64,000 nucleotides of DNA, taken from contig OZ024741.1 in the NCBI GenBank assembly GCA_964016885.1, positions 369,954,001 through 370,018,000 of the forward strand. The letters are read 5' to 3'. The translations under genes were made by a program, and so were the position numbers. Source of the DNA: Eledone cirrhosa (Eukaryota). The notes beneath the pieces are model-generated. The model did not search any database. It had not been told where the DNA came from and saw only the letters and a program-made list of their open reading frames with translations. This document shows, in pieces, positions 1 to 64,000 of this stretch (the first letter of the stretch is position 1; the number at the start of each line of letters is the position of its first letter).

Positions 1-483
<483 letters not shown>

Positions 484-687
484 GTGGGGGAGTGAAAGAA
501 AGAGGAGGTAATGTAGGTGTGTAGACGTGTGCGTATTTATTTGATATAGCATGTAACATCTGTACATCTGTCGCTCTCATCCGACCTATCTCTATATACT
601 CCCATGGATATTTACATACATACATCGACTCCTTATACATTATTATTATCATCATTATTATTTATGCATAGTTTATTTATGTTATCC

Positions 688-830
688 AGCATAGTTACGT
701 CCCTTTACGATCTGAGTTCAAATCCCGCCGAGGTAGACTTTGCCTTTCATCCTTACGGGGTCGATAAAATAAAGTACCAGTAATGCACTGGATAATTGCT
801 GGCCTTGTGCCTAAAGTAGAAACAATTATT
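688..830 (+). mobile_element. tRNA-derived SINE, Meta-domain-like (5' truncated)
   Basis: B-box GAGTTCAAATCCC, then GCCTTTCATCCTTACGGGGTCGATAAAATAAAGTACCAG, 3' GGCCTTGTGCCTAAAGTAGAAAC and (ATT)n tail; many copies in window. Confidence 0.85.
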
Positions 831-909
831 ATTTATTCATAGTTTATTTTATATTTTTATATCTTCATTGTCAAATTAGTCTTGCCACTGTGCACTTTTA
901 CTCGAAATT

Positions 910-982
910 ATTGTAAACCCCCACTGTCCCTGTCTTTGTATTGTCCCCTACATGTCGGCCCTTGTGGCTAATAAATGAAATC
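910..982 (+). mobile_element. Isolated 3' tip of the Tx1/L1-like LINE
   Basis: TGTCTTTGTATTGTCC...GCCCTTGTGGC.AATAAA matches 6751-6800. Confidence 0.6.
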
Positions 983-1354
983 ATCATTATTATTATTGCT
1001 GGCCTTGTGTCTTATATTAGAAACCATTATTATTATTATTGCTTTTGTTTTTCTTATCATTACTGATTTATATTATTATGTTTTTATATACGTCGTGCCC
1101 TGCAGATAATTCCTTCATCAGCTGTCAACTGGTAATCACAACGATTTCGACATCTGACAGACTTGATTCCTCCAGCGGTGCCGAGCATCATTCATGTCAC
1201 CATAGATCTCTGGATTCTTATGAGCCACAATGAAGCATAGGCATATGAATGTTAAAATATATGTATAATAAGAGAATATATATATATATATATGTATATA
1301 TATAACTTTATACAATTGCCTCCTGTGTTTTGTTTGTTCATTTTCAGCTATATA

Positions 1355-1418
<64 letters not shown>

Positions 1419-1421
<3 letters not shown>

Positions 1422-1515
1422 ATAATAATAAATTTGAAGACTAAAATCCAAAGAGGGTTCGATAAGGATGAATATATATCAAATATATAAGAACCGTAGA
1501 GCAAATATTTATTAT
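1419..1515 (-). mobile_element. Short TA-anchored repeat family D (also 2931-2992 -, 15165-15256 +, partial 44585-44625)
   Basis: GTAATAATAATAAATTTGAAGACTAAAATCCAAAGAGGG.TCGATAAGGA repeated next to (TA)n. Confidence 0.7.
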
Positions 1516-1572
1516 TTTATTTAATAATATATATATATATATATACTCTTTAATATACATATATTTTAACAA

Positions 1573-1647
<75 letters not shown>

Positions 1648-1654
1648 TAAATAA

Positions 1655-1870
1655 ATATACACGGGTGTGTATGATTGTGTATAGAAGATTACATTAATAA
1701 AAGGAATTCCAACTTTGTCTGATTTACTCGTTTTATTTACAATCCTTTAAAATTTATAATGGTATTAGAATGAAATAGTATGGTAGAATATTTAATTCTA
1801 AGTGTTAATTGAACAAGTACTTTCATGCTTTCGCAATCTTCAGGTTCATATTCTGTGGTGACAATCAAGT
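1655..1870 (-). mobile_element. TA-anchored element family E (further copies 27150-27268, 27398-27605, 27627-27788)
   Basis: Near-identical sequence at four loci, adjacent to (TA)n/(GA)n; carries an HHR-like motif. Confidence 0.8.
1810..1848 (-). ncRNA. Hammerhead ribozyme-like motif lacking stem II (family E; copy at 27552-27590)
   Basis: Minus strand UGAAC CUGAAGA UUGC GAAA GCAUGAAAGUAC UU GUUCA; stem I UGAAC/GUUCA. Confidence 0.6.
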
Positions 1871-2159
1871 TTGCAATTTTCAACTGTGAAAATTGCACAC
1901 AGGAATGGGATATAAGATCACCTGCTGAAGGGGAAAAAGCAGGAGAACACCTATGAGTCATGACATAGGAAGGCTTAGTTCCCTTATAGCATTGGTTCCC
2001 CCAAAGTCTTTTTTTTCTGGGCCTCCTTTCGGAATGAACATTTTCTCGCGCCCCACCAAATTTTATGCGAGGAAAATATCACAATGATAAAATCGGTCGA
2101 AAATTATTTGTCACTATTTATACTAGGACTCATGCACGCAATTCCATGTAATCCATAGT

Positions 2160-2357
2160 AATTGTTTCTACTTTTGACACAAGGCCAGCAATTATCCCAG
2201 TGTACTTTATTTTATCAGTGGTACTTTATTTTATCGACCCCGTAAAGATGATAGGCAAAGTTAACCTCCGCGGGATTTGAACACAGATCATATTGGGCCG
2301 TAACTCTATGCTGCAAAGCATGGCATCCGACCCTCTACCGATACTGCCAATCCACCG
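2160..2357 (-). mobile_element. Meta-domain-like SINE
   Basis: Reverse complement of the SINE consensus including head GGATTGGCAGTATCGGTAGAGGGTCGG. Confidence 0.85.
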
Positions 2358-2801
2358 ATATGAGACAACATAATACACACCTTAACAGAGCTCACACACA
2401 CACACACACACCGTAACAGCACGCGATACACAGACCTTAACACAGCTTACATACACATACACACATGCACGTACTTTAACACAACACAGCACATACACAT
2501 ACACAGAAGATGTGTGTGTGTGTTGTGCTGGATTTCTGTCAAATCCTACGACGAGCGTTCAACGAAACAGTCTATCCGAAAATAAAAATGTAAATTTTGA
2601 AATCATATTTATCTTTGGCATATTTGTTTTTTGAAGCTCTTTCTAAATCTTTCATTGTCTTTCAATCATACCGCCTTACCTGCTATCATCTTCCGCCGAA
2701 CCTATGAGGCACGCCGCACCGTTTCGGGAAAGACTTGTTTGATGGCAGATTTTCCTCTGAAGATCCTCCTGGTCTCGCTCACTCCGTCGTCAGTTTTCAC
2801 C

Positions 2802-2916
<115 letters not shown>

Positions 2917-2993
2917 TATATATATATATAGTAATAATAATAAATTTGAAGACTAAAATCCAAAGAGGGCTCGATAAGGATAAATATATATCA

Positions 2994-3096
<103 letters not shown>

Positions 3097-3307
3097 TGTG
3101 TGTGTGTGTTTGTTTATACATGTGCATACACACGAGTTGCTAAAGCATCGGATTAGAAATGACTCAGTATTTATTCTAGCTCATTGCACATTCAGTTCAA
3201 ATATTGGCAAGGTCAATTTTGCCTTTCATCCTTTTGCGGTAGATAAATTGAGCAACAATGCAGTAATGGGGGTCGATTACCCTTCTCTCGTTCTCTCTCC
3301 CTCGTGC

Positions 3308-3679
<372 letters not shown>

Positions 3680-3682
<3 letters not shown>

Positions 3683-4181
3683 CGAAGGAAATGTGGTAAG
3701 GAACCAGGTGGACCATAACGCACTAAAGTACTCAATACTTAGGGTAGTAGAGTGGGTAATAGGAACGAGTAGGACCCCGACGGCTGAGCTCAACCAAAAC
3801 ACAGTCACCCAAACGCGAACACACACCAAACACTATACACACACAAACGCATGCGCAGAGAAGAAGACAAAAATAAATAAATAAATAATCAGATAAAATA
3901 AAAATGGCGTAGACATACAATACAACAGGAGGAACATAATAGTACCACTGATGATGTTGCAGATGTGCAACGAAAGAACTTTGTTAGACTATATATATGT
4001 GTTTATATCTATATTATATCTGTATTTTTGACCGTTGGTCAGTCAATGATAATCATTGAGGACCAAATGAATTAACTGTGGAGATATAAATGATACAGAA
4101 GCGAAAACCAACCAAACAGTGAGTGTGTTCTGTTATTATTTCTGGTAATATGATTACAACAATATGACCCTCCCCAAGTAT

Positions 4182-4188
<7 letters not shown>
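3680..4188. mobile_element. Head-to-head hybrid: family A (-, 3680-3793) fused to family B (+, about 3794-4188)
   Basis: Both arms match other copies in the window; both outer ends run into (TA)n. Confidence 0.75.
3939..3992 (+). ncRNA. Minimal type I HHR, family B (copies 23888-23941 +, 41110-41163 -)
   Basis: CUGAUGA U GUUGCA gaug UGCAAC GAAA GAAC UU; perfect 6-bp stem II; imperfect stem I. Confidence 0.7.
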
Positions 4189-4229
<41 letters not shown>

Positions 4230-4361
4230 CCAAATTATCTGGCCTTTATAACGTATGTTAATTGCTCTGGTCTTCTTTTAGTCCATTGAGCGCTTGCCGC
4301 ATATCTCGAGGATTGCGTTTCGTTTTGTTTAGGCCACCGCCGAAATACGATCTCGCTGAAA

Positions 4362-4421
<60 letters not shown>

Positions 4422-4441
4422 GTGTGTATATATATATATAA

Positions 4442-4487
<46 letters not shown>

Positions 4488-4501
4488 GTGTATATACATA
4501 A

Positions 4502-4539
<38 letters not shown>

Positions 4540-4793
4540 CTATAAAAAAAAAATATATATATATATATATATGCATGTGTGTGTGCGTCAGTCTGAATGA
4601 ATGACAGAAATGTTTAAAGAAGCGTACAGCAATGGCGACAGCAAACAGAAAAAGTGAATGGAGAAAAAGACCAACGACTTAAACTGCCTCGTCATCAGCT
4701 ATTTATCGGACATCATCGTCCTTTCAACACCTCTAATACCTACTTACTTTATCAATGTTACGTAGCCTTTCGCTACAACACCCTAAAGTCTTA

Positions 4794-4824
<31 letters not shown>

Positions 4825-4980
4825 TGTATGTATGTATGTATGTATGTATGTATGTATGTATGTATGTATGTATATGTGTATGTATGTATGTATGTATGTA
4901 TGTATGTATGTATGTATGTATGTATGTATGCATGTATGTATGTACGTATGCATGCATGTATGTGTGCATGCATGTATGTA

Positions 4981-5033
<53 letters not shown>

Positions 5034-5064
5034 ATGTGTGTGTAGTTATATATATATGTGTGTG

Positions 5065-5113
<49 letters not shown>

Positions 5114-5553
5114 CTGATGTGTACATATGTGATTGTGCATATGTTATTGAACATTGAAAACAAGCAGTTAACGGCTGAGAGGGGACAATAAAGTGACGAA
5201 TGTCGTGACAGCTATGAGTACGAAAGTAGGGAAAAACTAGAAGAAAGAAGTAAGGGGAGGTAATACGACTGGGAAGTGATGGGAAAAGGTTGGAAAGTAA
5301 TAGGTGTGAAGGTAAACAGGGCCAGCGATGAAAGGATAGGTGACTTATGCTGATGTCTCTATTAAGAGAAATGGGTTTGTGTATAAGTGTAGGGTGTAGA
5401 CATGAAGGTAAAGGCTGAAGAGAAAGAATGAATGAGAGATGAACATCTATCCCTTTACCTATCTCTCTGTCTATTAAATATATATATATGTATATGTATG
5501 TATAAGAACACACACACGCGCGCACACACACATATATATATATATATATATAA

Positions 5554-5649
<96 letters not shown>

Positions 5650-5665
5650 ATATATATATAAATAC

Positions 5666-5723
<58 letters not shown>

Positions 5724-5747
5724 GTGTGTGTGTGTTGTGTGGGTGTG

Positions 5748-5795
<48 letters not shown>

Positions 5796-6009
5796 TACAG
5801 TGTGCGAAAGATGGATCTTGATAAAAGGTGATCGTGAGATTGTGGATTGGTGTGAAATGGTCAAAACTGGCAGAGAGAAAGTAGTGAGACAGAAAAAGAG
5901 AGAGAGGGTAAGAATAGGGAAGAGGGGAGGATATAGGAAGGGGGAAAGAGGAGATGTCCAGATGGACAAACTGTGAAATTGGCTGGTTATGGAAGGTTGT
6001 GAGAATATA

Positions 6010-6800
6010 TGTCTATCCAGTCTGTTCGGTAGGACTTTCCGCCCGGGACCTATGGACAACTTCCAGAGTTCTCTGGCCTGGCAGTGCTACCAAGGAGCTC
6101 TACTCGTTCGAGGTAAGATCTACAGGCACGGAGGCCCCGGCAGGGATCCTTCCAAGACGACGTGTCCAAGATGCGAGCGAGCAGGACATTGAAACCGTCT
6201 TGCTCGCAATTATACACTGCCCGGGCGTAAGCGACTTGTGGAACTATGCAGAACAACTGCTGTCGCGTATGGGAAAATCCAGTTGACTGCCGAGTCCACA
6301 GTCAGGATCAAACCGCCAGTCTCTTTCAAAAACGAAAGCGAGGCGGTTTTCCTCTGTACAGTGGCTATGGTGAAAGAGGTTATATGGTGGACGAGATTGA
6401 GAGGACTGAAGACAGATGCCTTTCTCTCCGGACAACAACTCATTCCCTTCTTTAAGTATCACTTTAGAAGGAGAATCAGAGTGGAGAGAGAGGCACTTCA
6501 CTCTAGTAAATTTACTGAAAGGTGGGTGAATGAAGCGAAAATGGCCCGAGTGATTGGGCCTTCTCTGTTTATAAGCCTGTAAGTTAAAGAAGAGAGCAAA
6601 AGGAAGAAAGGAGCGCTTGCACAACACGCTCCTGAAGTTGAGGGTTGTTCTATCGACGGTGTATTAAACAACCCATTTGTGACCCTATTGGGGATTTCGA
6701 TTGTTATAATTGTTTGTTTTTACACGACTGTATGTAAAATCCCCGGCATGTGTCTTTGTATTGTCCTCTTTTCTTGTGTGCCCTTGTGGCAAATAAAGAA
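6010..6800 (+). mobile_element. 3' fragment of Tx1/L1-clade LINE ORF2 (frameshifted) plus 3' UTR
   Basis: [15 protein letters not shown]....ETV.....HCP....LW zinc-binding C-terminal motif split over three frames; stop at 6582; AATAAA near 6792. Confidence 0.75.
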
Positions 6801-6933
6801 ATATATCTATTTATCTATGGTGATGGTGTTGGTGTTGATGGTGGTTATGTAGCTCTGGTGATATAGATGGTGATGTCAGTAATGGTTGTATACACCAAAC
6901 ACACATACACATATCACACACACATCACACACA

Positions 6934-6964
<31 letters not shown>

Positions 6965-7032
6965 TCTGTATACAGATACACATATACATACATATACATT
7001 CGTGTTATATTATATATGTATAACTTTATACA

Positions 7033-7219
7033 TTATTGTTTCTACTTTTGGCACAAGGCCAGCAATTATCGAGTGTATTACTGGTACTTTATTTTACCGA
7101 CCCCGTAAGGATGAAAGGCAAAGTTAACCTCGGCGGCATTTGAACTCAGATCATAAAGGGCCGTAACTCTTTGCTGCAAAGCATGGCGTCCTACCCTCTA
7201 CCGATACTGCCAATCCACC
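7033..7219 (-). mobile_element. Meta-domain-like SINE
   Basis: Full match to the SINE consensus on the minus strand. Confidence 0.85.
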
Positions 7220-7440
7220 CATATAACTTTATATATAATATTATATATTTATATATATATGTATATATATATGCATATATATATGTGTGTGTGTGTGAGA
7301 ACATGTGTGTGTGTATGTATGTGTGTGTGCGTATGTGTATGATGGCTGCAAACAAAGGCTAAGAGTATCGCAATCGCTTGTCAGATTCATATGTGTGACG
7401 CTCCGATATGGCTTTTCAAGACCACGAGAGACTTATATAT

Positions 7441-7487
7441 ATTCCTGATGATTTCTCAAGAATGAAACAGTTCTAGTCCTGTAGAAT
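7441..7487 (+). ncRNA. Type I HHR in a TA-anchored element (about 7340-7574)
   Basis: AUUC CUGAUGA U UUCU CA AGAA U GAAA CAG uucuaguc CUG UA GAAU; stems I-III all pair; GUA cleavage triplet. Confidence 0.8.
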
Positions 7488-7572
7488 CTCATCTATATTA
7501 ACTTTTATACTCTGCTATGTATTGAGTACCTTACTTACTGTGGTTACCTGCAATTCAACCCGGAATAACTTA

Positions 7573-8407
<835 letters not shown>

Positions 8408-8409
<2 letters not shown>

Positions 8410-8857
8410 CGTTTCTGAATTTGTTTAGCAAGATTCTTTATCTGAAATCGTGTGTTGAAACCGATATTGTTATACTTTGGGAGGGTCATGTTGCTAATAA
8501 GAAACACACGCACCAGTTGCTTTCACTTCAATTTATTATAATGAATTTATAAATTTATAAATTTCTGGTTGGTTGGTTGGTTCCACAACCAGATAGTTGT
8601 TTATATATTGTCATAGTTCTTTCGTCACACACTCTGTGACCTCTTCAGAAAAGAAAGGAATCCCCAGTCACTGAAGAGGTCACAGAGTGTGTGACGAAAG
8701 AACTATGACAATATATAAACAACTACCTGGTTGTGGAACCAACCAACCAACCAGAAATTTATAAATTTATAAATTTATTATAAATTTATTATAATAAATT
8801 GAAGTGAAAGCAACTGGTGCGTGTGTTTCTTATTGGCAACATGACCCTCCCAAAGTA

Positions 8858-8861
<4 letters not shown>
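8408..8861. mobile_element. Family B' fold-back element (related copy 48018-48465 +)
   Basis: Arms 8408-8648 (-) and 8649-8861 (+) are near-perfect reverse complements over their shared length; TA tracts on both sides. Confidence 0.85.
8667..8709 (+). ncRNA. Minimal type I HHR, family B' (copy 48216-48258)
   Basis: GUCA CUGAAGA G GUCACA gagug UGUGAC GAAA GAAC UA UGAC; stem I GUCA/UGAC. Confidence 0.82.
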
Positions 8862-8927
<66 letters not shown>

Positions 8928-8931
<4 letters not shown>

Positions 8932-9055
8932 CCGTCGAAACGGCTTGAGCTCAGCCGTCGGGGTCTTACTTGTTCCTATTACCCACTCTACTACCCTAAG
9001 TATTGAGTACTTTGGTGCGTTATGGTCCACCTGGTTCCTTGCCACTTTTCCTTCG

Positions 9056-9058
<3 letters not shown>
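8928..9058 (+). mobile_element. Family A element 3' part (other copies 13884-14070, 17807-18030, 24222-24270, 28960-29070, 29555-29695, 56961-57160)
   Basis: Shared GAAACGGC..GCCGTCGGGGTC...CCACCTGGTTCCTT.CCAC...CTTCGTTATATA. Confidence 0.85.
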
Positions 9059-9139
<81 letters not shown>

Positions 9140-10012
9140 TTATGTATGTATGTATTTATGTATGTATGTATTTATGTATGTATGTATGTATGTATGTATG
9201 TATGTATGTATGTATGTATGTATGTATGTATGTATGTATATATATATATATTTTGTTTATTCATATTCACTGTAATATATATATATTTCGGTGATAACCA
9301 TTATTCAACAGCTATGACCTCATCAGGCAGCTAGAACTTGAACAGAAAAAAAAATGAAAAACATAATGGTGGAACAAAGTTTACCTCCGTTATTTCGGTC
9401 CTTTGATATTCCCTGTCCTTAAGTATGGTGTTCTTTTCTCAAAGAACTGTAGGCACATATATATATATATATAATTAGTTCATAACTGTGGCATTACACA
9501 AATACTCAAGTTTCCTTGGGTTTAATACCAACTCATTCAGTTTGCCATATCATAATGGAGTTATTTCCGGGGTGATTCTTGATTGTGATGGAGAGGTCTA
9601 GAGCTAAGTGTAGAAAACTTAAAAAGAATCTCGATTAATTACATAATTTATTGTTAGACTCTATATGTGTAAAGGAGAGAATGGGGACTTGTGTATTGAG
9701 TGACGGCACGTACATAAATAACATACTTTCGCTCTGCTAATGTAGGGTGTGGATTTTTCCACTATCACTATCCTCTATTTAATGGAGAACACTGTGCCGC
9801 TTCTTTTGAGGTTTCCCATGTGGTTTGCGAGCTTACTGATATGTTTTTTTTGTCAGGATGTTTGAAGGTTATTTCATGGTTCAGGAAACGACTTTGAAAC
9901 GGTTCTCTGACATACCTACATGTGTCCAGGCTTCTTATTAGCGTCTGCTTCATATATCCCCGCTGGAGTGTTGCACTGTTAGTCGATGTGGCATGTGTAG
10001 AACAGATATATA

Positions 10013-10217
<205 letters not shown>

Positions 10218-10507
10218 TATATATATATACATATATAAATTCATATATATATATATATATATACATATATATATTCATATAATGGAATAGAATGAAATGA
10301 AATTTCATTTCTCACTCTTAGTACAGCACTTACTTAAATGTAAGTATGTATGTATACGTACATACATATATGAATACAGACGTACAGTAGCATGTATATA
10401 TATATATATATATATACATATACATACAGGCACACATATATATATGTACGTATCAGTTTAGCGAACATTCAACTTTCGAACGTTCAACTATCTGGCCGAA
10501 GGGTATA

Positions 10508-10548
10508 CGGTGCTGACGATAGCTAACAAGCTTGAAACTAGTACATCG
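10508..10548 (+). ncRNA. Minimal type I HHR, family G
   Basis: CGGUG CUGACGA U AGCU aaca AGCU U GAAA CUAG UA CAUCG; palindromic stem III ACUAGU. Confidence 0.85.
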
Positions 10549-10962
10549 TTCCTGTGTCAGTGTTCAACAAAAAGATGACGTGGTTGCCTTAACACCGTAC
10601 GGCATAAATCAGGCTGTCCGTTTGTTTACAAACGAACAAAGCGAACATTTTAATAAATGTTCGCTAAACTGATACGTACATATATATATGTGTGCCTGTA
10701 TGTATATATATGTATATATATATACATGCTACTGTACGTCTGTATGCATATATGTATGTACGTATACATACATACTTACATTGAAGTAAGTGCCGTACTA
10801 AGAGTGAGAAATGAAATTTCATTTCATTCTATTCCATTTTATCGTTTTCGGTGCGCCTGGCCGACTGAACTCACTCGATATGCAAATTAGGCTGCTCAGC
10901 CGTTAATTTTCATAAGGAAAATATATACTTTCGAACGTTCAACCATCTGGCAGAAGGGTATA

Positions 10963-11003
10963 CGGTGCTGATGATAGCTAACAAGCTTGAAACTAGTACA
11001 TCG
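10963..11003 (+). ncRNA. Minimal type I HHR, family G second tandem copy (third copy 61247-61287)
   Basis: Same fold with CUGAUGA core. Confidence 0.85.
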
Positions 11004-11240
11004 TTCCTGTGTCAGTGTTGAACAAAAAGGTGACGTGGTTGCCTTAACACCGTACGGCATAAATTCAGGCTGTCCGTTTGTTTACAAACGAACAAAGCGA
11101 ACATTATAATAAATGTTCGCTAAACTGATACGTACATATATATATGTGTGCCTGTATGTATATATATGTATATATATATATATACATGCTACTGTGCGTC
11201 TGCATGCATATATGTATGTACGTATACATACATACTTATA

Positions 11241-11279
<39 letters not shown>

Positions 11280-11467
11280 GATATTAAACAAATGGAAACT
11301 ATATTTATAAAACCATATTTATTTCATTATACATATTTCAGGGATACCATATTAAAAATATGGCATGCCTTCTTCAGATAAAATACAATATATAAGCAGT
11401 TTTATAAATAAATTTGACGTACCATAAATATTGATCAACTTCCATGTACGAAGTTGGTTTATATATA

Positions 11468-11507
<40 letters not shown>

Positions 11508-11508
<1 letters not shown>

Positions 11509-11770
11509 GTGGCTTAGTAGTTAGAACATTAGGCTCTCAATCGGAAGTGTGAGTTCGATTCTCGGACCGGGTGATGCGTTGTGTTCTTGAGCAAGGCACT
11601 TTATTTTCACGTTACTCCAGTTTACTCAGCTGTAGAAATGAATTGTGAAGCTGTATCGGCCATTGCTTTTCCCTAGGACAACATCGATGGTGTGGAGAGG
11701 GGAGGGTAGTATGCATGGGTGACTACTGGTCTTCCACAAACGACCTTGCCTGGAATTTTGCCTCGGCGAA
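11508..11770 (+). mobile_element. CORE-like tRNA-derived SINE (others 21535-21848 -, 24860-25022 -, 29140-29255 -, 32040-32230 -, 38753-38965 +, 58612-58890 -)
   Basis: A box GTGGCTTAGT.GTTAG, B box GAGTTCGATTC, CORE-like GTGT.CTTGAGCAAG.CACTT...CTGTAGAAATG. Confidence 0.8.
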
Positions 11771-11779
11771 CCACCCCAT

Positions 11780-12578
11780 AATCCAACCAACCTACCAAAC
11801 ATCCCATTCAAACAACAAATCCACCATCCGACCAGCCAAATTTTCAACCTACCAACCCACCAACCAACCAACCAACCAACCCACCAACCAGCCAACCAAC
11901 CCTCCAACCAACCCACCAACCAACCCACCAACCAACCAACCAACCCTCCAACCAACCCACCAACCAACCCACCAACCAACCCTCCAACCAACCCTCCAAC
12001 CAACGCACCAACCAACCAACCCACCAACCAACCAACCAACCCTCCAACCAACCCACCAACCAACCAAACAAACATCCAACCAACCAACCCTCCTCCAACC
12101 AACCCACCAACCAACCAACCCACCAACCAACCAACCCTCCAACCAACCCACCAACCAAACAAACATCCAACCAACCAACCCTCCAACCAACCCACCAACC
12201 AACCAACCCACCAACCAACCAACCCTCCAACCAACCCACCAACCAACCAACCAACCAACCAACCAACCAACCAACCAACCAACCAACCAACCAACTCTCC
12301 AACCAACCCACCAACCAACCAACCAACCAACCAACCAACCAACCAACCCTCCAACCAACCCACCAACTAACCAACCAACCAACCAACCCTCCAACCCACC
12401 AACCAACCAAACAAACATCCAACCTACCAACCCTCCAACCAACCCACCAACCAACCAACCAACCAACCAACCAACCAACCCTCCAACCCACCAACCAACC
12501 AAACAAACATCCAACCAACCCACCAACCAACCAAACAAACATCCAACCAACAGTCCAACATTCCACCCAACCAACCAT
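11780..12578. repeat. Degenerate (CCAA)n satellite with CCCT/CCCA/AAACAT variants
   Basis: Directly visible. Confidence 0.95.
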
Positions 12579-13249
12579 TTATTCACAATGTCTTAACTTC
12601 TCACCACACAATAATCTGTAGGGTTCGTGGAGAGGCTTTATAGTATTTATTTATTTAATTTTGTAATTGTTTATATATTTGTTTGTTTCATATTTGTTCA
12701 TTTATTTATTTATTTGCTTATTGCCGTCTCTTTCTAAGTGTCTTTAAAGGTTTAGAATTAAAGGGTGCCGTGTCTAAGGTAATCTGACTGAGGGTGTGAA
12801 GGTAGAGCGTTAAAGGGGTGGAGCAAAGATGGTATTAGATACATTTCTGAAATTGACAGACGTCAACCGGAGAGTGGTGATGAAAGGGGTGTTTAGTGCA
12901 TGTGTATGTGTGTTTGTAATTGTGAGTGTGTGTCTGTGCTTGTGTATTGCAATTATGTGTGCGTATGCGTGCGTATCTTTGTGTATGTTTGTGATGTACT
13001 TGGGGTGGTTCCCATTTATAAAGCTGCTCATTTATTTCCATTTTGTGTGTATATGCGTGTGCGTGTGTGTGTGTTTGTGTCTGTGTACATGTGTGTATAT
13101 GCGTGTGTGTTTATATAGTTGTATTGTGTTTGTGTGTGTATGTATGTGTTTGTGTGTGTGTGTATGTATGTGTATGTGTGTGTATGTGTGTGTATTTGTG
13201 TGCGCGCGTGTAAATTTCGTTTCTATATGTCATATACACGGATACAGCA

Positions 13250-13800
13250 AGGCCGAATGGTTAAGGAGTTCGTTTCCCAATCATTAGGTTCCGAGTTCGA
13301 GCCCACTGCATGGCATCTTGGACATGTGTTATTTACCACATTGGAAGGCCAACCCAAGCCTCTTGAGTGAAATTGGGTTGATGGAATCTGCTGGGAAACT
13401 GGTTGAACTGTATATGTTACACAAGAGCCAACCATGCTAAAAAACGTGTCGTCCTGAATCTCCCTAATGGTACACGTGTCTGTGGAATATTAAGCCATTT
13501 AGAGTATGATACAAAATGGACCTTATTTGTAATTCGAAGGGCTAGCTCTCCTAAACACAGTGTTACACAGAATCTCCCTGAGAATTACGTTATTGGTACA
13601 TGTGTCGATGGAATGCTAAGCCATTTAGAGTATGATACAAGATGGACTTCATTTGTAATTCAGTGTTACACTGAATCTCCTCGATAATTACGTTAAGGGT
13701 ACACGTGTCTGTAAAGTGAACGACCACTTGTATGATAACTTCATGAGAATCCTGATTCGGTGATAGAACAAATGGAAAATTGTCGTCGAAACCGACCTGG
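13250..13800 (+). mobile_element. Third tRNA-derived SINE type with internally triplicated 3' segment
   Basis: GGCCGAATGGTTAAGG A box and GAGTTCGAGCCC B box; GAATCTCC...GGTACAC/TGTGTC recurs near 13456, 13570 and 13673. Confidence 0.6.
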
Positions 13801-13835
13801 GCCCACTCTATATTTCATTTGTCATTTATTGTGTC

Positions 13836-13873
<38 letters not shown>

Positions 13874-14068
13874 GAGAGAGATATAGGAAAGGAGTCAGGA
13901 TCCCGAGGGCTGAGGTGCGGCCGTTTCGATAGCTAGATCAAGCTGTCGAAACGGCCGCACCTCAGCCGTCGGGGTCCTGACTCTTTTCTTATTACCCACT
14001 CTACAACTCTAAGTATCGAGTACTCTGGTGTGTTATGGTCCACCTGGTAACTTACCTCATCTTCTTTG

Positions 14069-14127
<59 letters not shown>

Positions 14128-14277
14128 AGCAAATTATAAACGTAAACATGTAAGTATGTAACATAATAAATATGTTAGACTTATGTGCTTCTCAATAAAT
14201 TAGCTCAATAGACATTATCCAGTCTACAATATACTGTGTCTTCTCTCTATACATATATATATCTTCTACTTTTCACT

Positions 14278-14405
<128 letters not shown>

Positions 14406-14419
14406 ATTTGTTTTGTCCG

Positions 14420-14461
<42 letters not shown>

Positions 14462-14794
14462 AAAGTATGTGTTCCTGCATGTAAATAATATACATAGGGA
14501 TACAAGTATAGTCCGACCGTATGCAAGTGTGGTTCAATGGCAAGTTAATAAATTAACAAGCCAGAACATATAAAATCAAGGAAAAGCAAATAAAGAATTA
14601 TTTACATGCAGAAACACTTCCTTTTATTATTATTCACCCCAACGGTAGAGAAACCTTTGGTCATTTGAACGGCTGCTATTTTTTTTCAGTCTTTGCACAC
14701 GGTACTAGACAAAATTGTTCATCATTCATTTGTTGGGGCAGTTTTGTATGGCGCCAGTTTGTATTTTGAACTCGGGAATCTCCGGGAGAGAAAA

Positions 14795-14876
14795 GCCTTC
14801 TGACGAGGATCTCTTTCTCAATGGAAATCCGCTTGGATTATCTATTTGTTTTGGGATCTGAAACCGCGGTAAAGGC
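14795..14876 (+). ncRNA. Type I HHR with extended stem II loop, in a TA-anchored element (about 14640-14950)
   Basis: GCCUU CUGACGA GGAUCUC (37 nt) GGGAUCU GAAA CCGCGG UA AAGGC; palindromic stem III ACCGCGGU. Confidence 0.85.
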
Positions 14877-14943
14877 ACATATAGTAAGTACAGTGAATGT
14901 TTTGAAATTTATTTTAAAATTTTTTCTTTATTTGCTTTTCCTT

Positions 14944-15016
<73 letters not shown>

Positions 15017-15019
<3 letters not shown>

Positions 15020-15168
15020 TTATTAAAATAACAGATTAAAGTTTAAGCAAAGAATCGCTGCTTTCACCCTTAACGGGATCTTCTGAAACTGGTTAGTTTC
15101 AGAAGATCCCGTTAAGGGTGAAAGCAGCGATTCTTTGCTTAAACTTTAATCTGTTATTTTAATAAATA
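15017..15168. mobile_element. Family C perfect palindrome (about 74-bp arms, GGTT loop)
   Basis: Exact inverted repeat centred at 15091-15094; single arm also at 47947-48015. Confidence 0.9.
15095..15145 (+). ncRNA. HHR-like fold with variant CAGAAGA core (mirror copies 15040-15090 -, 47964-48014 -)
   Basis: AGUUU CAGAAGA U CCC guuaa GGG U GAAA GCA gcgauucuu UGC UU AAACU; all three stems pair. Confidence 0.65.
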
Positions 15169-15251
15169 TTTGCTCCACGGTTCTTATATATTTGATATAT
15201 ATTTTCCTTATCGAGCCCTCTTTGGATTTTAGTCTTCAATTTTATTATTAT

Positions 15252-15293
<42 letters not shown>

Positions 15294-16097
15294 GGGGAGA
15301 GAGATATTACACCTCATTAACCCACCACCACAACCACCACCAGACACACACCTAAATTCATCTTTAATATAGAAAATTGTTGAAGGTATTCTTTATAAAT
15401 TTAAGAGAGTTGATTCAGCTAAAAGAAATGAATTTGAAAAACATCCTGCCATTATATTCATCAAAGGTCATTTATTGAAATGGAACCAGGCCACTTTTAC
15501 AGCCCCTTTCTTAAACACTATTTAAAGAAAAAAAACCAACATTCCCAACTCATTATCTTGCCGTCATCATTCACCATTTTCTGTGTATATATGTATATAT
15601 ATATATATGTATGTGTGTGGTGTGTGTGTGTGTATGCCTTAATTCCTTTAAATCTTTATCAACACTCCTTCACTCCCACACTCATTAACACCGCACCCCA
15701 CACCCCAGACATATCTAAATCTCTTTTATATATAGAGTCACACATCACAACACAACCTGATCTCAGTTTGACAATCCACCGACAAATGCGAGAAAGTTCT
15801 CCAGGAAAGTTAACTAGGAATCTTTAAAATTCTTCCCAGCGAATTAACAAAGAACTTACTAGATCTAGTAACTCATAATATTAAAATAATTATAAAATTA
15901 AACAAAATTGTTTAAAACTACAAGTGAAGTCATTCTTTTCCCTTTTTCATATATATATATATATATATATATATGAGTTGAGTTTGAATTATTTTTCCCA
16001 CATCTTACGTTAACTATTTTTCCCATTTTGACGCTATAGTCACTTATATATTATGGAATACTGTTGGCTTTTTGCTACAATGTTTTCTATACCTTTC

Positions 16098-16223
<126 letters not shown>

Positions 16224-16902
16224 ATCGGAGAAAGCTAATAGCGATACTCCGGCCAAATTCCAACTCCCTCAACAAACATTAGGAAATATCTGAGTATATT
16301 CCTAATTAAACGTTCAGGGTGCTAACTATATTGTATTGCGTGGAAAATTGGCTGTATCATTTCATATGAGATATATCAAATATATCACTTCTCAGACGAC
16401 TCGTTTCATTATAAGATTTCTACAAGTTATATATATATATACATGTACATGTGTGTGTGCCCCAACTCAGCATTCTCATTTCTTAAGACTTCCTAATTGC
16501 GTACAAAACAAATAACATATAAAAAGTGCCCATGTCGGTTTTAACTAAGGTCTTGTTAATGCATGTGAACCATTGGATTTGTGCTTAGTTTCGAAACCGT
16601 GTCAACAGATTAGAAACAGCATTTCGTTAAAATTCATTATTTTATCAAGATCCCTGACAAATAGTGTGATTCATCAAATTTAAGTTGAGAATAAAAACCT
16701 TAACAACAATTTCAAAAGAAATCTATTATGATATCTCAATTTTGTATTGAAATCATTAGATTTCTCTTATTACGAGAGTATCTTTGCAGAAATTAGGAAT
16801 AAGCGTCATACAATCTCATGTAGCTTGTATAGTAATGGTAAATTTTCTCGAAAAACTGGCGACAATCTATCATAATTCTCACCATTATTATGATGCGAAA
16901 AA

Positions 16903-17562
16903 GGTGGACTGGCAGTATCGGTAAAGAGTCGGACGCAATGCTTTGACGCATAGAGTTACGGCCCTTGCCATTCTGAGTTCGAATCCCGCCGAGGTTGACT
17001 TTGCCTTTCATCCTTACGGGGTCGATAAAATAAAGTACCAGTAATGCACTGGGTAATTGCTGGCTTTGTTCCAAAAGTAGAAATAATTATTATGATGCGA
17101 AAAAGGGCGGTGGATTAACAGTATCGGTAGAGAGTCGGATGCCATGCTTTGCAGCATAGCTTTACGGCTCTTTATTATCTGAGTTCAAATCCTACCAAGG
17201 TTAACTTTACCTTTAATCCTTACGGGGTCGATAAAATAAATGACCAGTCACGCACTGGGGTTGTTCTAATCGACTTTCCCTTGCTCCCGAAAATTTCTGG
17301 CCCTGTGCCTACATAAGAAACTATTATTATGATGCGAAAAAAGCGGTGGGTTGACTGCATCGGTAGAGGGTCGGATGCCATGCTTTGCAGCATAGAGTTA
17401 CGGCTCTTTATTATCTGAGTTCAAATCCTACCAAGGTTAACTTTGCCTTTCATCCTTACGAGGTCGATAAAATAAAGTACCAGTCAGGCACTGGGGTCGA
17501 TTTAATCGACTTTCCCCTCGCCCAAATTACTGGCTTTGTGCCTATAGTAGAACTCATTATTA
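16903..17562 (+). mobile_element. Three tandem Meta-domain-like SINEs separated by a repeated target sequence
   Basis: ATTATTATGATGCGAAAAAG (or close variant) near 16885, 17086, 17325 and 17557. Confidence 0.85.
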
Positions 17563-17686
17563 TGATACGAAAAGGGCAAACAAAGAGAGAATGGAATATA
17601 ACGGGTGCGTAAAACTGCGGATGGGAGTAAAATCTACAAACATGACTGAACAATTTTACGTTTATTTGTTCTCTCCTTCTCCGAAC

Positions 17687-17722
17687 TTTCCTGAAGTAGG
17701 ACTTGTATACGAAACGTTGAAA
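17687..17722 (+). ncRNA. Degenerate HHR in a TA-anchored element
   Basis: UUUC CUGAAGUA...C GAAACGUU GAAA; core position 9 and stem II are mutated. Confidence 0.4.
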
Positions 17723-18027
17723 CTTCCTCCAATTTCTCCAAGCGTGAACCTATTATAACTGTAAATTTTCCTCCTGTATTTTGTTTCATTTATAAACTAT
17801 ATATATAGGAAAAGAGTCAGAACCCTGACGGGTGAGCTCCGGCCGTTTCGACTAGATAACGAATATTCCTTATCACGGTTTTTTAAAAAGATAATTCCAG
17901 AAAGACTCGTTCGGATCTAGCTGTCGAAACGGCCAGAGCTCAGCCGCCGGGGTCCTGACTCTTTTTATATCACCCACTCTACTACCCTAAGTATTGAGTA
18001 CTCTAGTATCTTACCACAACCTCTTTG

Positions 18028-18083
<56 letters not shown>

Positions 18084-18087
<4 letters not shown>

Positions 18088-18370
18088 TAAAGAAAACGAA
18101 AAGTCAGTGATGCGTCTGGACTCAATTTATTGCGTGTTACAATTGTATCGCCGGCAGGTAGCTCGAGACATGGTTCCTGTATGGATCTGGCTGGTTCTAC
18201 GGCTGCAGGTACCTGCCGGCGAAACAATTGTAACACGCAATAAATTGAGTCCAGATGCATCACTGACTTTTCGTTTTCTTTATACTATCTACACTCTACT
18301 CTGCTGAATATTGAGGGTTAATTTTGGCATACCGCCTATCGAAGCACCATAGCTACCATTATACACAAGT
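18084..18370. mobile_element. Family H fold-back element
   Basis: Arms 18084-18160 and about 18205-18285 inverted; contains GAAACAATTGTAACACG (HHR stem III and 3' strand of stem I). Confidence 0.8.
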
Positions 18371-18387
18371 ATATATATATATATATA

Positions 18388-18723
18388 TAGGAAGGATAAA
18401 AAGGGCGATTGATTATTCCTTCATTGCATTTATTGATAGGTGACGCGCGTTTCGCCACTGATCAGCTCAAGGTTCGATCTATATCGATCCTACCGGACTC
18501 AATAATCCGCAGCTCGACGGACCTTCCCGAAATGCTATAAGAAAATGAAATAGCATGTATTTCATTTTCTTATAGCATTTCGGGATGGTCCGTTCGAGCT
18601 GCGGATTATTGAGTCCGGTAGGATCGATATAGATCGAACCTTGAGCTGATCAGTGGCGAAACGCGCGTCACCTATCAATAAATGCAATGAAGGAATAATC
18701 AATCGTCCTTTTTATCCTTTCTA
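18388..18723. mobile_element. Family I near-perfect palindrome (about 165-bp arms) with Penelope-type HHR 3' half
   Basis: Centre near 18555; CGAAACGCGCGTC at about 18657-18669. Confidence 0.85.
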
Positions 18724-18828
18724 TATATTACACTCTGTATAGCTCTACACATCATCACAGAAGTGAACCTAACTAAACATCGAGTGCTCACCCGGGTGAA
18801 CGTGCAGTAACTCCTAGTTACACCCCCT

Positions 18829-18884
<56 letters not shown>

Positions 18885-18893
18885 ATATATATA

Positions 18894-18944
<51 letters not shown>

Positions 18945-19091
18945 TATGCTGGTTAAAGTTTGAAACATTAGGTATCATGCATTTGTGTTGAAATCTTCAT
19001 GTAATATATTTTGGCTTTATACATTTTTACGTTACATAGTCGCATTTTTTCCTTGATCAATTCTTTAGAAATTCTTATCACTATAGATATG

Positions 19092-19144
<53 letters not shown>

Positions 19145-19629
19145 TTTATATAAATATATATATATATGTGTGTGTGTGTGCGTGTGTGTATGTATATATT
19201 TTAATATATGTGTATATATACACACATACATACACACACATACACAGACACACAGACACACAGACACAGACACATAAACACACACACATATATACATACA
19301 TACACGTATACACGGTGACATAAACCCAGATAGATTTCATCCCAATACCAAACGAATTAGTAATACATATATATTATAATTACCCCCCTAAAACATAAGA
19401 TGTGTAGAAAAAAAAATTATTTTTTATAAAAATCACACACAAAAAGAACAACTTATTACACTTTTCCATCAAACCGACCCTTTTATATTCCTTATCTCAG
19501 TTTTTTTTAAGATAATTCCAGAGAGACTCTTTCTCTAACAGCCGCACCACTAAGACCAGAAAATGGCTGCCAAGAAGAACAATGGGAAAAAAATAATGAA
19601 CAAAACAAAAATACCCAGGAAGAAAATAA

Positions 19630-19701
<72 letters not shown>

Positions 19702-19740
19702 GTATATATATATGTATATATATATATATATATATGTGTG

Positions 19741-19822
<82 letters not shown>

Positions 19823-19824
19823 TG

Positions 19825-19896
<72 letters not shown>

Positions 19897-20020
19897 AATA
19901 TGTATATATATATCTATGTATGTATATATGTATATATGTATATATATATATATGTATATATATATATGTATATAAATATGTATATGTATATATATATGTA
20001 TATAAATATGTATATATATC

Positions 20021-20083
<63 letters not shown>

Positions 20084-20183
20084 CAAATGAAGAAAAGAAA
20101 GAGAAAGTTATCTAATTGGCAGCAATAGAGAGCTCGATAACGATCTAGCGTCCATCTTGTTACGACTGTAGACTGTGTGGAGT

Positions 20184-20227
<44 letters not shown>

Positions 20228-20310
20228 GTGAGTGTGTGTGAGTATATACATAATGTATATATATATATATGTACCTCTCTCTCCCTCTCTATTTCGTATA
20301 TATATATATA

Positions 20311-20506
20311 TATTTAATTTGGTCTAGTAAAACCAACATCGACAGCTCCTTCCGTTTCCTAAAGTTAAAAATAATCATATAGTTCGTTAGTCCGCCATGT
20401 TGGATTCCAATATGGCGGAATGGCAGTCTACGTGATTTTTTTCACGTAAGAAACTACAAGTATGCAAGTAGCCTCTAGTGTTGGTTTCTGTCGACCAAAT
20501 TAAATA
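20311..20506. mobile_element. MITE-like or fold-back element
   Basis: Imperfect TIR TATTTAATTTGGTC....AAACCAACA; central palindrome TCCGCCATGTTGGATTCCAATATGGCGGA. Confidence 0.55.
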
Positions 20507-20627
20507 AATACACCACTTTTACGGCATTGAGTACCGTTTTTGTCATTCGTTACTTCACTTACACACACTTATACACATATATAATATGAATATGTATAGA
20601 CAAACACATGTATGTGTACTTGTGTGC

Positions 20628-20748
<121 letters not shown>

Positions 20749-20759
20749 TATATATATAT

Positions 20760-20792
<33 letters not shown>

Positions 20793-21147
20793 TATATATA
20801 TATGTCTGTGTGTGTGTGCATGTATATGCATACATATATACACAATGTATATACAGCGTAAATACATAACATATACAGTGTATTTCCACATACGGCCATC
20901 TCTACATTATTCAATATGACCCTATATTAAAGACGATAATATGTGTATGATATGCTTGAGATTTATGGGTGGTATTTTTAGCAGATCGTGTAGCCATATG
21001 GAGGTAACCCTGCTGTCTGTAATGTTTTGATTTTTTTAGCCGGTATTATAAATGGTTTCATCAAAATCCTAGACGTGGTATTAATTACACTATATCTATG
21101 TTGTAATAATTATATATAGCAGAACTCCAATCTCCATCCTTATTGTG

Positions 21148-21437
21148 AATTGGCAGTATCGTTAGAGGATTGGACGCCGTGCTTTCTAGCATAGTTACGT
21201 CCCTTTACAGTCTGAGTTCAAATCCCGCCGAGGTTAACTTTGCCTTTCATCCTTACGGGGTCGGTAAAATAAAGTACCAGTAATGTACTGGGTAACTGCT
21301 GGCCTTGTGCCTAAAGTAGAAACAATTATTTGTTTCTACCTTTGACACAAGGCCAGCAATTCTCCCAGTGTATTACTGGTACTTTATTTTATCGACCCCG
21401 TAAGGATGAAAGGCAAAGTTAACCTCGGCGGGATTTC
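21148..21437. mobile_element. Tail-to-tail Meta-like SINE pair flanked by a 23-bp direct repeat
   Basis: AACTCCAATCTCCATC.TTATTG near 21123 and 21438. Confidence 0.75.
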
Positions 21438-22234
21438 AACTCCAATCTCCATCATTATTGACCATGAGTTTGCACCTAGCAAGTGACTCTGCAGGAAGCA
21501 AGGCCCCCACCCTGAGTCTAAGGCCCCCACTCGGTCACGAATGACCATGGTTTTGCACCTAGAAAGTTTCCCTCCGAGGGACAAGCCTGGGCAAGGTTTG
21601 TTTTGTGGAAGACCAGTAGTCACCCATGCATCCCAGTCTCCCCTCTCCATGTCACCAATGTTGTCCAAGGGAAAGGCAATGACCGATACAGCTTGGCACC
21701 AGTGACGGGGCAGCTCATTTCTACAGCTAAGTAAACTGGGGCACCATGAAATAATGTGTCTTGCTCAAGGGCACAACACATAACCCGGTCTGAGAACGAA
21801 CTCACAACCTCTCAATTGCAAGCCCGATATTCTAACCACTAAGCCATCGCCTTAACCCTTCTGAGTAAACCAGGACAATATGAAATAAAGTGTCTTCCTT
21901 AAGAACAACGCGTTGCCCGTTCCGAGAACCGAACATCCTAACTATAAACTACACTATTTCACAGTACAACAATATATAGGCGGAGAATTCTGCATAGTGG
22001 TTAGCATATCAGATAGATGCCATTGTGGTTCACGCTGCTCTGATTTCAAATCCCACCGAGGCCACGTTCGCCTTTCAGCCGATAAATACAGAATCGTTAA
22101 TGCGTAGGACAAAATACTTTGCAACATTTAGCTTCTGCTTTTTACATTCTAGTATTTTTATATTCTAGTATTTTTATATTCTAGTATTTTTATATTCTAG
22201 TATCTATAATTTTTCCAGAGTTGATAAATATGGT

Positions 22235-22545
22235 AGGGTCTCGTAACTCCTGATGGAATCGTAGAGGAGTCGTCTTGGCATACGGCGTATCTTGGGCATT
22301 TTAAGCCTGGTGGAGCCCAACCCTCTCCAGGCCTGGGTATAGCTGATTTCTTCCAGAGAAGAAAGGAGAAAGATACAGAGGAAGAATCGACTCCAGTACT
22401 AGACTGGTATTTTTTTATCGACCTCGAAAGGATGAAAGGTAAAGTTAACCTCGGTGGGATTTGAACTCAGAGGACAGAGAGTTGAAAGAAATACCGCAAA
22501 TCACCCTATCCGACGTTCTAACGACTCTGCCAATTCGCCGCCTTC
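22235..22545 (-). mobile_element. Meta-like SINE variant with alternative 3' extension (also 35615-35915, 49868-50145, partial 42100-42230)
   Basis: Shared CGTAACTCCTGA...GTCGTAGAG...GGGCATTTTAAGCCT module joined to a minus-strand SINE body. Confidence 0.65.
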
Positions 22546-22939
22546 TGATAAAATATAGTACCAGTCAATTACGAGGTCGATATACTCGACTCTACCTAGC
22601 TCTCCCCTCACCCACATCAAAATTACTGGCCTTGTGCCTAAAATTAGAAGCCATTATGAGTGCTGGATCACTTCCAACATCGATATTTATCGATCTAGTA
22701 GACACATAGACATAAAGAATAGTTCCGCATAAAGAGAAAGTGGTATATTTCCTGTGATGGGAGTGGAGAAGGGCTGGGGAAGACAGGTTATTTACAGCGT
22801 ATTTTACAAACAATCCATAATAGGAAAATTAAATATGTTTGACTTTTCCGTAAGAACTTTTATCATTTACTTAAAACATTATTTTAACTACAAATAAACA
22901 AGTTATATATAAATGCAATAACAATGAAAGAGGAATGTG

Positions 22940-23074
<135 letters not shown>

Positions 23075-23086
23075 GTGTGTGTGTGG

Positions 23087-23124
<38 letters not shown>

Positions 23125-23250
23125 GTAGAACACTGGAAGGTTCGAAGGTAATATCCGCAGTGGTAGAGCACTCAGTCCATGGGACGAGTTTGGTAGAAGT
23201 AGTTACACAACATTTAGTTCACCATACCGAGAACAATTCTTTCACCTTAT

Positions 23251-23287
23251 GAGCTGAAGACCCGCATAAGGAGAAACAATCGTTCTC
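23251..23287 (+). ncRNA. Degenerate minimal HHR in an older fold-back element (about 23190-23590)
   Basis: GAG CUGAAGA CCCGCAUAAGGA GAAAC AAUC GUU CUC; inverted arm immediately upstream; 23400-23510 similar to the reverse complement of 58120-58230. Confidence 0.55.
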
Positions 23288-23589
23288 GGTATAGCTGTTG
23301 TGTTACTACTTCTAGTTGCTCGTACATAGCTCGGCTTGTTGTTTATTTGGGCTGTTTTGTTACTGTTTTCTCTTTTCTTCCCTTTTGCTTTCCTTCCCTC
23401 CCTCCTCCGTTTTCCCAATAACTTATCCAGTTATTGACGCCCTGGGGCGAGATATATTGTCTTTAAAGCGTAGAAATTACCGAGACCCCCAGTAGACAAC
23501 TGATGAGCCCCCCCCCCCCCCCATTCTTGCTTTCTTCGTATTCCCACTGGATTTTAAGTTACCTTAAATAGCAACCACACACCCATTTC

Positions 23590-23671
<82 letters not shown>

Positions 23672-23705
23672 GTCTGGAATTAGCTGTCAGGCTCCGACTC
23701 TTTCT

Positions 23706-23740
<35 letters not shown>

Positions 23741-23744
<4 letters not shown>

Positions 23745-24183
23745 ATACTTGGGGAGGGTCATATTTGTGAAATATTGCCAGAATTAATAACAGAACACAC
23801 TCACTGTTTGGTTGGTTTTCGCATATATAAATATATAAACAGACTAAATAAAGATGGCGTAGACATACAATGTAACGGGAGGAAACAATAGCACCACTGA
23901 CGATGTTGCAGATGTGCAACGAAAGAACTTTGATAAACTATATATATGTGTTTGTGTCTATATTGTATCTGTATTATTTTTGACCGTTGGTCAGTCAATG
24001 GCAACATTGAGGACCGAATAAATTAGATTACCGATATAAAAGACACAGAAGCGAGAAGCGAAAACCAACCAAACAGTGAGTGTGTTCTGTTATTAATTCT
24101 GGCAATATTACACAAATATGACCCTCCCCAAGTATAACAATATTTGTTTCGACACACGATTTCATATAAAAAACCTCGCAAAA

Positions 24184-24188
<5 letters not shown>
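23741..24188. mobile_element. Family B fold-back element (another at 40875-41370)
   Basis: Left arm 23741-23822 is the reverse complement of about 24058-24140; TA tracts on both sides. Confidence 0.85.
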
Positions 24189-24223
<35 letters not shown>

Positions 24224-24307
24224 AAAAGAGTAGGACCCCGTCGACTGAGCTCCGGCGGCCGTTTCGACAATAATATATATATATACATGTTGTGTGTGTG
24301 TGTGCGT

Positions 24308-24430
24308 ATTAGTTGCAGCAGAGGGTCTACTGCGAGTTCGGTGGTTTCGGGTAGTAACCTCTACTGATAGTTAGAAGAGGTTACTAGCCGAAACCACCGA
24401 GCTCCGGTAGATCCTCTACTTTCACTAATA
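24308..24430. mobile_element. Small fold-back with HHR 3' half
   Basis: GGTGGTTTCGG.TAGTAACCTCT / AGAGGTTACTAGCCGAAACCACC. Confidence 0.65.
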
Positions 24431-24558
24431 TACACACTCTGCCATGTATTGTGTACTTCTTTGATTTGTGGTCTTCCGAGTCCCAATACTGCAGACTAAC
24501 AATATATATATATATATATAAACGGAAAAATGAAACGAAATTTCATACGAATTACATA

Positions 24559-24611
<53 letters not shown>

Positions 24612-24764
24612 AAAGGGATATATATATATAAGCAAAGGGTAATTCAACAAATATTTTTAAAACAGATTTGAAGCATTCGACAAGTTTTCTGGACTATCCA
24701 AACGGAACTTGAACCGTTAAGATCTGATTCCTGGGTATGTCACTATTTATAAAACAAACTTTGT

Positions 24765-24812
24765 ATTTTATCTGATGAGTGCGTACCAAAGTTTTGGTAC
24801 CCTTGAAATATA
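24765..24812 (+). ncRNA. HHR truncated by (TA)n at stem III (related intact copy 51583-51642)
   Basis: UUUUAU CUGAUGA GUGC GUACCAAA G UUUUGGUAC CCUU GAAA UAUAUA... Confidence 0.6.
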
Positions 24813-25065
24813 TATATATATACATATATATATCGACAGATATTTGATATATGTCAAATCGGACGGAGGAAACAATGTTTCCATTGGTCTTTCCAATTGC
24901 TAGTACTATCTATCGGTTACAACTCGTCTTGCCCAAGGACATAACGCATCACCTTGTCCGGGAATCGAACGCACAACCTCACGATTGTGAATCTAATACT
25001 CTAACCACTCAGCCGCGCGCCTCCATACACACATATATATATATGTGTGTGTGTGTGTGTAAGTA

Positions 25066-25233
25066 TCTTCTTCTTCTTCTTCTTCTTCTTCTTCTTCTTC
25101 TTCTTCTTCTTCTTCTTCTTCTTTCTTAGAGGGTCATCGGGGAAAAATCCTCGAACACTCCTTCCAACGGGTTCTGTGAGAAGGAACCGTCTCCAACTGA
25201 TCTAGCTGCATCCCCAAGCGTGACCAGCCAAGG

Positions 25234-25236
<3 letters not shown>
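25066..25236 (-). mobile_element. RTE-clade LINE 3' tip with (GAA)n tail
   Basis: Minus-strand DLGWSRLGMQLDQLETV..HRTRWK followed by (GAA)n. Confidence 0.6.
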
Positions 25237-25276
<40 letters not shown>

Positions 25277-25284
25277 CATGTATC

Positions 25285-25315
<31 letters not shown>

Positions 25316-25330
25316 TTCTCTCGCTCTCTG

Positions 25331-25362
<32 letters not shown>

Positions 25363-25405
25363 CGTATAGCGGTGGTCACAGTGGTGGCATGAATAGTGGT
25401 AGCAA

Positions 25406-25470
<65 letters not shown>

Positions 25471-25659
25471 AGAGGGTTTGTAGTAGTTGAAGCATTAGTG
25501 GTGGTAGCGTTGGAGGGTTTCGGTGTCGGTAGACGACCTTACGTAAACACAACGTTAATTGCCCAGGTTATATGAGAAGGGGCAGGGGACCGAATACTGG
25601 GTGTTGGGTTACCACAATACTTGATTGTTACTTAACCTTCTTGTCACAATATGTTCACA

Positions 25660-26490
25660 TGTGGTGATGGTGGTAGTGGTGATGGTGGTGGTGGCGATAG
25701 TGGTGGTGGTGGTGGTGGTGGCGGTGGTGTGTGGTGATGATGGTGGTAGTGGTGATGGTGGTGGTGATGGTGATGGTGGTAGTGGTGATGGTGGTTTTGA
25801 TGGTGATGGTGGTAGTGGTGATGGTGGTGGTGACGATAGTGGTGGTGGTGGTGGTGGCGGAGGTAGTGGCGGTGGTGGTGGTGGTGGTGGTGGTAGTGGC
25901 GGTGGTGGTGTGGTGGTGTTGGTGAGGGTGGTGGTAGTGGTGGTGGTGGTGGTGGTGGTGGTAGTGGTGGTGGTGGTGGCGGTGGTGGTAGTGGCGGTGG
26001 TGGTGATGGTGGCGTGCCTCCTTGTTATATGTTGACATAGAGATATGACTGTAGAATTACTATTGCGACTGGTACTTGTGGTGGTGGTGGTGGTGGTGGT
26101 GTGAGCTCCTGGTGGTTGTGTGTGGTGGTGGCGTATGACTATGGTGCTTGTGCATCGTGCTGGTGTGATGGTGGCGTGTGGCCATGGTATTATTGTGTGG
26201 TGGTGTTGGTGGTGGTGGTGGTAGTGGCATGTGGCCATAGTGTTTGTGTGTCGTGGCGGAGGAGGTGGTGGTGGCATGAGGCCATGGTGTTTGTGTTTGG
26301 TACGTTGTGGTTGTGTAGTTGTGCTAGTACTACTGCTGTCAATGATGGTGGTGTGGTGCATATTGATGTTTGTATTTAGTAGTGTCGGTGGTGTTGGTAT
26401 ATAGTGGCGGTACTGAAGGAAATATTGCTAATGGTGGGGATGCTGGTGATGCTGGTGATGATGTGGATGATGAGGATGATGATGATGATG
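25660..26490. repeat. Degenerate (GGT)n/(GAT)n low-complexity tract
   Basis: Directly visible. Confidence 0.9.
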
Positions 26491-27023
26491 ATATCTGCCT
26501 ATACAATATTACACGAACAATAATAGTAATATCAAAACAGAGAAAAGTATGATAATGGCGACAACAACAACATCAAAAATAGTGACAAGAGCGACAGTGA
26601 CATTTGCGCATGCGTTTGAATCACAATATGATTACCTGCGTTTTTCCCCCATCCCTATATAAAAAAATCCCATTTCGGAAGATCTCCCACCGGACTGTAA
26701 GGTTGACTAGAAACCCTGACCGAGGGGCAGATATTGAAGATATAATTAAAGGACTGTGATCACACGTAAACCACGCGGGATCTCGTCTGGAATGAGAGAT
26801 TCTTATGTTTCAGTTGACGAAAAAAGCTAAAACAAAGACACTACTGAGGAAATGTGTAGGAGATAATTGCTCTGCAGCCCGAGTTGAAAATTTCGCAGCA
26901 ACCAAATTTGCCTCTTGTTCTTTCCCGGTCGATAAATAAAGTACTAGTACCAGTCAGGGTACTATAATCCGTTTGGTGAAACACGTGTCCTTGAAGATGG
27001 ATTGCTAATCTGTTGTTGAACTA

Positions 27024-27146
<123 letters not shown>

Positions 27147-27293
27147 TTATTAATAAGAGGAATTCCAACTTTGTCTGATTTACTCGTTTTATTTACAATC
27201 CTTTAAAATTTATAATGGTATTAGAATGAAATAGTATGGTAGAATATTAAATGTTAAGTGTTAATTGAATATATATATGTGTGTGTGTGTATA

Positions 27294-27389
<96 letters not shown>

Positions 27390-27812
27390 TAGATAGATAA
27401 ATATACACGGGTGTGTATGATTGTGTATAGAAGATTATATTAATAAGAGGAATTCCAACTTTGATTTACTCGTTTTATTTACAATCCTTTAAAATTTATA
27501 ATGGTATTATAATGAAATAGTATGATAGAATATTAAATGTTAAGTGTTAATTGAACAAGTACTTTTATGCTTTCGCAATCTTCAGGTTCATAATGTGTGG
27601 TGACATATATATATAGAGAGAGAGATAAATATACATGGGTATGTATGATTGTGTATAGAAGATTATATTAATAAAAGGAATTTCAACTTTGTCTGATTTA
27701 CTCGTTTTATTTACAATCCTTTAAAATTTATAATGGTATTAGAATGAATAGTATGGTAGAATATTAAATGTTAAGTGTTAATTGAATATATATATGTGTG
27801 TGTGTGTATATG

Positions 27813-27888
<76 letters not shown>

Positions 27889-28095
27889 AATGGAAGTACA
27901 GCATATTCGAAGCTCGAGCCGCAGCTAAGCCGACGAATGCAATCAGAAGAGCAGCCAAGCACTCGATAAGGTATAAAACCTTAGAGTAATAACATACCGT
28001 TTAAAGGGCTTTGCAAATTGAATATAACGACCGGTAATTCAGCCGCGGGGAGCGTAGCAACGAAAGAACTAATATACATATATATATACACACAT

Positions 28096-28137
<42 letters not shown>

Positions 28138-28139
<2 letters not shown>

Positions 28140-28452
28140 CGAGGGAATTGTGGTAAGGAACCAGGTGGACCATAACGCACCAGAGTACTTAATACTTAGG
28201 GTAGTAGAATGGGTGGTAGGAAAAGGTATGACTCCGACGGCAGAGCTCAAGCTGTTTCGACGGCTATTTCAGGACTAAATTAGAATTTTTAGCATGGTAA
28301 ATAAATAGCCGAACTTATTACAATCTTCCCATATAAGGAAGTTCCCCTTGATAAGTTCGGCTGTTTATTTACCAGGCTAAAAATTCTAATTTAGTCCTGA
28401 AATAGCCGTCGAAACGGCTTGAGCTCTGCCGTCGGGGTCATACCTTTTCCTA
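28138..28452. mobile_element. Family A fold-back containing the complete ribozyme
   Basis: Left arm 28138-28318 (-), right arm about 28340-28452 (+). Confidence 0.85.
28344..28437 (+). ncRNA. Type I HHR with U3-A8 core (UUGAUAA) and long stem II, family A
   Basis: CCCC UUGAUAA G UU CGGCUGUUU ... AAAUAGCCG UC GAAA CGGC uugagcucu GCCG UC GGGG; stems I, II and III pair. Confidence 0.72.
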
Positions 28453-28478
28453 TATATATATTTATTATTATTACTATA

Positions 28479-28524
<46 letters not shown>

Positions 28525-29264
28525 ACAAACCTGGACCATCACTTTGATGTTTTGCAATATCTCAGTTAGGTTTCTGTAAATCCGAAATCTATAAAATCCG
28601 CTAGCAGTGTATGCAAGTTGTTGGTTCTGGAAGATCGAACAGAGGATTTACTTTCTCCACAGGCTTCCGTTCAGACGCCAGGCCGGTTGTGAGTGAGTAC
28701 ATGCTTCTCCAAAGGGAGCTAACACCCGGTTTTTGGCGGTCAAATTCAAATTTTGAGCAATGGAATAAGTTCCGTACACAAACTGAATTAAGTACTCAAC
28801 CAGATCGTTATTAAACAAACATACATAATTAACCAATCAATAGAATTGTCTAATTAAATTAATCAATTAATCATTAGGTCTAGGAGATAGTAATACAAAT
28901 GGAAGTACAGCATATTCATATATATATATGTCAGATAGTGTATCCTAAAAAAAAAAAAACAGGTGGAGCATAACGCACCAGAGTACTCGGTTCCCGCCGT
29001 TCGAATACTGGCGCTTTAGTTCGGATTTAGCTACGGTTGGAGCTCAGCCGTCGGGGTCCTGAACCTTTTCATATATATATATATATATATATACATTATA
29101 TACATTATACATAATATACATATATATAATGTAAAGAAAGCCAATGGCCGATACAGCTTGGTACCACTAACGTCACAACTTTTTCTACAGCTGAGTAAGC
29201 TTCAGCATCCCCAATCCTGGAATAGAACTACTAACCACTAAGCCATGCACCTTCACAGCTCCCC

Positions 29265-29363
<99 letters not shown>

Positions 29364-29691
29364 GAGAGAGAGAGAGAGATGTGTATACGAAAACATATGT
29401 ATAAAATAAACATATATATAAAATAAACATGTGTCGATGAAAAATATTTTTTCGTATCGAAATGAAACGAAAAAAATTACCTTTTTTCTATTTTCTTCTA
29501 TGAATATATCATAGAGTTGCCAGCATGTTTTGAGAATATCAGACACCGCTTTTTAGAGTACTAGAGTGGGTAATAGGAGAAATTATGACCCCGACGGCAG
29601 AGCTCAAGCCGTTTCGACGGCTATTTCTGGACTAAAGTAAGAGTTTTTTTTAGTCTGGTAAATAAATAGCCGAACATTTCAAGGGGTACTT

Positions 29692-29764
<73 letters not shown>

Positions 29765-30189
29765 TTTTCTATAATAATAATCAAGCTTTGGAGATAAAGT
29801 ATACAACCAAAAAGAAATTAGGTCTTTAAAATGTCACGTGATTCGCTTTGTGAGACTGCTGTCACTACAACTGTGAAAGTCCATATTTACTCTTACAACC
29901 TCTCATAGGATTTCTTCCATTAGTTTTAGGACTGAAATCCACCGATGATTTATCCCGTTAGTCTGAGTCATAAGATCTTTCTAATCTTTTGAAAACATTG
30001 AATGACTACTAAATTCAGTCTTTGAAATTGCATCATATAGGACGTGGTAATGAAACAGTTACAGTTCGGAGCAGTATATTCGATCTTACACTAACTCGTT
30101 CATCCACTGTTTAACGTATAGTGTACACTCTGACTTGCGGATTCGTATCCTTTACATACGATTTCTATAAATTCATGGAGTGAGTGGAT

Positions 30190-31460
30190 ATTCTGGAGGC
30201 AGATAACATCAAGGAAAAAAAATGAAGGTGATGATAATATCTAAATACACCAAGAGAATATGGAACATACTAAAACCATAACTGAATAGTAGAACCCCAT
30301 AAGTGCAGTAAATTCTCAAGCTGTGTCTATCATTAGGTACAATGCGGCAATTCTTAAATGGAATGTAAGCGAGCAAAAAGAACTGGATAGAAAGACAAGG
30401 ACATTAATGACCACCTACCGTATGTTTCATAAGAAGTGTGATGTTGATAGACTGTACTTAAGGAGATCTGAAGGAGGGAGATGTCTAATTAGCATGGAGG
30501 ATTGTGTTCAGATGGAGAAGAGCTGTCTACACAAATATGTGTCTGAGAGTAATGAGCCAATGCTTAAGGCTGTGTTGATGGGGGAGACAATAGACCAGGG
30601 TATGTCCAAGAAATCAGTAACAACAAAGAGAAAGAGCAACCTGAATGAAAAGGCCCTTCATAGCATCTCTTTAAAGAAAAGAGAATTCAGAGATCCGCAG
30701 ACATGTAATTGGTTAAAGAAAGGGGACCTTAAGAAAGCCACAGAGGGAATGCTACTGGCTCCCCAGGAGAAAACCCTTAGAATTAAGTCGATGAAACACC
30801 ATATTAACAAGGAGGAATATAACCCACATTGTAGGATTTGTGGAGAGAGAGAGAGGAAAGTGTAGCTCACATCGTATCCGAGTGTAAACATCTAGCCCAG
30901 ACTAACTATAAAGGATGGACGCCTGATATAGGTAAAGTGATTCACTGGCATTAATACAAACTGAATAAGTTACCTCATTCTGAGAAATGATATGAGCATA
31001 AGCCAGAGTCGGTAATAGAAAACGACCGGATGAAGGTGATGTGAGATTTCAAGATACAAATGGTCAAGGAATTAGAACATAATAGGCCTGACCGGGTGGT
31101 TTTTAACAAGGAAAAAATATATTGCTTGATTGTAGATGTAGCTTGCCCATTTGACACAAGGGTGCAAGAATAGAAGGAGATAATTAATTGGTAACAGAAT
31201 GAAAAGAATTTGGAAATGTCATGAGATCAAAGTCGTCCCAATCGCCATAGGAACACTAGGTACTATCTCGAAGGGCTTCCAAGACTAGTTAAAGAACATT
31301 AGCCCAGCTCCCCTTTTTTTTTAACACTCCAGAAAGCATGACTACTAAGAACAACAAGGACTCTCTGATATGTCCTGAATATCTGAGGTTGCAGGTAGCG
31401 GCTTGATGTTCATTAGGGCAAATTTTACGGTTAAATAACATCAATGACTGAGACATCAAA
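30190..31460 (+). mobile_element. R4/Dong-clade non-LTR retrotransposon, 3' part (pseudogenised)
   Basis: DVDRLYL.RSEGGR.L; CRICGE..E.V.HI.SEC (CCHC); HNRPD.VV......C.IVDVACP restriction-like endonuclease motif; ends in (TAA)n. Confidence 0.85.
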
Positions 31461-31470
31461 ATAATAATAA

Positions 31471-31838
31471 TAATTGTCTCTACTTTAGGCACAAGGACAG
31501 CAATTTGATGGGCAGGGGGAAGTCGATTAAATCGACTCCAGTACTCACTTGTGCTTTATCGACCCGGTAAGGATGAAATGCAAAGCTAACATCGGCGGGA
31601 TTTGAACTCAGAACGTAAAGGGTCGTAACTCTATGCTGCCAAGCATGGTGTCCGATGTTCTAATAGTAATTGTTTCTACTTTAGGCACAAGACCAGAAAT
31701 TTTTTGAAGAGGAGGGGAAAGTCGATTAAATCGACCCAGTGCATTACTGGTGCTTTATTTTATCGACCCTGTAAGGATCGATAAAATAACGTAAAGGGCC
31801 GTAACTCTAAGCTACCAAGCATGGTGTCCGACGCTCTA
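31471..31838 (-). mobile_element. Two tandem Meta-like SINEs
   Basis: Minus-strand consensus matches at 31471-31660 and 31666-31838. Confidence 0.8.
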
Positions 31839-32410
31839 ATAATAGTAATGATGTTTTTCGATTTTGATATCGTCGTTGATATCGTACGTTTATCCGTAAA
31901 TCGAGGCAGGCTTTGTGCATTGTGCGTGTGTATATTGGACATCCGTCGGTTTTGACGACGAGTATTCCAGTTGTTCGAACAAACAAACAAACAGTATTCC
32001 ACAGACATATTCCTTTAACTTAGTTCTCGGGAAGATTTAGCATGTCACATCACAGAGTGAGCAAAAACTGGACACTTGAGTTACAGGTACAACTCATTTT
32101 TGCCAGCTTAGTCAACTGCTACAGCGTAAAATAAAGTATTTTGCTCAGGGCCACAACACGCCGCACTGTCCAGGAATCGAACTCACGACATTACCAACAT
32201 GTGTCTAATACCGTAACTCCTTCGCTATGCGATTTCCCTGTTCAATGTAGAAAAACTTTGATGTATTTAAACATGTTTAGATATGTAATTGTTAGCTTGT
32301 GTTAACATCTCATTAATTCAATGATTAGAGTTAAACGAGATTGAAATACATTTCAGCGCCAATTAATTATATAGGTGTAAGAAATGTTCCAACACATTCT
32401 CTATTGTACA

Positions 32411-32471
<61 letters not shown>

Positions 32472-33149
32472 CATGCATACATACATACATACATACATAC
32501 ATACATACATACATACATACATACATACATACATACACACATACATACATACATACATACAAACATACATGCAATGTATATACAATGTGTATATTGTACA
32601 TATAAATTATTTAATAATTTTGCGCGCAATCATCTGCTGCTAATGAATAACTTTGGAATGACTTCAAACCAATAACTTAATGTCTAGGTTATGACATCTA
32701 AGTAATAGGTAGGAGGAATTAAGCCACATTTACGTTTCATTAGAATTCATTCTGGATAGAATAATTTTCTCGGAAACAGAGAGCTGATTCCTAATTAAGC
32801 TAACGGCAACGCCATTTTGTATTTATTTGGCTGACAACATTCACAAACATTATTCGTCCTCTCCTCAAACATCTCTCTCCATGCTGCTTTTGTTTTCTAT
32901 TAATTTTGTTTTTTCAATATAATTTGATTTGCACCACTTCCCTTTTTAAAGCAATCGTATGGTTTCTACCGTAGCCAATATTTTCGCTTATTTCTCTCCT
33001 CTTTAAAACTACTCATTTAATTAGCAACAAACAATGGAGAAAGGTTTGGCACGCTTCGTCAAAACAATCAGAAATAGAATTAGAAAGAGCGACGTGGAGG
33101 AGAAATACAGGGAAAAAGTACAATTCTAGATACTTTAACTCTTAACATC

Positions 33150-34340
33150 CTATAATGAAACAGCAGAAAATATCTAAAAGCAGGTTTATCAATTCAAATG
33201 TTTATAGTGTTTTTATTAGAGGACAGATTGTCCATTGTGCTGCTGAAACATTTAGATATGCAGCTGACAGTCATGGTGGCTGGTTTGTTGAAAATGATAC
33301 CGAGATCCAGAAACTCCTGTCTGCAAATGTCCACTGTGGGTTAGTACATGCAAGGTCATCAGATGTGTAACGGAATCTATCACTTAATCCTTACAAGAAT
33401 ATATAACCTCAACAACAGTCAAATACAGAATATGTGTTATATTCAAGGTTCCACTGATCCCAATGGCAGTGAGAAGTTCTATCATCTCATAAGTTAGATA
33501 TACAGGCCGAAAAAGTCAGTATCGGCTCCTTTGCTTTTTACAGATGACTCTATGTTGTTCACTAAATCAACTGAAATTTCAAAGAGAAAGCTACAAATAC
33601 GAGGAGCTTCAAAAAGTTCGAGGAAAAAGGATAATTGGTAAAAACGGTTTAGGTTATGATGTTTATTTTTCAACATATGATCTATCTAGGTCAACACACT
33701 TCTGCAAGCGTTGATACCAGCCTTTAAGTCAATCTGTGAAAAACTGAGGACCATGTAATTTAAACCATGTCAAAACAGGTTTTTTTACATCTTCAGCCTC
33801 ATCTCGTCCACTTCTAAAACGACTTATCCATTTGTAGGTTGTTGATTTCTTCGGAGGATTGTCCCCGTAAACTTGCTCCAGAGCGTCAATGATTTGGCTG
33901 CTTTTCCACCATTAATTTGAAGTTTTGATAGAAGCCATGTTGCTCGAGCGGGTGACGACTTCCGACTGGTGGCACCGCGTTGCAACATGCATTTGAGGAT
34001 TCATGTTAGAACATGTTATGACACGTTAGAACGAGAACGTACAGGTGCATTAAGATCAAAATCCCTGCATATGCTTTTTAACTATGTACTTTTTCCACGA
34101 CTTTTTGAAGTCCCCTCGTGCATGCATAAAAGCCAAATAGCATGGGAGCCTCTCCACGGTGACTTAACTTGTTAGAAATAGCTGTTAACTCGCCCAAAAT
34201 TATATTCTGCTGTCTTAAAGGCAAATAAATTGAATAATATAGTTTTAAGATACAAAGGTGAATGAATGTATGTACCAAGAAATAGGTTACAGTTGGGCTC
34301 CTGGGCGTCTGACAATTTGCATAGGAATACATCTTTTCAA
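33150..34340 (+). mobile_element. Old RTE-BovB-like LINE fragment interrupted by a mariner
   Basis: WFVENDTEIQKLL and IYRPKKSVSAPLLFTDDSMLFT resemble the RTE endonuclease-RT linker; APG..DN remnant after 34290. Confidence 0.55.
33598..34120 (-). mobile_element. Internally deleted mariner transposon
   Basis: TIRs (T/C)ACGAGG.G..TTCAAAAAGT; minus-strand IIDALEQVYGDNPPKKSTTYKWISRFRSG (HTH) fused to WYQRLQKCVDLDRSYVEK (C-terminus). Confidence 0.85.
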
Positions 34341-35489
34341 GGTGAATGTCATAAACTTATTTTATCATAAGCTTGAGCAGTTAGACCATGATGTACACAC
34401 AGACTGTCAACTCTCTCCGACCGACGGGGAGTTCTCTCACCCACTTTGGGGTGGGAGAGAGATGTATTCTCTTGTGAAATGGGTATAGCTTTCATTCATT
34501 ATGTAAAATCCCCCATTTTGCCTCATTTCTCCCCCATTTGAGGCACTTTTTTTTCACGGTATTCCCCGTTTCGGTTTTTAGAGGCTGGCAGGTCTGGTAC
34601 ACATGTTGAAATCTCGTATAGAAGAATCCTTCTCGGCCAAAGATAACTCGGGACAAAATAACATCAATTACAACAGCCACAAGAACAATAGTAACTACAA
34701 CAAACACCACCACGACCACCACCAAAGTCACCACAACATATCCCTCCACAAACCACTACACCAACCACATCAACTGCAAGCACCATCAAACACCACCACA
34801 ACAACGACATCAAACACCACCACCACCAACAACAACAACACAAATACTCCCACCACAACTACAACAACAACAGCAACAACTAACTAACGTGTTTCTCTTT
34901 CTCCCCCATCAACATTCATCAGCTATCGACCGTTTGAATTGAAATGAAAAATCGAAGAGCAACGCCATTGAAATTCCAATCATTATTTGCTCAAATTTTC
35001 CCCTCCTTATTCTAACCCTTTCTTTTATCTCTTCCTACACCTCTTCCTCTGACTATACCGTTATCTAACCCTCCCTCTTTCCCCTAATACTCCTCACACT
35101 ACAACTGTCTTTAATCTCCTCCTACTCCTCTTCACCCTACTACACCCTACATTAAAACTTACACCACCCTCTCTTTCTCCCTCCTCCTTATCATCATCAT
35201 TATCATCCCACTATCTCCTCTTTGCGCCTTATCTCCCTCTTACCATCTCCTACTTCTCATCCCACTACCCCTCCACCTTATATTAACCCTGCCTATTATC
35301 TCCTACACCACATCATCACCCCCTCTTCCTCTTGCTCATCATTTAACCGTCATTTGTTATTGATTATTGTTGCACTACAAAACTAAAAACACTGCCACAC
35401 CTTCATTGGTAAAACTATTGCTACTATTGGAAATTAATCGATTTAATTGAATCAGCAGCTTCTTGATACACATTGACTGCATGCTAAAT

Positions 35490-37055
35490 TCTTTGACTTG
35501 TGTTATTATTCCGAATTCGATAAAATAAAATACCAGTCATGCACTGGGGTTCAATGTAATTGGTTTTTTCCCCTCTCCACAAATTGTTGGCGTTGCCCCT
35601 AAATTAGTATTGGTATGGTCCCGTAACTCCTGATAGAGTCGTAGAGTCGTAGGGGCGCTGTATTGGCATGTGGCGTTTCTTGGGCATTTTAAGCCTAGCG
35701 AGGCACATCCTTCTCCAGGCCTGAATACAGCAGATTTCTTCCAGAGAAAGGAATAATCGACTCCAGTACTTGACTGGTACTTTTTTTTATCGACCTCGAA
35801 AGGATGAAAGGCAAAGTTGACCTCGGCGGGATTTGAACTCAGCGAGTAGAGAGTCGGAACGAATAGCATAAATCATTCTATCTGACGTTTTAGCAACTCT
35901 GCTAATTAGTCACCTGTCCCTAAATTAGAAATCATTAAAGGGCTGTGGATTGGCAGAATTGGTAGATCGTCAGACAAATACTTTGCAATATTTCTTTTTT
36001 CTCTTTACGTTCAGTGTTCAAATCTTGCTAAGGCTAATTTTTCTTTTTATCGTTCCGAGGTCGATAAAATAAAGTACCACGCGACTTTCTACTCCCCTGA
36101 ATTTCTGGCCTTGTGTCTAAATTAGAACTAATTATTATTAAAGGGGAGGGGGATTTCAGAATCGGTAGAGCGTCGGACAAAATGCTTTGCAGTATTTAAA
36201 TATAGCCCTTTATGTTCTGAGTCAAATCCCGCCGAGGTTAGCTTTGCCTTTCTTCCTTACGAGGTTGATAAAATAAAGTATCAGTAATGCACTGAGGTCG
36301 ATTTAGTCGATTTACCCCTTTCCTTTAAATTGCTGGCCTAGTGCCAAATGCAGAAAAATTATTATTAAGGCGGTAGATTGTGTTCAAATCCTATCGAAGT
36401 TAGCTTTGCCTTTCATCCTTACGGGATCGATAAATAAAGTACCATTCACGAACTGTGAACGATTTAATCGACTCACCCCACAAAAAAAGATTTTTTTGGG
36501 ACTTGTACCTAAATTATTAGCTTAGCAGACAAAATGCTTTGCGTCATATAGTTATGACCCTTTACTTTCTGAGTTATCTTTGCCTTTTATCCTTATGGTG
36601 TCGATAAAATAAAATAACAGAAACGCACTGGAGTCGATTTAATCGACTTACTCCTTCCCTTTAAATTGCTGGCCTTGTGCCAAATGTAGAAACAGTTATT
36701 CTTATTTAAGTACTTTTTGTTGTTGATTAGTTTTATTTTTCAAAACCGAGGTGTGTCATTTGGTGGAACTTGTGTGTGTATGTGGTTTGGTTTTTGACCC
36801 AGTGCGTTACTGGTGCTTTATTTTATCCAGCAGGATTTGAACGCCGAACGCAAAGGGCCGTAACTCTATGCTACAAATCTTGCTGTCCGACGCTCTACCG
36901 ATACTGGCAATCCACCTCCCTTAAAGTCTGAAAATAATTGTTTCGATTTTTGGCACAAGGCCAGCAATTACCCAGTGCATTACTGGTACTTTATTTTATC
37001 GACCCCGTAAGGATGAAAGGCAAAGTTAAGCTCGGCGTGATTTGAACTCAGAATG
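35490..37055. mobile_element. Cluster of about 8 Meta-like SINE copies or fragments in both orientations
   Basis: Repeated GATAAAATAAAGTACC and GGCCTTGTGCC modules separated by ATT tails. Confidence 0.8.
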
Positions 37056-37339
37056 GTTCAATAATGAAGGATTCATTGTGGTGTAGTGCTTGATATACCA
37101 ACAAAAGATGATGGATTAGTCACGGCTAAAGTGACAGAATAGGACTACCACCACCACCACCACCACCACCAACAACAAACAGCTGAAAACAAGAGACAAG
37201 GACATCACATGAGTAGAGATAAATTACATTTTAATGTTTCCATCTTTTTGAATAATTAAAGAATTAAATAGGAAAAACAACAAAAACAAGACGAGATTCC
37301 GTCGATATATCAGACTTTTGAAGACGGTATTAATAATAT

Positions 37340-37360
37340 TAAAACTACTATTACTACTAT

Positions 37361-37424
<64 letters not shown>

Positions 37425-37847
37425 ACTACTACCACCACCACCACCACCACCACTACTACTACTTCTACTACTACTACTACTACTACTGCTGCTGCTGCTA
37501 CTACTACTGCTGCTGCTGCTACTGTTATAGCTATTACTATTGCTAGAAGAAGAAGGAGGGGATGGGTAAGGGGGAGAAAGTAGGAGGGGTAGGGGAGGAG
37601 GAGGAAGAAGGTAGGAGGAGGAAGAAGGTAGAAGGGGTAGGGGAGGAGGAGGAAGAGGAAGGGGCGGAGAAGTAGGAGGGGTAGGGGGAAGAAGTAGGAG
37701 GGGTAGGGGACGAGGAGGAAGAGGAAGGGGAGGAGAAGTAGGAGGGTATGGGAGGAGGAGGAGGGGAAGAAAGAGGTTGAGGAAAAGGTGGATGAGGTGG
37801 ATGATGAGAAGAAGAAGAAGAAGAAGAAGAAGAAGAAGAAGAAGAAG

Positions 37848-37878
<31 letters not shown>

Positions 37879-38400
37879 GAAACGCCAATGAGTGGCAAAA
37901 TTCTTCTCTGATGCACCATTACAAAGACCATAACACACAACACCACAGCACACCGCAATACAACATACAACACTCCACCACACCAAACAACACAGCACAT
38001 AACACAACACAACACCATACTCCACACAAAAGTACACCACACAACACATCACACAACACAACATCACAGAACACAACACCACACACACACTACACTACAC
38101 CACACTACACCACACAACACCACACTACACTAAACCTAACCACACCTCACAAGACACAACAGAGCATCAAACAACACCACACAACACAACGCATAACACC
38201 ACACAACGACAACACCATACAACACAACAACACACCACACATAACACTACACCACATAACACTGCACCATACCACAAAGAACACAATACTACACCACACC
38301 ACATATGACTACACAACAACATACTCCAACACCACACGGCACAACACCACACAACACAACACAAGACCACATAACACAACACCCCACTACAATACAACAG
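37340..38400. repeat. Compound trinucleotide (CTA/CTG/CCA/GGA/GAA) and degenerate (CACAA/CACCA)n tract
   Basis: Directly visible. Confidence 0.92.
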
Positions 38401-38549
38401 AAGGCTAAATAACAACAGCAGCAATGGTGAAATTTATTGGTAATCGTCACGCAGGGGTGAAGAAAAAAGGTCAAAGGTCAAAGGTCATATAATGAAGAAA
38501 CAATAAATGAAAATTAGAAGAACTAATTTCTTCTGTGACGCAAACGTAC

Positions 38550-38587
<38 letters not shown>

Positions 38588-38691
38588 GTGCACACACACA
38601 CACATATATACACATATATATATACATATATACTTATATATATATATATAAATTATATGTATATATATATATATACTGTATATATATATAC

Positions 38692-38754
<63 letters not shown>

Positions 38755-39331
38755 GTGCGTGGCTGAGTGGTTAAAGAATTAGATTCACAATCGTGAGGTT
38801 TTGAGTTCGATTCCCGAACCGGGCGATGCGTTATGTCCTTGAGCAAGACACTTTATTTTCACGTTGCTCCTTCTACCTGGAGTTGCGACCGATAGATAGT
38901 ATTAGCAATTGGAAAGACCAATGGAAACATTGTTTCCTCGGTCCGATTTGACGAAAGTCGATCGACTGTCGATATATATACATATACATACAGACACACA
39001 CGCGCGCACACACACACACACATATATTATATATATATATATATGATGCCTGCAAACTCTACTAAGAATATTGCAATCGCTTGTCAGAGTTTGGTGCACT
39101 TTTAGGCTATAGCCACACAAACCTGTAACATATCCTGAACAAGCAATGCCTGTGCTTTGAAGGGTTTTAAAGTGGGAAAAGGCCTTGCACTCGACCAATC
39201 CCACTCTCTGAGCATCCAAGACACTACCCGAAAAGGAGAACTGGTCAACATCACCGGATGCTTCCGAAGCCACAGGTTTATTTTTCTCAGAGTTTCCCTC
39301 TGTTATTTTTCATTTTGTAAAAAAACCTCAC

Positions 39332-39514
<183 letters not shown>

Positions 39515-39527
39515 TATACATACAAAC

Positions 39528-39560
<33 letters not shown>

Positions 39561-40041
39561 ATACAAACACATATGTACACATACATATACACAATTATAT
39601 TTGCAGTAGCACTAACATAGCGTGGTTCATAAACATATCGTACATTAAGGCATATACGATATGTTTATAACAATATACTTACAAGAGTCTCGCTATAAAT
39701 GTTTTAAACTGTGATCATATCTCAGATATTCTAGTAGCACGGTGAGAACGCCATTCATAACTTTGTCGAAGGTATTGATGATTTAAGTAACAAAAAAAAA
39801 AGAAAAAAAAAGATAATGAGCTGTTTCTCCGAAACGAACCGAGGAGACGATGTTCCTGTTCATCGTTCAATTGCTGAAACTATGTTAGTTACCACTAATG
39901 GCAGACTTCTCTCTAAGCGTGAAGGTAATAAGACTTTTTGTTTTTGCATCTCTGTGATTGTCTTCTCTATTCTTGAACTATTTATTCCATGTACTGTGCC
40001 GTTTGTTTTGTTAATTTTGATATTTCTTTTTACCTTTTATT

Positions 40042-40108
<67 letters not shown>

Positions 40109-40111
<3 letters not shown>

Positions 40112-40271
40112 AACCAGTAAGACCCCGACAGCTGAGCTCAAGCCGTTTCGAAACGGCTTGAGCTCAGCTGTCGGGGTCTTACTGGTTCCTATTACCCACT
40201 CTACTACCTCAAGTATTGAGTACTTTGGTGCGTTATGGTCCACCTGGTTCCTTACCACATTTCCTTCGTTA
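40109..40271. mobile_element. Family A perfect fold-back centred on GTTTCGAAAC
   Basis: No spacer; symmetry axis near 40149-40150, immediately before the HHR GAAA box. Confidence 0.88.
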
Positions 40272-40471
40272 TATATATATATATATATATATATAACATT
40301 TTTTTTACTTTTGGCACAAGGCCTTTAGTTATCCCAGTGCGTTACTGGTACTTTATTTTATCGCCCCCGCAAAGTTAACCTCGACGGGATTTGAACTCAG
40401 ACCGTAAAGGGCCGTAACTATGCTGAAAAGCATGGTGTCCGGCCCTCTACCGATACTGCCAATTCACCGCC

Positions 40472-40520
<49 letters not shown>

Positions 40521-41394
40521 AAACACAAAAAAGGGTTATGTTTTCATTTACCAGATTTTTTATATTTTAATTTTACCTCTTAATTATTATGTATCTTCTC
40601 CACTTTTCGTAGACCTTATATCCTTCACTATTGTGGTTCTCTACTCCTTGTAAATGAAAACATAACCCCTTTTTGTGTTTTCTTCGCTATATACTGAATT
40701 ATTGAGAGCCGGGTAATTTCATCCTTGAGCTCATAAAATTACAAGGGATTAACACGAGCCTTTAACTCCGTTTTTTTCAATATATATATATATATATATA
40801 TATATGCCAACGAAATCACTAAGACAACAATATTACTAAACCGACTACCGTCGGTTTAGGATAACGGCTATGAATTAGTTTTGCGAGGTTTTTTATCGTG
40901 TGTCGAAACAAATATTGTCATACTTGGGGAGGGTCATATTTGTGTAATAATATTGCCAGAAATAATAACAGAACATACTCACTGTTTGGTTGGTTTTCGC
41001 TTCTGTGTCCTTTATATCGGTTAATTTAATTTATTCGGTCCTCAATGTTACCATTGACTGACCAACGGTAAAAAATACAGATATAATATAGACACAAACA
41101 CATATATATATAGTCTAACAAAGTTCTTTCGTTGCACATCTGCAACATCGTCAGTGGTGCTATAATGTTTCCTCCCGTTGCATTGATGCCTACGCCATCT
41201 TTATTTAGTCTGTTTATTTATTAAATAATGGTAACATTGAGGACCGAATAAATTAAATTAACCGATATAAAGGACGCAGAAGCGAAAACCAACCAAACAG
41301 TGAGTATGTTCTGTTATTACTTCTGGCAATATTATTACACAAATATGACCCTCTCTAAGTAAAACAATATGTATATATATATATATATATATAA

Positions 41395-41630
41395 ATTAAT
41401 AAAAACAATGAATAAAAACAAAGAACAAGTTCCTTATATTAACATTTTTTTTAATATAAGGAATTTGTTCTTTGTTTTTATTCATTGTTTTTATTAATTT
41501 ATCTTGACTCTGTTTTCCTATGATTTTCATCGAAAATCTTTGAATGCATCTTCTCTTTTCATGATATTGGGATTGCATTGATTTCTTCATACGGATTGGA
41601 CACTACCGTATATTTTGGTAGATTAATCTA
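41395..41630. mobile_element. Family O fold-back (larger copy 50295-50826)
   Basis: AATTAATAAAAA.AATGAATAAAAACAAAGAA inverted pair; shared downstream sequence. Confidence 0.8.
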
Positions 41631-42017
41631 CATATATATATATATGATATTCAAAACAACGAACAGCGGAGGACACGTTTCGCACCATTCCGACAGACAA
41701 CCCCCACCCCCACCCACCCGGAAAAAACCCCAGCTGATGGATGTGAATCCGAAATATATAGGGACAATTAAATCTCTCCCAAGGTAACTCTTTCGCGTGT
41801 TGTTACTTTTATTTTTATCCTTTACGCTCTTTCCTTCATTCCTCTACAATTTACAGTCTTATACACGCCACGCATCTCAACGTACACCCACTTACATCTC
41901 TCTCTCCACCACCGGATCTTGTTACCCGGAGATTTACCCATCTGCATTGTCGAGGCTTCCAAACGACTTAAAGAAATTTACCTTATTATTTCGCAATGCT
42001 TCAAGCAAACTTTAATA

Positions 42018-42101
<84 letters not shown>

Positions 42102-42452
42102 TCCCGTAACTCCTAAGGGAGTCGTAGAGGCACCGTATATTGACATTTTCTAGGACATTTTAAAACCTGGTGGAGCCAAAACGAATACTGCAATGCATTC
42201 TATTCAACGTTCTGCCAATTCGCCGCCTGTTTCGGCATTACTTCCGATTAATTGTAAAGCATTTAGTTGGATATGTTTTGTGATTACGTTTAGCTTTCTG
42301 TATCTTTTACCTTAAGAATATCTTTCATATCTTCCACCTATACCTACGTAAACACATTAAGCTTTGTATAAGACTATTTGACAATCATATAGACTCTTCT
42401 ATGCTAATAGAATTATAATTTTACCTTGCTCTCTCTCTCTATATATATATAT

Positions 42453-43373
42453 ATACAAGGATCGGAATTAAGAGTATTCCGCAGTTCACAGTAATAATAA
42501 TAATATTAGCTCAAAGAAGAATAGAGAATTTTCTTCTGAGCTCAAATACAAATATATTACACAAAGAGAAGTGTGTTACACAGTGAGATGTGTGTAAAGA
42601 ATTATTACAAGTGAGTTTAACCGTTACTGTATGGAGAACAATATCTACATGTTAGCAATTAAATAGAAAAAAGCTAAGTCAGAATCAAATCTCTGAAGTA
42701 GAGTTTTAAATTACCAACCTTATAACTATAAGCTTGCTGATACGAATCTAGTTCGTTTCGCCACAGAAATGTGCAGTTTAACAGCCCACAGATTCCTCAG
42801 TCAGCAAGTGTGGATTCTGTTCACGACACATCTAACCTCATGGATAGAGAGAAAGCTAATATACACGCTGCCCAGAGTAGGGCGAAATCACGTGTTATTT
42901 GCATCAAATAACGGCTTTCATGGATTGGGGGAAATGCTAGAGAGAGCAGCCCAACCATTCGAATTTATTAGCTCAACAATTTGGAGCTCGTTAAGTATAC
43001 AAGGATGGGAATTAAGAGTATTCCGCAGTTCACAGTAATAATAATAATATTAGCTCAAAGAAGAATATAGAATTTTCTTCTGAGCAAGCTTATAGTTATA
43101 AGGTTGGTAATTTAAAACTCTACTTCAGAGATTTGATTCTGACTTAGTTTTTTTCTATTTAATTGCTAACCTGTAGATATTGTTCTCCATACAGTAACGG
43201 TTAAACTCACTTGTAATAATTCTTGACACACATCTCACTGTGTAACACACTTCTCTTTGTGTAATATATTTGTATTTGAGCTCAGAAGAAAATTCTGTAT
43301 TCTTCTTTGAGCTAATATTATTATTATTACTGTGAACTGCGGAAAACTCTTAATTCCGATACTTGTATACTTA
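42453..43373. mobile_element. Family K: 544-bp unit (1.16 tandem copies, minus sense) plus inverted arm 43083-43373
   Basis: TACAAGGAT.GGAATTAAGAG at 42454 and 42998; right arm is the reverse complement of 42453-42738. Confidence 0.85.
42733..42808 (-). ncRNA. Type I HHR, family K
   Basis: CUUGCUGA CUGAGGA (34 nt) GAAA CGAA cuaga UUCG UA UCAGCAAG; 8-bp stem I, 5-bp stem III; stem II pairing uncertain. Confidence 0.78.
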
Positions 43374-43739
43374 GAAAAACACTTAGAAAAAAAGTTTGTA
43401 TCACTAGAGTGAGTGAGCGGGAAGGAACCAGCCAACCAGCGAGCCAGCCAACAAACATAGATTTTGCAATTAACCGTCATTTTTGACGGCACGGGATCAG
43501 CAACTATATAATAAAAGACCTATAAGTTTTAAAAAGCCGGGACAAAGCGATAGAAATATATCATGTTGAAATATACTTTGTTTTCTTTTATTTCTCATCC
43601 TTTTCCCTTTATATGTTTCAACTGCATTGTACCGGCTTTTTGAAACTTATCTGTCTTTTATTACATATCCCACAATGCTTCGTATCAACTATACTACTTT
43701 ATATATATATATATGTCTATATATATATTTATATATATG

Positions 43740-43834
<95 letters not shown>

Positions 43835-43906
43835 GGTGTTGGATGCTTAAAGCCTCCGTATGTGGTAAGCCGTATGAGCACTCGATGCCCTTATAGAGCA
43901 GAGTAT

Positions 43907-44335
43907 GATATCACAGAAAAAAGATAATCAGTGTTGCGACGAAAGGAATTTATTGGATATATTACAATTGTTTCTCGGGCGACCAGCTCGAGGCACGATC
44001 GATGTGGTGATCAAATCTGACTCTGAAATCATCCGGTCCTCGGATACGTCTCGATTCTACGAAGCAGATTTTCGTATAGGAAATCCAGCGTTCTAAGATT
44101 CTTCACAGCTGTGTGTTTGTATCACTAGAGTGAGTGAGCGGGAAGGAACCAACCAACCAACCTATAGGAAAAATCTGCTTCGTAGAATCGAGACGTATCC
44201 GAGGACCTCGCGATTTCAGAGTCAGGTTTGATCACCATATCGATCGTGCCTCGAGCTGGTCGCCCGAGAAACAATTGTAATATGTCTAATAAATTCCCTT
44301 CGTCGCAACACTGATTCTCATTTTTCTGTGATATA
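43907..44335. mobile_element. Family J fold-back (about 170-bp arms) with HHR 3' half GAAACAATTGTA
   Basis: Arms 43907-44080 and 44163-44335. Confidence 0.8.
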
Positions 44336-44544
44336 TATATATCAAACTATGGGCAAAAACGACGAAAACAACATTAATGTATGTCAATATCTAGTAACTA
44401 ATTTCTATTAGCTGCTGGCGCATTAGAATGAATGATGCTACGATATAAAAAACTGAAATCGTGTTGATTCTCAGCGGATAGCTGATGATAAAGTATGTTT
44501 CTGTTTGTCCATTTTGCTCCGAATTTGACATATATAGATATACA

Positions 44545-44580
44545 CTAGCAGAATGGCTCGGCGTTGCTCTGGATTTGCTC
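44545..44580 (-). mobile_element. Helitron-like 3' terminus
   Basis: Minus strand GAGCAACGCCGAGCCATTCTGCTAG followed by T. Confidence 0.55.
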
Positions 44581-45143
44581 TAGGGTTCTTATATATTTGA
44601 TATATATTTATCCATATCGAGCCTCGTGAAATAAATACGTTTGTTTATATTTTGTTTATTGTGTATGCAAAAATATCTGTACACGAATATATAATTATAT
44701 ATATATAACAGTACAGAGAAGTACGGAATACCCCCGCCTCGGGATGGTGTCTACATTTTGTTCTTATAAGAAAAATTCGTCATAGATTACCAGGGTTTTT
44801 TTTTTCATGCGAAGAAAATCAATACTTTATCACGAAATAAATACTTTTGTTTATATTTTGTTATTGTGTATGCAAAAATGATATATATTTATCCTTATCC
44901 AGCCTCGTGAAATAAATACGTTTCTTTATATTTTGTTATTGTGTATGTAAAAATATCTGTACACGAACATATAATTATATATATATATATAGTATAAAAT
45001 ATAAAAGAGAAAACACAGGTAAGCATTAAGAGACGGATTTTATCCAGGTATTTACGACTGTTTCATTGGTAAGTGCAACCTTATATTGCTATACTGCAAT
45101 TATAATTGTTGTTCACAATGGAATTATTGTCAAAGCGGACAAA

Positions 45144-47078
45144 ATGGAATTATTGTCAAAGCGGACAAAACCTCAAATGTGTATACGATGGATGTTAATA
45201 CATACAATAGCTTCATACGGAAAGAATTACACTTAGGCGATGTACCCCCACATTTAATCTCAAGGACAACAAGGTAAATTTTGATTATAACCCCACAATT
45301 AGACTTATATGCCCGTCCAGATCGGACATCGGGAAAATTAGTAAACATATATTAGACAGAGTGATAGCACAAATGAAGAATAAACTAGTGATTAAACTAT
45401 GGGGTAACGCTACCGAAACAATTAAGTGGTTTAACAATATAGCTAACAAAAAAGTATCTAAATTTATACAATTTGACAACATTAACGACTATTACTCCTC
45501 TATATCCTCCAACACCTTGGATAAAGCCTTAGCATTCGCCAAAGCCAATTCTGACCTAACAGACGACGAGATAAAAATCATATTAGCTGCTAGGAAAACA
45601 ATAATTAAATTTGAAAACGCCTATTGGGAACGTAAGGATAGATTAAATAACTTCACGATGGGGGCTAACCACTCGGCTCAAGTCACAGATTTAGTAGGTA
45701 TTTACATAGCCCATAGTTTACAGAGTGAGTTTAGTGATCTTCACGGTGGAATCTACAGAGACGACACTCTTCTCCTAGTTAAGAACCTAAATAACCAGAG
45801 CATAGAAAGACTTCGTAAGAATATTAGAAAGACTCTCGGGAAACTAGGCCTTAGCATAACGTATGAGTATAGCACTAAAACAGTTAACTTTCTAGACGCG
45901 ACGCTTAACCTAAATACGGGACTTATAAGACATTTTCACAAGATTAATGAAAACTTAGCATACATCAACTGTAACTCAAACCACCCACTATCCATAATTA
46001 AATCCATTCCACGTAGCATATCCCTTAGGATCTCCCGCCTCTCGTCTAACCGACAAATCTTCGAGGAACATGCAGAATACTACAATACCGCATTAGACAA
46101 GGCAGGCCACTTAAATAGAGTAGAATATATAGATGAAAGCCTCCGTAAAGGGCACACGAACACGCATAACACAAACTCCAGAAACACACGCACACACGCA
46201 CACACGCACTTACGCATAGAACTACAAAGTATACGGTAAATAAAAATACAACATCGAAATCAAACAAGTCACGCAGTAGGAAATATATTTGGTATAACCC
46301 CATATTTAGCACCTCTATTAGTACTAACCTACCCTCTACCTTCTTTAGAATAATAAATAAGCACTTTCCAGATTCATACAGATACAGCAAAATCCTTAAC
46401 ACTAAATCTATTAGACTATCTTACTCCACTGCACCAAATATAGAGGCACACATTAAGATGCTTAACGCTAAAAAGATACATAACAACACCAGAACACAAA
46501 TTTACAACAATAACAATACAATCACCATTGAACACAACAGAATATCTAATACACAACCACCCACTAATAGGCAAACAAAACGTAACACACTTGTCCAGGC
46601 ATCGCAGCCCACCAATAATGCCAAAGTTGCCCATGACAAGAATTGTAACTGCCACCTACCTGAAACCTGTCAATTACATAATGAATGTATGCAGTCTAAC
46701 CTGGTTTACCAATGCACAGTGTAATCAGACAACCAGAAATGGTATTACATCGGAGCGACTGGGAATACATTTAAAGCCCGTTGGTATACACACCGTTACG
46801 TAATGAAACATTCCCAGCATCGTTATATAACTACCCTTGCAAACAAGACCTGGCAACTGAGGGAAAGTAACCATCAATACACCCTGAAGTGGAAAACATT
46901 ATCGAACGCGACCCCATATCGGAGTGGTATGAGAAGCTGTCGATTATGTGACCTTGAGCTGTTCCACATTTTGAGTTCGAAGAATAAGTTACTCAACAAT
47001 AAAATCGAAAGATAAATTTATTGTAACCATAGACTCAAAGAAAAGTTTTCGCACTACAAGTGCAAATCGAACCCTTAA
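45144..47078 (+). pseudogene. PLE reverse transcriptase + GIY-YIG endonuclease ORF, disrupted
   Basis: IVKADKT; FIQFD..DYYSSI; TMG; GIYRDD; VNFLD.TLNL; YIN..SNHP; then CNC....C....C...NLVY....YYIG.T...FK.R, CRLC..E; contains frameshifts and stops. Confidence 0.9.
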
Positions 47079-47626
47079 TCTCTTACTACCAACTGACAAA
47101 CTGCATATACTTAGACTTTATACCCTCTTGTTGTATCTAAACCCTTTTAATTACCCACAAAACCCAATACCTATATCCCTCCCTACTCCTTCATTCCTCT
47201 TCTATTTCTTCGTTTTCTTCCTTCCTTCCCCTTTTTGGCTATCTTTTCTTTTCTTCTTTCTCCCCCCTTCTTTGCTTTTATTTTTGTCATTATTATCTTT
47301 ATCGTTATTTTTTTATATATATATATTTATCTCTTTATATCTCCCTCCTCTCTCTCTCTCTCTCTCTATCCATCCCTCCCACTATGATCAATTTAATTCT
47401 CTTTAACTCACTACATTCCACGACATGAAGTCTACATATCAAAACTGATCAAGAAATCCTTCCACCTCTAGCCCTCCCTCCATCTCAGTTTGTCACTCTA
47501 CTTCCTAACTCTTCCCCCTTCCTCTCTCTCTATACTATTCCGTTTGTCCCCTCACCTTCTAGTAAATACTCCAAAAAAATGTTTTTCTCTATATATTAAG
47601 AACTATTTCAAGAGTAACTTACTCAC

Positions 47627-47728
47627 TATTTTGAAAATTTGGACTGTGAACAACAATTATAATTGAGTGGCTGCTATTTGCAGTATAGCAATATAAGGTT
47701 GCACTTACCAATGAAACGGTCGTAAATA
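47627..47728 (+). ncRNA. Putative pLTR HHR with U3-A8 core (UUGAAAA) and long stem II
   Basis: UAUU UUGAAAA U UUGG ... CCAA U GAAA CGGUCG UA AAUA. Confidence 0.55.
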
Positions 47729-47917
47729 CCTGGATAAAATCCTTCTCTTAATGCTTACCTGTGTTTTCTCTTTTATATTTTATACTTTATACTCCAAGAT
47801 TGATCGGAATTCTTACAAACTTGTGGAGTTACCCCTAATCGTACGTTGAAACCATCCATGAAACTGGCTTTCTTAACCACGAACTAGATCACAATAAGCA
47901 ATTTTCTGCTTCCCTAG

Positions 47918-47952
<35 letters not shown>

Positions 47953-48469
47953 TAACCGATTAAAGTTTAAGCAAAGAATCGCTGCTTTCACCCTTAACGG
48001 GATCTTCTGAAACTAAAATTAAAAAAATCAATCTGTGAACGCAGATCTAAATATTTCGAAAACGTTGCAACAAAAGAAAACAGGAAGACGATACTTTGGT
48101 TCGTGAAGATGTTCCCTGACATAAGAATATATATATATACACAACACACACACAAAAACAAGAATGCGTAGGACAGAACAAAGGAGAGGCACAAAAACAA
48201 AGAAAAGAATCCCCAGTCACTGAAGAGGTCACAGAATGTGTGACGAAAGAAGTTTGACAATATATAAACAATCATCTGGTTGTGGAACCAACCAACCGGA
48301 AATTTATAAATTCCTAAATTTATAAATTTATTATAATAAATTGAAGTGAAAGCAACTGGTGCGTGTGTTTCTTATTGGCAACATGACCCTCCCAAAGTAT
48401 AACAATATCGGTTTCAACACACGTTTTAAGATAAAGAATCTTGCTAAACAAATTCAGAAACGAAATATA

Positions 48470-48560
<91 letters not shown>

Positions 48561-48689
48561 GATCGCGTCATAATGACATAATGCAGGCAGTCAGGCATAC
48601 AGACAGATATTATAAAGGCGTGACGTAGTATCTATGTATCTATCTAAAAAGAGAAAGACTAAGAGAGAGAGAGAGAGAGAAAGAGATCG

Positions 48690-48872
48690 CTAAATCGCCT
48701 AATGCGGTCCCTAGTGCATTGAAAATTTGAAATTTTATTTGCTCAGAACACTCAATAGGACCATAAGTATAACATGTGTAAAGTTTGAAAACAATCGGTT
48801 GGGTGCTTCTCGAGTTTTAGTGATTGTACAGACATACAAACAAACAGACATTCTCTGTTTTAGTAATATAGA
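48690..48872 (-). mobile_element. Non-autonomous Helitron-like 5' portion
   Basis: Minus strand A|TCTATATTACTAAAA...GTCTGTTTGTTTG...CAACCGATT...CAAACTTT. Confidence 0.6.
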
Positions 48873-48904
48873 TAATTCCTATTAGCCGACGCTCTCTCTC
48901 TCTC

Positions 48905-48974
<70 letters not shown>

Positions 48975-49320
48975 AACTAAGGAAGTTCTGATTCATGTTA
49001 ATAATAATAATAATAATAATAAAAATAATAATAATAATAATAAGAAGAAGAAGCAGCAGCAGCAGCAGCAGGAGGAGGAGGTATGAGTCATTGGCCAGTG
49101 CCACAGATTGATGTGATGGGTGGTGTTGTGATTACACAAAACTGCATGGAGTAAGGGTAAAGGTGTTAGATAACATGGCAGCCCCACCCCCAGGGAATAA
49201 CGCACACAGCTGTATGTTGTAAGCCAATGAAACTAAGGCAGATACACTATTTATATAACCAGTATTGAATTAAATGAATGTGTGTATATATGAGTATCTA
49301 TGTAAATATATATATACATA

Positions 49321-49384
<64 letters not shown>

Positions 49385-50149
49385 TACACACACACACACA
49401 CATATATATATACATAGATATAAGTGTGTATATATATGCATGTATATATATATATATATGTGGGTGTATGTGTGCGTGTGTGTGTGCGCGCGCGTGTGTG
49501 TGTATGTGTGTGTGTGTCTGTGTGTGTATAATATCCTGTGTTTCCCAGTACGTTTTGATCCCTCGTCCACCCGTTTTACGCTAAATATGTTTGTAATCAC
49601 TTCAACACCTGCAGTTCGTGTGGTTAAGTCCATCAAGTTCACATCTTGAGTGTTATTGACCGAAATAGAAGTCACGTGGGTTGTGGGTATGTGTGTGGAG
49701 GAGAGGGTGTGTGGGTGTATTCGTTCATTGAAAAAAGACCTTGAAAAAGAAAGTAAGTGGAGATGTTGCTTGTGAAGAAGCGTGGCTTATGTGTAAGCTG
49801 TAAGCTGTTCCACACTCGATCGTAAGGCGGTGCGTTGTAATCTTTGGTATATGCATGTATGTTCTTTTAACCCCTGAAGAAGTCGTAGAGGCATCGTATT
49901 GACATACGGCTTGTCTTGGCCATTTTAAAACCTGGCGGCCCATCTCTTCTCTAGGTCTGAGTACAGCCAATTTCTTTCAGAGAAGAATAGAGAGTGAGAG
50001 AATGGAAGTGAGAAAGAGATATAGAAGAAGAATCAACCCCAGTACTTGGCAGGCCATTTTTTTTATCGAACTCGAGTGGATTAAAGGCAAAATTGAAACT
50101 GCACTTTTTGAACTCATAGAGCAGAGAGCTGAAACGCATACCGCAAAAC

Positions 50150-50183
<34 letters not shown>

Positions 50184-50214
50184 GTATGTATATATATATG
50201 TATATATATATATG

Positions 50215-50298
<84 letters not shown>

Positions 50299-50634
50299 AA
50301 TCTACCAAAAAGTACGGTAGTGTCCAATCCGTATGAAGAACTCAATATAATCCAAATATCATGAAAAGAGATGTATTCAAAAAATTTTTTCGATGAAAAA
50401 CACAGGAAAACAGAGTCAAGATAAATTAATAAAAATAATGAATAAAAACAAAGAAACAGCTCCTTATATTAAAAAATTCATCATTTTACGATCGTTTCTA
50501 GGGTATATATGTGTGTGTTGATATGTATATCATATAGATCTATGTAAAATGTTTACAAACTATCAGAGGTCTGTTTGGGACCAAACAGACCTATTATATT
50601 AAATCTTTGTTGGTTTTTTTCAATAAACAAATAT

Positions 50635-50770
50635 CATTATTTCTGAAGACAACATATATATGTGTAGGTATGTATATTCCCTCTGATAGTTTGTAAACAT
50701 TTTACATAGATCTATATGATATACATACCAACACACACATATATATCCTAGAAACGATCGTAAAATGATG
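50635..50770 (+). ncRNA. Type I HHR with about 100-nt stem II domain, family O
   Basis: CAUUAUUU CUGAAGA ... GAAA CGAUCG UA AAAUGAUG; 8-bp stem I; palindromic stem III ACGAUCGU; insert pairs ATATATATGTGT/ACACATATATAT. Confidence 0.7.
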
Positions 50771-50822
50771 AATTTTTTAATATAAGGAACTGTTTCTTTG
50801 TTTTTATTCATTATTTTTATTA

Positions 50823-50894
<72 letters not shown>

Positions 50895-50915
50895 GTATAT
50901 ATATATATATGTATA

Positions 50916-51039
<124 letters not shown>

Positions 51040-51317
51040 CGTATATTTGTGTGTATGTGTTATATATATATATATATATATATAACACACACATACACAC
51101 AAACACACGACAGCTTTGGGGCAAGCAGAATTTTGACTGCTTACTAAATCGTAGACACATAAAAAGATAACACACACTAGATAACACTACGTGTGGCTTT
51201 GACCGGGAGGTTCATTTAGAGGGAATTGGTGGGGGGGGGGGGGGTAAGACTGCACAGCCCCACTTTCCGCCATGGCGATTGGACTGCATGCCCTGCTTTC
51301 CAGATTACCCTTCGCCA

Positions 51318-51369
<52 letters not shown>

Positions 51370-51582
51370 AGTGTGTGTGTGTGTGTGTGTGTGTATGAAT
51401 GTATGTAGGTATGTATGCCCCCAGTTGTTGTCAAAACACCTTTCTAAGAGAGAGACTCTCTGAAAAAAAAAACCCAAAAAACCTGTGACCTCGGAAGCAT
51501 CCGATTATGTGACATACCCATTGTAAGCTAACGCTGGAGGTTTATACTTTGGGTATGTTACTATCTTATACATCAAATATTG

Positions 51583-51642
51583 TATTTTATCTGATGAAAG
51601 TATACTATAATTTGGTATCCTTGAAATATGTATAATAAAATA
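51583..51642 (+). ncRNA. Type I HHR in a TA-anchored element
   Basis: AUUUUAU CUGAUGA AAG..UAC...GUA..CUU GAAA UAUGUA UA AUAAAAU. Confidence 0.7.
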
Positions 51643-51668
51643 AATATTATGCTATTGTGATAGGAATC

Positions 51669-51789
<121 letters not shown>

Positions 51790-51829
51790 TAATTCCTTTG
51801 AAATTTTGGTCTCATTATGCATTTCATAG

Positions 51830-52610
51830 TCGTTCCATAATCAATGGGAAGAATCCCAAGTATTAGAAATCGCTAACATATCTTAGCAATGATGAGAACT
51901 CAAATGTATCTCTCGATGACGAGATAATCAATCATATAGGGAAAGCCATGGGTGCATTTTGGCAAACTCCGTCATCATCTTTGGATTCAGGACATAAACC
52001 TGGACACCAAGATATAGGTTTATATAGTTGCTACACTCTTATATATATTGGACCCCCATATAGTTCACATATCAACCAATTAGACGTCTTTTATAAAGGT
52101 TACCTTCGGGCAATCTGTTGGTATATAGACAAAATATCTAACACTGACCTCTTCAGTAAGTGCAATAATGGAGGCATTGAGTCATTTCTTATGAAATCAC
52201 AACTACGCTGAGCTGCTCACGTCTTTGGAATGAGTGACAAGAAATACCAAAAGTCCTCATGTACAGCCACCTTGAAGGTGGATATAGAAATGTTGGACGG
52301 CCACAGCTCAGATACAAAGACAAGCTAAAGAGTAACTTTTCAACAATCAATATACCTTATAATAGATTTGAGCAAGTGGCTTTAGAACGGAAGGATTGGA
52401 GATATGTGTCATAATGGGATCAGGAACTTCGGGTCTGGTTGCCTCAATCAGCTACAAGAAAACCAGCAAAATTGTCCAGTAGTCCTCCTCACCCTTGCAT
52501 GACCTGTGAACTTGCTTACAGATATTTCGCACGACTAAAATGTCATGCCCAATGAAAACATCCAAAATAAATAGGATTCCCATACACCGAAATAATCCAC
52601 GGGAGAGTCC
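51830..52610 (+). mobile_element. RTE-BovB-like LINE 3' fragment (decayed)
   Basis: SLDDEIINHIGKA.GAF; DKISNTD; IESFLMKSQLR; GYRNVGRPQLRYKDKLK; A.ERKDWR. Confidence 0.8.
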
Positions 52611-52612
52611 AT

Positions 52613-52697
<85 letters not shown>

Positions 52698-52699
52698 GT

Positions 52700-54688
52700 A
52701 TCAAACTATACCAATCTTTTCGTTGGCCATGTTGAGGCCCAAATCTTTGCCCAGTACACCGGCCCCACGCCCGAACTGTACGGTCGTTACATCGACGACT
52801 GTATCGGAGCCACGACCCTCACCCGAGAACAGCTCGACTCCTTTCTCTCCTTCTTCTGCTCCTTCCACCCTCTCCCTCCACTTCACCACCTATATCTCCA
52901 CCACCCACGTCCACTTCTTAGACATCTCCGTCGCCATCGACCCCTCCCACCACTCCCTCGTCACCTCCGCCTTCTTCAAACCCACCGACTCCCACACCTA
53001 CCTCGACTTCACCCCCTCCCACCCTACACACACTAAACACTCTATTCCCTACTCCCAACTCCTCAGTATCTGCCGCCTCTGCAGCCGAGATGCTGACTTT
53101 GAGTCCCAGGCCCTTTCCCTAGTCAGCCATTTCATCCGCAGAGGTTACCTCCTTCCCTCGTCCACACCGCCCTCATTCGCACCCGTGTTGTCCACCGCTC
53201 CACCACTCTCACCCCACGCCACCGCACACCCACCCACCGTCTCCCCTTCCCCATCACCAACCACTTTGGCTCCCCTGGATATTCCGCGCAACACCTCACA
53301 GTCTGTGGCCTACTCCAATGCCACGAAACACCACTAACCCTCATCCACACATCCACTTCAACCACCCCACAACTAATACCACTAACATCCCCCCGACTCC
53401 ATGCATACGAACACACACACCAACCCACACCCACTTACACCACCCACTCTACACACCCTACCACCACTGACCCCCACTAACACACCCGCATTCAAACCAT
53501 TCCCCACCACCAGTATACTAACACCCACTAACACGCCCTTCACCATACACACACTCATCCAAACACGCACACACACACCAGTACACTACACTCCTTCCAC
53601 CGTCCCCCACACCTTTTCTCTCCCTCTCCCCGCTCCACCCACACACCTTCACATACACACATCCCACTAATACCTCTACTAATACACACCTCATCCCCCC
53701 GCATGACCCCCTCCCACTCTACCTTTCACACCTACCCATCCACTCCCCTGTCCACCGCACCTCCGCACACACTGACACACTGACTTTCTCCACCTGCCAT
53801 TCTCCTCTACTGCTGCTATGCCTTGACCCTCTGACCACTTCTCCGCACACACAGACACACAGTTCTCTCCACCTGTCATTCGCCTCTGCCCTCATCATGC
53901 CTTGATCCTCTGACCACTTCCTGTTGCGCGCACACCCCATATCTTCCTTCTTCCGACTACCACAACCACGGATTACACACCAGTGGCCATCGTTCCCACT
54001 ACCTTCTACATATCGTGGAAAATATCCGGCAGCTCTTCACACCCTCTACGAAACTACCTTAGGAACTTACCCATGGACATACACTCACAAACATTTTTTT
54101 CGAACCACGCCACCTACATCCACAAAACGTATAAACACCAACAAACACGTGCGTACGCCCACATATATACACACTCAGCTCCGGAAACCTCTCCCCCCTC
54201 CCCACCCCTCGGACCCCTTCCCATCCACACGCACGCACATACCGACCTAAACCCCACCCCCCACACACACACCTTTTCCTGAAAATGGAACCTCATTCTT
54301 CCCCCAACTCTCACATTCACATACACACACACACACACGTACACCTACACACATACACCACCTTTAGTCCTCCCCGCTCGGACACCCCGCCTCCCTCTCC
54401 TTAATCCACCCGCCACCACCCCTACACGCCCCACACCCTTCCACCACTTGTTTATCTTCATGTTTATTTTAATTTTTTAAATTTTTATTTGTACCCCTTT
54501 CACCGCCCCCCCCCCCTTTTCTAAATCTCTCTCCTCCACTCCCCTGCACACCCTCGGAACTCTCTTCCCACCCACTTTACGCCTGAAGAAGGGCCTATGC
54601 CCGAAACGTCGTCTCCCCCACTCTCAAGAGCGTGAAACTAATAAACCTTTGTTTGTACTGCCTCTCTGTTTTGTTCCCGTTCCATTTT

Positions 54689-54693
<5 letters not shown>
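52700..54693 (+). mobile_element. Penelope-like element (Neptune-like), 5'-truncated and decayed, between (TA)n tracts
   Basis: NLFVGHVEAQ..YGRYIDDC (from 52713), frameshift, VHFLDI..KPTDSHTYLDF..SHP.H.K.SIPYSQLL..CRLCS; HHR-like motif in the 3' end. Confidence 0.85.
54579..54613 (+). ncRNA. pLTR HHR-like motif of the Neptune-like PLE
   Basis: CUGAAGA A GGGC cuau GCCC GAAAC GUC GUC; stem I partner not immediately adjacent. Confidence 0.6.
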
Positions 54694-54769
<76 letters not shown>

Positions 54770-54771
54770 AC

Positions 54772-54803
<32 letters not shown>

Positions 54804-54820
54804 GCACATATATATGTATA

Positions 54821-54885
<65 letters not shown>

Positions 54886-55002
54886 GCATTGTTTTGGCTT
54901 TACAAATTCAAACGTTTATAAATATATATATATAAGTATGTATGTATGTATATATGTATATATATATATATATGTGTGTATATATATATATGTATGTATA
55001 TA

Positions 55003-55060
<58 letters not shown>

Positions 55061-55154
55061 TATATACATACATATATATATATATATCTACACACATATA
55101 TATATATACATACATACATACATACATACATACATACATACATACATACATACA

Positions 55155-55190
<36 letters not shown>

Positions 55191-55197
55191 TATATTT

Positions 55198-55563
55198 ATA
55201 AACATTTGAATTTGTAAAGCCAAAAGAATGCAGGTATGGACATAGAATAAAAAATGCAAATGCAAAAGATAGTGTTGACAATTAGTCTTTTACCTTAGAT
55301 TTATTTAAATGTCCTTAATTTAGGAGATAATATCTCTTCTTTGGAGGGAAGTAAAGCGGTTAAACCAGTGTTCTAACAAGCTATTTAGAACACTGGTTTA
55401 ACCGCTTTACTTCCCTCCGAAGAAGAGATATTATCTCGAAAATTAAGGTCATTTAAATAAATGTAAGATAAAAGACTAATTGTCAACAATATCTTTTGCA
55501 TTTGCATTTTTTATTCTGTGTCCATACCTGCATTGTTTTGGCTTTACAAATTCAAACGTTTAT
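55198..55563. mobile_element. Family P fold-back (about 180-bp arms); 3' tip also at 54883-54920
   Basis: Inverted repeat centred near 55380; arms differ at several positions. Confidence 0.85.
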
Positions 55564-55604
55564 ACCTCATTACACAATGCTTCAAGTGAACTATAATTTC
55601 CTCC

Positions 55605-55635
<31 letters not shown>

Positions 55636-55771
55636 TGTATGTATGTATGTATGTATGTATGTATGTATGTATGTATGTATGTATGTATGTATATATATGT
55701 GTATGTATATATATGTATATATATATATACACATATATATATATATATGTAAGTATATATGTATATATATA

Positions 55772-55830
<59 letters not shown>

Positions 55831-55841
55831 ATATATATGTG

Positions 55842-55955
<114 letters not shown>

Positions 55956-56497
55956 CATATACATATATATACACACACATATATATATATACATATATAC
56001 ATACACACATATATATATACACACACATATATATATACATATATATATACATATATACATACATATATATATATACATATATATATATACATACACATAA
56101 AAATGGTAACTGATCCCATTAAAACTCAAAGTGTGTTTGGACAAATTCCTCCAAAGAACAAACCCCTTACACCAAAATATAATTCCGAAAGCAATAACTC
56201 TCTACTTGAGTGGGCCATGGTGTCCAAAAGATGACTGAGGTGTGAATCATAATTTGAAAGACTTTGCCAGGTGGAGCTATTAAGTCAGTATTGGCCAAGG
56301 TCATGTCTAACTTAATAACCTAGCCTGGCAAAGTTTTGTGAGAGAGGGGGGGGGGCAGAGATAGAGAGATATAGAAAGGGAGAGAGAAAGAAACAATAAA
56401 GAGAGGGAGAAATAGATAGATAGTTAGAGAGAGAGAGGGAGAGATAAATAGATAGACAGAGAGAGAGAGGGAGAGATAGATATATAGACAGAGAGAT

Positions 56498-56555
<58 letters not shown>

Positions 56556-57163
56556 TGTGGGGAAAGCCGGTATAAAGTTAGAAATAAAGTAGTGAAGGTT
56601 AGAATCAAGTAAAATAAAACTAAACAACAGTTCTATGTATGTATTCCTTAGCTGAGTCATATGTTTAAAATATTTTAGTGAGGGCTAGCTCTCGTCACTT
56701 ATGTAATACCGAGGAAAGGAAGTAACACGTACAACCTCTCCCCCATATCCATGCACATGAACATTCAGAGAGAAGGACACAAACACACCATACGCAGCTC
56801 ACACACACATGTAATATGTAAGTGTATGTTTGTGTAAATTATACATGCATGTATACATACATAGAGATATAAACATTATATGTATATAATATATATACAT
56901 GTATATACACATATATCGATATAAATACTATGTATATATGTATATCATATATATACATATAACAAAGAGGGTGTGGTAAGATACCAGGTGGACCATAATG
57001 CACCAGAGAACTCAATACTTAGGGTAGTAGAGTGGGTAATATGATAAGAGTCAGCCCCCCGACGGCTGAGCTCCGGCCGTTTCGACAGCTAGATGCGAAA
57101 GAGTTCGGATTTAGCTGTCGAAACGACCGGAGCTCAGCCGTCGGGGTCTTGATTCTTTTCATA

Positions 57164-57667
57164 TCTATATATATAAAGTTGTAGTTCCTGTCTGTTTGTT
57201 TGTTCACGAACTCCTCCTATAGTTTTGGAGATAGACCCCCATAACCATATATATTCTGAAACTACATTGCCCGGGGTACTTGGATAAGTATATTTTAATC
57301 ATTTTAATCAAAGGGTTCCTCTGGGGCACAAACCCCCGCTGAAAATCCACACTGAAATCTTTTTCCCTTCGGTTTATACGAAATTTAAACCATAGGTAAA
57401 TGACAAGATATGATGCCTATTCACAAAAGTTTTGAATTGATATTTTGAAAAAAAAAAGAAGCATAAGAAAAGGATTTAATAATATAATTTTGATTTGATA
57501 TATTACAAAAAATAATGTTTTCCAATTTTTTATGCATTACATTTTACATTGAGTAATATTGAAATGTTTTCTCCATAAATTATATTACTGATTTAAAATC
57601 AATCATCATGTTCTTACAAAAAAATAAAAATGTGTGAAACGCAGCAAGGCGCGGGTAATTCGGCTAG
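57164..57667 (+). mobile_element. Non-autonomous Helitron
   Basis: A|TCTATATATATAAAG...CTGTCTGTTTGTTTG start; GC-rich subterminal hairpin-like segment and CTAG|T end. Confidence 0.75.
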
Positions 57668-57668
57668 T

Positions 57669-57705
<37 letters not shown>

Positions 57706-57786
57706 CGTGTGTGCGTGTAGGGCGAAGGTGGGTGCATAGAATTCTTGTTTTAGTACCTCCACCAATAATTCACTGAATCACTTACA

Positions 57787-57829
<43 letters not shown>

Positions 57830-57915
57830 AAAGGTAAACAGAAATAACAACACAACCGGTACAGTATATGGAAGGGATATATTAGGTTAACGCTTGATAT
57901 AGAAGGAAGAGGGTC

Positions 57916-57950
57916 TTCAAGTTTCGGACGCTAGTCCTTCATCAGAAGAA
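57916..57950 (-). ncRNA. HHR-like motif in a PLE-like 3' end (about 57829-58300)
   Basis: Minus strand CUU CUGAUGA A GGAC uagc GUCC GAAAC UUG AAG; cleavage triplet appears mutated. Confidence 0.6.
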
Positions 57951-59276
57951 AGAATGAGAAATATGATAGATTGAGGGATGGAATTGGAAAAAAATGTCTT
58001 TAAATAAAAATAACAGGTCCATTTATGTTGACATAGGATTGGCTGTGTAGTTGCTAGTTAAGGTAGCTTAAAATGGAGTAAGAATAAGAAGAAAGCAAGA
58101 ACGGAATAACGGGGGTGGTATTTCTTCATCAACTGTCTACTGGGGCTCTCGGATATTTCAACGCTTTAAAGACAAGACCCAGAACGTTCAATAACTGAGT
58201 AATTTATTCGGCAAACGGAGGAGGGAGGGAAAATAGAAGGGAAAAGGGAAGAAAAGAGAAAACAGCGAAAAAAACAACAAACCGAGCAATGTGCGAGCAA
58301 CTTAAGGTAAGAAAATTCAAGACCACAGCGATAACAGAACTTAAGTTCAAGAGCGTGTGGGCGAACGAAAAGACACGTCTGACCCCAGCGAGTGTAAGTG
58401 AGAAAAGGACTGCTAGAGGGTCAGACGAGGGAAACAATGAGGTGGCAGGCAGAGAGAGAATGAGTGAAAGTGAGAGGGAGAAAGGGAGACCCCAGCGAGT
58501 GTAACGCCTGACCCTCTAGCAATCCTTTTCTCTCTTGCACTCGCTGGGATCAGACAATTTTTTGGGGGAAAATAATTTCTAATTTTGACACATCGTAGTC
58601 GTTCGCGAATGATCATGGTTTTTCACCTAGAAAGTTCCCCTCCGAGACACAAGACCAATAATCTTCCATGCATGCCAGTCTCCTCTCTCCACACCACCGA
58701 TGTTGTTCAAGGGAAAGGCAATGGCTGATACAACTTGGCACCAGTGATGTCGCAACTCATTACTACAGTTGAGTGGACTGGAGCAACATGAAATGAAGTG
58801 CATTGCTCAAGAACACAATGCACCACCTGGTCCCCGATTCGAACACACAACCTTACGATTCTGGGCTCAGTACTCTAACCACTAAGCCACAATGGGGAAG
58901 GGAGAATCCATTACACTGACCTCTAACACATGACTCGTACTTTATTTTCTCGACCACGGAAGGATGCAAGCAAAGTTAACTTTAGTGGGATTTGATCTCA
59001 GAATGTAAAGAGCTGGAAGAAATACTTCAAAGCATTTTTTCAATCTTGGAAAAGAATAATTACGAAAACATATTAAATATATAATTTGAAACGCATCGTT
59101 TATATTCAATATATTGTGTATGTATGTGTTTGCCTGTGTGTATTTTCTTGCTTTTATCCCGTAATGTTTTAGTTCGGAAAATTGAGAGCGATAAAATAAG
59201 TAATGTATGACAGCAGCTAAGTCGAATGACTGAAATCAAACTAGTGACAGATCTAATTTATTATTATTGGTAATTT

Positions 59277-59470
59277 AAGGACGCCATGCTTTGCAGCATA
59301 GAGTTACGGCCCTTTATGATCCGAGTTCAAATCCCACCGATGTTAACTTTGCTTTTATCCTTACGGGGTCGACAAAATAAAGTACCAGTTACGCACTGGG
59401 GTCGATTTAATCGACTTTCCCCACCCCCAAAATTGCTGGCCTTGTGCCTATATCAGAAATCATTATTATT
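59277..59470 (+). mobile_element. Meta-like SINE with 16-bp target-site duplication (further copies 40298-40470 -, 58900-59035 -, 59826-60000 +)
   Basis: TTATTATTGGTAATTT at 59261 and 59463. Confidence 0.8.
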
Positions 59471-59479
59471 GGTAATTTT

Positions 59480-59813
59480 TTTTCTTGTAGTGTCAGTCAC
59501 TGATGTTATTTATTTGGAAAGCCGCTACCTGCAGCCTTAGATATTCTGGACGTATCGAAGGGTTCTTGCTGTTCCCTGCAAGCATGCCTTTTGAAGTGCT
59601 CCAAAAAAGGGGGCTGGACTAATGCTCTTTAACCATCCTTGAAAACTCTTAGAGATAGTGCCTAGTGTTCCTATGACAATCGGGGTGACCTTGATCTCAT
59701 GTCAATCCCAAATCCCTTTTAATTCCCACTTTAAATCCTGGTATCGGTTAATCTTCTCCTTCTCCTTTTCTTGCACTCTTGTGTAAAAGGGGCAGACTAC
59801 ATCTACAATCAGG
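59480..59813 (-). mobile_element. R4/Dong-like 3' fragment
   Basis: Minus-strand LIVDVVCPF.TRVQEKEKEKINRYQDLKWELK.IW...IKVTPIVIGTLG..LQKACL; homologous to 31125-31455. Confidence 0.82.
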
Positions 59814-60059
59814 TATTATTATTTGGGGATTGGCAGTATCAGTAGAGGGTCGGACGCATAGAGTTACGTCCCTTTACGGTCTGAGTTCAAATCTCGCCGA
59901 GATTAACTTTGCCTTTCATCCTTACGGGGTCCATAAAATAAAGTACCAGTAATACACTGGCATAATTGCTGGCCTTGTGACAAAAATACAAATAACTATT
60001 TTATTAATATTCTTTATTGTATGTTTTTGGTACTAAAACATCACTGCACTTCACCACTT

Positions 60060-60400
60060 TAAATCATAGACAGCGTACAATTTGAAGAGTTCTCGCCTGC
60101 GTTCCAAAGGTTAGATCTCAATATGACTGAGGATCTCTCATTGCGAGCTCACATCCTAAACATAGATAGAACTGCATCTAACATACTGGTTCTTCTCTTC
60201 AGAGTCAGAAAATACTTCAGCTCCAAACAAATTCTGATCCTCTACAATGTTCAAGTAGGTGCCACAATAGAGTAGTGATTTCAAGTCGGGAGAGACACTG
60301 TTGCCAAACATACATTCTAGACTACATCCACAAAAAGGTCACTGACAGACATTCTCCAACCTCTCCCCCACATATCTACCGCTACTGCAAGAGCTGGCTG
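60060..60400 (+). mobile_element. Old CR1/Jockey-group LINE fragment
   Basis: LFRVRKYFSSKQILILYNVQV.ATIE resembles the post-RT L..LYK..VRP..EY region. Confidence 0.5.
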
Positions 60401-61151
60401 TCTGTCTGACCTAATGCCACTTTCACACAAGCAATCCCATCTCATTCGTATTTCCTCCTCTTAGCATTCATATTGTGTACAAAACCCAGACCTCGCTCTC
60501 ACCCCTGCGCCCTATCCTTCCTCTACAGAAAGCCATTTTTCTGGAGTCTGCATAGGTCTTAGGTACAGTCCTTTCCTCCAAAATAAGCCCGGCCACACGC
60601 GAAAAAAGGACGCGAAAATTTCTAATTGGAAGTGAATTAAAAGTAATATGTATTGAATATCGTTTAACGTATATATATATATATATATATATATATACCC
60701 GGACCCCTGGAGTGATGGTAAGATCCAGTATTTGGGTTTCTGCGGCTCCATAAGCCATTTACTGTCCGCTTACGTAAAGGATGTTAGGCTTCTGGTAGGG
60801 TGACCGAACTAGGAGGACGCGTTGTCAACGGGATTCAGTTCGATAGTCTACATAAATGTGTCTGTTACTGACCCCACGTGGAGTTCAGCAAGGGAGGCAA
60901 CACCTGTATTAGGCGAATGAATTCAGTTGTGTATAATATTGCGAAAATACAAAATATCACAAATCGAATAAAGCTCTCGACAGATATATATATATATATC
61001 GAGTGAGTTCTGTCGGCCAGGTGTACCGAAAACGATAAGTTGTAATAAAATGAAAACGAAATTTCATTTCTCACTCTTAGTACGGCACTTACTTAAATGT
61101 AAGTATGTATGTATACGTACATACATATATGTATACAGATGTACAGTAGCA

Positions 61152-61191
<40 letters not shown>

Positions 61192-61197
61192 CAGAAG

Positions 61198-61232
<35 letters not shown>

Positions 61233-62359
61233 GGCAGAAGGGTATACGGTGCTGATGATACCTAACAAGCTTGAAACTAGTACATCGTTCCTGTGTCAGT
61301 GTTGAACAAAAAGGTGACGTGGTTGTCTTAACACCGTACGGCATAAATTCAGGCTGTTCAGTTTGTTTACAAACGAACAAAGCGGGCGTTATAATAAGCG
61401 TCCGCTAAACTGATACGTACATTGGTGGAGAGCCGTTTGTGAATAAGAGAATGAGAGTCAGACAGACAGACTACGCACGGTAGTATATATAAATAAATAC
61501 AATCAACCGGAAATCAAAAAACCAAAACAAAAGTAGGTGTCGCATGCAGTTAAGTAAAAAATTTAGGAAACAAACCCGGATAAATGACTAGAAAACCCTA
61601 TTAAATTATTAATATTGAAAGTAAATAAAATACATAATAAGTCCATACAAATTTAGCTATGGTTTAAGTAATCAAAATCCCCTAATTTAAATATATCACT
61701 ATAAAAATATATCTGGAAAAAATGAAATATTCAACTATCAGTTGAATAACGTTATCTAATAAACAGGCTTTAAATAGAATTATGGTAGGCCAATGGGGAC
61801 AGAAACAAGAAATGTATGGAGGATATGAAAGAGCATAAAATCATAATCAACATACTGTATTGTACAATAGAAAGGAGCATAAAAGGGAATTGGATATAAT
61901 TATAGTATATTTGAAGGGGCGAGTGACAAGTAAGTATGTGTGTGCGTGGGGGGGGGGGGGTTAGTTATTCAAAGAAGAAACCAAATAAAATAAAATAGAT
62001 TAAAATAAAATATATAATCAGATATAAACTCATAAGGTGTTAATAGTGAAAATATAAAATTTAAGAAGATAGAAATGGTATGGTACCCAAAAGATTATGA
62101 AAGCTATAATGAAAAGATGTCAAAAGCCAATGATAAAAATGATGATAATGATGGTGGTAAACATAATAAAGCTTAACTAAAAGGTAAGGTAATGTAGCAG
62201 CTAATGGATACAATTTACACTTCTAGAACTTTTAGGTTTATAATAAAAGTAAGAATTTGAAATGGCGTGGGGGCAAGAAGAGAATATCTCTGACTTTCTA
62301 TTAAGTAAGGTTTCCCTAAAGAAAATACTCTAAATAAATATATATATATATATATATAT

Positions 62360-62610
62360 ATTTGTGTATAGTGGTAGCTATGGTGCTTCCGTAGTCGTGG
62401 AGTAAAAACAGCCAATGGCATGACAAGAGTGGATAGAGTGTTTTTTGAGAGATAAAATTTGCTCCGTACATAACACCCGTGTCTGAAACAACCCGCAGAA
62501 GTAGAATCAGCCAGATCCATACAAGGACCATGACCCGAGCTACCTGCCGGCGAAACATTTGTAACACGAAATAAACTAAGTCCAGATGCATCACTGATTT
62601 TTCGTTTTCT

Positions 62611-62615
<5 letters not shown>
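62360..62615. mobile_element. Family H head-to-head insertion with degenerate long-stem-II HHR (62478-62568)
   Basis: CGUGU CUGAAAC...GAAAC AUUU GUA ACACG; left arm resembles the reverse complement of 18290-18370. Confidence 0.7.
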
Positions 62616-62648
<33 letters not shown>

Positions 62649-63577
62649 CTCTGAAATAGCGGTGTATACATGAATGTATGTATAGTATATTTGGCAATAT
62701 ACCGTATGTTTTAGAAGACCATACGCTATCAGTTTTAAAGTAGTGACTATGTCACCTACGTCATCTATAAGAATCCACGTGTAAACGAGAATATTTGCTA
62801 CGGCGTGTCAATCCCCGCCGCACAAACATACATATGTACATACCTACATACATATACATATTTTGTGTTTATACATGAAATAACTTACACGAAGTATAGT
62901 CTAAATGACAACCAACTGCGGACTATAGAAAATACTCCAAATTTTAAAAGAGAATGGGGAGGGAAAGAGTGAGAGAATGAGAGATGATAAAAGGAAGGAG
63001 AAAAAACAAAATGGTGGAAAGAGAGTGTGTGTCTGGCAATATTGATTGTCTTTTTTAAACAATGTGATTAATATTGTTCGCCCGTTTTGAAGCTGCAGCA
63101 AGAGGAAAATTGACGTGAGCATAAGTATCTTTTACTTTAAATTTATTTTTCTCACGTCTCCCCTTGTTTTGAATATATGTATCTAAATCTATTAAAGACG
63201 TCTATCATTTTTTTTTCAATTTACAGGGAAATTTGTATAGTTTGGCATGCCTCCAAATCAGATTTGTGTATATATTTATACACGTTGATGCAGTTTCGGT
63301 TACACACTTTGTATTTATACAGATATAACTTCACTATGTCAACCTATGGACTGGAGTTGATCTTTGCTCTTTAAACTCTGCTGTTGGTGATCGAACTCTG
63401 ATCACCATATCACCAAAATATCTCATGCTGATGCTCCGTCTGCAACTGGCAGAGTTTAGTGTCAAAGTAGTAGTAGTAGTAACTTCATTATATATTTCGG
63501 TTGCTAGTGCACTTCTCACTACACACACACACACACACATTTATATATATATATATATACATACATATATATATATG

Positions 63578-63642
<65 letters not shown>

Positions 63643-63655
63643 GTATATATATATG

Positions 63656-63769
<114 letters not shown>

Positions 63770-64000
63770 CTATATATATATATATATATATACAAAAAGA
63801 AAGTTATGAAACGAAAGGAGGTGTGTGGTTACTAAAAACAAGGCTTAGGACGGGGGTTAGGACGGAATAGGAGGAGAAAGGAAGAAAGGAGTTTCCATCG
63901 TCAGCTGTAAATGTTTCCCGAACCGATGTTTCGGCGCTGAATTACAGGACATCGGTGTAGTTCGGGTGCGCCTGAGGCCTTTTATTAATCAAAAGGCTAG

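Follow-up and report, generated by a model that had tools for sequence, protein, structure and literature searches.

We analyzed a 64-kb stretch of Eledone cirrhosa DNA (here referred to as the window), which was AT-rich and dense in microsatellites and short repeat families. At 42452-43373 it contained a composite insertion, here named element K, consisting of a 634-nt body on the minus strand and a 291-nt inverted copy, which were joined head-to-head via the trinucleotide AGC. The outward ends of the element were the 3' ends of both copies. The individual features are compiled in Table 1.

Table 1. Coordinates of the features found at element K within the window
Feature	Position	Strand	Remarks
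Type I hammerhead motif	42733..42808	-	stem I 8 bp, core CUGAGGA, GAAA, stem III 5 bp
Predicted self-cleavage site	42740..42741	-	GUA^U; from hammerhead consensus
Main body	42452..43085	-	634 nt = 1.165 units; 5'-truncated at 43085
Full unit	42452..42995	-	544 nt, 36.6% GC
Partial second unit	42996..43085	-	90 nt, pseudo-LTR-like direct repeat of 42452-42541
Inverted arm	43083..43373	+	291 nt, 5'-truncated; from +2 after the predicted cut to the element 3' end
Arm extension	43370..43373	+	4 nt; matches internal unit (42995-42992), absent at the left end
Head-to-head junction	43081..43085	.	3-nt microhomology AGC (43083-43085), or 4/5 nt if the arm reached the cut
Hairpin	43053..43085	+	its base lies where the body is 5'-truncated
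Left boundary	42428..42455	.	(CT)n(TA)n microsatellite, probable target

The body read through 1.16 units, as the initial annotation had noted, and crossed the ribozyme cut site without a scar. The same annotation had described the 544-bp unit as tandem. A repeat was indeed present, with 90 nt recurring at a spacing of 544 and differing at 2 of 90 positions, but the locus carried 1.165 copies with a single ribozyme and formed no array. With longest ATG ORFs of 45 aa (sense) and 89 aa (antisense) the unit is non-coding. Comparison with 35 proteins of the kind encoded by Penelope-like elements (PLEs) by tblastn gave no real match (0/35; best E 0.17), and no further copies of K were found in the 64-kb window by blastn.

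The inverted arm was continuous with the sense sequence from 43083 onwards. Its start 2 nt past the predicted cut, with AGC common to the body, agreed with the earlier description. The junction sequence TGAGC matched TCAGC, the first five bases past the cut, at four of five positions, so that the arm possibly starts right at the cut, one base being mismatched. Both arms (42452-42738 and 43083-43369) differed at 6 of 287 positions. Five of these six differences were transversions, compared to 20 of 48 in 11 other inverted pairs. A single hairpin-loop position (42524 / 43068 / 43297) carried G, T and C (plus orientation) in the three copies of the 90-nt repeat, respectively. The three-base site and the excess of transversions may reflect different template molecules. 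Since the arm extends 4 nt beyond the left end, it was probably primed separately on RNA and not copied from the body.

The left end of the element was blurred, as it merged into the (TA)n. A target-site duplication of at least 6 nt was not found, and the left and right flanks had no 6-mer in common. The right flank (43369-43438) showed a short duplication overlapping the last bases of the arm, followed by 45 nt common to the spacer of 43908-44334. The latter is another inverted-arm element, which lacks a hammerhead core.

Hammerhead motif of element K

The minus-strand hammerhead with a GUA^ cut that had been proposed initially was recovered as a motif. Stem I is formed by 8 Watson-Crick pairs (42808-42801 with 42740-42733), and the core boxes CUGAGGA and GAAA are located at 42800-42794 and 42759-42756, respectively, which fits the conserved core CUGANGA / GAAA / NUH. 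A motif as strict as this one occurred in none of 5000 dinucleotide shuffles of the element and in none of 40 shuffles of the whole window.

Helix II, whose weakness the initial annotation did not mention, was non-canonical. The closing pair of a canonical helix II is usually G10.1-C11.1. In element K we found either an A.C mismatch followed by U-G and C-G, or a 5-bp helix (G-C first) after an insert of 19 nt. Helices II of 2 bp and a U.U mismatch at the closing position are tolerated in active hammerheads (PMC3088659), and many Hydra-clade PLE hammerheads carry U.U at that position (PMC8557442 File S2). By eye, the lengths of stems I and III and the CUGAGGA...CGAA core of K resemble Hydra-clade hammerheads of the same file.

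Folding of the 76 nt resulted in -11.2 and -14.6 kcal/mol for the two hammerhead folds versus -23.3 kcal/mol for an inactive fold. The active fold is thus disfavoured by 8.7-12.1 kcal/mol, and misfolding is predicted. The pair probability of stem I was 0.95 for the isolated 76 nt, 0.43 in a 106-nt and 0.03 in a 201-nt context.

At the gathering score Rfam gave no match in the whole window. At E <= 10 there were seven matches in 42400-43420, no hammerhead among them; for the window as a whole the matches at this threshold were microsatellite-driven noise, with no hammerhead among the 150 of 472 listed. We also used a covariance model (R1) made from 10 other hammerheads of the window (84% of cells paired; 0/500 shuffles). 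It recovered its training set, one extra copy of family A (see below) and a new motif at 7437-7491. The K motif was not recovered in the window by this model, which is weak evidence as its 76 nt face 47 model positions. A ribozyme-pattern scan of bacterial and archaeal genome contigs yielded two loci, both chance matches lacking stem III or a cut site. Judged by its sequence, the K motif is clearly hammerhead-derived, and its self-cleavage is a prediction.

Other hammerhead families and retroelements in the window

Besides K, at least six hammerhead families were present. Family D (27028-27884 and 1597-1863, minus strand) carried Hydra-style hammerheads with cores at 27585 and 1843. Two of its direct copies (27786, 27269) start 1 nt past the predicted cut, right behind (TA)n. 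This end was probably one event that was duplicated, the second looking like a local duplicate or a hybrid. Family C (10277-11242 and 60996-61422) comprised a 455-nt head-to-tail dimer (10472-11242) with two hammerheads, an inverted arm and a tail of ~39 nt.

The three bodies of family B (40870-41370, 23737-24188 and 3873-4189) all start 102-109 nt upstream of the cut, a common position that suggests a fixed transcription start. The family has a CUU cleavage triplet and a tail restricted to one arm. In family A (8408-8866 and 48199-48454) the first nucleotide of the inverted arm is also the first of the hammerhead core (-35), which means that the template of this arm was uncleaved; a tail of ~50 nt was present on one arm. 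Other hammerhead-like motifs were located at 14792-14879 (+), 7437-7491 (+), 51583-51642 (+), 11320-11385 (-), 24772 (+) and 54583 (+). The copy at 24772 ends in (TA)n near its own cut site.

Further repeats were devoid of a hammerhead. At 7677-8352 a 173-bp unit was present in 2.9 identical copies, together with a 170-nt inverted arm (almost one unit) and a 40-nt tail; no hammerhead core was found here. Near-perfect palindromes flanked by (TA)n were located at 15017-15168, 18383-18728, 21214-21442, 28217-28452, 40107-40192, 13872-14003, 57039-57164 and elsewhere, and are consistent with head-to-head pairs of truncated retro-copies that belong to families in which no ribozyme was detected.

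A broken, 5'-truncated Hydra-clade PLE spans 44986-47791, with the RT at 45211-46239, an endonuclease region reaching to 47057 and a CxCX5C linker. An inverted copy of its 3' end was found at 44986-45117 with a 26-bp duplication at the junction, so that this remnant, 1.8 kb from K, has the same inverted-end design. No hammerhead was detected within it. The only named relative among 35 matches of the nearby retroelement protein was from the cephalopod Argonauta hians (42% identity). Decayed RT-like frames at 52510-54620 were assigned by eye to a second PLE, probably of the Penelope/Poseidon type, with a minimal hammerhead at its end near 54583, and a decayed LINE-like fragment near 30.3 kb (30293-30865) was likewise labelled by eye; Pfam gave no support for either. 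For five ORFs of the window and four homologues Pfam returned no meaningful family. A bacterial promoter scan of the window stayed at chance level (3 vs 4.5) and is irrelevant here.

Affiliation with PLEs and non-LTR retrozymes

We are highly confident that element K, in its class and its overall geometry, is a non-autonomous monomer of the PLE/non-LTR retrozyme type. The architecture published for PLEs combines a partial tandem with an inverted, 5'-truncated copy, inserted into (TA)n. The class, which had been left unnamed in the initial annotation, is therefore already known, and the element is less surprising than it first appeared. PLEs feature a partial tandem (pseudo-LTR), an inverted 5'-truncated copy, an optional tail of 30-40 nt, a hammerhead within the repeat and targets of the (TA)n type (PMC8557442). 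The partial tandem as such is an ordinary PLE pseudo-LTR (PMC8557442; PMC8969392), and an inverted 5'-truncated copy at the PLE 5' end as well as microhomology junctions have been described (PMC3846280).

Like EN+ PLEs, K has a pseudo-LTR, an inverted 5'-truncated copy, a type I hammerhead near its 3' end and a (TA)n target, and its junction, again as in PLEs, shows microhomology but no duplication of the target. The Hydra clade is the nearest PLE group as judged from the style of the ribozyme and from the target. Unlike autonomous PLEs, K has no RT-endonuclease ORF (RT plus GIY-YIG), and in contrast to PLEs with a tail of 30-40 nt its tail comprises 4 nt. Compared to PLEs, its ribozyme is located 290 nt from the 3' end and has a weak helix II. 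For six short motifs taken from K, family C and family D, the PMC8557442 supplement contained no exact match. Alignment of K with 10 regions of the window including the neighbouring PLE gave no significant result (4 or more of 60 shuffles reached the observed score in every region and on either strand). None of the PLEs of the window could be linked to K by sequence, so its mobilising partner is one that we infer.

Non-LTR retrozymes are non-coding hammerhead units that are expressed as circles and for which PLE machinery has been proposed (PMC7229834). With units of 51 to 972 bp, they are regarded as derivatives of PLEs that are moved in trans (10.64898/2026.07.22.740005). K resembles the metazoan members in its non-coding unit of a few hundred nt, which lies within this size range, its low GC and its type I hammerhead. 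With 36.6% at 544 nt its GC content is below the limit of 45% given for retrozymes (PMC7229834). Active non-LTR retrozymes have been defined as two or more units in succession that all carry a complete hammerhead; K with its 1.165 units and one ribozyme lies outside this strict definition and corresponds to a 'monomer' in the same terminology (10.64898/2026.07.22.740005). Going by sequence, family C falls within the two-ribozyme definition and is the best circRNA candidate of the window. A further difference is the inverted arm of K, as the word 'inverted' has 0 occurrences in PMC7229834. Opposite-strand hammerheads 100-700 bp apart and the hypothesis of a circular template were already put forward in PMC4209133.

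K also resembles the Anolis Poseidon PLE (PAc; PMC11167929), where RT starts internally 3' of the hammerhead, both target strands are primed and the target is AT-rich. For PAc, insertion was normal with mutated ribozymes, RNA that had not been processed was the main substrate in vitro, and none of the RNA-seq reads began or ended at the cut (PMC11167929). Cleavage was thus dispensable there in vitro, and K would be the opposite case. A parallel to K is R2, where the ribozyme cut sets the 5' junction of genomic copies (PMC3774820). Unlike K, R2 is a LINE and a coding element that carries an HDV-like ribozyme at its 5' end, and it has no inverted arm. In L1 twin priming the two opposite strands each prime a cDNA, and the two cDNAs become joined through microhomology; the inverted piece is a different, upstream part of one RNA. 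Unlike this, the two pieces of K share one 3' start site and overlap.

The arm end and the templates of both copies

We propose that K would be a single insertion of a non-autonomous PLE, mobilised in trans by the reverse transcriptase/GIY-YIG endonuclease of a PLE that probably belongs to the (TA)n-targeting Hydra clade. In a reconstituted PLE system both target strands are nicked and then extended, and RT begins at an internal RNA position 3' of the hammerhead (PMC11167929). By analogy to that study, both target strands would have been nicked and RT would have started internally at about +289 to +293 nt past the cut. One cDNA of 634 nt would have crossed the intact cut site and stopped at the base of the hairpin. 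The other would have stopped at +2 (or at +0 with one mismatch) after 291-293 nt, as a run-off of RT from the RNA 5' end made by the hammerhead. Joining of the two cDNA 3' ends by a microhomology of 3-5 nt would then have led to the head-to-head structure. To the whole course, cleaved template included, we give an even chance.

The long copy needs an intact junction, which could derive from uncleaved read-through RNA, from a ligated circle or from a precise jump, and the sequence is unable to choose among the three. An uncleaved read-through RNA is about evenly poised between right and wrong, a religated circle is a tentative possibility and a precise template jump appears unlikely. Neither a unit-length RNA nor a circle of 544 nt can originate from the K locus itself, since there is only one ribozyme. 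Multi-unit read-through needs no ribozyme, as the 173-bp unit without a hammerhead core reached 2.9 copies plus an inverted arm. Of the circular or multimeric template suggested in the initial annotation the read-through beyond one unit stands, but a linear uncleaved transcript is enough to account for it and a circle is not required.

That the template of the arm was an RNA with a hammerhead-made 5' end is plausible but unproven, and we see the case as evenly balanced. The arm comprises exactly the stretch between the cut site and the 3' end of the element, which is what internal RT initiation (PMC11167929) on cleaved RNA would produce. Uniform truncation would place the arm end within +0 to +2 with a probability of 1.1%. 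Twelve sites could pair with the three terminal nt of the body, and the site used was the weakest of them (-2.9 vs -9.3 kcal/mol for the best). Microhomology alone therefore did not pick this site, which argues for a pre-existing end at the start position of the arm. The proposal that the arm end is a fossil of a cleaved 5' end thus held in so far as the geometry fits and the available tests were survived; it relies on this one junction and one similar end (family D), and against it stand the six other arms, none of which starts at its cut, and a ribozyme that is predicted to misfold.

The foremost alternative, to which we give a limited chance, is the same PLE-type insertion with an arm that was randomly 5'-truncated and joined by ordinary microhomology, the distance of 2 nt being a coincidence. 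The inverted arms of the other hammerhead-bearing elements indeed ended at scattered positions (-35, +53, +65, +112, +127 and about +155), with 0/6 at the cut. About seven elements could have shown the coincidence and K was singled out for showing it; AGC occurs at 12 sites per unit, and the ribozyme copy of K looks impaired. Opposed to this are the low chance calculated above for the K arm alone, the use of the weakest of the 12 candidate microhomologies and the second end at +1 in family D, which was the one among 14 independent non-K 5' ends to lie within 2 nt of the cut. For at least two of seven downstream ends so near the cut, uniform truncation gave P = 0.006, a value obtained with a 3-nt window chosen post hoc and with K picked for the trait. 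Leaving K aside, at least one of six such ends gave P = 0.11, which is not significant. The census of 5' ends did not include family E (ends blurred by AT repeats), the rows P54583, P57945, G23254 and H44482 (cut position rough or motif unconvincing) and single-copy ends without comparison (7445 motif, F body, 48199).

The reading as a cleavage fossil is weakened by the poor helix II, the disfavoured active fold, the missing Rfam hammerhead match and the uncleaved template in the PLE study. Among retrozyme dimers of Xenopus, 8/9 were without cleavage in vitro (10.64898/2026.07.22.740005).

A stall of RT within the folded, uncleaved ribozyme domain, where stem I is met first, is a rather unlikely second explanation; the end would then reflect structure and not cleavage. 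The 76-nt domain at -23.3 kcal/mol is closed by stem I, which is stably paired in isolation, and both +2 (K) and +1 (family D) lie inside stem I. The body of K, too, ends at the base of a hairpin, and uncleaved RNA was the dominant template in vitro (PMC11167929). On the other hand, the pair probability of stem I falls in the longer contexts given above, the stop would be expected nearer to +7, the start of the helix, and the same structure was passed by the copy that gave the body.

Self-priming, in which the first cDNA (or an antisense template) folds back at AGC and copies itself, has been proposed for inverted junctions of PLEs (PMC3846280) and needs a single RT event; we consider it improbable, as a far better partner was available 30 nt off while the used site ranks 12 of 12, the last 4 nt of the arm are missing at the left end, and self-copying cannot make the 38-55-nt tails that are restricted to one arm in families A, B, C and the 173-bp array. 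An origin without retro-insertion (MITE/foldback DNA element, replication-slippage inversion or assembly artefact) might be suggested by the long terminal inverted repeats, the microsatellite-rich window and the transversion excess between the arms, but is highly improbable given that the two arms are not symmetric and lie within a partial tandem, with a hammerhead exactly at the arm boundary, that the target-site duplication of a MITE or TIR transposon is absent, that the design is common to many unrelated hammerhead families of the window, and that an arm divergence of 2% argues against collapsed reads.

Run-off from a hammerhead-made 5' end would bear on the role of the hammerhead in PLEs, which has been stated as open (PMC8557442, PMC7761336). 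From a single insertion, K hints at a cut RNA that was copied back into the genome. In the literature covered, outside of which most subscription journals lie, we found no report on a pile-up of 5' ends at PLE hammerhead cuts. The wider view that hammerhead-cleaved RNAs are real RT templates of PLEs in the genome of Eledone cirrhosa, with some inverted pseudo-LTRs as exact copies from cut site to RT start and the long arm as a copy of a religated circle, is speculative and we regard it as doubtful. If true, such inverted pseudo-LTRs would be run-off products akin to strong-stop DNA, and the models of internal initiation and of circular intermediates would be joined. Genome-wide maps of 5' ends would then show, for the first time in vivo, which of the PLE hammerheads are able to cleave.

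The main value of the fossil idea is that it offers a cheap genome-wide test. Without a pile-up, K would be an ordinary PLE derivative among many in the genome. Should genomic 5' ends prove to accumulate at the cut, computation alone would suffice to test what the hammerhead does, family by family, in any PLE-rich genome.
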